DNA from: Rhynchobatus australiae
Taxonomy: Eukaryota
Assembly: GCA_034780895.1 (NCBI GenBank)
Contig: JAUZTB010000057.1
Location: forward strand, 5,547,956-5,611,955
Direction of reading: 5' to 3'
DNA length: 64,000 nucleotides
Under the pieces are notes generated by a model that saw nothing but the letters and a program-made list of their open reading frames with translations, had not been told where the DNA came from and ran no database searches. The translations under genes and the position numbers were made by a program. This document shows positions 1 to 64,000 of the stretch, one piece after another (positions within the stretch are counted from its first letter, which is position 1; every line of letters starts with the position of its first letter).

Positions 1-19
1 CTACAAACTCTAGAGAACG

Positions 20-220
20 GTGAACCAGTGGAATTTGCTGGGAAGAGGACTGTTGATGCCAAGTTACGGGATATATTTAAGAAGGAGATAGATAAATTTC
101 TAGACACAAAAGAAATCAAGGTGAGTGGGGAGAGAATGAGAATAGTTTTATGTTAATGATCAGCCACGATCGTACTGAATGGTGGAGCAGCATCAAAGCA
201 CTGAATAGCCCACTCCTAGA
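20..220 (+). mobile_element. CR1-type LINE 3' end fragment
   Basis: GTGGAAT...TTTAAGAAGGAGATAGATAAATTTCT...GATCAGCCACGAT...TGAATGGTGGAGCAG...CCCACTCCT, the CR1 C-terminus/3' UTR pattern repeated elsewhere in the window. Confidence 0.7.
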
Positions 221-1344
221 TTCCAGCATCTGCAGTACTCTAGCCCACCCCTACTCCTATTTTCCATGTTTCTAACTCCAAATAAATATTCAATAACATC
301 CATTGAAAATGATAACCTCTCACCCAGAAACTCCAGGCTCCTAATTTGTGGAAAACCTAACTGATTGAATGATGTAGTCGAATGCAAAGCAGAACTTCAA
401 TGTAATGTCTCACAATGGAAATAGGTGAGTACACAACCAAGAGAGCACATATCCTTCTGGACCTGTGCAACAATACAAACTTTCAATCAGTGATTACTGT
501 TTGCTACATCCCAGAACCATGTACAGAAAAGGTGGTGAGCATGACATTGGGTAACTTGCAGGTACATTAGTAAACTCTTAGCAGACTGTTCATTTTACGG
601 TGCAACATCAAATAGATCACACTTGAATCTGAGCACTCAATTGTAGCAGTAAACTCATGACTGACTCATATTATTGCCTGTGGATTATGGAAGCGAGTCA
701 CTCCTTTGTACTTGTTTGAGTTCAGTACTATGCTGAGAATCGAAGATACTAACTGACCGTTTAATGTTTATAATAGATACTTCTGGTACAAAATGATAAG
801 CATCACAACAGCCATGTACCATGCAAGGAATGCAAATAAAACATTGCCTGTTTGCAAAATAGGCTGAGAAAACTGCCACCTTTCAGAGCTCTTGCATAAA
901 TATAATGAATGAAGGCCAATCAGCCTCTACTGTCTTATGGCACTTTGAAACAATTTACCGACATTATTGCTATATTTGCCTTTCATGAGTTTGTATCTCT
1001 GCCACTTTGCAACAGAATAGTTTAGTGAATTTATATTTTCTAACCTGTTTAATATTTAAAATGCTTCAATAAAATCCTCCTTAGAAGCTGCACATCTTTG
1101 CACTATTTCTTCACTACTCATATTTTTTGACTGAATAATTTCATTGTCTTGAAACCTACTCCTGCATCCCAATGTCTGGTCACAGTATGAAAGGTACAGT
1201 TAATGCCAGAATCTACAGCATATGCACAGCTTTGAGCTTTTTATTTGCTTTGTTGATTGTTACTAGGCAGTGATTAAGCAAGTGCCATTGGCTGCTATTA
1301 TGCCCAGGAATTTTTTTCAATCTCACCTCTCACTATTTCAACAG

Positions 1345-1815
1345 GACAAAAGAACCGGAAGCAGGAGTAAGCAATCTGATCCCTCAAATGTGTTCCACCT
1401 TTCAGTACAGTCATGGCAGATTTGACCTTGGCCTCAGCACTTTCCTGGTTATATCTTATAATCATCAAATCCCCTATAGACAAAAAATCTGCACCTCTCA
1501 TCCTTGAATATATTCAATCATTCAGTTTTCGCACTTCTCTGGGTAGATAATTCCAAAGATTCATGACTTCCTGAGAGAAGAAATTCCTCCTTGTGTCCGT
1601 CTTAAATGGCCAGCCCCTCATTCTGTAACAATAGCCCTTGTTCCAGATCACTCCCTCAGCATTTACCCTATCAAGCCCCCTCAGAATCTTATATCCATCT
1701 ATAAGATCACCTCTCGTTCTTCTAAACTGCAAACAGCATAGGCTTATCCTACTCAGTCTTTCTTCATAAATAAAACCTTCATCCCAGGGCTCAACTGAGT
1801 GAACCTCCTCTGAAA
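1345..1815 (-). mobile_element. CR1-type LINE 3' end (ORF2 C-terminus and 3' UTR)
   Basis: ORF 1514-1864 contains YEERLSR..RRTRGDLIDGYKILRGLDRV..RRNFFSQEVMNLWNYLP, a typical CR1 ORF2 C-terminus. Confidence 0.85.
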
Positions 1816-2949
1816 TGCATTCATTCAGAAGATCATATGTTGTTGTTTCCCTTCTTGCACTCATTCACTTCCACTAGAACCGACCCATCCATCATCAGAT
1901 TCTAACTTGCTTTGGCAGTCTCTCCAGATCTGATTGTTCCCTTTAGGCCGATATCATTTACAAATCTGACCACTCTGTGTGAAGCTCCTGAATGCAAGCA
2001 ATTAATTAAAGACAGAAAAGATATGCAAGCATTTATCCTGAACTAGGACATCCCAAAGAGAGGTGGGTGGGAGTGGTGGTAACAGATGATTCAATACTTA
2101 TGAAGTGTGGTCACTGTTGTGTAAAAAAAATGTGGCAGCCAATTAGAGCATAGTGAGGTGACAGAAACAATAGTGAAATAAAACACTGCATAATTGATAC
2201 TGATGATATTGATTGATGGTGAAAAACTGGCCAGAACATGGAACACTTCACTTCAAAATAGTGCTGCAGGCAGATAGGGCTTTGTACTGGGTCATCTGAT
2301 AGAAATTACAAATTTGAAACTGCAGGGGTCCTGACCATAATATTAACCCCTCAACTCATTCCAATAAGAAATAGCCTTTCATAACGGTCCTTACATCACT
2401 TCTCCCCGCTCTTCAGCTTATTTCCCATAATTTCTTTGTAAACCCTGCGTTAACCTTTAACCAACACTTATTGATCCAGATCACTGAGGATCCTCGCTAA
2501 CTCCATATTTCTTCATATAACTGTCAGTAACTTTGGGATTTCTGGACAAACATGAAAGTCCCAAAATTGGAGTTATCTCTTTGCAGTTATTTTTCCAGAT
2601 GTGCTCAAAAGCTCGTTCCTCATGGAATCAGTGTGGGGGAGGGGGGGAGGGGGAGGAAACTGGGGAAATTCACCATCACTTGTAATGGGCAATCGACATG
2701 AACAGCTTCTGCCTGGCTAGGTCTGTCAATGGAACAGCGTCATCCATCTGCGATATTGGCTCATTTAATTTTCTTTATTCCTCTGGGAGTGGAGGAAATG
2801 CCCAGCCTGACCTGCCAGGCATGAGTTCCTAATGTGCATTTTGCAACTCCCACATTCTTTTGTCTGTATTCTCACTCTCTAACTGCACACATTCACTCAC
2901 TGACCATATAACTTGTTTACAACTTATCCCATGGTCACCCTGATTTCAC

Positions 2950-3108
2950 CCTATCAGAGACATCCTCCCACTCCCTGCAGACTAACAAGCTTCTTTTTTC
3001 TCCTTCCCAGTTCTGATGAAGGGTCTTTGACCTGAAACGTTAACTCTGTTTCTCTTCCCACAGATGCTGCCTGACCTGCTGAGTATTTCCAGCAGTTTCT
3101 GTTTTTAT
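2950..3108 (+). mobile_element. Penelope-like terminal repeat (pLTR) fragment containing a hammerhead motif
   Basis: CTGATGAAGGGTCTTTGACCTGAAACGTTAACT followed by the tail GATGCTGCCTGACCTGCTGAG..TCCAGCA. The same tail follows a GIY-YIG-type C-terminal ORF remnant at 60275-60865. Confidence 0.75.
3009..3045 (+). ncRNA. Minimal type I hammerhead ribozyme motif (Penelope-type, probably dimer-dependent)
   Basis: Stem I AGUU(3009-12)/AACU(3042-45); core CUGAUGA(3013-19) plus one extra A; stem II GGGUC-UUU-GACCU; GAAAC(3034-38); GUU triplet; stem III is the loopless palindrome ACGU. Confidence 0.7.
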
Positions 3109-3604
3109 TATCCTCATTCACTGCAATAGCAGGAAATGGCCTAGAATTGTAAAATGAATAATAGCTCATTGAGATGTTTTTCTTTAATTGCTTGAGTTTC
3201 TCTGCAATTAGAATTGTATGTTGGCAAAGCAAGTTTACATTGCTTTGTTAGTTGATGTAACCAGGTGCATCAAGAGAGTTGTTGGGAGTAATTTGGGTAG
3301 AATGCAGACAGACATTAGTAAGTTATGTTGGAGTTATAATGATCAATGGATTCTACACAACACAAAGGTCCAAAATCAGAGGAAAGGGGAAGTTGCTCAC
3401 TGCTGATGCAGCAGTAATTTGTTATTGTGCTTAAGCATTTTAGATTTTTCTTCAAGTCTGTAGTTTATTATTCTCACTGCTACAACCTCTAATCTACATT
3501 CTGATTACATCAGTTTACAGCCAATTAAGCAGGGAGAAGTTCTGATTGATGCTGGCCAATAAAGTTATTGCCTGCTTCACATCACTCGCATTGAAGTGCA
3601 AACA

Positions 3605-4070
3605 TTTTCTTTATTCATTTGTGCAAAAGTGCCGCTGACAAGGCAGGAATTTAATGTTCATCCCCAACTGCCTATAAGATGGTGCTGAGTTTGCTACCTT
3701 CAACTGCTGCACTCCCTGTGACAAAGATACTTAATGTCTTTAGATAGGGAATTCCTGGACTTTAAATCAACAATGATGAAGGGATAGTAATACGTTTAAT
3801 CAGAATGACAAGCAACCTGGAGGGACACGTCCACATTCGCCTACTCTCCATAACCATAAGGTACTTGTAAGTTGTGGGTTTGTGAGTTGCTAAGAAAGAA
3901 GTTCTGGTGAGTTGCTTAGCTACTCCTCGTAAATTGTACAGACTTGTAACCATGGTGCGTCAAAGGTGGAGGGAGTTATTGTTTAGGGTGATGGAAGGAG
4001 GTGCCAAATAAACAGGCTGCTGTGCCATGGATAATGTTGAACTTCTGGAGCTGCACACATTGAAACATGA
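3605..4070 (-). mobile_element. Old decayed CR1/L2-type LINE 3' fragment
   Basis: Resembles degenerate LINE segments at about 5200-5640, 7750-8140 and 58930-59200. No intact ORF. Confidence 0.45.
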
Positions 4071-4077
4071 GCAATCC

Positions 4078-4480
4078 CCACTCCTTTGTCTTCCCTTATT
4101 CCCATGGCTCCTTTCCCTCACCTTGATGACCTGCCTATCTCCTCTCCTCCCCTCCCCCATCCTTTATTCCATGGTCCACTGCCCTCTCCTACTGGATTCC
4201 TTCTTCTTCAGCCNNNNNNNNNNNNNNNNNNNNNNNNNNNNNNNNNNNNNNNNNNNNNNNNNNNNNNNNNNNNNNNNNNNNNNNCTATCGTCTGCCTGTG
4301 TGTACTCCTCCCCTCCTCCTCATTCTGGCTTCTGCCCTCATCCTTTCCAGTCCTGATGAAGGGTCTCGACCCAAAATGTTTATTTCCCTCCATGGTGCTG
4401 CCTGACCTGCTGAGTTCCTCCAGCACTTTTTGTGTATTGCTCCAGATACATCCGGCACCTGCAGAATTTCTTGTGTCTCT
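4078..4480 (+). mobile_element. Penelope-like 3' region/pLTR with decayed hammerhead (core at 4353-4359)
   Basis: Pyrimidine-rich tract homologous to 60500-60860, then CAGTCCTGATGAAGGGTCTCGACCCAAAATGTT (GAAAC changed to AAAAT, consistent with CpG decay) and the shared tail. Confidence 0.75.
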
Positions 4481-5661
4481 GACATTGAACGAGTTACTGG
4501 ATTGGTAGCAGCAAATGAGGCCACCTTCCAGCTTTTCAAATCCAAGCCGACTTTCCACAAAAGCAATGCAGCTGGTCACCAGAGACCTGAAATATTTTGC
4601 TTCCAGTCCTGTTCCCTTTTGAAATCTGCCTCCACTACCCCGTCTGGTAATACACTTCAGACCCTAGCCTCTTGTTGGAAAAACAAGTTTTTAATCACAT
4701 CATTTTTGGTTCTTTTGCCAATCACTTTAGACCTATCTCCTCTCCTCCAGTTCTTGAGTTCCACCAAAGGGAACAGTTTCTGTTATCTGCTCTGCCTGGA
4801 TCACTATTAAATATCTCAGTCGTATCACTTTCGACCCTCATTGTTCTATTGAGAGGAATCCCAGCTTCTCCACCTTTCCCTGTAACACAAAACCCTCACC
4901 CTGGAGCCATTCCAGTAAATCTTTTCTGTACTCTTTCCGAGAGCTTCAGTGTCAGAACTAGACATAATCCTGCAGTTGTGGCCATATCAGTGTTTCTAAA
5001 GCTCCATTATAACTTGCTCACTTTGTGCTCCAAGCCTTATTTAGGAAGCCCAGAATCCCAAATGCCTTTTTAGCCACCTTCTCAATCTGTCCTACTACAT
5101 TTAGATGTTTAAAATTGTATCCTTTATATAATATTGCCTCTCCTGCTCCTGCCCACTTTGTTTTTCCTTCACTACCTAACCAGATGCTGAGAGCATTCCA
5201 TCATATCCAGATGCGCGTCTTGTAAATAGTTGAAAGGCTTGGGAGAGTCAGGAGGCGAGTTTCTGCGGGACATTCAACCTCTGACCTGGTTTTGTAACTA
5301 CTGAATTCACCTGCCTGATCCAATGACGTTTTAGTATTGAAAGTGACCCCTGCAAGTTGATGGCATGAGAGTCAGCAATGGCAATGCCACTGCACCCAAT
5401 GCAATATGTAGATGGTCTTTTGGACTGTTGGTACAAATGTTACTTTCTTATTATTGGTCCATGTCTATTGCTGCCTTGGTGTTTCTACATGCAGGCATGG
5501 TCTGCTTCACTACCTCAGGAGTTGCAAATGGAAGTAAATACTAGGAATACAGTGGACATCTCGACTGTGACCTTGTAATGGATGAAGCAGCTAAAGACAG
5601 TTTGGCCTCGTGACTCCTGCACTATGTCCTGGGTCTGAGAAGACTGGATTTCATCCACTGT

Positions 5662-6517
5662 TCTTGCATTGAATGACATCGCCTTCAATTCCATTCACTT
5701 TCGCCAAATCAAAGTTGTGGCTACAGGAATTTGCATGGGCGCGAGCTATGCCTATCTCCTCACGTTAGACTCTGAAAATCCTTCTCAGTACCGCTCCCTT
5801 ATTTCTTGCTCCGGTACAGTGATGACCACATTGACACTGCTTCCTACACTGACACAGAATTTCATCGCTTTTGTTGCCAATATCCACAATGTCCTCGCAG
5901 TCACATGGCCCATCTTGACTTTCCATTCCTTTCTTGACTTCACCTTCACATTAGGGGACCTGTTAGCATCCAGAATCTATTAAGAGCCCACAAGCTCCAA
6001 CTACACCTCCACCTCATTCACAACTACACCTCCTGCTCTGTTGCAACTCTGTTGCATCCTTCACTGTACCTGTTCTGATGACAAGACTTTTCATACATGT
6101 CTACGAGATGTCTTCCTCTTTGATTAACTGTAGTTTCCCCTCTGCCAAAATTGACAGGGCCCTCAATNNNNNNNNNNNNNNNNNNNNNNNNNNNNNNNNN
6201 NNNNNNNNNNNNNNNNNNNNNNNNNNNNNNNNNNNNNNNNNNNNNNNNNNNNNNNNNNNNNNNNNNNNNNNNNNNNNNNNNNNNNNNNNNNNNNNNNNNN
6301 NNNNNNNNNNNNNNNNNNNNNNNNNNNNNNNNNNNNNNNNNNNNNNNNNNNNNNNNNNNNNNNNNNNNNNNNNNNNNNNNNNNNNNNNNNNNNNNNNNNN
6401 NNNNNNNNNNNNNNNNNNNNNNNNNNNNNCACCTGCTCTCTTAGCTCATCCCTTCCCACCATCCAGGGGCCCAAAGTGAAGCAGCAATTCACATGCACTT
6501 CTTCCAACCCAGGGAAC
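5662..6517 (+). mobile_element. Penelope-like element reverse transcriptase remnant
   Basis: ORF 5669-5983 has NDIAFNSIHFRQIKVVATGICMGASYAYL (PLE RT pattern NNFxF....Q..G.AMG..MGP.YA.L) and a downstream FLD....GD.L...IY motif. Frameshifted and interrupted by an N gap. Confidence 0.75.
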
Positions 6518-6941
6518 ACTAAGTCCTCATTGTCTGCAAGGGATGGGACACCAACTTGCCCTGAATAGTGAATAAATCGCGGTTACATGCAAGGCCACTA
6601 GCCATGATGCTAAGGCTGCAATGACATTCAAACCCTCCATGGATGTCACAACTTACATGTGTACTTCAGCTTCTGAGCTTCAACTTGTCAAAACAAGCAG
6701 TGCTTGCCTTTAATTTACTGCATCCAAACAGGGAGGAGATCAACTGGCTTTAGAATTTACTCACCATCCACTGCAGCTGGTAGCTAGTGGTTACCACTGA
6801 AGCAGAAAAGAGCAGAATTGCTCACACAGTGACCCTAGCTCTGGACATACACCCAGCCCACACCCAGGATCCTGACCTGGCCACAATACCAGCAATGTAT
6901 CACTGTTACTGTTACTTTAACATACCAATCACAACGGTAAT

Positions 6942-7069
6942 TTCGGAAGTCACAGACATAGAAATAACATACAAGGGAGATGTAATTTTACACATTTGTG
7001 AAGAATTCGGAAGTCACAGACATAGAAATAACATACAAGGGAGATGTAATTTTACACATTTGTGAAGAA
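6942..7069. repeat. Perfect tandem duplication, 2 x 64 bp
   Basis: TTCGGAAGTCACAGACATAG...ACACATTTGTGAAGAA occurs identically at 6942-7005 and 7006-7069. Confidence 0.95.
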
Positions 7070-7354
7070 TAAACATGGTACCTAACCCCTGGCTCCAGAG
7101 GCTTGAACTGGAGAATGTATCAATAATAAAAGGAACATCAGGAAGCCAACGTACAAAGGGATTTGTGTCAAGTTCTGGTGGTCCCAAAATTTGTGCTCGA
7201 CTAAATTTCCATGAAAAGCAGAGGCTGGCAGAAAGATAAATACATCTTCTGGAACTCATGTTATTAGCCTATGTCATAATTTTTAAAACATTCATTCTGG
7301 GGCTACAGATGCTGCTCGTGAGCCATAATTTATTTTCTTTCCCACTTTTGTCTT

Positions 7355-7640
7355 TGAAAAATGGTAAATTGGTTTATTATTGTCGCATGAACCGAGTAAA
7401 AGACTTGTCTTGCATACCGTCCATACAGATCATTTCATTACAACACTGTATTGAGGTAGTATGAGGGAAAACAATAACAGAATGCAGAATAAGGTGTTAG
7501 TTACAGAGAAAGTGTAGGGCAGGCAGACAACAAAGTCTGAGGCCATAACAAGGTAGATTGTGAGGTCAAGAGTCCATCTTGTGGTACTAGGGGACAGTTC
7601 AATAGTCTTATAACAGCAGGTTAGAAGCTGTCCTTGAGAG
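7355..7640 (-). mobile_element. Rex1/Babar-type LINE 3' tail
   Basis: Reverse complement of the 3' UTR seen at 11020-11290 and 24640-24900. Confidence 0.75.
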
Positions 7641-8839
7641 AGTTGACTGTCAGGCTGTAGTCTCTGATGAAAATATTCCTACGGTGCTGGGTAACTGGAA
7701 ATGGTCTTGTCTTGACACAACTATTAAGTAAGACCATCATTCTTCCAAATTGGTTGTAATTCCAAATAAGATGCAATTAGCGGGAGAGTTTGCACTGGAT
7801 GCTCCCCTTGAACCTGCTCCCTGTGGTTTTCGAAGGAGTTGCAGGTTTGGGAGCTGTTGTAGTGCATTCTGTCATTGTGGATGGACTGCTGATTCTGTAT
7901 TTTGTTCTAGATGGTGTCAAGTTTCTTGAATTCCATTGCAGCTGCTCTGTCCAGGTGTGAGAAGAGTACTTCATCATTCACCTGACTCATCTTGCAAGAG
8001 GTGGAGTGCCTTTGGGAAGTCCTGAAATGAGCTGTTCACTACGGTGTAACTAGCCTCTGATCAGCTCCACCAGTCTAATTGAATTGCTGGTCAATGTCAA
8101 CCACCAGAATGTTGGCAGTAATGGATTCCCAGATAGTCACTGACNNNNNNNNNCTGACACCCGTACTTGATAATTAATAGCTCATTAAATGAGGAATTAA
8201 TGGTTTGTAAAATGAAACAAATTTTTGTTGGAGACTTTATTTTTCCATGCTATTAAAATGCATTTTAGAAATGATATTACATATCTTTTGCTCAATAAGT
8301 TTTTTAGCAGCCACTTTACTCACTGAAGTGCAATTGAGTTCTACTTATGAAAGGCACAACGCCATTAGATACTGCCATACTGCTTGGGCCATCACACTGA
8401 ATAACACAAGGTGTTTTAAAGCCAATATCACAAGGATAAAGGCTGGTTCAAGTTTTAAAAATAACTCCTGCTCAAGTACCAATGGCTGACCCCTAAATAT
8501 CACACATACACTAGAAACATATATTTCTCCTTTTACAGAGGGTAATTTCTGTATATGGATCATCAAGAAAGCTCATACAACACAAAGGATACTATTCCCT
8601 CATCTAATAGACACAAATTTGCACAGCTGGATCCTGCACTGCAGGAAGTGCCACTGCCCTGATGATGCAGAGATACCTACAGCTACTGCACAAAGTTTAA
8701 AAAATACAAAGGAATCACTAAGCCCAAACACAAAGATAGAATGAAATGAGATGGAAATATACTATGAAATAATTCATTAGGGCAATTAGGTCAGATGAAT
8801 TGATACAAGCAACTATTTTGTATTCCATACCAAAGTGAT

Positions 8840-9410
8840 TTAACACTCCATTTCCCAGATACAAAACTGATCCCCCACACCATTACTGCTCATTATTTTC
8901 CCCAGTATATATGCCAATGTTCCCACGATTACTACATTACCCTTGCGACATGCATCTCTAATTTCCTCATTTATACTTTCCCCTTCATTACTACTGAGAG
9001 CAGAGGGAGGGGGCAATGGACAACTCCTCCCCACCCCCAACATTTCCTGTCCCTTGCTTTTATTTTCTGAGCTGCCTGGCTCCCATCCTTTACTGTCAGG
9101 CTCTCCCACCTCTCTTATAAAGATCAAATATCTGGAAATTTAATTTCTAATCTTGGTCACTTCATAACAGCTACTGAATCATAGCCATTTTTTTTCTATT
9201 TGTGCCATTAATTAGTCTATCGTGTTACAGAGGCCTGTGCGCATTTAGGTAAAGAGCCATCAATCTTGCATTTTTACCTCTTTACCACCTCTGATTTTAA
9301 TTGANNNNNNNNNNNNNNNNNNNNNNNNNNNNNNNNNNNNNNNNNNNNNNNNNNNNNNNNNNNNCTATCACCTAGTCTTATCTCTTTAATTTTCTAAATT
9401 TCCACTCAGC
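8840..9410 (-). mobile_element. CR1-type LINE endonuclease-region fragment
   Basis: Minus translation INEEIRDACRKGNVVIVG resembles the APE segment preceding GDFN. Decayed. Confidence 0.55.
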
Positions 9411-10029
9411 TGAAACCAGTAGAATCAGTTCAAACTGGATCTTTAACAAGATAGAATGCCTGAACTACCATCACCTTCTCCCCTGCCTTTCCATCCAATC
9501 AAAGTACTGCTGTTGCCTGAGGATAACAATTTATGTAATTTGTTCCGGACTACATTCCAAGTTTCCATTTTGCATCAAATGTTTCAGCTATTTCATCTGA
9601 ACACAACATTTTTTTTATTATGTGCACCAAACAGTTTTATTCAGTTTAACCATTGAAAAGGGTGGGCATCTTGAGTGAGTTTAGAAAACTACGATTGAAT
9701 TTACTTCCACCACCATTTCAGGGGGTGCTTTCAAAATCACAATAACTTGCTGAGGCATTTTATTTTCTCATGTGCCTCCTGGTCCGTTTGACATCTAGAA
9801 TCCTCTATCCTGCTGTTGGTAAGATTCTTTCAGGTAACCCAAACCCAAAATTATTTCAAATGCATCACATTTTAATTCCTGGCAACAGCTACTCAACTCA
9901 AAGGAATGCATTCAAACATTTTTATCAGTCTTTGTAAATTATATACAACAAAAGGGCAAAGCAGTGTTTGCAGTAGAGTGCCTGGCTACCTGAATTGAGT
10001 CCGACCAGATCCTACTAGGTATAAGAATG

Positions 10030-10480
10030 AATGGAATAGAGGCAGAACCAGGCCACCTGGTTCTTTGAGCAGGCTCACCATTCAGTAAGATGGCTGCCGA
10101 TCTTCTGTCTCAACACCCTTCTCCTGTCCGTTCCCATTACCCTAAATGACTCTACTAACAAGAGAATCACCACCTCGAGTGAAGAAATTGGTCCTCATTT
10201 CAGTCCTAAATGGTCCACCCCCACACCTATCCCATATAGCTCTCCAAAAATGTTGTACCTCTTGTAAGAGGTCACCTCTTATTCTTCAAAACTCTAAAAA
10301 GCAGAGCTTTAGCTCACATAATATTGTTTCATTTGACAACTGACATCCAGGAACTGGTATGCTGAACCTTCACTAGATGCCTTCCAGAGACAATATATCC
10401 TCCTTAGGTAAGGAGAAGAAAACTGTACACAGTACTCCAAGGTATGGTCTCACCAAGAACCTATTTAATAAGATGCCTTT
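10030..10480 (-). mobile_element. CR1-type LINE 3' fragment
   Basis: Similar to 1345-1815 (AAGAAATT..TCCTCAT.TCAGTCCTAAATGG; AACTGTACACAGTACTCCA). Confidence 0.7.
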
Positions 10481-10604
10481 ACTTTCATATTGAAATNNNN
10501 NNNNNNNNNNNNNNNNNNNNNNNNNNNNAGGACACCCACGGCCCCATCATCACTGATCATTTAAAACTTGCTGAATTGCGGGGGTGGGGGGGGGTGGCGT
10601 TGCG

Positions 10605-11290
10605 CACACTCCTGCTTACATCAACAGCGCTGAGGTGAAGAAGGTTGAGAGCCTGTCCTGGTCCAACCATGTAGACGAGGCCAAGAAAGCACACCAGTGC
10701 CTCTACTATCTCAGGAAGCTGAAGAAATTTGGCATGTCCCCTTTGGCCCTCACCAATTTTCATAGATGCACCATAGAAAGCATCCAGATGCATCACGTCT
10801 TGGTATGGCAACTGCTCTGCCAGGGGCTGCAAGAAATTGCACAGAGTTGTGGGTGCAGCTTGGCACATCACGAAACCAGCCTCCCCTCCATGGACTCTAC
10901 ACTGCCTCGGTAAAGTAGCCAACATAATCAAAGACCCCACCTAACCCAGACGTTCTCTCTTCGCCCTCCCATCAGGCAGAATATCAAAAGCCTGAAAACA
11001 TGCACAACCAGGTCAAGGACAGCTTCTATCCTGCTGTTATAAGACTATTGAATGGTCCTCTAGTAGGATAAGATGGACTCTTAACCTCACATTCTACTTT
11101 GTTATGGCCTTGCACCTTATTGTCTACCTGCACTGCACTTTCTCCGTAACTGTAGCACTTTATTCTGCATTGTTATTGATTTCCCTTGTACCACCTCAAT
11201 GCACTGATGTGATGAAGCGATCAGTATGGATGGCATGCAAAACAAAGTTTTTCGCTGTACCTCGGTACGTGACAAAAATAAACCAATTCC
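10605..11290 (+). mobile_element. Rex1/Babar-type LINE, 5'-truncated
   Basis: AKKAHQCLYYLRKLKKFGMSPLALTNFHRCTIES, followed in shifted frames by WYGNC, IIKDP and SFYP.VIRLLN, then a 3' UTR ending AATAAACCAATT. Confidence 0.85.
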
Positions 11291-11329
11291 ATTTTCAATT
11301 TACAAATCTGCAGGATTCATTCCAGAATT

Positions 11330-11645
11330 TGTAGAGTTTTCTAGTTTAATAATCAGAGCATCCACAGCCACCCCTTTTAAAACTTCAGGATCTACATCTT
11401 CTCAGTTTTCAGGCCATTAACTTCTTTTGTCAGATTTCTTTACTAACATTTATACCTTTTACTTCCTCAAATGGACTGGACCCTTGATTGCCTAGTATTT
11501 TAGGGAGGTTTCTTCTGTCTGCTCCTCTGAATACAGAGAAGTATTCAGAGTATTTATTTAATTCCTCTATCATTTCCGTAATCCCCATTATAAATTCTCC
11601 ATCTGTCTCTAGGGGATCCATTATTTGCCCTTGCTAGCCTTTTCC
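11330..11645 (-). mobile_element. CR1-type LINE ORF2 internal fragment
   Basis: PLETDGEFIMGITEMIEELNKY..F.VF is a CR1 ORF2 linker motif. Continues at about 12130-12520 beyond the gap and SINE. Confidence 0.6.
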
Positions 11646-11983
11646 NNNNNNNNNNNNNNNNNNNNNNNNNNNNNNNNNNNNNNNNNNNNNNNNNNNNNNN
11701 NNNNNNNNNNNNNNNNNNNNNNNNNNNNNNNNNNNNNNNNNNNNNNNNNNNNNNNNNNNNNNNNNNNNNNNNNNNNNNNNNNNNNNNNNNNNNNNNNNNN
11801 NNNNNNNNNNNNNNNNNNNNNNNNNNNNNNNNNNNNNNNNNNNNNNNNNNNNNNNNNNNNNNNNNNNNNNNNNNNNNNNNNNNNNNNNNNNNNNNNNNNN
11901 NNNNNNNNNNNNNNNNNNNNNNNNNNNNNNNNNNNNNNNNNNNNNNNNNNNNNNNNNNNNNNNNNNNNNNNNNNNNNNNNNNN

Positions 11984-12128
11984 GAATGTGGGAGGAAACC
12001 AGAGCACCCGGAGGAAACCCACGCAGACATGGGGAGAACGTACAAACTCCTTACAGACAGCGATGGGAATTGAACTCCGATCGCTGGCGCTGTAATAGCA
12101 TTGTGCTAACCGCTACGCTACCATGCCC
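11984..12128 (-). mobile_element. tRNA-derived V-SINE (HE1-like) 5' part
   Basis: Minus GGCATGGTAGCGTAGCGGTTAGC (A box-like) ... GGAGTTCAATTCC (B box-like) ... GGAGTTTGTACGTTCTCCCC..GTGGGTTTCCTCCGGGTGCTCTGGTTTCCTCCCAC (V domain). Confidence 0.85.
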
Positions 12129-13039
12129 TTGACCTGAAAAAGTTGGTTCCTCTACATACTGATCTAGAAATCTACCTTGTACACATTCCAGGAATTCATC
12201 ATTCACACAGTTAATACTAGTGTACTTTACCCATTCTATATGTTGATTGAAGTCCCCCCATGACCTCTAACTTCCTCATTTACACCATCATACATCATTA
12301 TTACTATTCAGAGACCTAAAAAACAACCCCCATTAATGTTTTCTGTTCCCTGCTGCTTCTTGGATCCACTAAAACTGATTCTAATTCTATACTATAAGCT
12401 TCTAAACCAATACACTTTAACTATTGTACTGACATCATCCTTTATTATGAGCAACAGCCCACTTCATTTTCTTTTTTTCCTGGCCTTCCAAAATGTTGAA
12501 TATCTTGAAATATTTTGAGTCAAAGAGCATGGCTAAAGGTGCTTCAGCCTAGCATGTCCATTAAGTATCCATCTATGCTCTTCCCATTTACTAGCACTTG
12601 GTCTATAGCTTGGGCCTTGGTGATTCAAGTGCTCATCTAGGTACCTAATTTTGGTCACCCCACAGCCATGTGCTGATTTTGAAAAAAACATTTTAAGTCC
12701 TAGGGTCAGATCAACCGCTTATGAATGAATTAAGATATCAGTGCCATTTGATTTCAGGTGGCAGTCTGTATACCACATCCAGTGTAAGGGACTCCTTATG
12801 CTGGCCACCCAAGAGAGAATACAAAAGGAACCAAGGCTGGGATTTGATCTTCAGTCAGACTGGCATGTAAGAGGGGTGGGGAGCTCATGGGCAATGCCGG
12901 GAGGAAAGTCCATTGAAATGCTGCCAACCTGGGGAAGCCCCAAGCCAGAACATCAGCCTTCCCTCTATAGACTGATAGCTGACCCAAGCCTGACAAGAAC
13001 TGAACCATGTGTATCAGATTCTGATTGTGCCACACATGA

Positions 13040-13198
13040 TGGGCATTTAAGAGACTCTAAGAGAGACACATGAATGATAGAAAAATGGGGTGCTATGTGG
13101 GAGGGAAGGGTTAGATAGTTCTTAGAGCAGGATAAAATGTTGGTACAACATTGTGGGCCAAAGGGCCTGTACTGTGCTTTAGTTTTCTATGTTCTATG
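13040..13198 (+). mobile_element. CR1-type LINE extreme 3' end
   Basis: CATTTAAGAGACTCT..GGGCCAAAGGGCCTGTACTGTGCT..TTCTATGTTCTATG simple-repeat tail. Confidence 0.7.
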
Positions 13199-15338
13199 AT
13201 AAAAACGGTTCTCAAGCTCGGGTCACATTTTGCTTTGACCATCAGGTCAATTTGATTTGGGCAGCCCCTTGGCTTATAGTGAAAGAGAATAACTAATGTT
13301 TGTGCATTGAAGATATGGAATCAGTGGACCACAACTTACATGTACCAGGCACAATGACCTGCACACCCCATAATTATCTGCCTCCATAAGGTGATTGACC
13401 AATTAAATAAGCATTAAATTATGCTGATTCAGAATAATCTTACAGTTATTTAGCAAAGAAATTGGCCCTTCAGTCCAATGAGTCAACATTTACCAATAGG
13501 CACTGGTTTACACTAATCCCATTTTATTCTCCTCACATTCCCATCAACTCCCCCCAAATTTGATCACTCACCTATGGATTAGGGACAATGTACAGTGGGT
13601 GATTAACCTACCAGCCCAAGGCAGTTCTCATTAAAATAACTTGCATTTGTGTCGTAGGGTAAATTAAATGAGAACATCAGCAATGAGAAACAAGTATCAA
13701 ATTCCAACTACTCAAAATCAAAAAGTTGGTAAGGTTCCATACCAGGAAGAGAGCAATGCAGACTTTACCCCAGTGCATTCTGCAAATCATTCACATGGAC
13801 ACAGAACAGTAAAACAATAGCTGGCAGCAATATACAGAATCATAGTTGATAAGGCTGTGAGGAAAGGAACAGCATGACAGGAGGTTAAGGGAGAGGGTGC
13901 CAAACAGGCTGAAGATCTGGTTGCACACTGGGGATCAGAAAGGAACAAGGAGGAACCAAAATAAGGGGATTGTGAGTGTACACAGAGGAGGGTACAAAGG
14001 TCAAAAATAATGACCAGGTGGATTTTGAATCAAATATGTTGGTGCTAAAAAGCTGGAGGATCTTGAATAAAAGTTTAGCTTTTGCTTTTTTGAAAAATGG
14101 ACTGCAAACAATTTTAAAGCAGAGTCGTGGATAAGGGAGCCTTTGGAATCTGTGATGAGCTACTAACATGTCTACAGCTCTGTGGATGAACCAGGGATGG
14201 AGACTGGGTTCACTTAGACCAATCATTTCCAGAGACATATATACAGCCTGCAGACTTTGGCACAGATAACATTTGTGAATAACAGCAGCTGAATTTCATA
14301 ATTAGGTAGGAGGTTCATGTATTTGCCTTCTTTCTACATGGAGTCTCATTGGACAAATTTGATTCTGGGCTGCCCCCAAAACACTCTGCGCAAAAGATGT
14401 ATTTCACTGTGTGTTTTGATGTACATGTGATTAATGAAGATATCTTATCTTATAAATCTAAAGAATGTGGAAACACTAATTTCCTGCATTGTAAATCAGT
14501 AATTTTCACATTTCTTGGTGTCAGGGGTCCTCCACAAGCACTAACGCACACTTGGAAATCCCTGATCTAATTCAAAGGATCAGCAACCAAAAANNNNNNN
14601 NNNNNNNNNNNNNNNNNNNNNNNNNNNNNNNNNNNNNNNNNNNNNNNNNNNNNNNNNNNNNNNNNNNNNNNNNNNNNNNNNNNNNNNNNNNNNNNNNNNN
14701 NNNGAGGGTCCGGGTCCCCAGTTTGAAACCCATGTGGTTTCGCAACTCCCTGCACTTGCTACAACATGTTAATGGAAGAAGAATGACATTTTATTTACCT
14801 CCAACCCAAACACATCTATTTCACAGCACTAAACAATTTTTATCCAGTCCAACAGAGAAGTTAAGACCAAATTTCCTGTTTCATAGCCATTGTGGCTTCA
14901 AAATTTCTGAGAGACACTTGATTGCTGGTTAAGGAATAACATTAAACAATAAATAAATTAATCCCTGAATACAAATGAAGGGAGAGTATCTTGTGTGAGC
15001 TAAGAAGAGCATTGATTCATTTTCTCTCTCTCCCTTGGTCCCCTAATTCAAGCTGAACATTAAAATAAAAATTAGATTAAAGGGACAGAGAAAACAGAAC
15101 AGGCATTGTTGCATCACTAGGAGTATCACTGAGGCACTCCTTGTACTCAAACAGAAAGCTAAGAATATTTTGATTTGTAAAGAGCCACATTGAGGAAGAA
15201 ACATTTCACATACAAAGTTTATCCTTACCCCTTACTGATTCTGACCAATCTATACTGAATTCCCAACATTGGCAGTTTTTTTTTTAAAACCTTTCACATA
15301 TCCTTTGCCATATGCTGATAATATCCAGCATCACTTAC

Positions 15339-15395
15339 CTTCCAAAGACTGTGTGCTTCTTGTCCAGGTAGACACATGAGTGGAATGTAATGAAG
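15339..15395 (-). CDS. PPIL2: PPIL2 coding exon (57 bp): (F)FITFHSCVYLDKKHTVFG(R)
   Basis: Cyclophilin FFIT....YLD.KHTVFGR motif. Acceptor ttttctcAG, donor GTAAGT. Phase 2/2, compatible with the upstream exon. Confidence 0.97.
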
Positions 15396-16615
15396 CTGAG
15401 AAAATAGAAGAGACAATTGTNNNNNNNNNNGCTACTGAGAGAAGTTATTCAGTTATTAAGTTGCAGAGCTACTTTAGTTAAATAGTGAACAGTTCCTATA
15501 TATGAGAGCCAGGAAGCTATAATTAAGGCAAAAGGACAACTGAACATGAATAGTAAATTTTATTATCAAGTTTAAAGTTCTGTAAAAAGAGTGCAAACCA
15601 TGCGTAGGAAGAAGAACATTTATTTTAACAGGCAGTAAATGGACATTTCATTAAGGCCAGTATTGGTGGTTATTTAATAAGACTTCCACTTATTTTATCG
15701 TGAAGAAATGCATTAAAAAGCATAAACATAGTATATGGATTTTTAACATAACCATTTTGTTCTTTGAAATTTAATAGCATGACAATGACTTCCAATTATC
15801 TGCTTTAACAAAAAAGTGGAGCCCCAGTAATGAAGTCACTTCTAAATGGATTGAGTAATGGAATATGCAGTTAAAAAAAAAAATACATTTCTTGGCACTT
15901 ACAGAATTCTGTGGTTATTTGTTGTTACAATTTTAAAAAATTATTATGAGCAATGCATGTAACCACATGGAAAACGTAATTCAGATTCCTACATCATAGT
16001 CTCATAATTACCCCAGTAATCATAAAAGGTAGAAGGAAGTTCGACATAAACATCACAAAAGCATTCTGGTCAGGCACCATGCAAATATCATCCATCAAGA
16101 TATAATTACTTGTCTGTTACTTCTTTCTGTCCCCACTCCCTCTCCCCCTGCATCACCACTTCTTTGCTCAGTACCAATCTACTCCATTCTTTTCCCCCAA
16201 GATGTCCGAAACTGCACTTGGTCAACAATGCTTTAGATACCTTTGCTCTTTATCTTACTGCAGGTGGCCGAATTGAAAGCCATACCACATTGAGAAATCC
16301 TAATGAACAATATTCAATGCATCGGTCAAGAGAAATCGAGTTATGGGAGCATTATGGGATCCAGGACTCACAGCAGTGAATTGAAATTCTACATAATGCA
16401 AGTGAAATGGGAGTGATTTCTTCCACAAACACTATAAAGCTTTAGTTTCAACAAAAGGCCAGAAATAATTAAGCACACTTTCCCTTCATTGTGAAAATTC
16501 TAAATCCTTTAAATAAAAGTTAAGGAAGAGAATTTTACAAATGTGTTCTCTCAGTAAACGCAATAAAGAATATTTGTAAATATCTTATACGTTTGGAGGG
16601 AAGAACGTCACTTAC

Positions 16616-16733
16616 AATTGTGACTTGTTGGTGTTGGGTCCTGAGTTGGCCATACTGAGGATGCCACGACCTGCATGAGAGAGATTGGGCTTGAACTCAT
16701 CCTTGAAAGGTTTTCCCCAGTACGACTCTCCAC
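16616..16733 (-). CDS. PPIL2: PPIL2 coding exon (118 bp): (G)[38 protein letters not shown](F)
   Basis: Cyclophilin GES.WG..F.DE and [14 protein letters not shown] motifs. Acceptor cttccAG, donor GTAAGT. Phase 1/2. Confidence 0.97.
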
Positions 16734-19700
16734 CTGGAAGCATACGAGTTAGAACCATTAATGTGAAGTACATCTCCGTAATCTCCATATCTGATATCTA
16801 TAGAGGGGCACTGGTGGATATCACTATAGAGTTGGAAATGACTGGAAGGGAAACTGAAGTATTTTCATAATTTTGCATGACTGCTCCAAAACCATGTGAC
16901 TGCTAGCAAGTGGACATGAAATATCTTCACTTTCTAAACACAGAAAATGCCTGAAGCAACATACATTCTTACTTCTGCTGACCAATGATTTTAATGGATA
17001 TGGCATCTGAGAACAAAAAAAGTTAATGAGCTTTTGAACTTTTAAATTTGTTTTGTTTCTGAATGTATAATTGAAAAATATTCCAATTTTGTGCTTGATT
17101 GAAGGCATCTCATCAAGTTTGCACAAACCATTGTGATCCAACAATAACAATCACAAGCAGAATCTTGCAAAATACTTTTCCTTCAGTGTTAGCGTGACTG
17201 CTGCAATGCTCAAATGCACTGGTTGAATACTGCATTCTCTGTGCTATTGTAGTCACAAGAATGACTCTGATCATACATTTGCTCCTCTTAAATTATGGGA
17301 TCAGTCCACCAAAATAAAACAATGACAATTGGGAATCAGGATGCAGAATTCTTGGGCAAAATTTCACTGGCTGCTGCAAGGGATTCCGAACGGTTTGCTG
17401 CCATTTAGTTGTTTCAACAGCTGTAACTTTGGTAGCTGTCTGCAAAATGCCCGACTTGGAGAGATTTTTATAGAATTTTTGAAACTTACTCACTTTAGTT
17501 TTAGTAACTCTTATATACCTCTCAATGTCAGAGTGATTTACAAACTATGAAATGTATCATGCATCTTTGACAGCTGGCTACTTCGAGGGGTGGAGCCTTA
17601 CCAGATGTCAAAGCTTTCAGAGGCGCTTCAGAGATGGATATTCTGTTCCATCCCTGGAAGCCCCGGCACATCAGGCCACACTGCTGCAGACCGGGTTGCT
17701 TCAGGCAACAAAGATGGGACCTCTGCTTCAAGACCAGGCAGTTATGGGTCTGGTAAGACTTCAGGCTTACCTCCTATAATTTGCCTGTTATACTTCATTG
17801 GTAGCTGAATAGGCCACAAATTATTGCAATAGCAAATGATGTCAGCATATGATATTAATTAGACTTTCGTGCACACCATCAGCATCACACAATATTTGCA
17901 TTCTAAACTGCTAGAATTTTGACCTTTCAACGGATGGCATCTGTGCTGTATCAGGATTATGACTGTACAATGTTAGTACTGGTACCTTGTGGATGTCACA
18001 CACAGGATGTTCTCTCCTTAAACAATTAAAATAGAGAACAGAGAGAAACAGAAAAATAGAAGGAAATAGGGTGAATTAGAGTCAAACATAATAACATAGA
18101 AAGAGGAACAAAGAGAGGGGCTACAGAGGGTTACATTTTGAAAGAGATATGAAAAAATGGAAAAAAAGGTAAAGTGAATATTGCAACTGGATTAGGAATT
18201 GTTGTGCTGAGAGCATAACTGGATGGATATCCGAATTCTATAAGATTAGTGAAACGATGAAATACAGAAGTGATATTCCCACCCATCAAGATGGAAACTT
18301 TGGAACCACATTTGGCATTGATTGAATGGAAACATGGGAAATGCAAAACAAAATAAGAACAAGGCCCATTTATCACGCTCATTGTCACTTGGCACAATGA
18401 TAGAGTTGACTAATCATAGCAATCAACTTCTATTAATTTGTCTTGAACAAATCTGGAGTAAGAATAATTCCATTGGTGGAAAGTCATGAGAGCAATAGGT
18501 CCAAAAGGAACTTTTTTCTCTTTAGTCTGGTACAGTTATCTTATGAATAAATACTCACATGCTATGTCTCTAAATGTTGACCCTTATGTTGTAGGCAACA
18601 GTGAAATAACAGTGTGTGGCATTGACCTAAATAAAACAAAAGCGGCCCACAAAGATCTTGTGATTTTGACTACATGGATTTCTCCTTCCCTCAATGTTAA
18701 TTTCATTTTAGCCACCAAGAATTCCAGCATTCAGCAACAGTGATGTCACAAAGTCAGCTGAGCAGCCAGTTACATTGAATAGTTCTCACAGATGATGCAC
18801 AAGAAAATTAAGTTCCAATTTTTAATTAAATTTTTAAACTTTTCACAGAAAATAAACAAAAATTTGGGATATATACAAGATTATGGTAGNNNNNNNNNNN
18901 NNNNNNNNNNNNNNNNNNNNNNNNNNNNNNNNNNNNNNNNNNNNNNNNACAAGGAATTTTGAAATAATTATTCAAAAACCATAAGAGTCCATGTCTAAAA
19001 TTATTTTAGAGCAAACAATGCGTTCTTTGATAGTTATGGCTTTGTGTGCTGTTAAAATGTCAGATGAACCCTGTAAATTAGAGATCATTTTTTTCCATGG
19101 GATTTTATGGTATGTTTATGTAAAATGTTGAAATTCTCAATTCCCAGAAGATGCTTATCTGTGAGGATCTCCCACAGTGAACCATGCAGAGGAGTAGAAT
19201 ATTACTGACAATGATATTTAGTTTTCTGCATTTTACTCAGTACATGAAGACTTCAGAGGTAGCTGTCAGTTTCACGATTACAGTAGCAGAATCTATGAAC
19301 AATGTTTGATTCATTATCCTCAGTCTGAATACTTTTTATTACCTGAAAACTGAACAATAATGGAAGCATGGGATGCAACAATGGTTCAATAATATTAATA
19401 CCATTTTATAAAGATGATTAATACAAACCCCAGAACAATTCTAGGGTTCTGAATCTTTTGTAACTACTTAGCATTACTTTTCAAGATATGTCTGATATTT
19501 ACTGGTGTGGCTTTAGAGAATATTTTTTCCACTATCACTGAAGTTATGAGAATGTCTGTTAGAGGGAAAAGTTTGCATGCGTACATCTATACCTGCCTTT
19601 TTATAATTACTTTGTTTTACTGATATAAATATGAGTGTGCTTGTTTTATAACAACAGGAGTGATACCCCATGTTATAATATTGCCTTCTTATATAACACT

Positions 19701-21409
19701 CGTGAATTTTCCAAAAGGCAAGGCAAAGGATGTAACCACCTTTCTTGATGAAGGACTTGTACATGATCATTTCCAGGGATGAAGCAGGAACAATTGTTGG
19801 GGTTTGAAATTGGGTAATTTAAGCCCATAGGAAAAACATGTCTTTGAGTTTATGATGTTTCAGTGTTTTTAAGCATTCTTGTATGGTATAGATGAACACA
19901 TACTTTTAGTGCTGTGCTTATAAATATAATGAACATTCTTATCAGTTTTTCTTAAAAACAGCACTTTGAATAAGGGGTTAATCTTCTAAATACAAGTTGA
20001 TTTTCCTAGAAACTAAACAATGAATTATATGTTATTTTGACTGGATAACTGGAACAACATCCCATTCATGTGATGGTCTGAAACCAGTCTTCCATGAAAC
20101 TTAGGTTGAGAAAAGTACCATCGCTATATCTTGGGAAATGGGCAGTGGACAATCAGCACACAAAGTCCAGGAGGCTACAATGGAAGGAAACTAAGGCTTG
20201 GAATACTTTGACAGAATGCTGAAATTTTATTTGTTTAAGTCGGCCAGTCTGGGGAGCATATATTATCTATTTTCTCAAAATCATGGGTGATAACTTATGT
20301 AGGTTAAACTAAGCAAATCTAATCAAAACCAGTCTCTTTGTATATCTGTTTTACTGTGGAAGTAAACAGTTTAATGATTCAAATTAGGCCAAGACACATC
20401 TGATATTGAATTAGTCTGTGTTTCGACAAAATGAAGACAGACACAAATAACTGGTTAGTAGTTGTCTTATTATATTGGTTCCATCTATCTTCTAAGTAGT
20501 AATAAAGCAGTGAGACATTTTCCATAGAAGATGCATGGAGTATTCATCTTACCTACCCTGAGAAAGCCTCTGCAGAGGTCACCTTTACACAGAATTCTTG
20601 TGCAGGTGATTTGGATGAATCACTAAAAACCTCTCGTACTTTTGTAAAATGCAGGTCACCAGGAGCAGTGAGACGGGGATCCTGTAAGTTCTGGAGTAGG
20701 ATTCCAGAAGTGATAGCAGAGAGGGACTGCAGAAGCTTTGCCAGGAGAGATGGGGTACCAGTAGAGGAGCCAAACTGGATCCCAGAAGCAACAGTAGTAG
20801 TGGGTTCCCAGATGCAGCAGGGAGCTCACGTTAACTGAGGAGTGAGGTTAATTTTAAGAATTACACATAACATTTAAAATGTTTGGATATAACGACTTCA
20901 TGAAAATATATTGTTGCTTCCTTCCTGTCCAGCTTGGGAAATGAGCAAAAGTGACTATTCTGAAATTAAAGCAGGAAATAAACATCCAGATTCATTACAA
21001 TGATATCATTGGTCCTTAAGAATACAGAAGTTAATATAGCAGGGAGCACATTTCAGATATGATTTTTCAACCATTCATTTTAACTGCAAGAAAACTGTTT
21101 ACAGTGTTGCTAATGCGTGTTGACTTTGTTGATCTAAGATAAATAGGTAGAATGGACACTAGGTAAAATGGAATGAACCTGAAAATAGGTAGAAATAAAC
21201 TTTCAAATCGAGGGCAGGTTAATATAACTCCAGAATGGTGCTCCTTGTTCAAACTTCACATCTAATTGTAGGTGTCAAAGATATGGCTAAGTGGCAGTCA
21301 TCTTCCTAACAGAAAGGCTAGAGATCAATTTGTTAGTAACATGGTATGCTATTTTGAAACATCCCAGATTTTCTTTAAGAGCCCAAGCTTGCTGAAACAT
21401 TCCCAATTC

Positions 21410-21580
21410 AGAATCTGAATCAGGTTTATTATCACTAACTTATGTTGTGAAATTTCTTGTTTTGCAGCAGCAATACAGTACAAAGTCATAAAATTACTGT
21501 AAATTACAAATAAATAAATAGTGCAAAGAAAAAGGAATAATGAAGTAGTGTTCATGGGCCATTTCAGATGCTAAGGAAAG
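21410..21580 (-). mobile_element. Rex1/Babar-type LINE 3' tail
   Basis: Plus TCAGAATCTGAATCAGGTTTATTATCACT..., the reverse of a tail ending AATAAACCTGATTCAGATTCTGA. Confidence 0.6.
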
Positions 21581-21764
21581 AAATGTGGCTGTGCAAGTGG
21601 GTTTTGGTCAACACTGTATCAGAGGCAAGAAGGGAAAGAGACACCACAGAAGGTGAACAAGGCAAGAGAGACAGACAGAAATTCCATGGGAGAGCAGAGT
21701 AGATCTTCTGCAGGAAAGGCATTCCTGGAAGAGAAGTGACAGTGAGTTCAACAAGCAAGTGAAA

Positions 21765-21885
21765 GTCAAAAAATTGCAAATGCTGGAAATCTTAGAAAAA
21801 AATGCTGGAAACACTCAGCAGGTAAGGCTGCGATGGTGGGGGAAAAAGAAACAGAATCAATGTTTCAGGTCAGATTTTCATCACT
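21765..21885 (-). mobile_element. Degenerate Penelope-type pLTR tail
   Basis: ATGCTGGAAA..ACTCAGCAGGT..ATGTTTCAGGTCA..TCATCA is the reverse complement of the hammerhead-plus-tail unit. Confidence 0.6.
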
Positions 21886-23112
21886 TTCTGTTTTTGTACT
21901 AAATTCACAATTTTACATTTAGTGTTTTGGGTTAAAAACCCATAAATTGGACTGATAACAGTTATGAGTGCAACAGAATACCATCTATAATCTCAAATTA
22001 TATTTTTTCTTTCCATGATCAAGGCTGGTACTGCANNNNNNNNNNNNNNNNNNNNNNNNNNNNNNNNNNNNNNNNNNNNNNNNNNNNNNNNNNNNNNNNN
22101 NNNNNNNNNNNNNNNNNNNNNNNNNNNNNNNNNNNNNNNNNNNNNNNNNNNNNNNNNNNNNNNNNNNNNNNNNNNNNNNNNNNNNNNNNNNNNNNNNNNN
22201 NNNNNNNNNNNNNNNNNNNNNNNNNNNCACCTGCTAGAACTAGGTCCAAAGCCCTGGTACTCATTCAATTACTTTTGAAATGTGCTCAGTGCTTCTGTAT
22301 CTTTCACCATTTCTGGCGGTGAGTAGCTAAGCCTGTTGAAAAGGTGCAACATGGCATTATACAATAAGCTGGTACCTGTCACTATAACTCTTATAAAATC
22401 TCAAATCCCACCAACATTTATTCCTGCTAGGATTTTTCTCTCACTGAAGGGATTTGAGAATAACTCAAGCTGTGTTTTGAAAAGAGAAATTTTTAAAAAT
22501 TCCAAACATTTACAACATGCATTAATGCTAGATGGCTCAGTCTGCAGAATGTGATGCGTACTATCTCCTGGATACACCATGAAACAACCAAGATAACAAT
22601 GAGAGGAAGATCCCTATTCATTGAGAGCAGCTGATCATATCTTCCTTAAAACCACAATGTACAGGGGAAAGAGAGAAAAATTTTGAATGGGGACTGTCAG
22701 AGGAGCAGCTGTTCCACAGATTGGGAATAGAAAAGGGGAAATGAAAAGGCAGGCAAATAACTAGCTGGTATGGGGGAGAAATGTTACTGAGGGAAAATTC
22801 ACTTTTCTCAAGTCTAAGCTACTTGGACTGAGCAGGAAAAGTTGGACATAAAGGGAAAGTATTGTGCATTATTATTATTATTTTACATGTTCACAAGGAG
22901 AGCATTAGCTCAATTAAGGTAAAATCTGGTGGCAGTCATTGCTCTGTACATTAGAAAACGGCAAGTGAGGGGATGTATTAAAAAAAGATATTGTTATGTC
23001 TCGGATTACATGTGCAATTAGATATTGAGCACCACAGGTACACTCTTGAATGCAACAACTGCAGAACCAGAGAGATGAAAAACTGCCGTGGCTGTCTGGA
23101 CACCTTCCACCA

Positions 23113-23201
23113 CCCGCTGTGGCCGTCTGGATCCGCCGTTGCCAGGCATTGTAATTCTCCTCCGCATTCCCACACTGACATGTTTGTACTCAGCCTCCTC
23201 T
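23113..23201 (+). mobile_element. Penelope GIY-YIG-region fragment
   Basis: VARHCNSPPHSHTDMFVLSLL resembles the PLE endonuclease segment PVA.HFNS..HSH.DM.VLGL. Confidence 0.65.
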
Positions 23202-23345
23202 AAAATGGCTGGCAACCAGAACTGCACACACCACTCCAGGTGTGGCCTAACCAAAGTTTTGTAGAGCTGCAGCATGACATCCCAGCTCTTTATATTCTGT
23301 GCCTCCGCTGATGAAGGCAATCATCCCATACATCATCTTCACCTG
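23202..23345 (-). mobile_element. CR1-type LINE fragment
   Basis: KSWDVMLQLYKTLVRPHLEWCVQFWLP (ORF 23018-23320). Confidence 0.85.
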
Positions 23346-24259
23346 TGCAATGAATCAATCTGATGGCTTTGGTGGACACAATCAACCCAAGCTGAGTCCC
23401 CTTCTGAGGCATTCTCCCTTTGCATACCCTTGATACTGCCCTGAACAAGTAACTGATACTGCATTGTTCAGATCTCTACTGCACAGCAATTGTGCACTCT
23501 TCAGAGCTTGCTAGCACCCATTGAACTGGGAATGCCTCAGATTACTTTGACACAGACTAGAAAAAGAAGAACTTGCATTTATATGGTGTCTGTCATGAAT
23601 TGCATCACGATTGTAACAAGGGAAAAGTAGTGCAGTGTAGATTAGCCATGAGAGACAGAGAAGTGATAGCATGGTACTTTCATCAAGAAATTGTATAATA
23701 GTGTAATAGGGCTGCAAATCATTTAAATGCTGATTCCTTTTCCAAAAAAAAAAGTAACAGAAATGCTGAGAACTCTATTAAACCATATGCTCTCATATAC
23801 CCTCAGGTATGATTCAACCTGTAGTTGAAGCAAGCAGCAAGACGCCTTTAACAGGAAGATAAACAATTACATGAGGGAGAAAGGAACAGAAGGATATCCA
23901 GATTGGGTTCAGTTAAGAGAAATGGGAGGGGGTTCTTATGGAATACAAACACCAGCTTGTATCTGTGTTTAAAACTTTTGATTATACTTTGTCCACTACA
24001 GACAGATGAAAAATTGAATTATAGGGAATCCAAATAGAGATTTAATGCTCAAATAACTGAACCACCCTTTCATTTACAAAGGAGGATGTATATGTGTGTG
24101 ATAAGTGACTAAAGAGGCAAACTATCCAGCAATTATGCACTAATTGATTCATATCCAAATGACCCTACATAATACTGAAATAGGTAACAGGATTGCAGTC
24201 TACTGCAATTAATAAGAATATATCATAACAGTAATGATTCATGAACAAGAGGAGCTCAC

Positions 24260-24905
24260 CTACAATTTGTCCTGGCCTAACCACATGGACACCAACACCT
24301 CTACTTTTACAAAAGGCTAAGGAAATTCGGCATGTTCTTGATGACTCTCACTAATTTTTATCAATGCACCACAAAAAGCATCCCCATCTGGATGCATCAC
24401 AGCTTGGTATGGCAACTGCTCTGCCCAAGACTGCAAGAAATTGCAGAGTTATGAACACAGCCCAGTCCATCAGGCAAACCAGCCTCCCCTCCATGCACTC
24501 TGTCTACACTTCCACTGCTTTAGGAAAGCAGCCAACATAATCAAGGACCCCTCCCACCCCGGTCCTTCTCTCTTCTTCCCCCCTCCCATCAGGCTGAAGA
24601 TACAAAAGCTTGAGGACAGCTACCACCAGGCTCAAAGACAGCTTCTATCCCACTGTTGTAAGACCCTTGAATAGACCTCTTATACGCTAAAGATGAACTC
24701 TTGATCTCTCAATCTACCTTATCATGGCCCTTACACTTTAGTTGCTATCTGCACTGTACTTCCTCTGTAACACTATATTCTGCATTCTATACTTTTTTTT
24801 ACCTTTTGTACTACCCTGTTATGCATGGAATGATCTGCCTGGATGGCATGAAAACAAAAGCCTTTCATTGCAAATCTGTACATGTGCCAATAATAAACCA
24901 ATTAC
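24260..24905 (+). mobile_element. Rex1/Babar-type LINE, 5'-truncated
   Basis: Homologous to 10605-11290; FRKAANIIKDPSHPG motif and the same 3' UTR. Confidence 0.85.
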
Positions 24906-26639
24906 CTGGATTCAATGTAAAATATGATAGAAATAATAGGCAAGCATTTTGTCCCTTGTGAAATAAAAGCCATTATGGAACAAATAACAAAAGTAAACAC
25001 ACTGCAAAGACTGTATCAACAGCTACAATAATATGGAGCACTGCATGGGGTGTGAACTCATTCAACACATATCATTTCCATCAATCTGTTTAGAAAGGAA
25101 ATACCTATTACAAGAAATATGCATTTTGTGCATTTGCCCTGTAAATACTACAGTTACCAATGACTCAAAAGTTAACAACTATGTAAATAACAACGATGAG
25201 TTCAATACTCTGGTGGATGCATTCCCACTGCAATTAAGTAACCACAACTATTCCTCTTTAATCCAGTGCATTGTTAATGACTTACAGTGTGATAAATACC
25301 CTTGTATCAAGCTGTGTTAGGCTACTCAGATTGTCCAGTCCAGGCTTCCAGTAATCTTTGGTAATTACTATATGAACACTAATGTGTCTGCCAATTATAC
25401 ACCGCCTCCAGCAAATTCCCTTTGTTTACTCCTTTCCTTGAATGTTCCAACTTTATATGGGTTTCATCTGGTTTCCTCTCGGTCCTGAACTTTTGTGGAC
25501 TTCCCCAATCAGAACAGGAGTTATAAAAATGCCGGTGAATGAAATAAGTACCTCAAAAATTTAAAGGCCTGAGGAAATGTTAATATATTTAGAAAAAAGT
25601 AGATGACCCATTACCTAAGTTGCATAAAGCTGCAGATGGATATCACCACCACCTTCTGGCCAGGAAGATAAAGCTCAATTTAACAAATGGCAGGAACAGT
25701 TTTTAAAAAAAAGTGGTCAGTCTAAATACCTAGGATGCAGAGAGAACAAAACTAGAAACTTGCATCTTTCATATGTTCACTTATTTTTAATCTGTGTACA
25801 TTTCATCTAGGCGGAAAGATAAATGTTGCCTGGTAATGCAACTAAAGCTGGAATTTTAGAACCCAGGTCAAATTCTCCAATTCTCCCCTCCTGGCAATGA
25901 CAGAGAAAAAACAGACTCTTGCTGAATAGTAATTAGCTAACGAACAACACTAATTGCAACCAGAACATGGGTAACAAGGAGCTGTAACTGAAGGTGACTA
26001 GGATAACGATACAGATTCTCTACGTGATCAATATCGAATGAAGGCACAAAGGCTGTTATGTCCGAATCTGCTCAAAGATGACAAATAAAAGTTACAGAGT
26101 AACAGAATTACATGTCAACTCTTCTCTGTACAACTGTAATCAGAAGCTGGGGCAACGATGCGGAACTAGATGAAGCCTGACATGTGGAAATACAAACACA
26201 AGATGAAAGATGTGAAAAATCTGATCGTTTTCATTAGAGCAGTGCAGATTACAGAGTGAAATAATAGGATTTAAAATGATGAAAGGGTTGGGATAGAGTA
26301 GACCGCTGTCAGATGAAGTGTTTGGAAAGAAATAGCATGGAAAAAAACTAAACATTAAATGGTCAGTACAGAAGGCAGGAGAGACGTAGAGTTTTGAGGC
26401 AGTGGAATTTGTCAAGATCAGTGGTTACGGCATGGTTGTAAGGGCGGTCATGAAGGGAACGCTCCCAAGGGCTTGATGTTTAGGAACAGAGAAGTAAATA
26501 TGGTTTGTGTTGGTGTTGGGGAAGGTTGGGCATGGTGGGGTGGGGGGAGGGGAGGCCTTGATATCAAGTGGTGACATAATTGCAAAACTAAATAATCTTG
26601 CCTTAGAAGACCGATGTGGCAGATTCAAAAAAAACTTCA

Positions 26640-27200
26640 ACAAAACCCCACTGGGAGTATTTTATAGGCCTGTAAAAGATGGCATTACTAGAGAAATGAG
26701 GAGCTAATAGCAAAAGGAACCTAATGATCATAGAGACACAAGAGACTGCAGATTCTGCAGTCTGCAGCAACAAACATTTTGTTGGAGGAACTCAGCAGGT
26801 CGAGCAGCATCTGCGGGAGGAATGGAATTGTCAACGTTTCAGGTTGAAACCCTGCATCAGGACTCTAATAATCATAGGGGAATTTATCCTGAATGAGAAA
26901 CAAAAAAAAGTGTCCTATGTTGCTTGGAAGCTGTGTTTAAAGAATGCATTTAGGACAGTTGTTGGTGCCATACATCATGGAACTAATAACAAGATAAGCT
27001 ACTTTAGATCTTGCTCTATGCCATGACAAATGGTCAATGTGTGATCTCATTGACGGGGATCATTGAGGGAAAAGTTATTACAATATGACTGTATTTTACA
27101 TTGGGTTTGAGTGTGACACACCCAAGTTGGAAACTAATGTGAATTATGGAGGTATGAGGGATGGATTGACTAAATTGGGAAATGAGATTAAAAACTGTGT
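26640..27200 (+). mobile_element. Decayed CR1 endonuclease-region fragment, interrupted by the mini-element
   Basis: LGVFYRP motif, IIIG.F on the far side of the insertion, and an LDL-like motif further on. Confidence 0.55.
26734..26864 (-). mobile_element. 131-bp hammerhead-bearing Penelope-type mini-element with 13-bp target-site duplication
   Basis: Flanked by CTAATGATCATAG (26721-26733) and CTAATAATCATAG (26865-26877). Minus strand starts AGTCCTGATGCAGGGTTTCAACCTGAAACGTTGAC, then the shared tail. Confidence 0.75.
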
Positions 27201-27939
27201 GGGTTGATAAACATAGCNNNNNNNNNNNNNNNNNNNNNNNNNNNNNNNNNNNNNNNNNNNNNNNNNNNNNNNNNNNNNNNNNNNNNNNNNNNNNNNNCTG
27301 GTGTCCATGGTCAATCTACTTAATCTATTTTATACCCTCTCCAGAGCCTTCACAGCTTTCATATAATGCTTTGGCTGGAGTTAGATGCAAATACTGTAAC
27401 TGCAGTCAACCAATACAGTGGTTCCACAGAACATCCTTGCTTTTTTTAATTTTACACCTCTATTTTCATTTCTAATGTCTCCAATTTATGAAGCTCAGAA
27501 TGCAGTATTATTTTTTTTAATTGCTTTCTGAAACTGTCCTTGATTTAAGATGATTTTTGTCTTGAACAAATCTGTACTCCCTTTCCTTTCTCAATCCATA
27601 ATGTCCAAATAGCTGCAATCTTTTTCCCTATTAATCACTTCCAGCTTCTTCCCCACCAATGAATGGATTGGTGTAGTTGCTGGATTTTTCTTTGCATCCA
27701 TTTTTGAACAAGTGTGTTGTGTTATTATGTATTGTTATGTAGTTATAATAAAGAACTACAGTTCCCAGTAGGCAATGCATGGGGACCTGGAAGTGTTGCT
27801 AAGGAAGTGAGGCGAGGNNNNNNNNNNNNNNNNNNNNNNNNNNNNNNNNNNNNNNNNNNNNNNNNNNNNNNNNNNNNNNNNNNNNNNNNNNNNNNNNNNN
27901 NNNNNNNNNNNNNNNNNTCCTGTTGTTGTCATAATAATG

Positions 27940-27940
<1 letters not shown>

Positions 27941-27983
<43 letters not shown>
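27941..27983. repeat. (CA)n microsatellite
   Basis: About 21 uninterrupted CA units. Confidence 0.95.
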
Positions 27984-27985
<2 letters not shown>

Positions 27986-28423
27986 GTACTATGTCTTAAA
28001 GGGACATTAACTAAATAGTAACCTAATCCGTAACAGGAGAAACAGAACTGGTTCATAACCCAGGAATGACCTGTAAGGAGAACTGAGAGCAGAGGAGGAC
28101 AGTTATAGGAAGTATTTGGGGAAGGTGAAGTAGAGAGGCTTTGAAAGCTGAAGGCATAGCTGCCAATTTTGGAGCAATTAAAATTGGAGATGTTCACAAA
28201 GTTGGAACTGGAAGAGTCTACATACTCAAAAGATTAAGGTTAGTGCAGTTTGCCGAGATGGAGAGCAGTGATGTTGTGGAGGGATTTGGAATGAATGAAG
28301 CCATTTGTTTTTTTGGACTTCTCTTTGTTGACAGGGTTGTTCTAAGATTGTTATTCTGTTAGGGGGAAAAAGATCTCAATTTACATTGAGTAAAATTATC
28401 AGTTATTTTAAATTTTTTAAAAT

Positions 28424-28660
28424 ATATTTATTTACAGTGTGGTAACAGGCTCTTCCTGCCCAACGAGTCCACACCGCCCATTTTAAACCCATGTTAACCT
28501 ACCCCTACGTCTTTGGAATGTGGAAGGAAACTGGGGCACCCGGAGGAAACCCACACAGACACGGGAGAACGTACAAACTGTTTACAGACAGCGATGGGAA
28601 TCGAACCCCAATCACTGGTGCTGTAATATGGTCATGCTAACCGCTACACTATGTGCCGCC
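28424..28660 (-). mobile_element. tRNA-derived V-SINE, short copy
   Basis: Homologous to 11984-12128, with an A-rich 3' tail near 28424. Confidence 0.8.
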
Positions 28661-28859
28661 ATATTATGGATTCTGAATTGCTGTTTTGCTCCTTACTTAA
28701 ATTTCACAATGCAAATCAAGTCCAGAAGCAGAAACTTTCTTCACTTTTGAGAAGTTCAGAATAAATTGTTTTTTTAACACTTAGCAAGTTTTGCAAGAAC
28801 CACAGTCTGTGGAAATTCCCTTTATTTCCCCAGTGCAATTTCTGTTGTGATGTTTCATT

Positions 28860-29096
28860 CATAGAGTCATAGAGAGATGCACCACAGAAACAGGCCCTTT
28901 GGTCCACTAAGTTTACACTGACCATCAGGTACCCATTTACTCCAATCCTACATTAATCCCCATTTTTTTATTCTTTCCGCATTCTCATAAACTCTTCCCA
29001 GATTCTACTACTTGCCTACACACTTAGGGGCAATTTACAGTTGCAAATTAACCTGCTAATCCACATATCTTTGGGATGCAGGAGGAAACCAGAGTG
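28860..29096 (-). mobile_element. SINE 3' fragment (V-SINE with LINE-like tail)
   Basis: ATAGAGTCATAGAG..ACAGAAACAGGCCCTTTGGTCCA..GGGGCAATTTACAG..TCTTTGGGATGCAGGAGGAAACCAGAG. A related remnant lies at about 13440-13615. Confidence 0.65.
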
Positions 29097-29324
29097 TGTC
29101 ATTATGATAAAGAACTACAGTTCCCAGTTGGCAATGCAAGGGGACCAGGAAGTGACTGTGAGTAAGCAAGCAAGCTGTGTAAACAAACAGGATGAGTTAG
29201 TAGCTCTCTGTTTGCAGCCTGGAGCAGCAGCTGTGCAGTTAAGATGTATTTTGTGTTATATTAAAGAGTTCAGAAGTTAAAACCCATGCCAAGTTTTGTC
29301 TCTTAATGAAGAACAAACATAACA

Positions 29325-30720
29325 GGTGTAACATTTGCAGTTTCCCAGTCCTCCAGCACCACCCTGATGCATTCTGAGCTTCATAAATGAGAAGATTAAT
29401 CCCTCAACAATTTCAATCTCATAAACCTAGGACATGGTGACTAACCCACTTCAAACACAGATGGCACCTTTATCAATTCTTAACCTACCCAATATCTCAA
29501 CTGCCTCCGCTTACTCTAACTTTGGCAGAAACTTTTGGTTAAAACAGATATGAAAGCACCCCTGCAGTCTTTCCGTCACGCGTTCTTTCTCCATGCTAGG
29601 ACCACCTTGGCCTAATCCATTGTTATCCTACCCATTTATTATTTATATACCTACAGAACATCTTTTAATTTTCTTGTCTACCCATAGTCTCTCTTTGCCT
29701 TTATTTCCCCTTCTTAATGTTCCCTCTGGTATTTCTATCTTTGGCCTGATTCTCATTCACACAATCTAGCTGACTTCTGCTATAAAACCCCTTTTTCTGC
29801 TCCATCCCACTCTCTTACTTCCAGCATCCAGGAATTATTGCTGCCCTAACTTTTTTCCTTACTGTTGTAGAGCTAAAACCATATCCAAACCATTTTGAAG
29901 GCCTCCACTTGTTTAATTAGAGCCTTGCCTGCCAAGTTTGATTCCAGTTTACCCTGGCGACAACTGAAAACAGAAAACGTTGGAAGCACCCTTCGGGCAA
30001 ACAACACGAAAAACTGAGTATGTTGGAAGCCTGACATACAAATGGAAAATAATAAAAATGGAAAGAGAAGCAGAGTCTATGACCGTTAATCAGAACTGGG
30101 AAAAGTTAGAAATTAAACATGCTTCAAGGTACAGTGAAGAGGGAGGGGTGAAGTGGTTGCCTCTGACAGAGTGGAGACCAAAGAGAGTGATTAAGACAAA
30201 TGGTGGTGTGTTAACAGAGAGAGGACAGAGAAGACCGGTTAATCACAGATAATCTGCAACAGAAAATGCTGTAAAATACTCATCAGGTCAGGACACAGAT
30301 CCTGGCCAGATCCATTTTCTCCAGTAAAATTGGTAATCTTCCAATTACAAAATGTTCTTGCCCTTTTTCAGATAATCTTAACATTATGACTCTACTACTG
30401 TTTCCAAAAATGTACTTCCATTGAGACTTGCTCTAGTTGACTTCTTTTATTCCTAAACAACAGATCCAGCAATGCCTCCTTGCTAGCTTGGAAGTGTACT
30501 GATAAGACAATGCTCTCCGGAACATATTTCAACAAATCTTCTCTCTACTTTCTCTTAAGACTGTTACTACCCGAATCTTTAGGATAATTGAAGTCCTCCA
30601 TTACCATCATATAAAATTCTTGTCCTCACCATAATTTCCCTTTAAAATTGCTCTGTATTCTCCTCACTATAAGCTGGTCTATAGCTCGCTAATACATCCT
30701 CTTATGACATTGTCGAATTC
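29325..30720 (-). mobile_element. Old CR1-type LINE segment with a nested Penelope-type remnant (about 29960-30297)
   Basis: GTAACATTTGCAGTTTCCCAGTCC and AAGTCCTCCATTACC (reverse of V.GDF). The nested segment has AGAAAATGCTG..ATACTCATCAGGTCAGG. Confidence 0.5.
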
Positions 30721-32049
30721 TGTAACATTTGATTACACTGNNNNNNNNNNNNNNNNNNNNNNNNNNNNNNNNNNNNNNNNNNNNNNNNNNTGTTAAGTTT
30801 TGTTCAGCACTGTGCCAGTGCAGAAACTCTTGTCAGAGTCAAGCCAAAAGGAGAAGAAAACATTTTGTTTTAAAAGGTACTGCATTATTTTGCAGTGGGG
30901 AGATAATTACAGTTTCAAGTTCTGATGCCTGCAGGTCCCAGACTCCTTACGATTTGACTAAATGACTATTGCAGTCATTTAAAATTTTCACATTACACAC
31001 AAGGACTGATGAGCAGAATTGCAGACTTTTGTATTCTTTACTGGAAGCAAATATGTTGCCGTGTCAGCCAGCACGAACATAGTACATGCCCTTGTTACTG
31101 TTGAAAATTATACTGGTGCTTTAGCTGGCTTGAAGAGCCCATTGACAAAAAGGCAAAGAATTAAAAGGGTTTTGATGAGTTAAATGAAGCTTCCAGCAGA
31201 GTGTGATATACTGTGGTCAGCACAGCACCTGCGAAGTATGGGATTTTCAGAAAAATATCATCAGTCATCCATTAGCAGGTTGCTAAGATACAATGAATAA
31301 TTATTGAAGCAAATTTCAATGTAATGTGCCATTCTTAGGCACACATTACTTAGCAAAGGTTAACTAGTAATGAATGGAGGAAACAGAGTCAGTTGTAGAT
31401 GTGCCCTAGAGCATCAAAATCAGTGGTGTACATTTATTTGTTCCATCTCAAAGGGAAAATAAGCAAAGGAGATGTGCAGGAGGAATACTGGGTATGTGCC
31501 TGAATCTAAACAAGAACCGAAGCATCAGTTGGGCTGTGATTTAATTTCCTGACTATCGTCAGCACTCATCTCATCCAATTTTATTGCATTGCGCGGGGGA
31601 GGGGGACAGTGCAGCCAATTAGGTTGCCCGATGTCCTGCTGAGGCAATGGCTTGAATTAATGAGCACAGCTCACATTCACTTACTACCTTGCTTCAATGT
31701 GGGACCTAAACGAGGAGGATCTTTCTCAGTAAAATCCAGCCTCCTGCAGGCTGTTACTATGATGAATGAGACACAGTGCAGTGCATAGTGCCTGCATAGT
31801 GAGACCATTCACTCACTGCATCACTCGCAAGGTCACCTTCAGTATGTGGTCCTTGTAGTTCAGATAAAAGCAAAACAATCTCCAAGTTTTTCCTTCCAAT
31901 AAAAATATGAAAACACTGGAAACGCATGGCAGTGTTGTCAGCAACGGCGAAATAGAAGAGAGATTAAACATTTAAAGGCATGGTTGATTACAGTGGGACT
32001 CCATTGAAGGGCTACTGAATAAAGGGAAGAAGACACATCTCCCCATCTT

Positions 32050-32735
32050 CCACTGCCTCAGCAGTTCTGGTACCAGTCAAGCTTTCAACTGTCACTCTGC
32101 ATGACGTACACAATCTTGTTTGAATGAATGCATATTTCAATCTCTCAGCTGCACCTGTTATAGCAGAAAAGCACAGCTTAGAGCTTGTGCAAATTTTAAA
32201 TTCTGTTGCTGGGTCAACATAAATAACCCTCAACACTGCACCATCTGCCAGAAGCAGCTTACTGTTAAGTTCCTGCAAAGTCCACCTACAGATACAACAG
32301 AGGTTAGTTATACTATATCTCANNNNNNNNNNCTAGTCTGTACAAGGCATTGCTGTTTTTTGCAGCTGACTGATGCCATCCAGAGTTCTGACCAAGAGCT
32401 ACCTCACTTCCACCAATTCAATCATATAATCAATACTGCAGCACCTAATCCTTCAGTAAAATGTGGCTACTTAAAACGCCAGCTTCCGAAGGATTATATT
32501 TTTCCTTTCCTGTGTTCATTAAGTTTGAAGGATACTGGGGCTCCAACACAAGCTTGCATTTGCCATTCAATGTCAGTATTAGTCTAAGGGCAGATGCAAT
32601 CCATACAACTAGGCACTGCCTGGAGGGTTTGCTGCTCATTTGTCTCTCGACTGAGGGAACAAGGAGCCTCCACAAACTTCTTGCAAATAAAGCATCAAAG
32701 ACCTGAATATACCCGTGCCAAGGCTATGAGAACTT
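32050..32735 (-). mobile_element. Decayed hAT-family transposase remnant, copy 1
   Basis: Minus motifs in the expected order: WIASALRLILTL (like HCxAHRLxL), VEVR*LL (like EVRWLS), AITGAAERL..AFIQTRL (like the dimerisation-domain SA..ER.FS). Confidence 0.55.
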
Positions 32736-33309
32736 ACTGTAAGCATAAATTATTTGTCACATGAGTAAAAGAGCAAACCCACATTAGCATACCAACAACT
32801 TTCATTTATAACAATTGGCATCTATGTGGAAGCTGTAATGTTGCAAAGCATGCCGAGATACTACATAGCAGTTTGATCAATAGTGCTTAAGAATGATGAG
32901 CAAAGGCACGGTCAAAAATGTAAGGTTTATGGAGCTTTGTAAAGAGAGGCAGAGTGGTGGAGACATTCCGGAAGGGAATATCCAGAGCTTCAGACCCAGG
33001 TTACCAATGATGGAGTGGTTAAATTTCACATTGACCAAGATACTGGAATTGGAGCAGCAGATATCTTGACAATTGTTTGCCTGGGATTAAAGAAATAGGT
33101 TGGTCTGTATACCTCTGGGTTTTCAGTTTCTGTAGCCCCTTTAATTGCTAATTTTTAAACCCCTTTAGCCTCTAATTTTTTTGTCACTCCGAGAGCTCCA
33201 GCTTTAGATCCCTTCCTTTCTCCCTCAAGGAAATGTGTTGTGTCTATTCCTGAACTATCCACTTAAGATTTCCCTTTGCTCAGTCACTACTTTATTTGCC
33301 AATCATTAC

Positions 33310-33825
33310 TCAGCCAGTGATGTACTTTAGACTGGTTTATGTAAACATTGCAGCATCTGCTAGAAGTATGATTATTAAGTGGCTGCAAAGTCCACCTAGA
33401 GACAAACATAATAAAGATGTTAGTTATAAATATCTCAGCTTTATGTCTGCTCTGTACAAGGCACTGCTGCACTTGCAACTAAAGATGCCATCCAGAATTG
33501 AGCTAGAGACACCTCACTTCCAACAATTCAATCAATTCTCCAGTATCTCATACATCAGTGGCACTCTAGCTGCTTGATACATCTGCTTGTATGTTCCCTT
33601 TTTTTGCGCTCATTATGTTTGAAGGATAGTGGTGCTAAGATATATTAAGGTTACATTTGCCATTCCGTCATTGCTAGACAGTATTAGTCTCAGGGTAGAT
33701 ACACTCCTAACAATAAGGCACAGGCTGGAGGGAGCTCAAGCTCATTTGCTTCACGACAGACAGAACAATTAGCACATATTACACAAACCCCATGAATTCA
33801 TTGGTGCCAAGGCTGTTAGAACCGA
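33310..33825 (-). mobile_element. Decayed hAT-family transposase remnant, copy 2
   Basis: Colinear with 32230-32735: shared blocks CTGCAAAGTCCACCTA, TCTGTACAAGGCA, GATGCCATCCAGA, ACCTCACTTCCA.CAATTCAATCA, CAGTATTAGTCT, GTGCCAAGGCT. Confidence 0.55.
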
Positions 33826-34439
33826 CGGGCTTGGTTGGGCATCTATCCACATAAATCATTTGAAGAGGTTGGGGCCCTGGATGAAGCATTAAGGAGATAA
33901 ATGGTGCACAGAGGACTGGAAAAAAATGAACAGAATTAGAATGGAGGATATTTCATACTTGAGAGGAATCAGATAGGGAAGAAATGCAAACCAGTTTAAA
34001 ATGAATATATGGCAAGTAAATTTGGTGAACTGCAGGAATAAGCTGCCATATTGATTACATCCCTTTACAATGTATTGAATTCAACCTCAACCATCTGAAC
34101 ACTTTCCAGATTTTGTTTCTGCTGTTCCTTTTCCATCATGATTCTAAAGCTGACTGTGACGTGATTAGTTTCCCAAACACTTTCCCAAAGAAACATATGC
34201 AACTCGCCCCACTTCATCCCTGGAACTAAATACAGAACTGCCTCATTGGTGAAACAAACAGATCCAGAAAACTCCCAGCCACTTTTTTTTTAGAAATCTT
34301 CCTTGTTTTCCTTTACACTGTTATTTTCCTACTATAATTTGAAATAACTGAAGATTTTTTTTGTCATAAAGTTTTTGACGTTGTTCTGCAATCCTTTGTG
34401 GTGGAGTAACAGTAACTTTGATCAATATTGTCACGTGAA

Positions 34440-34685
34440 ACCACTTTTCTTGATTCTGTCCACCCTATCTATGCCTCTCATAATTTTATAAACTTCTATC
34501 AGGTCTCTGCTCAGCCTCCAATGTTCCAGAGAAAACAAGCCAAGTTTGTCTAACCTCTCCTTATCACTCATACCCTCTATCCAGGAGGCATCCTGGTAAA
34601 CCTCTTCTGCACTCTTTCCAAAGCCTCCACATCCTTCCTGTAATGGGGTGACCAGAATTGCACACAGTACTCCAGGTGTGGCTTA
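34440..34685 (-). mobile_element. CR1-type LINE fragment
   Basis: Reverse complement encodes PHLEYCVQFWSP..RKDVEALE.VQKRFTRM...DLIEVYKIMRGIDRVD. Confidence 0.85.
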
Positions 34686-35549
34686 AGTGCCCTCTAATTA
34701 GAAAATATTAAAGCACAAAGAAGATAGAGGGTAGAGAAAGATTTAGGAGATTAATTGTATTTTTAGACAGTGGGGATGTGGATAGGCCAAGTCAACAAAT
34801 GTTCAAATTCAAACAATGTCAGAGCTCCTTAGCATTGCTTTTGACAAACATTGGTGAAGTCAGCAGAGAAAAAGTCTAAATCTGATTAGCATAACACTCA
34901 GAATTTATAAACAAATGCTGAAGACTACAACAAAGACAGATAAATTCAACAAGACCTGTTATATTTTAATCCCAAGTAACTCAAGGAAGCTAAAATGAGC
35001 ATGAACATTGAAATGAACATTCAACCTATACCCACCTCAGCTCTGGAATGAGGAGGGGGGTAAACTGTAATGGAGGATCTGCTGAAAATTGGGTTTCACA
35101 GTGGACAATAGACATTGGTTTAATTGGATAAGGAAATGGAGAGCTTAAAGACGTCATCAATGCTGTGAAATGAAGGGGTGGAAGCAGTTGATGGAGTTGG
35201 AACGATTTTGTTTTCTGGGAAATCAGATTTGAAGAACTGTGATTTTTCAGGATAAAAACAAACAGCGGTAACAGCAGAAAGTTATTTTTAAAAGAAAGGA
35301 AGAAAATAAAGAAAAAGATGCATTTAGGTTTCCTCTTGTTATGTCCTTCGAACATTAACAAATTATTTTTGAGTGTATTTTCAGCTTTTGACACAGCAAG
35401 GTTCCATAAATTACAAATTAACACAGTTAATCTGGAAGGAATGAATGAAATTGATTCTTTCTAACTTTGAATTATTCTGCCTTGATTATTTCCATGAGAT
35501 CCGATAAATTTCATCTGTCACAAGAACATGCAGGTAACAGGACCTCAGT

Positions 35550-35715
35550 CACTCATTTCTCTGCAACTGTAACACTTTATTCTGCATTCTGTTATTGTTT
35601 TACCTTGTATTACCTCAATGCACCATTGTAATGAATTGATCTGTATGAAGGGTATGCAAGACAAGTTTTTCACTGTACCTCGGTACATGTTACAATAATA
35701 AACCAGTGTACCAAT
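35550..35715 (+). mobile_element. Rex1/Babar-type 3' tail
   Basis: Matches 11140-11290 (CTGTAACACTTTATTCTGCATT...GTACCTCGGTACATG..AATAAACC). Confidence 0.75.
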
Positions 35716-36429
35716 TTAACATTTTACCTAAAGATGCAGTGTACACCAAGGCTGGCCAAAATAAAATCCTTTAATTGCTCAAGGGCAAAGAATATTCCTG
35801 GATTTGGTTTAAAGCTACAAGGAATTAAGAGCAATAATCTCATATGTTGCAAAAGCAAGATTTAATATTTCACTATCCATTCTCCAAGAATACTAGAAAA
35901 AATGCAGTGCCCATCTAATTCCTTCAGTGAGCAAAACAGAACTAGTTGCTTCTTTGTCAATTATTGCACTGTCGAAGAAATTATTGTAAACCTCTAAAAC
36001 AGTTTTGGGAATACATTTATGCTAACCATGGATGTCAGTAACTTTCTAAAGGAGGTTTAAACGTGGTGCTTCTAAGATCAAATTGAACCAAACACAGGGC
36101 TGATGACATGGTACAGAACCATGTAAATCCTTTCTACCGCACACAGATGTAACTGCAGCTTTGCAGAGAGATGACTCAAGCTGGGTCAAGAGAAGCTTAA
36201 TTAACAGATGAACAACTGGCTCACAGTCTTCAGCAGCAACAGCTGCCGTGTGAGCCTCAAAATTTCCTTGAACTATTTCATGATAATTAGACAGATTGCA
36301 TGCTGTGTAGAAAATTATACAGAAGGATTAATGCCATATTTTTCTGTGATTGTTGTAGATTCCTAATATCCAAAAGAGCTGGTCTGACAACTCAAGGTAT
36401 ACAACAATGCAAGCCTGTGGGGATAGTGC

Positions 36430-36790
36430 TGGGGATGGCAGTTAAGTTACTGGACTAGTGGTCAAAGCCTTGAACCACTGATCTACAGGATAAGTTTGAA
36501 TACCCCATGGTAGCTGGGAAATTGAAATTCAGGTAGGTACATGAACCTGGAATTAAAGTTTCCTGAGTAACCATGAAGCTGTCAGATTGTTGCAAAAATT
36601 GATCTGGTTCACTAATTGTCTTTCAGGGAAGTAAATTTGCTGTCCTTCTAGTCTAACCTATATGTGCCTCCAAAGCTACCAATATGATTGACTCTTATCA
36701 GCCTCCTCTGTTCAGATATGTTTAGGGAGGGATAATAAGTAATTGGTTGCATTGCCAGCAACATCCTCAGCCCATGAATAACTAAATCTG
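36430..36790 (+). mobile_element. Old tRNA-derived SINE with CR1-like tail; related inverted copy at about 49450-49790
   Basis: TTACTGGACTAGT..AGTTTGAATACCCCATGGTAGCTGG..CCATGAAGCTGTCAGATTGTT..CTGGTTCACTAAT..TTGCCAGCAACAT..CCCATGAATA. Confidence 0.55.
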
Positions 36791-36844
36791 GTAGCAAGGG
36801 TTACATGCTCACAATCAGCCATCTCAATCAGCTGATATTAATAG

Positions 36845-37275
36845 GAGACAAAAACATAAAAGAGACTGCAGATGCAGGAAACTAGAACAAAAAAAAAACA
36901 CTGGAAGAACTCATTGGGTCAAGGAACATCTGTGGAGGCAACTAGGGTATCAACATGTCAGGTTGCCAGTATATAGCAGTATTTAGGGGATGGATAGAGG
37001 CAGGGATGTGATGGGTGGAACCATACGGGGAGGGAGTGATGGGCAGATCAAACCAGTTAGGGAGAGGGCATGGGGAGGATGAACAAAGAGAGAAGAAAAC
37101 AAGGTGGACATGCGAGTCTGTCTGGGTGGAGAACACAGGAGGTGTGGCTTATCCGAAAGTGGAAAATTCAATATTCGTACCATTGGATTTGTTAGCTACC
37201 CAAGCAGAATATGAGATTTTGTTCTTCCAGTCCGCGTTTAGCCTCCCTGTACCACTGGAGAAGGCCGAGGACAGA
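36845..37275 (-). mobile_element. Penelope-like element 3' end (endonuclease C-terminus and pLTR; hammerhead core deleted)
   Basis: Minus strand GLEEQNLIFCLGS...NIEFSTF, homologous to 60275-60363, followed by a pyrimidine tract and the shared tail. Confidence 0.7.
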
Positions 37276-39187
37276 TAGGTCACTTCACCCTGGAATTTAG
37301 CTGTTTGGTTCATGTATCGACCAAGGCTGTCATGAATCTGAAGCCAAATGGTACCAGCAAAACTCAAACTACTTGCAGTTCTATCTGTCTGATGAACAGT
37401 ATCATCACTCATGTCCAAAGGTTTTTTTTATATTATTTCCCTCTGTGGATCTTGTAATTCATTTTGGCCACAGTGTAAAATTAAGATAATTAAAACATTG
37501 ANNNNCAAAAACAAAAGCAGAACATATAACTGCCTCTCAATTTCTTTGCACTGGTGATAGCACAAGTCTACATTTCACCAACGGCTGAAAGTACATATGT
37601 CAGGGGTGAGTAAAATTCATCTATACTGATGGTGGAGCTGTGAACAGCATGTTCCCCTGACTGAATAGCTGTGGGAATATCCCTTGGGCAGAGCTAAGGT
37701 GGCAGAGCAATTCAATTTTAAATCAATGCAAATTAGAAGGGATCGAGTATCTCTATAAGACTTAGAAATATTCTGATGTCTGTGTTGGCGTCTGTTGCAG
37801 TGTAAATTTTACAAGGATGCAATAAAGTAGGAGTTTGTGGAATTTTCGGTGTGATTCAAAATATGCTACATGTCCACTGTCAAAAGAACTCTTTGAATAA
37901 AGGGGAAAAGGTAAAAAAAAGGTAGCACATTAAAGAAGACTTCTGTGGATGGCATCCAGAAAAACAACAGGTGCTTGGATTATAAGAATTTCCTATAATA
38001 TTGTCCAGACAAATCCAATTATAGCCAGCCAGATAATGAATAGCCCTTCCCTGGTTAGCAATTACACTATCTTTCAAATGCTCCTCATCACCATTCATAC
38101 TTTGCAGGATAAACCAATCTGCTTACAAATTATGATTTCCCAATGACATGAGCTGCAAGAGACGACCAGCTCACAGACTTATTTATTTCACTTGCATCAA
38201 TATCGTAAGATTGTGAGAAAAGGAATTTCCCCTTGATTCTGTTCTGTCATTCAGTGAGATCATTGTTGATCTGATCTTGTCCTCAACTCTATTTTCAAGC
38301 CAGTTCCCCATTATCACAATTCCCATATCACTACTGTGCAGCATTATCAAATTTTGGCATGATTGTAAGATATGTAATCAACAACAATTTTTCAATGTTC
38401 ACTGCACAAAGCTCTGGTAATAATCAGACCCATGAATGTTGAGGTTAGGAGTGCCCTCTCAAAACATCCATTGCTTCCAAAATTATTCACTGGTGACTGA
38501 AGCTGCTGGAATAAATTCTATTTTCCAAATCCAGCTCTACAACAAGAAGATCTGGCTGACAGGGTGTCAGGTCACAATCAGTGACAACTCCAGAGACACT
38601 ACTTTGCCCATGCCCAGAATCACTACTTCACACATCAGCCATGGAAAGCAACATGTAATATTCTTTGATCTAACTCAATGAAGGAAATACAACAAATAGG
38701 TCTTTACCACCAGATAAGTAATTGTCTGCACTGAGATGGTTGTACATTTGCACTGCATTGCATTGACTAAGTAATTTCCATACTTTATTTGTATGGAGTT
38801 GAAGAGTTTTAGAGCAACACTCATAAGACAATACTGCTGCATAAGAAAAAGGACTGGTAAAAATATGAAAGTATTTTCTGCTACAATGTGAATTGTTGCA
38901 CTAAGCCTTAACTTCATGTCCAGAGCAAGGGAAATGTATTGAAATAATTCAAAACCAAGTTCTGAAGTACATTCAGAGCACTGTTGATTAGTAGGGATTC
39001 CATAACACAGCCTTTATCAACATCTAGAACATCCAGAGTACCAGGCCACAGAGGCAGTGACTGACTGCTTCCATGCAGGAGGAATTTTGAAGAACTCCCT
39101 TGGTTTCCCCTCCCTTTTGCATGCATTGTTTACTAGCAGCCCTGTTTACAGACTTTAACTTCAATTCAAAAGTGGACAAAGTCTTAC

Positions 39188-39221
39188 CAGTGCCGGNNNN
39201 NNNNNNNNNNNNNNNNNNNNN
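39188..39221 (-). CDS. PPIL2: PPIL2 micro-exon, expected IQGGDPTGTGTG (about 34 bp); only the last 9 nt are visible
   Basis: Plus cttac|cagtgccgg|NNN reads on minus as CC GGC ACT G|GTAAG, i.e. (T)GT-G ending in phase 1. This is the end required between the ...RNFM and (G)GESYWG exons. The 5' boundary is inferred from the conserved cyclophilin sequence. Confidence 0.75.
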
Positions 39222-42200
39222 NNNNNNNNNNNNNNNNNNNNNNNNNNNNNNNNNNNNAACTTGTACTTTGATAGTGTGCTCATTTATACAAAAAAAAAAT
39301 CACAACATTCTACATTAATGGGGGAAATCCTGGGCACATTTGGTAAATAATAAATTATTCAGCTGAGAGAGACTTGAAAGCAGAGAAAATAAAAGTGAGG
39401 CATTGATAGAAATGATCAGCCTGAGAATCTATGGATAGAGTTTCTAAAAACAGGAGCAAAGGACAGAGGATGGCCAGAAGTACTGAAACTGAGGATAAGA
39501 GGCCACTCAGTGCAATGGCAACAAAGGGCTTGCTGAAGGGACATCTTGTGATTAAATATCACTGTTAGTGAGAAGTAAGATGACAAGGATATCTGAAATT
39601 GAGTATGGAAACCATATGAATTTGCTGAGGTATGTGGATCCAGTGATACTTGCTAAGGTTGGGGTGACAGAACAGTGGAAGCAAGGACAAGTTCTTTCCA
39701 GGATGAGTTCCAATTTCTTTAGGAGATTTGTGTTTCAGTGCAAACAGATAATGTGGTAATACAGCTGCAATTTCAGATTGCTGGCTCAAGGAAANNNNNN
39801 GACAGTTTTCATAAAGAAGCTATTTATGTGGGATCATAAAATTTAACAGCAAAGAAGATGGTCTTTCAGTTTCACACTTCAGTGCTTGCATTCTGAAAGA
39901 TGCATTCTAATCCCTTGCACTTCCCCAATATCCCTTCAATTTTTCCCAATAGTTTATGCTGTTTTCTACATGGTTAAACATTTCCCTATTTTTATGATTG
40001 CTGGAAATTATGGTCTTATTATGGCATTAAGACCACAAAATATTGTAGAGGTTATTTATGTAAATTGAGATAAATAAATGGTGTGACTCTATAAATGCAG
40101 GTAAGTGGGTCTAGCTCAGTAAGCCAACTTGGTTGGCATGGACGAGTTGGGCTGAAGGGCCTGTTTCTGTGCTGTATAACTCTGAGTAAAACTAAGGCAG
40201 AGGACTGCCAAAAATAGAGAAGTTTTCAGCTTAATGCAAACCTTGAAGGCTGTCAATGGCAGGAAGTCATCATAAATAGAAGATCTGTCTGGGGCAGGGA
40301 TGGGGCTCTGTATCGAGACTATTACCGCACATTATCATTGTTCATGATTTGGATATGGGCATTTGTGAAGCATGCATATGCAAAGTAAACAAATTTAAGG
40401 CACATGAACCAAAGAGATAGAAGGGAGTTGAGAATTTAGATCAAATAAATAGGACAAAATAATTCACTTAAATTGGAGGATGAGCATGATATCCTTTGAT
40501 GGTGTTAAATAAGTACAGTGCGATACATTTAGGTTCAAAGAAATCCAGGCTCATTTATATAATTAATGGACAATTACCTGTACCAGAGGAGAGTTGCTGG
40601 ATTCATCAATAATAAATGAAAGAAGCTTCAAAACAGTATGATAAAGCTATTAAAAAGTTCAAGGTCTCAGGACACATTGATTTGGCAGGCCAAATGAAAA
40701 CTAAAAATAAGGTACTACACTCGGCTTTTGTACCATTTCCAGTTTTTGTATTTTTATATGGTGATTACCAACAAGGTCCAGGAGAATGCACCAAACCAAA
40801 ACACAATCTTACAACTTAGTCTTTAAAACGAGTCATATAATTTGGACTACTTTTCAATAGAGAAACAAGTGCTTAGGAAAAATATGATAAAGGCTGTCAA
40901 AACTATGCACATCCAATTATACAGATCATTTCAAATGGACACTGAAGGAAAATCTTAGAAGGCATGTATACAAAAACTTCTAGGCAAAAATTTATGTTAC
41001 TTATTAACTCACTGGACTCTGGAAAAGATTACCAATGGATGTGGTGAACCCAACACTCTGCAACCATGCAAGTTCAAGGCAAATACAGATGAACACTTCA
41101 AATTTTAGTCTGTCTATTGTCTATTTAGTAGTAATAGTGTGCAAACTAGTAGCTATACTGATTATACCTTGGCTACTGACAGCTGGTTGAGAATTAGATA
41201 TCATGCATTGGCACTGTCAAGTCAGGAAACATATAATATTCATTATGCATATGTAAGGGATCAAAAATACATGAGAGCTGAATGGCAGTATTGATATGAT
41301 ATAAATGTAATAGTTGATGGTTCAAAGTCCAGAGACAGAAACTGAGTTGTTACTTTATTACAGAGTTAGAGTAGTAAATGTGTGGGAGCATTTCAGAGAA
41401 ATGGCAAAACTATAGTTAGTGGGATCTCAATTATTCGAATATGTACTCTGGAGAAGAGGGCCTAAGGTTGGGATGAATAGCAATGAGGATGCTGTAGTCC
41501 TTGATTCAAAACATTTCTAACCAAACAATGAAGGAAGGGGTGCTGAACCTCTCTCTGGAGAATGAAGTAAGGCAAATGGTGAGCGTTTCATTGGGAGAGC
41601 ATCCAGCTAATATTAATCATAAAATAATTACATTTAATAGGAAGAAACAACAAAAAATTCAAAATATCCAACTATTACATTGTCTATATATCAAAAAGGG
41701 ACAGATCGGATGGCTAGGAAGCTAAGTCTGGTCATGAAAACTGTTGATCTTCACAGTAGAGCTAGTTCAGGCATAAACCCATGACAAGTAGAGTATAATT
41801 AGTCAACAGGCAGTGAAGGCACAAGGGTGGAGAGTGGGAAAGAAAAATTATTGGCAGGAAAGGAAAAGGGAACAAGGAATCATTTTCATAAATAATAAAC
41901 ATAGTTAAAGGATCTTTGCGGATTTATGGGAAAAATCTCATGGAGGCAGAAAAAAGGCTGAGGTACTGAATAAGTACCCTGTAGTTGTCTTCACAAAAGA
42001 GGGTGAACTTAGTAGACCAAGTGGAAGAGATACGAGATAGGATTATAATGGATAGCAAAAAATGTAGCAAATAGGTTGACATTCAAGTTTAAAAGTCATC
42101 CTGGAAATTACTGCGGGAAGCAGTTGACCCTTCTGACTATAATTTTTCTATTTATATTTCAGTCATTATTAACATGGTAATCAACTTATGGACATAAAGC

Positions 42201-43899
42201 ACATAAAATTAAAATACCAAGAAATTATAATGAAATGTTTAATTGCTCCAGCTCCTGGGTCCTGTATCCTTGTTGGCCAATAAAGTGCAATCGTGATCAA
42301 AAGGGATACAAGATTCAGATCGGGTGACACTGGCCCATAAAGAAAACCTAGTACGGAGTTAATACGTGTATCATGTGTTAATGAAATATGTTACAGCTCG
42401 ATAGATTGACCCAAAGAATTAGATAGAAGTGCCATGGATCTTTTCATAAATTGGCATAAGGTATTATTTTCTGTCTCCCAGGGAGATGGGTTGATAGCAT
42501 GTACCATGCCTCTACGGACCAGGTTAGATTAGATAGGCTGCTTTTTCTAGTTATTCATTTTATATATTTTTAGTCTTTTACGCTACTTCATTAATCACTT
42601 CCAAAAACTGAAGATCATTACGTAGATGCAAATTGAACTTAACAACCGCAATATATTGTAAACCCAGCTAATGAGATCTATGACTGTTGATGTTCTGGAC
42701 CTAATGAGTGAAATCATGCAGCATAACATTTTTGCTTCAAGTTCAATACTAACAACTTATTTTCTTTTATTCCATACACATCATGGAAATTTATATTTAA
42801 CAGCAGACCAACTTGTTACCCTAGTAGTATTCAAACAATGCTTTACAATTTATATTAAGTAACAATCTTAAGTACAGTCATTTATTACATACTAGTCTAT
42901 GTCTAAGGTGGGAATTATCACTTGGGTGTACTGTGAGGGAGGAGAGATCTAGCAAAGAGGCTGAGAAAGCTGAGGTGACCGGGAAGTCTCCGCTGCAAAG
43001 AATAAANNNNNNNNNNNNNNNNNNNNNNNNNNNNNNNNNNNNNNNNNNNNNNNNNNNTTCTAATAAACTATTCAAGTGATGTTTCAAATGAGAGATGCTC
43101 TGGCACTCTTTCTTTTAAATGACAGTTTTATATTCTAATGAACTCATTGTTGAGATGTAATTTGTCCATCCAGACCATGTGATTTTACGGTCACAGGCCT
43201 GACAGGAAAAAAGGGAAAATGCCAGGAATCTACAGATTACTAAAAGATTAAAAATCCTTTATTTTAGTTTTGACTACCAGTATCTAGATTAGCATACTTT
43301 TGCAGCATACAGAATAATGGCCTAGACATTAGAATAAGTACAGGAGTGAGGGCAGTCGCTGCTCACCTCGAACTGCCCACACAATTCTCATGATCGTTGT
43401 GCTGTGGAGCTCCGTTTACCAACACTGGCTGCTATTGGGCATTAGGTGATGCAGGGACATGTTTAAAGATTTAATGCCCAGTATCATGGTGCAACACTTT
43501 CAATTCAAATACAACGCAGGTTAGATGCAGATAATTCTTCATTTGCCTTAGCATCAGTTTGTTCAAATTCGATGACTTAAATGAAATTCTTTCCAAAAGC
43601 ACAGCTATGTGACGTGTTACCAATTCCAGTGCTAGTTACCTGATGGATGGTCAAATTGCAAGTAGTTTTATAGGATGTAATTGTGTTTCTCAGGAATTAA
43701 GGCCAGAGAGCATGAAATATAATCTCTGAACTTTGTATAATTTTGAAGGAAGTCATGAAGGGGCAGTCATGAGAAAGTGACCCACAGTGATCTAGCTACT
43801 TCTGTGCTGTAGACCTCCCCTCTGCCAACAAGACTGCTTTGACTGAGTTTCAAAGAACGTGAGATCATCTCACTAAAACACAAGCTTCTGGGTGGGCTT

Positions 43900-44222
43900 G
43901 AAATGGTGGATATGGGGATTGTTTCCCTTGGACAACAGGTCTAGAACTTTCGGGGACATAGCCTTGAGATGAGGGACACTTACAACTGTGGGCAAGAGGA
44001 ATTTCTTCACCCAGGGGATTATCAGATTTTGTACCTGCACAGGGCTGCAGATGCTCAGAGTTTTTCCAAGGCTGAGATTATTAAATTTTTGCAATCAAGT
44101 GGGATAAAGGAAAGAGGAGAATGGGCAGGAAAGTGGTAATGAGGTAGATCAGCTATGATCTTTTAGCATGAAGAGGTAGTCTTGAAGGGCTGTGCATTAC
44201 TTTCCTGCTTCTAATTCTTGTA
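43900..44222 (+). mobile_element. CR1-type LINE 3' end
   Basis: TTGTTTCCC..TCTAGAAC..GGGGACATAGCCT..GAGGAATTTCTTCACCCAG..GATCAGCTATGATCT..CCTGCTTCTAATTCTTGTG. Confidence 0.75.
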
Positions 44223-44728
44223 CTTACCACCAAAGCTTTCTGTTTTATAAAAGTTAAAAAAAAATCTGTACAGAATTCATTTCTTTTAAAGCTGTTAATT
44301 AACACCCATACCTTTTAAATTAAGACACTGGGATTACATAATTAAATATAAAAATATTTATAAATTCTATCTAAGGCTATCCATGTTTAATAACATTAGG
44401 GTCACTTTAGCACTTTTGAGCTAAAGAGTGTTGTCTATGGTTTGCATCTTTGAAAAAGCAAAACCTTTGAATAGACTATGATGTAAGATAAGTGCCACAG
44501 TAGGGTGAAAGACTTGCACTCCATTTTGAGCATTACTTATGAAATTCTGAATGCAAAATGAATTTTTATCTCTATTAAGCTGCAAAAGATGTTCTTTCCT
44601 TTTCACTTACTGACATCAGTAAATCCTACAATATTAAACTTGCATCTTGAATTTCCATTTTGGTTTCGTGTAATCTGCGAGTACCATTGTAGAGGGCACA
44701 TTTCAAAAGCATTAAGCAACAGACTTAC

Positions 44729-44818
44729 CATGAAGTTCCGGATAGATCTGTGAAATTTTGTTCCATCATAATATCTCTTTTTGCACAATTTGATGAAATT
44801 TTCGCATGCCTTTGGGGT
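44729..44818 (-). CDS. PPIL2: PPIL2 coding exon (90 bp): TPKACENFIKLCKKRYYDGTKFHRSIRNFM
   Basis: Cyclophilin motif ENF..LC...YYDG..FHRSIRNFM. AG acceptor at plus 44819-44820 with pyrimidine tract, GTAAGT donor at plus 44723-44728. Phase 0/0. Confidence 0.97.
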
Positions 44819-47139
44819 CTATGAAATTCAAAGAGAAAAAAGACACAATTATAATTTCTTGTACTAATTTTAGCTGTACCCACTAACTGCAAAATTTTAT
44901 TTTTATTGGTGGTAGTTTAGCAAGTGGAAATTTGAATAAATAAGGAATCTCTTTTGCAGATGACCATGGAGTAAGAGGTGACATGTAGAAATCATTTCCT
45001 GTGTGAAGTAATCGGGCTTTGTACAAGATACTATACAAGGCATCAGATCTACACAAAGCTCATGGTTGACTTGGGCAGCAATGATCCATATCCTACATTT
45101 GCTTCCGAGTCCTGCTGTGGACACCTCAAGACACTGCAATAATACCAGCAATGTCTGCAAAATCCTCTAAATTCACTGGAAGGATAAGTGAACAAATATT
45201 GGTCTTCTCTCCCAGGCCAAATCTACAAAAAAAATGTCTTTTAAAGAAAAAAAAATCAGAAATAAAAATTCATCGAGCTATTAATGGTTATTCAAGTACA
45301 AATGCAAGATGCTGGAAGTATCCATATTCTTGTGAAGTTGTGAATAAACAAATAGCAGTAATTTGTTCAGCTTTCTCATCTCTTTCCCCACTGGAAGTTC
45401 AGTTGATGCAAATGCCTTGGCTTATTTTCTACATACTAAAAGTGGTGCCTATTATGTGGTAATTATTGAATCAATGAGCCATCATAATTTTGAAAACTTA
45501 GACTGCTTACTAATTCAGATCCCTTGCTACTTCAAAAAGAGGGTATGTCCTTTTGACTTAAGAGGACCTATAGAGGACCTTAAGAGGATCTATATGTGAG
45601 CAATGCAATATTATTCTCCACTCTGCTGAAGAACCCAGACTGGACTAGATAGCCAACTGAATGTCTTTGAGGAACACTAACACGAAAGAAACATGCTTTG
45701 GCATAGACAGGAAGAGATTGTTGCTGTGACTTAGCACACAATATTATTAGCACATGGATGTGAATGCTTTGGAAAATTCCACTTAAGTGAAAACAGCAGC
45801 NNNNNNNNNNNNNNNNNNNNNNNNNNNNNNNNNNNNNNNNNNNNNNNNNNNNNNNNNNNNNNNNNNNNNNNNNNNNNNNNNNNNNNNNNNNNNNNNNNNN
45901 CAGCAAGAAACCAAGCAGTTACTGCTATGGAAAAATAATAAAGCTATTACATGATTTTTATGGGAAGCAGGTAGTTCAAACAAAGTTATTGCTATTCAGA
46001 AATTAAACATCTTTAATCTATTATCATGTATTCATGCACAAAGTATGGTCATTCCACCGATTGATTTTTATCTGCATGATTTTCAGAAAAATCCAGGTTG
46101 CATATACCATGTGATTAATAATGGAGATTATTAATTACATATATGAAGCATGGATTTTTCATCATCAAATCATCATTGCATGATATTTGTGCTGTGTTTT
46201 ATATGACTTCAAGGTTTCAAAGGATTTTACAGCTGCTGGAGACAAGTTTTAAGTGGTCACTCTCATCACCACATATAGAATCGTTAGTGGCCATTTGGCT
46301 CATCATACCTGCCCTTACAGTCATTCTCTTTCCCCATAACTCCGCATTTTCTTCCTTTAAGTATCCAATTCAATTTTGATCATTGCTTATGCACCAGCTT
46401 CTACTAATTTTCAATCTGTGCATTCAAGTTTCAACACAGTTTTCCCTCATGTCATCTGTGTTTTTCTGGCACACTGCCTTAAACCTCAGTCTTCTGACTA
46501 CCAACCATTTTGTCACTGAAGCTGTACTGTTTAACTTACTGCAGCAAAATCCTTAAATAATATTAACATCCCAATCAAATCTCCCTTAAAGTGCACTATT
46601 TAAAGAAGTTAATTTAAGAATTTAAAGAGTTTCTCCAGGCTCCCCCAAAACTTAAGTCTTTCATCCACAGTATCATGCTAATCCACAATATCATGCTAGT
46701 ATGCCTCTTCTGTAAAGCCTTGACAATTTTCCTGTGTGTGACTTTCAGAATTGCTCTTGTATTCTATGCTTCTGCTTACTAAGCCAAGCATCCCTTCTGC
46801 TGCTTTGACTTGGCTTCAAGCTTCAAAGGCTGCACCCTCTTTAAAATTATTCCATTTAATTCATACCATCACTTCTCAGTCCTGCTCACCAGGGAATCAA
46901 TCTATATTTATCCATGCTATATTTCATCTGCTTGGCTTTGTGCCTCCAGAATTCTACTATTACTCTTCTGACTGTTCATAATATTTGAATTTTGCATCAT
47001 CCCTAATATTATAGACTGTGTATCCAAATCCATGTGATTAAGATATCTCAATAAGACCAGCAAGCCACAAACCCCATCTCATTTGGGTACCTTTTCTAAC
47101 AAGACTTGATTATTTGGCGCCAAAAGCCTAATTCACCAT

Positions 47140-48395
47140 TCAATAGGATCAGAGCTGACACCATGCCTCATCCACATTTTCCCTGATGCTCTTAGTATCC
47201 AAAAGTCCAGCAATCTTGCCCTTTTACATACTCAAAGACTGATATTTCATAAATCCAGTGCAGAGAAGTTCAAAGATTTATAGAGACACAAGAAATTCAG
47301 CAGATGCTGAATTTATAACCGAGGAAAGAAATTGCACATCTGGCCTAAATAGCTCACCCCTTATCTCCTAGTCAGGACTCTCTAGCTATAGGACCCTATC
47401 GATCCCTTTCAGAAACTCCTACAACTCACTGAAACCATTGCTCATTATTCCATTATCCAGTAAGGTAAGGGCCATTCTTATTCAAACTTTCTTCAAACGA
47501 CAACACCCTCATCCCAAGAATTACTTTAGTAAATTCATACTGCACTCACTCCAAGGCATGGTGGCCAAATCTACAGATAGTGATTCAAATTAGACCTCAC
47601 CAAGCTGTACAAGTTGAGCCAAATTTCCTAACTTCTGTATTCCAACCCACTGTAATAAAAGGCATTCCATTTGCCTTCCTAATTGTTTGCCGTACCTCTA
47701 TATTTATTTTCCAAGTCTCATAAACAAGCATTTANNNNNNNNNNNNNNNNNNCAATTGAATAGAAAAACAGAATACTTTTTAAATAATGAAACCAGTTGA
47801 TCATCATTTAAAAAGTATTCTGTTTTTCTGTTCTTCCTACCAAACTCAATAACCTCACATTTTCCAATATTATATTCCATCTGCAACTTTCTTGTTTGCT
47901 TACTTATTTCATTCTTACAGGTCACTTTGTTACCAAGCTTTATTTATTGACCAATCTGGATATGAGGGTATTTTCATCAGTCAACATTATAAGTCGTTAA
48001 TTCTGATGCCAGTGAGACTGAACACCTAACAAAATGCCAACCTGAAAATGACCTGTTTATTGCGACTCTGTTTTCTATCCTTTAAACAATCGTTAAGTAT
48101 TCCAACATCGAGAATCAGGTTCCCTTTCAGCTACACCGATGATCATATCCTCAAAGACTATTAGCTTTGTCAAACATACTTTTTCTTTCATAAAGGCATG
48201 TCAACTCTGCCTAATCAAACTAGAATTTTCTAACTGCCTTGTTACCAAAGAATGATGGATTCTAGTAATTTGTTCCAACAGTTGTTCTCTGGTTCCCTAT
48301 TCTATTTCACCTTTCTTTCTTAAATAGCGCGTTACAGAAGGCATCACTTTCCAATCTGTTGGAACTCATCCAGAATTTAGGACAATCACTAATAG
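47140..48395 (-). mobile_element. Old CR1-type LINE segment
   Basis: ORF 47704-47925 contains QMEYNIGKCEVIEFGRKNRKTEYFLN (CR1 RT motif WQMxFN.xKC.V.HFG). Confidence 0.7.
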
Positions 48396-48534
48396 ATGTA
48401 CATTTGGCCTACTTTATGTAAATTTGCTCGATCCTATTTCTTTATTTACTCCTCCTTTACTCTGAGAAACTCTCCTGTTGTGAAGGTTGGTGTAATTCTC
48501 ATTTTCTACCTCAGGTACAATCTCTTCCTCCACA

Positions 48535-49228
48535 ATACCTGGGACCTGGGAGTACAAATGCACTGTTCGCTGAAAGCAGCTGCGCAAGTAGACAGGGTGG
48601 TGAAGAAGGTGTTTAGCATGCTGGCCATCAGTCAGGCCATCAACTTCAGGAGTAGAGACATTATGTTGCAGTCCCATAAGTCATTGGTAAGGCTGCACTT
48701 GGAGTATTGTGTAGAGTTTTGGTCATCCTGTTATGGGAAAGACATTGTCAAGCTGGAGAGGGTGCAGAAGAGGTTTATGAGGATGCTGCCTGGACCAGAG
48801 GGTTTGAGTTATAGGCAGAGGTGGGCCACACTGGATCTTTATTCCTTGGAACGCAGGAGAATGAGAGGTGACCTCATAGAAGTTTATAAAATCATGAGGT
48901 GTATGGATAAGGTGGAAGGTCATACTCTTTTCCCCAGGGTTAGGGAGCCCATAACTAGAGGGATAAGAGGGGAGATATTTAAAAGAGACTGGAGAGGTAA
49001 CTTGTTTACACAGAGGGTAGTGAGTACCTAGAATGAGCTGCCAGAGGAAGTGGTCAAGACAGGTACAGTTTCAACATCTAAGAGGCATTTGGATAAGTAC
49101 ATGGAGGAGAGGGTTTGGAGGGTTATGGGTCGAACTCAGGCAAAGGAGGCTAGCAGGGAGGATGCTGTGGATGACATAGATCAGTTGGGCCAAAGGGCCA
49201 GGTCCCATGCTGTATTACTCTGTGACTT
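48535..49228 (+). mobile_element. CR1-type LINE, 5'-truncated, relatively young
   Basis: Stop-free DLGVQMHCSLKAAAQVDRVVKK...LVRLHLEYCVEFWS...RRRMRGDLIEVYKIMR...GNLFTQRVV, followed by a 3' UTR. Confidence 0.9.
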
Positions 49229-52200
49229 TAATAATGATAATGGCACTGATAAGGAACTTGGCAGCCAATTCATGCACAGCAAAGTTTCAAAAATACTAAT
49301 ATGTTACTGTTTTAATGTGCTGGTCAAGGGAGAAATATGGGCCAGGACATAGTATTCTCTGAATATTGCCCTGCCATCTTTTATATCACCCTAGAAGGGA
49401 GAAGGTGCATAGTTCTCTCCAAATGACAACACTCACTCATAGCNNNNNNNNTTTATTTACTTGTTTACAAGATGTGGTCTTTGGGATGACAGAAGTATTG
49501 TTGGTCCCTAATTGCTCCAGAACTAAGAGTCAACCATATCAGTGGGTCTGGAGACACTTTTTGGCCAGACCAAGTAATGGCTGATTTCCACTCCTGAAGT
49601 GACTCAGGGGTTTCATGGCTATCATTTCAGAAACTAGTTTATTATTTTAATTCCAAATTTTATTCAACCACTTGAGTTTAGATCTCCCAGATGTCATGGT
49701 GAGATTCAAACTCATGCCTCTGGATCAATAGTCCAGAACTCTGGCTGCTAGACTCTAAGGTAACTACAATGCTACTGCATGCTGTAGTGTCAGCCTAGGA
49801 TAAGTTACTGAATAAGTCTCTTAACTCAGGGGGTAAATATTGTCGCTAAGTGGTGACTGACATTTTTTTAGAACGGGAAGTCAGGGCAGTGGGTAAAAAT
49901 GCATTCTTAGTCGATGTTTCGAATTTGTTTATGCTTCGTTCCTCCATCGTCTTGATTTCTGGGGATGCTGTTTGGATTAAAGTAGGAAATTACAAAGGGA
50001 CATCTATTAAGTGAGGGGCAGAATAGCAGCAGATAGCATTAAATGAAGAAACTATGAAAACATCTGCTTTGATCCAACGAAACAATTTGCAACATTTTCT
50101 TAACAGTAAGAAACTAGAAGCTATGAAGTGATCTGGTATTCACTGTAATCATAGCACTAAAATAAGTGCACAGGTATACAAGTGTTCAAAAATGCTGAGG
50201 TTAATGTTGGAGGGAAGAGCAAAAGATGTTATGCATCAGTCAATCAATGCTTTAGTTGGACTCTACCTGGAGTTTTTTGTTTAGTTTTGCATACTGCACC
50301 TCAGAAATTCTGGTAGTTCTGTATGTTATATATATGCGCCCAGGACTCCTCTGTACACTAATGTGCTGCTGTTACTCTAACTGCACTGTGATAATGGACT
50401 CATCATGGAGTCCAGCAGTGAAATGGCAACTTGCTGCGGCTTCAGGGACTCCTGAAGTCAAGAGGAATGGCTGCAAGGGAGCAGGGCAAGTTCCAGGCAA
50501 TTTACACCTTTAAAATGTAGTTGAGTTTATGTAAATGTATATAGTGTTCTTTTGTGTCTTAGTGTTTTAATTTTTTTTAAACAAATATAAAACATTTTAC
50601 TAGTATATTAAGCTTTCAGTAACTTTTGAGTGTTTCAACTTGGGCCAGAGTTTAACTTATTGTCAAAGGATTTCTATGGGATTTGTAATAGGAATGTCCT
50701 GCATACCAGACACCATTCAGGAAATTCTTCACAGGAGATTCTATCAAAGTGAGAGCAGTTTAGCAGTAGGCGAGGTGCTCGCTGCTCCCTGGAAATTTCA
50801 ATCCACAACATCCTTTGTATAGTAGAGCACAGGTACACAAAAATGATACAGGGCAAGAAAGGTTGAATTGAGATGATAGATTCTATGAACTTGCTTGCAA
50901 TTCCGACTTTAGAAGTTTGATGGTAATCTAATTTCAATGTTTTAAAATTATAAATGTATTCAATAGGGTAGATTTTTCCTGACTGATGCAAAGCTACTTC
51001 TTTAGGTATCTATTTGACAAGGAAATGAAACAGTTTTAATCAGTGGATGAGAAATAATTGTTTAGCTCAGCGAGACTAGACAGAACAGTTTACAGCTGGA
51101 ATACTGTCCATTCTTTTAGAGAATACTGATGTTTTGATTGCACTACCTTTCAATTTCTGTGAATATGTCAAGGAAAGTGAGGAGTCTGGTTACTTTTTCC
51201 TCTTCTGTGAATGAGGGTCTAATGTTAACGGCTCCATGGAAAATGAATTAAAACAACACAATAATTGGTCTCTCGTGGATCAGCTATATAACTCTGCCAG
51301 TTTTGCAGATTTATGGGCATGAATGGCTTCCCTGATTCTAAGTGCTGGAGGTGAAACACTGTCACAACAGAAGAGACCAAAAACTCCCATGACCAAATCA
51401 TTTTTTGTTCAGAAGGCTCATTAAATATAAACCATCAGCTCAGTAAGATACCTTGGTGACATAAACAATGTTGTGGAACAATGAAGACAGCTGCTGTTCC
51501 AGACCAAATGAAAAATTGTTAAGTCCCATCTTTCCAACCAAAAAGCATGATGTGGTTCATTATGGAGGCCAAGCTGAGAAAAACATCTTCTGTAATATTC
51601 ATGAAGCGTGATACAAGCATTCAAAAGAACCTTCAGAGCAGTCTAATTACTAAAAAGTTAATTACTAACTTGAAGCTGAACCCACTCATTTGCCAATGCC
51701 CCACACCCAGCTGAGCACACCACACCCCTCCTCCACCCCTCCCCCCCCACTACAATTAAAGAGCACTGCCAGAATTGGTGGAAACCGAGTTGAAATTAGT
51801 CACTTACAATAAAGTACAGGGTGCCATACTGCAACACAGCACTGAATAAAAACAAAGAGGTTACATTCAGGGTATGAACAATTCCATCTAAACCTCAAGA
51901 AGGGATTTACATGATTATCATTACACTCAAAGGTTGGCTCTTCAGGGCAACTGAGAAGCTATCACTGAAATACAAAATACTAAATATGGAATGAAATATT
52001 CTTCAAATTTATTATAAGGATTGCCAATGGAAGCTTTTCTATCAACCTTCCTGCTATAAAGGGCCAGGACTGTTCGACCCAGAAGCTTCTAATCACTGCC
52101 CATTAACAGGTCACGGGCAGCACACATCCCTACTGCTGATCATGCCCTTTTATCAAAGTAAGTGAGTACTATACTGCAGCCAGACTCAGTCCTCAGTACT

Positions 52201-53509
52201 TAAATATCTGTGCTCCAGATGTTCCTGAAACAGCATGTGTTACATGGGAAAATTTAGGAACACGAGTAGTTATCTGCTTTAGGCTCAGGTCCACAGTGCA
52301 GTCTTGAAACATGCATTAATAACTTGAAATACATTCCTTCGGAGATTGATAACATGATACCTGTGCTGGTTCAGGTGCCATTGTCTGGAGAAGCAGATGT
52401 TTTAGATCATTTTTAGATTTTACACTTTATGCCTTCACTAGCTGAGTGCATCTCCTGGTGGCTAATAAAGTGAACAGCAGTTGTAAAGGTTTTTGGACTT
52501 GGTACAAAACAAAAAGTAAACAGTACAAACTTAAACATGTGNNNNNNNNNNNNNNNNNNNNNNNNNNNNNNNNNNNNNNNNNNNNNNNNNNNNNNNNNNN
52601 NNNNNNNNNNNNNNNNNNNNNNNNNNNNNNNNNNNNNNNNNNNNNNNNNNNNNNNNNNNNNNNNNNNNNNNNNNNNNNNNNNNNNNNNNNNNNNNNNNNN
52701 NNNNNNNNNNNNNNNNNNNNNNNNNNNNNNNNNNNNNNNNNNNNNNNNNNNNNNNNNNNNNNNNNNNNNNNNNNNNNNNNNNNNNNNNNNNNNNNNNNNN
52801 NNNNNNNNNNNNNNNNNNNNNNNNNNNNNNNNNNNNNNNNNNNNNNNNNNNNNNNNNNNNNNNNNNNNNNNNNNNNNNNNNNNNNNNNNNNNNNNNNNNN
52901 NNNNNNNNNNNNNNNNNNNNNNNNNNNNNNNNNNNNNNNNNNNNNNNNNNNNNNNNNNNNNNNNNNNNNNNNNNNNNNNNNNNNNNNNNNNNNNNNNNNN
53001 NNNNNNNNNNNNNNNNNNNNNNNNNNNNNNNNNNNNNNNNNNNNNNNNNNNNNNNNNNNNNNNNNNNNNNNNNNNNNNNNNNNNNNNNNNNNNNNNNNNN
53101 NNNNNNNNNNNNNNNNNNNNNNNNNNNNNNNNNNNNNNNNNNNNNNNNNNNNNNNNNNNNNNNNNNNNNNNNNNATAACAGAACTGGTTTGCTTATGCAA
53201 AAGCTCTTAGTTAAGTACTATGTTAACACTTACTGCCTTGGCTGCTAAAGGAACGGTCAATTGAGAAAAGTATTGGAAGGCTGCCAGTGCTGATCAAAAT
53301 ATACCATAGCACAGTCCCTGCCTTTGAGGGAGCAGCAAGAAAACTGGGGTAGGGGAGAAAGTTGCTAATACTGACTGATTTACTCATATTTACTCTGTTT
53401 TGATCACACCCTGTTCACATCAATGAAAATGTTCAAATTATTAAACTTTTGGGTCTTTTCCATTCTTTTCTCTAGATATTTTTGAATATTCCATCTTTGA
53501 CCTTAACTC

Positions 53510-53900
53510 AACAGCAGCCCTGTTATCTAAGCCAGCAGATTTGGGGTTCAAACTCTACTCCAGACATGCAACCTAAATTCCAGGCTGACATTCCACAGTG
53601 CTGAGGCTGTGCCGTGTTGCGTTGTCACAGATGGCAGCTTTCTAATGAGACATTAAACCAAGAACGCCTCTCTCTTCCAAAAGATCACATGACGCTTGAC
53701 TGTGAAAAGGGCAATTGTGTCCAAGGCCTGAAATAGCCTTAATATTTCAACTAACATTACCAACAAAAAGCAACTTATTTGAATATTTATTGCAGCAATG
53801 TTTATGGGACCCTGCCACAAATAAATTGGCTAACTTGTGTCCCTGCAATAGCCCAAATTTTGTGGTTAACAGTGAGACTATTAGTGCTCACAATTACTAA
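53510..53900 (+). mobile_element. Deu-domain SINE (SacSINE1/AmnSINE-like); related inverted remnants at about 2010-2340 and 49240-49440
   Basis: B box-like GGTTCAAACTC, then CCAGGCTGACA.TCCA..GTGCTGAGG..GTGC..TGTC..AGATG..TTTCT.ATGAGACATTAAACCAAG, recognised as the Deu core. Confidence 0.6.
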
Positions 53901-54214
53901 AGAAGAAATTGAACTATAACAGGATGACTTAGGGAAAATGTTGGGGCTTTAGTCATTCCAGTGGCTCGTTTTGCCTTTCTTACTTTCAAACAAATTTTCT
54001 GATCCTGAAAATTAACTTCTACAAATATGAAGTCTGCAATACTTCAGTTATGATTATCAGAAATAGCAAAATAATATCTTTATAACTATCTTTCTCTCTC
54101 AATTTCATTACTTACTTCACATTCTGTACAAGATTTGCCATTACATCTTCCTTCTTTATAGCAGTTACTTAGATGGGCTTGCCTCCACTCCAGTTGAGTC
54201 TGCCGCCAAGGGGG

Positions 54215-55070
54215 GAGCTGTTGACTGCCACAAATTGGGTAGCAGGTGCTTGACAGGACAGGGGAGTGGGTCATCTGGGAAGTAGTGCACTCCTTCAACT
54301 GATAATTCTGGACTTTTACATGTTCCCAAAGAGACTTGAGGTTCTCAATGCTTCTTCTCTACTTTGACCGACTATATCATTTCTCCTGACCAGCTGGTAA
54401 CCTCTTGCAATAACAGAGTTCAGAGTAGAGTGTCTGCTTTGGGGGGGTCTGATGCTGGACTATGTGCATGATATGACCTATCCATTGTAGCTGAATGGGT
54501 GATAACAGGGCTTTAACACTGGTGCTATTAGCCTGGGAGACAACACTGACGTTGGCTTGCTTAACTTTCCAGTGCATTTAAGAGGATGTTGGAGATGGTA
54601 ACCCTCCATTGCTTTGAGATGCCTGCTGTAGGTTGTCCATAGCACAGAAGCTTACAGGATCGATTGTACCCAGTAGATCATGAGTTTTGTGGTGAGTTTG
54701 AGTTCTAGATACTTAAACAGTCAAAGACTGTGCTGGCACACCTATGGCAATGGTGAATTGCTGTATCATTGAATGCCTTCATTGAGATGCAGCTTCAGTA
54801 AGTGATCCGTGCTTCCTAGGATCTCATTATAGATCTCTATTGTTGGAGTGCATTGTTGTGGAACCAGAACAGGATGATAGTAGCCCTTGGTTTTGCAGAT
54901 ACCAAGTGTAAGGACCATTCTCCCATATACATCAGTGAATGAACTGATGACGACTTGGAGCTAGGCCCCCGATTGTGCAAATATGGAAGTGTCAATGGTG
55001 TACTGCAGCTTTAAGAACAAGGATGGAGTAACCTTGGTGCCAGAGTGAAGGTGATGTGTATTGAACGGTT
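54215..55070 (-). mobile_element. RTE-clade LINE remnant
   Basis: ORF 54377-54577 QLQWIGHIMHI...PKQTLYSELCYCKR resembles the RTE motif QLRW.GHV.RM...PKQ.LY.EL..GKR. Confidence 0.7.
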
Positions 55071-56959
55071 AAATACTCTCGCCTAAAGTTTCTCATTCAG
55101 ATTCTGTACATCTCAAGAGGAATTTTGAGTTTTAATGGCGATGCATGTTTGCTTGCCCCAGATCATTTAGACAGGGGACAGCACTGAAATGGATTTCTAA
55201 TCACTGTAAATTCTAGTGCTAAAGCTCAAAGAAAACAAGTAGCATGGTTCATTCCCCACTGAGCACAAACTTCAGGCCATTATAACAGAAATTGCACTTA
55301 AAACATACTTCAATTGTCATACAGCACTGGGGATTATGCAAAAATTGTAAAAGGCAATGTAGAAATGCAAGTCTGTTCCTTTGTATTTCTTAATTCACTG
55401 ACTAAGCCTTTAAAGATTCCCTTCAATCTTCCTNNNNNNNNNNNNNNNNNNNNNNNNNNNNNNNNNNNNNNNNNNNNNNNNNNNNNNNNNNNNNNNNNNN
55501 NNNNNNNNNNNNNNNNNNNNNNNNNNNNNNNNNNNNNNNNNNNNNNNNNNNNNNNNNNNNNNNNNNNNNNNNNNNNNNNNNNNNNNNNNNNNNNNNNNNN
55601 NNNNNNNNNNNNNNNNNNNNNNNNNNNNNNNNNNNNNNNNNNNNNNNNNNNNNNNNNNNNNNNNNNNNNNNNNNNNNNNNNNNNNNNNNNNNNNNNNNNN
55701 NNNNNNNNNNNNNNNNNNNNNNNNNNNNNNNNNNNNNNNNNNNNNNNNNNNNNNNNNNNNNNNNNNNNNNNNNNNNNNNNNNNNNNNNNNNNNNNNNNNN
55801 NNNNNNNNNNNNNNNNNNNNNNNNNNNNNNNNNNNNNNNNNNNNNNNNNNNNNNNNNNNNNNNNNNNNNNNNNNNNNNNNNNNNNNNNNNNNNNNNNNNN
55901 NNNNNNNNNNNNNNNNNNNNNNNNNNNNNNNNNNNNNNNNNNNNNNNNNNNNNNNNNNNNNNNNNNNNNNNNNNNNNNNNNNNNNNNNNNNNNNNNNNNN
56001 NNNNNNNNNNNNNNNNNNNNNNNNNNNNNNNNNNNNNNNNNNNNNNNNNNNNNNNNNNNNNNNNNNNNNNNNNNNNNNNNNNNNNNNNNNNNNNNNNNNN
56101 NNNNNNNNNNNNNNNNNNNNNNNNNNNNNNNNNNNNNNNNNNNNNNNNNNNNNNNNNNNNNNNNNNNNNNNNNNNNNNNNNNNNNNNNNNNNNNNNNNNN
56201 NNNNNNNNNNNNNNNNNNNNNNNNNNNNNNNNNNNNNNNNNNNNNNNNNNNNNNNNNNNNNNNNNNNNNNNNNNNNNNNNNNNNNNNNNNNNNNNNNNNN
56301 NNNNNNNNNNNNNNNNNNNNNNNNNNNNNNNNNNNNNNNNNNNNNNNNNNNNNNNNNNNNNNNNNNNNNNNNNNNNNNNNNNNNNNNNNNNNNNNNNNNN
56401 NNNNNNNNNNNNNNNNNNTATACAAATCCTCTCTTCCTCGAACACAAAGCTCTTTGGTGTCATCACTAAAGGCTCTGATTTCAGTTGTTTAGGACCAACA
56501 TCCTGGATTTCCATCCCCAAGTTCCTCCACCAATCCACCACCAGATGCTATTATAAAACCATCCAATAAAACTCAAGTTTTGGTCATCCCTTCTAATGTC
56601 TCCATTAGCTGGTGTCCTCTCTCTGGATTACTCTTAGATGGTACGCCTTAGATGTTTTCTATATTAAAGGTTGCTATACAAGACGTTGCTGAATAAAACT
56701 CCCGTATTGAGTTGTATTAGCTGCCAAAAAAGCAAAAATTAGGAGCAATCAATAGAAAATCAGATTGAGTTTAAAGAAAAGATGTAGTATTTGTCAGTTC
56801 AATATTATGACAATTCCTAGACCCATGCGAATGCCACCAAATAGAAGCATTAAAAGACCACCCCATCTGACAGATTATGAAATGTTGAACANNNNNNNNN
56901 NCCATGAGTAAAGGTCTCAATTCTTGATTGGTTATGTCTTGGTATTTTTTGATAAGTAG

Positions 56960-58045
56960 CCTGACTGATGGCCAGCAAAAACTCCTGGAGGGGAAGAAGC
57001 TGTTCCTAAAACGTTGAGCGAGAGTCTTCAGGCTCCTGTACTCGATGGTAGTGTTGAGAAGAGGGCATATCCCAATGGTGAGAGTCCTTAACGATGGATG
57101 GTGCCTTCTTGAGGCACTGCCTCTTGAAGATGTCCTTGATGGTGAGGAGGGTTGTGCCTGTGATGGAGCTGGCTGAGTTTACAACCCTCTGCAGCCTCTT
57201 ATGATCCTGCACATTGAAGCCTCCGTACCAGGCGGTGATGCAACCAGTCAGAATGCTCTCCATTGTACATCTGCAGGAATATGCAAGAGTCTATGGTAAC
57301 ATACTAAATCTCCTCAAATTTCCAATGAAGTAGAGCTGCTGGTGTGCCTTCTTCATGATTGCATCAATGTGTTGGGCCCAGGATAGATCCCCTGAGATGT
57401 TGACGCCCAGGAACTGCTCACCCTTTCCACCGCTGACCCCTCAATGAGGACTGGTGTGTGTTCTCCCGACTTCCCCTTCCTTAAGTTCATAATCAATTCC
57501 TTGGTCTTACTTACGTTGAGTGTGAGGTTGTTGTTGCGACACCACTCAACCAACTGATCTGTCTAACCCCTGTACGCCTCTTCATCGCCATCTGAGATTC
57601 TGCCAACAACCGTGGTATCATCAACCAATTTATAGATGGAGACTGAGCTGTGCCTAGCCGCACAGTCTTGAGTGTAGAGTAGAGCAGAGCAGCGGGCTAA
57701 GCATGCATCCTTGAGATGCGTGTGTGTTGATTGTCAGCAAGGAGGAGATGTTATTATCAATCAGCAGTGACTGTGGTCCCTCGATAAGGAAGTCGAAGAT
57801 CCAGTTGCAGAGGGAGGTACAGAGGCCCAGGTTTTGAAGCTTGTTGATTAGTGCTGATGGGACAATGGTGTGGAACACTGAGCTGTAATCGATAAACAGC
57901 AGCCTAATGTATGTATTGCTGCAGTCTAGGTGCTCCAAAATCGAGTGAAGAGCTGGTGAGATTGTGTCTGCTGTAGACCTGTTGCGGCTGTAGGCAAATT
58001 GCAGTGGGTCCAGGTCCTTGCTCAGGTAGTAGTTAATTTTAGCCA
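56960..58045 (-). mobile_element. Rex1/Babar-type LINE RT region, about 1.1 kb
   Basis: LDPLQFAYSRNRST, YIRLLFIDYSSVFHTI, QGCMLSPLL, WCRNNNLTLNVSKTKELI, ESILTGCITAWYG. Frameshifted. Confidence 0.9.
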
Positions 58046-60274
58046 TTAATTTGATTAAATTAAGCCATTAAAGGGGTTCATTCTAGTCATATTTACTAAA
58101 GTGGGCAATTTTAAGGATGCAAACAAGTTGCATTCTTATAACTGTGACTTCTTTAATTGAAGCTGCCAAGGCACTGAGAATCCGTCCCTTTAAAGTTGAT
58201 GAGCTCTTCTTTCATATACCACTGTACAAGGGAATGGCTGCATCTAAGTAAATATTCTGCAGTATCTAATCCTGTGTAATCGCTACCCTCATGATATTAC
58301 AGGCCATCAGAGCAAATTTCCCAGCATTTATGAAAACAATACCTGTTATTCCAATATGAAACGTGTCATTTTAAAAGAATCCCCTGCTAGTAAGTGCACT
58401 TATTTTCATTATGTGGCAATGAATTAACATAAAGCAATAGTCTGAGGAATCATCACCACACAGCAGGTTCATACTGTTCAGCGAGAATGTGCACTGATTA
58501 CTTTGCTAAACATACAGATCCTAATGAAGAACACAACCTTCTAAAAGAATGAAGTGCACTACTTGCCTTGTACTTACTTGAAATTTACCTGATATCTTGT
58601 CATACAGGGCAAGAGACTGCAGTTTGTGGATTATGTAACACAGAAAATGGACAGGTATTATATCTATTTTTCATTGTGATCTGGAATCAAGTACTTACAC
58701 ATAAAAACTGCCAAATGCAGAAGTGATTTTTTAGTGCTAAATACATTTTAATGATGATGTTTTAAAAAAGGAAGGTTCCGTGTAAAAATACCACAATTTA
58801 CTGCAAGACAAAGTGCATTTACCTGAATATTTCATCATAAATATAGCAGCAGTGTTAGGAGCTGTATGATCAATACTTCATTCTCACTTTAATACTAAGT
58901 TCATTGTTACTTTTAAATTTTGCTGTCTGCCTCACTCCAACAGCACCTTCAAAACTTTTAACTTCTAACACCAAGGACAAGTGCAGATGGGGCACAGGAA
59001 CACTATCACAGGTTCCCCTCCAAGTCACACATCATCTCAATTTGAAAACATTGCTGGTCCTTCACTGCTGCTGCACCTAAACCCTGAAATTCCTTACTCT
59101 ACAGCACTGTGGGAGTACCTTCAACAGAAAGAAACGCCCCAATCCAAGGAGATGGTTTGCCTCCACTTTCTCAAAGGTGAAAAGCTGGCCAGAGATGCCC
59201 AGTATCCGCCTAGCATTTCAGTTTTTCAGTTCCAGGCATCTTTGCAATGACGATGCACCTCAGGGTAGAAGGTTTGGGTGGAGGGGGAGAAGGCCAGAAG
59301 CACCACTGCTCTCTTCTTTAATTTCTGCTTTACCCTCATGCCATCAAGCTTCTTTTGAGAAAGAGATGCACATTCTTTGCCCATCCAGACTACATCTTCA
59401 ACGTCCTGGGTGCCCCAGTATCGAAGAGTCACAGAGCAGGGAAATTGGCCAGTTGGCCCACCACAACCATGTCAACCTGTGGGCACCCATCCGAATTAAT
59501 CCTATTTTCCAGCACTTGATTCATAGCTTTCTATGCCTAAGTGATTCAAATGCTCATATAGACATTTATCAAGTGGTCTCAGTGACCCTCCTTCCACCAC
59601 TCTCTGGCAGTGTATTTCAGGAACTCACCTCTGAGTGAAAAAGGACTCCTTAGATCTCCTTTCTCTTACCCCTTCTCTATGTCCTCTAGGGTAGAATTAG
59701 CTTTCTCTGTATTACATTAAACCATGGAAGTAGGTCTAGGTCTCCAAAAAGGGAAAATAATCAATGCCTCAAGACTCAGTGTCCGCTTTCCTCATCAACT
59801 CATTATTTTAGGACTTCAGAACAACTCTGTTTCAACCTCTGCAGACTGTTATACGTCCATACATTTCCTAAAATGCTTTCAGTTTGTCCATAGCATTTTT
59901 TTTATTTTTTTCAATCTTGTTGATTTCATACATCAGTCATTGATCTTTCACCAAAGATTCTTAATAAAATTGTGTTTCTTAAGATATTTTGAATGGAGCA
60001 ACAAATAGTTTAAGGATATTTTATGCATCCAAATGAATTTCAGCAAACTAATTTTGACAGACAACAAATCAGTGAGTATACCGAAATTGAAGTTTAAGAG
60101 AAACATATACGCCTTTAATTTTTGTCAATAAACATTTTTGATATTCTTGCAATTAATTCTTTAGTGGCAAAACTGAGAATATCTAGTAAAGTAAAATTGA
60201 CTAAAACTGATACAAGGTGAGGTTCTCACCTGCTGTGCAGTTTACGTCTTAATGAAAATAAACACACAATGTAT

Positions 60275-60865
60275 AAGACAAAATTAGAGGAACAGCACCT
60301 CATATTCCATCCGGGCAGTCTCCAACCTGGTGGCATGAACGTCAAATCCTCAAACTTCCAGTAACATCTCCCCCTTTGTCCCTTTTTTCCCCTTCTTTCT
60401 TTTCTCTCTTCTGATTCAACTGGCCCCTATTGCCCTCTCTCTTTCCCCTCCCCCACCATCTCTGCCCATCACCCACACACTCCACCCACTGGTTCCTCAC
60501 TCCACCTCCTCCTTATATTCCATGGTCCAGTGGCCTCTCCGACCAGATTCCATCATCTTCAGCCCTTTGTCACTTCCACCTATCACCTCCCAACATCTGA
60601 CATCATTCCCACTCTCCCCCCCACCCTCATCTGCCTATCACCCCCACACACAGTGATCCACCTATCACCCGCCAGCTACTGCTCCTCCCCTTTGCTCCAC
60701 CTTTTTATACCGGCTATCTCCCCTCTTTATTTCAGTCCAGACAAAGGGTGTGGACCCAAAACATCAACTGTCCATTTCCCTCCATAGGTACTGCCTGACC
60801 TGCTGAGTTCCTCCAGCGCTTGGTGCGTTACTCCAGATTCCAGCATCTGCAGTCTTTTGTATCTA
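60275..60865 (+). mobile_element. Penelope-like element 3' end: endonuclease C-terminus, C/T-rich spacer and pLTR with decayed hammerhead (60733-60770)
   Basis: KLEEQHLIFHPGSLQPGGMNVKSSNFQ*, then CAGTCCAGACAAAGGGTGTGGACCCAAAACATCAACTG and the shared tail. Confidence 0.8.
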
Positions 60866-60937
60866 CACAGTATAAATTTTCCACATTGTAGCAAGGATTT
60901 ACAAGCAATTATTGTGGAAACTAAATATTGTACAAAC

Positions 60938-61044
60938 CATTTCACAATGCAGCTCCAAGTTCAGATCCCCTTTGTTTGTGTGAAGTCGGACATAGCCCTT
61001 CTTTTTGACGTAGCGGTAACGGACCTGGTCATCATCAAATGCCG
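60938..61044 (-). CDS. PPIL2: PPIL2 coding exon (107 bp), start of cyclophilin domain: (A)AFDDDQVRYRYVKKKGYVRLHTNKGDLNLELHCEM
   Basis: Manual minus-strand translation matches the PPIL2 segment VKKKGYVRLHTNKGDLNLELHC. Acceptor ttcacAG (plus ctgtga 61045-61050), donor GTttgta (plus tacaaac 60931-60937). Ends in phase 0, matching the next exon. Not in the ORF track. Confidence 0.96.
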
Positions 61045-62289
61045 CTGTGAAGGAAAGTTGAGAGTAAAGTTTAACTCTTCAACAATTTCACACTAAGGGG
61101 AATAGGAGCTAAATAAAAGGCAAGAAATTAGCAAGATGAAGAACCTATTAAGAAAGCAAATTGGGAAATCATTTTGATACAGTTTGACTTTTTGCTCAAA
61201 AGTATGGTGGCAGCAACTTCTGGTCATTTTGATTCCCTTCTAATCAAATAATCATATCATGAATTTTCAGTGTCAGGTAGTTGGTCAGAGCTCACATCGT
61301 GTGATCATAGCATTTAATTTGGGCACCAATGTAAATTAGAGTTCACATGCGGTGGGATTAAGTAAACAACACAGATCATTGATTGGACAGTTTGGATCTT
61401 AAGATCTAGACTCACTTAAAAGAATGTAACGTCTTTTTTCAATCAAGACCTACCAAAGGCTATAGGGAACAGTTGTAGTGGTATTGGGTGGAATGACAAT
61501 TTTAATGATTCTCTAAAACTTTGGGCAGGAGTCTGTTCTCTTGCTGTTCTGGGTGTATTTCTAAAGATTACACCAACTATAATAGTCTACCCAAAGGCAG
61601 TTCCACAATGACTTAAACCTTTGTGCCATCTATCAAGGGAATTTATCTACTGACAAGCCCCAATGTAGTGTGATGCTGCATCGGACCATGTCAGAACCAA
61701 AATTCCAGGTTTTTGTCCTACTGTATGTTGAACCTGTTTCCGATTCATATACCTTGTTTTGCCATGAGCTTCCAATGCAATGCCTCCAAAATATTATTGG
61801 ATTAATTCCAGAAAATTAACAAACGTTACATGCTATGAAGAAACAAGCAAATTCGGACACGTCAAAACTTCCTGTCAATGGGGTTATCCTCACATCATTG
61901 CAGATACCTTCTGCAGATTAACTGATAGTAATTAATTGTTGTGGTTGGTTAACAACACCATTTTTGCTTCATTATGTATTTACCAGAATGGTATAAGGCA
62001 ACCATGATTGACTCTTTTTGCAATTAGTAGCAAGGAAAATCTGACCAGAGTGCTTTCTAGCTACATTTTCGCCAACGTTTCATTCAACTTATTTTTCAGG
62101 GAGCAACATGTCACCAAACAACTGAAAAATTAAAAAGCAACCCAGATCTAACTTCCTGTCATTGACGCATGACCTTTCAGAAGGCAAGCTCCACTTAAGC
62201 TTCAATTTATTCTAGCTTGGCAGGTTTCAAAATGACCGATTGAAATATCGGCACATGAAAACGTCATGGTTTGCAGGTCGGGAAGCCAT

Positions 62290-62680
62290 GACACTGGGCT
62301 GGGTGAGGAGGAACTAGGTCTGCTGGTGTGGGAATGGAAATGGTGGTGTGGTCAAGCGAAGAGGAAGGAGACTGAGGAGGGGAGAAAGGGGGACAAAGGG
62401 AAAGCAATCATAAAGGGGCAGGAGAAGGAAGTGAATATGCAGTATAAGTATAGTGAGCAGAGTAGGGGGAAAGGAGGTTGATTAAACGAACGAGAAGGAG
62501 TTAGGAGGAGAGGAGATAGGAAAAGTGCAAGTGAGTTAAGGTGAGGAGGGGAGCTAAGGAAAGAGGGGGCAGATGAAGCAGCAGTAGGCTGGTTTTAATG
62601 TGGCTGTTAAAAGAGGAATCGTAATGACGAGAGAAAAAGAAAAAGCCTCAAAAAGCAGAATGAAAATGAAAAATCAAAAA
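62290..62680. repeat. Purine-rich (GA) low-complexity tract
   Basis: Strong G/A bias on the plus strand with no fixed period. Confidence 0.6.
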
Positions 62681-63029
62681 GGCAATTAAGATTTAGTGAA
62701 ACAATCTATAATATTTCATGGATTCTGAAATCTGTACAAAGTACTTGGTTTTATTTACTAATGAATAAAAAGTGAAGGTGGTACCAAGTTCCCAGTTGAA
62801 CACTGTACAATGTCAATGATAATTTCAGCAAATCAAAATCATGTAGGTTGATCTATTCTTAAACTTCACTCTGATATATATCAGTCTTCTCTTTACCACC
62901 ATTCCTACACTTCACATCACGTACATAAAGAACAACTGTTCAGAGCTAAGTTCGAACAGAAGTAGAACCTCACATTTGTCTCATGTGCAAAGCACAGTTT
63001 CTAAACAAAGCTTTACTGTGAACATCAGA

Positions 63030-63690
63030 AGTTCTAAAAGCAAACAAACTCTGAAAATAGTGCTCTGAAAGTGATGCTGTGATATCCTTCTCTCCTACCT
63101 TTCACACTGTTTGAACGACAATGCCCATAACTACATCTTCGTAACACCCCCAAGGCTCTATCCTTCATCCCCTGTAATCTTTTTCTACCTCTCCTTGTCA
63201 ATATTAAAATTGCATGGAACCATCTTCTATTGTTGCCCCAGAATGATGCAAGGGTGTAAAAGGAATAAATTACAAGGACTTTTTGCATAAACTTGGTTTG
63301 CATTCCTCAAGTTTAGGTTAGGGGTCATGAAACTGAGGTCTTTAAAATATCAAAAAGTTTCAATATAAATGTTACAGAAAAACTACTTTTTGTCCTGGTG
63401 GGAAAATCCTAGAAATAGGGGCATGACACTGAAATGAGAGCCGAGACATTTGGGAATGAAATCAGAAACCTCTTCTGCACACAAACACCTGGAACTCCAC
63501 CAACAAAGATGTTGATCCAGATACGGAGATAATTGGAATTTGCAAGATGGAGACTGATAGATTTTTGTCAGGTAAGGCGATCAAGAGAATGCGATACAAA
63601 GATGGACAAGCTGAAAAGAAGCACAGATCAACCACAATTAAATCACATGCCAGTGGTTGAATAGTCAACTGTTTCAATGCTCCTAGAATT
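63030..63690 (+). mobile_element. Old CR1-type LINE 3' region
   Basis: GAGGTCTTTAAAAT..GGGGCATGACACTGAAAT..AGAAACCTCTTCTGCACACA..TGGAACTC..GAGACTGATAGATTTTTG..AGATCAACCACAAT. Confidence 0.65.
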
Positions 63691-64000
63691 AGACCTGTTA
63701 TCAGAATGCAAATCTAAAATATAACCCATTGCAAGCAACTATCTGCAACTCAGATATTGTTCTGTTTCAGATTTTACCTTCTATTTTCTAACATGTGGAA
63801 TCTTGGCTATTATACAAAAGCATATGAATCTAAATGAAAGAGTCAAAGATAGGTCTTTGAAGCAAAGCCCTCAACGAGGCTTTTATTCATCATGTGTGTA
63901 AATTGACGGGCTGGGGCCTCTATGAACTCTGGATATGAGGTTTCACTTCAAAAAACATCTTTCCTTTTGATGAAACTGACTAGTAGCAATTGGGGTGGAT

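What the first reader, a model, noticed from the sequence alone, without database searches (positions are those of the whole stretch)
3009..3045. Intact-core minimal hammerhead ribozyme in a Penelope-type repeat, with covariation across copies
Seen: AGUU-CUGAUGA-A-GGGUC-UUU-GACCU-GAAAC-GUU-AACU, with all core nucleotides present. Related copies lie at 4348-4380 (+), about 21855-21885 (-), 26830-26864 (-) and 60733-60770 (+). Against the 26830 copy, stem I changes GUU/AAC to GUC/GAC and stem II changes GUC/GAC to GUU/AAC, both compensatory. Established: Penelope-like elements carry minimal type I hammerheads in their pLTRs, with a palindromic stem III (here ACGU) that forms only in dimers. Inference: this abundant repeat is a ribozyme-bearing family, and this copy may still cleave when paired with a second copy.
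Basis: partly seen in the sequence, partly recalled or inferred. Interest (0 to 1): 0.7.

Follow-up and report, generated by a model that had tools for sequence, protein, structure and literature searches.

The report
Fossil Penelope hammerhead, core still intact
This is a real miniature self-cutting-RNA motif at the leftover end of a Penelope-type jumping gene, a known arrangement; it is one of thousands of core-intact copies among roughly 400,000 decayed ones in this genome and is likely inactive where it sits, so it is mostly ordinary.

Summary
The motif at 3009-3045 is present as written. It lies in a 370-base 5'-truncated end (2739-3110) of a Penelope-like element; relatives continue upstream into RT, a Neptune-type cysteine linker and GIY-YIG on the same strand. 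Such minimal hammerheads are published (Cervera and De la Pena 2014), and this scan found them before, also in this genome. The family has about 190 fragments per Mb; 3,445 keep the core. Intact cores occur at the chance rate (3 of 75, 3.4 expected). None of the four other copies named has a canonical core. Stem I covariation is real but lies between subfamilies; the claimed stem II covariation is not supported. The copy has no intact partner nearby, so it is likely inert. Two extras: copy 5' ends pile up at the start of stem I, not at the cut site, and a large lineage carries C at core position 9 (713 copies against 137 for G plus U).

The parts
2739..3110 (+). 5'-truncated 3' end of a Penelope-like element, subfamily A (3' untranslated part, hammerhead, tail)
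   Evidence: Six relatives align from 2739 on, most to about 3105-3110; they run on upstream into GIY-YIG and RT remnants. No target duplication above the null.
2739..3008 (+). 3' untranslated part, ending in a pyrimidine run and CAG
   Evidence: 32 of 246 positions differ from the majority of 12 long relatives.
3009..3045 (+). Minimal type I hammerhead motif, all core bases present
3009..3012 (+). Stem I 5' strand; also the place where many other copies of the family begin or fold back
3013..3020 (+). Core CUGAUGA plus the extra A typical of PLE minimal hammerheads
   Evidence: Sequence; Cervera 2014.
3021..3033 (+). Stem II, 5 pairs and a UUU loop, closed by G-U
   Evidence: Formed in the predicted fold.
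3037..3041 (+). ACGU palindrome (stem III only between two molecules) and GUU triplet; predicted cut after 3041
   Evidence: Sequence; dimer model evaluated. Cleavage not tested.
3042..3045 (+). Stem I 3' strand
   Evidence: Sequence.
3046..3110 (+). Tail shared by all subfamilies; the copy ends here
4349..4453 (+). Subfamily B copy, core broken (G12A, no palindrome, cut site lost)
21780..21881 (-). Subfamily A fragment, hammerhead 5' half lost
26753..26864 (-). Subfamily C copy, C at core position 9, 3-pair stem I
36873..36965 (-).
60734..60846 (+). Subfamily B copy, core broken at four positions

Best explanation
The motif is the minimal hammerhead of a Penelope-like retroelement with a Neptune-type linker, lying in a 370-base truncated end copy that likely kept its core by chance and is likely inactive in place. 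In the ancestral master elements the motif would have cut RNA only when two copies paired through ACGU, probably with help from the element's protein (inferred from published work). Reverse transcription would have started in the tail and usually stopped or folded back within or just behind the hammerhead, scattering about 400,000 short ends; this one ran 270 bases further. After insertion the copies decayed neutrally.
For: Shown: relatives of the copy continue on the same strand into RT, a CxxxxCxxC linker and GIY-YIG, matching P0007/P0008 down to E 1e-39 to 7e-43. Best relatives of the ORF part are 68-84% and 70-78% identical, so the subfamily is old. 193 fragments per Mb in 100 evenly spaced 10-kb stretches, 0 in the reversed control. 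3,445 core-intact matches genome-wide, 162 of the AGUU type, controls 0. Core plus palindrome intact in 3 of 75 unbiased copies, 3.4 expected from independent decay; the palindromic CpG is intact in 17 of 75. Across four tail-defined subfamilies the positions free in a hammerhead vary (7, 17, loop 2, pair 2.1-1.1), while three of four keep the whole core. Published: min-HHR anatomy and no monomer activity (PMC4209133); protein-assisted cleavage in Anolis (PMC11167929).
Against: Hammerhead plus tail of this copy differ from the family majority at 5 of 97 positions against 32 of 246 upstream (Fisher p 0.035, binomial 0.01), though the copy was picked for being intact. Core positions are a little better kept than the tail over all copies (87.5% against 83.6%, p 0.007), a comparison biased by requiring alignment to the core. 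No intact full-length element was seen among the best-scored candidates, so the master structure is inferred from fragments. No cleavage was measured.
Confidence: 0.78

Rival explanations
1. The hammerhead-shaped element mattered to these masters mainly as a start or copying signal, and cutting was weak or dispensable.
For: Copy 5' ends pile at the start of stem I (44 of 157) and avoid the cut site (4 of 157). C at position 9 in 19 of 75 unbiased copies and 713 genome-wide against 137 for G plus U. Hammerhead mutants did not affect insertion in vitro in Anolis; Naiads thrive without it.
Against: Three of four subfamilies keep the full core while free positions change. The extra A might take over position 9 in the C lineage (untested). 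This reading is partly compatible with the best one.
Confidence: 0.12
2. This particular copy has been kept by selection and cuts a host transcript, alone with protein help or paired with another transcript's copy.
For: Low divergence in hammerhead plus tail. A contig of another organism (run X12) spans the left junction of the insertion, so it is old.
Against: Intact copies occur at the chance rate; the same 37-mer stands at 4 of the first 100 of 162 places listed; no intact partner on this strand in the window; stems are short and the active dimer is disfavoured in the energy model; no host gene was identified around it.
Confidence: 0.06
3. The repeat is a non-autonomous tandem retrozyme that copies through circles.
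For: Same-strand pairs 174 to 406 bases apart; retrozymes were reported in one cartilaginous fish and derive from PLEs (bioRxiv 2026.07.22.740005).
Against: Four of the five close pairs read in full are duplicates across a run of N and the fifth is a 76-base local duplication. The 3009 copy is single and its relatives join an ORF.
Confidence: 0.04

Closest known systems
[quoted passage not shown]
   Same: Type I, short stem I, extra base between positions 9 and 10.1, palindromic 15.2-16.2 without loop 3, mostly single dispersed copies in consensus families, found in fish Xena, Poseidon and Neptune elements.
   Different: Stem II is 4-5 pairs here (7-8 in Schistosoma). This copy closes stem II with G-U. 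A lineage with C at position 9 is not among the variants in the parts I read (U3-A8 is). Sharks and rays are not named in those parts.
PAc, Poseidon of Anolis carolinensis, Frangieh et al. 2024, PMC11167929
   Same: Hammerhead in the pLTR followed by a tail of about 100 bases where copies end; no sign that RNA ends at the cut site are what gets copied.
   Different: PAc is intact and was shown to cleave with protein; this family has a Neptune-type linker and only decayed ORF pieces were seen.
Neptune clade EN+ PLEs (Craig et al. 2021, PMC8557442)
   Same: RT, CX2-5CxxC linker, C-terminal GIY-YIG, heavy 5' truncation, inverted copy at the 5' end.
   Different: No tree was built, so Nematis, which shares the linker, is not excluded.
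Non-LTR retrozymes (Li, Clavereau and Pollet 2026, bioRxiv 10.64898/2026.07.22.740005)
   Same: Type I hammerhead in PLE-derived non-coding sequence.
   Different: Retrozymes are tandem arrays; the pairs checked here are assembly duplicates or a local duplication.

Membership tests
PLE minimal hammerhead | Core CUGANGA, GAAA, UH | tested here: met
PLE minimal hammerhead | Extra base between 9 and 10.1 | tested here: met
   A at 3020; in all four subfamilies.
PLE minimal hammerhead | Palindromic 15.2-16.2 | tested here: met
   CG at 3038-3039; decayed as a CpG in most copies.
PLE minimal hammerhead | G10.1-C11.1 pair (highly conserved, not absolute) | tested here: inconclusive
   G-U in this copy; G-C 28, G-U 24, A-U 15, unpaired 9 of 76; G-C is the majority in subfamilies B and C.
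PLE minimal hammerhead | Stems supported by covariation between families | tested here: inconclusive
   One clear pair in stem I; score 0.242, reached by 3 of 500 shuffles, which ignore kinship; slid controls 0.06-0.17.
PLE minimal hammerhead | Self-cleavage as a dimer | not testable with these tools
   Only energies were computed.
EN+ Penelope-like element | RT followed by GIY-YIG on the strand of the pLTR | tested here: met
   In relatives L002, L093, L213, L217; absent from the truncated window copy.
EN+ Penelope-like element | 5' truncation, inverted 5' copy, variable tail | tested here: met
   30 head-to-head pairs within 400 bases among 199 hits.
EN+ Penelope-like element | Full-length element between two pLTRs | tested here: inconclusive
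   None among 22 long loci; only the best 40 candidates of each search were scored.
Neptune clade | CX2-5CxxC linker between RT and EN | tested here: met
   L002, P0007 and P0008.
Neptune clade | Placement in an RT tree | not tested
   No reference sequences were at hand.
Rfam hammerhead families | Match to a covariance model | tested here: not met
   No hammerhead hit at E<=10.
Non-LTR retrozyme | Two or more tandem units with complete hammerheads | tested here: not met
   Single copy at 3009.

The most novel reading that the evidence does not exclude
The genome is a fossil record that Penelope elements copy uncut RNA whose front edge is the first base of the hammerhead's stem I (a transcription start or splice acceptor), and that a lineage with a changed core (C at position 9, 3-pair stem I) amplified to about a quarter of all copies: either cleavage is dispensable in vivo, or CUGAUG-C-A is an undescribed working core.
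Probability: 0.35. Interest if true: 0.5.

Novelty: new member of a known kind. Interest (0 to 1): 0.22.

Why it matters
The single copy matters little. The family matters somewhat, because what hammerheads do for Penelope-like elements is an open question. A genome with about 400,000 ends, several subfamilies and a natural core variant gives matched test substrates, and the mapped 5' ends say which RNA form was copied.

Tried and rejected
Rfam scan: no hammerhead. Monomer folding: no stability above shuffles (z -0.79) and not the hammerhead fold. Natural tandem dimers: 4 of 5 are duplicates over N gaps, 1 a local duplication. Full-length element: hammerheads upstream of the ORF pieces in L209 and L217 are separate insertions. 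Target duplication for the window copy: score 8, within the null. Expression: no RNA holder listed, which is no evidence either way. Orthologous ribozyme in run X12: contigs break in the repeat, not resolved. Host gene: Pfam on 12 chosen window frames found only retroelement domains and two weak hits; the open frame at 20506-20838 found nothing. Pfam GIY-YIG on the decayed L002 piece was below cut-off (E 0.05 and 0.08); homologue and atlas searches with L093 pieces gave nothing usable, so the assignment rests. Lunse et al. 2017 could not be read; its variants may include the position 9 change. Supplements of Cervera 2014 and of the 2026 preprint were not seen and may hold shark or ray motifs.

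Full report
Observation. A structural descriptor finds only this place in the window, 2 more in 1 Mb of evenly spaced genome and none in the reversed control. Rfam finds no hammerhead. The four other copies are where stated but all depart from the canonical core; two further fragments lie near 30050-30300 and 36873-36965.

What it sits in. The genome is 2.23 Gb, likely a cartilaginous fish, since the named protein relatives are from a ray and a shark. The window copy aligns to relatives from 2739 to about 3110. Those relatives continue upstream on the same strand into GIY-YIG motifs and RT motifs. A stop-free piece of L217 found 9 proteins; P0007 carries RVT_1 and GIY-YIG above Pfam's cut-offs, and P0007 and P0008 align along L002, L093, L213 and L217 in the order RT, linker, endonuclease, ahead of the hammerhead. 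L002 shows a CxxxxCxxC linker broken by a stop, which Craig 2021 gives as the mark of Neptune and Nematis (passages). The best ORF relatives are 68-84% and 70-78% identical, so this subfamily is old.

Abundance. A profile of hammerhead plus tail gave 193 hits in 100 stretches of 10 kb from 14 large contigs (19% N), 0 in the reversed control. Scaled up that is about 430,000 fragments, inverted pairs counting twice. Whole-genome patterns gave 3,445 core-intact matches, 162 of the AGUU type and 97 exact copies of one B-type motif, all with control 0. The patterns are strict, so these are lower bounds; about 1 fragment in 100 has an intact core.

Covariation and selection. Clustering 107 near-complete hits on the tail alone gave four subfamilies at K=4, a number I chose by inspection of K=2-6. 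Of the 102 outside the window, 75 that align from the first three profile positions were scored. A has stem I UU/AA and a longer stem II; B, C and D have UC/GA; D has A at position 7; C has C at position 9 in 14 of 20. Pair 2.1-1.1 is C-G 31, U-A 20, U-G 8, unpaired 17 in 76 rows; the covariation score 0.242 is reached by 3 of 500 shuffles, which ignore kinship (the fourth stem II pair was misaligned in 47 rows). Eight of 12 long A-type copies have U-G there, the expected intermediate. So the stem I change is one or a few events in master lineages. The stem II change is not supported: it would close a 2-base loop, and among 30 position-9-C loci the pair is C-G 11, C-A 8, U-G 7, U-A 1, other 3 (counted). 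Core plus palindrome is intact in 3 of 75 copies, 3.4 expected by independent decay. Against my reading: core positions match their majority slightly better than the tail (87.5% against 83.6%, p 0.007), and this copy's hammerhead plus tail differs at 5 of 97 positions against 32 of 246 upstream (p 0.035). Both are biased by how the copies were picked, and among tens of thousands of A-type copies a 1-in-100 tail holds hundreds.

Could it cut? The monomer does not fold as a hammerhead and is no more stable than shuffles. The double hammerhead evaluates to -8.5 kcal/mol against -14.6 for two monomers and -20.5 for the best alternative dimer; a B-type copy gives -14.1, -19.6 and -29.7. These energies leave out core contacts and protein. 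Cervera 2014 saw no monomer activity and low dimer activity (parts 1-2 of 4 read); Frangieh 2024 saw cleavage only with the element's protein (passages and half of the main text). The nearest same-strand copy is 1.34 kb away and broken. Apparent tandem pairs elsewhere were gap duplicates in 4 of 5 cases. I therefore take this copy as likely inert in place; latent activity in vitro is open.

Where copies begin. Of 160 sample hits scoring 30 bits or more, 3 at an edge were dropped. Of 157, 91 align from positions 1-5, 56 from 6-28, 4 from 29-36 (the cut site) and 6 further down. Of the 91, 47 continue into family sequence upstream, 19 have an inverted arm within 20 bases and 25 have unrelated DNA. 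Six simulations with an even truncation rate put 7.5-12% of hits in the class 'starts at 1-5 without the pyrimidine run', against 33% observed (28% after removing copies with another upstream type), and 13-44% at or after the cut site, against 6%. In two other whole-genome runs, 9 of the 11 opposite-strand joints shown (of over 700 joints, only the best supported are shown) have one end at 3007-3012. L181 is bounded by a 14-base target duplication and begins one base before stem I (19 of 181 copies passed the score, against 6 of 150 in the null). Inference: the copied RNA was uncut, which agrees with the Anolis result. The edge could be a transcription start (the sequence fits an initiator consensus, recalled), a splice acceptor as at helix I of Drosophila Penelope, or a stall at the paired stem; I cannot tell which. 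Inverted 5' copies are known for PLEs (passages).

Position 9 lineage. C at position 9 is found in 19 of 75 unbiased copies and in 713 otherwise intact motifs against 137 for G plus U, so it is inherited, not scattered decay. A search for 'A9C' with hammerhead found 0 papers; Lunse 2017 could not be read and is known to me only through a review (passages).

Novelty. The motif type, its place and its dimer logic are published. Searches for sharks or elasmobranchs gave one review and four genome or transposon papers, seen as listings only; the 2026 preprint reports retrozymes in one cartilaginous fish (passages); one search listed one plant review, not read. The scan holds 29 similar notes from at least 16 genomes, one shown from this genome and two remarking on the same 5' edge; I had reached that reading before looking. 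Verdict: new member of a known kind, interest 0.22.

Noticed in passing
window 26753-26864 (-); L173-L202: A lineage with C at hammerhead core position 9 and a 3-pair stem I makes up about a quarter of copies; at least two tail types carry it.
   Followed up: partly
L203, L204, L126, L078: Identical hammerhead copies flank runs of N 174-406 bases apart: likely false duplications of the assembly, a trap for tandem-ribozyme searches.
   Followed up: yes
L181, L130, L176, L064, L049, L128: Short direct or fold-back insertions bounded by 12-15-base target duplications; L128 by a duplication of about 64 bases.
   Followed up: partly
window 5639-5983 (+): Faint remnant of a PLE-type RT (43% over 35 residues to P0008, E 0.002).
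   Followed up: partly
window 20506-20838: A stretch open in one frame on each strand, exon-like; no relative found.
   Followed up: partly
window 57654-58067 (-), 10575-10913 (+), 48396-49031 (+), 1514-1864 (-): Decayed LINE-type pieces; the first matches RVT_1, the second ALKBH8_N; the last two are judged by eye.
   Followed up: no
window 46086-46160 and 47758-47833: Two short inverted repeats of about 76 bases (77% and 87% self-complementary), possibly small DNA-transposon remnants.
   Followed up: no
window 6942-7070: Exact 65-base tandem duplication.
   Followed up: no
window 30050-30300 (-): Two rearranged pieces of the same family, a tail piece ahead of an untranslated piece with a deleted hammerhead.
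   Followed up: no
run X1 laid on window 2974-3137: A run of another organism, guessed to be RNA, holds a related hammerhead-plus-tail repeat at high depth with none of the upstream part.
   Followed up: no
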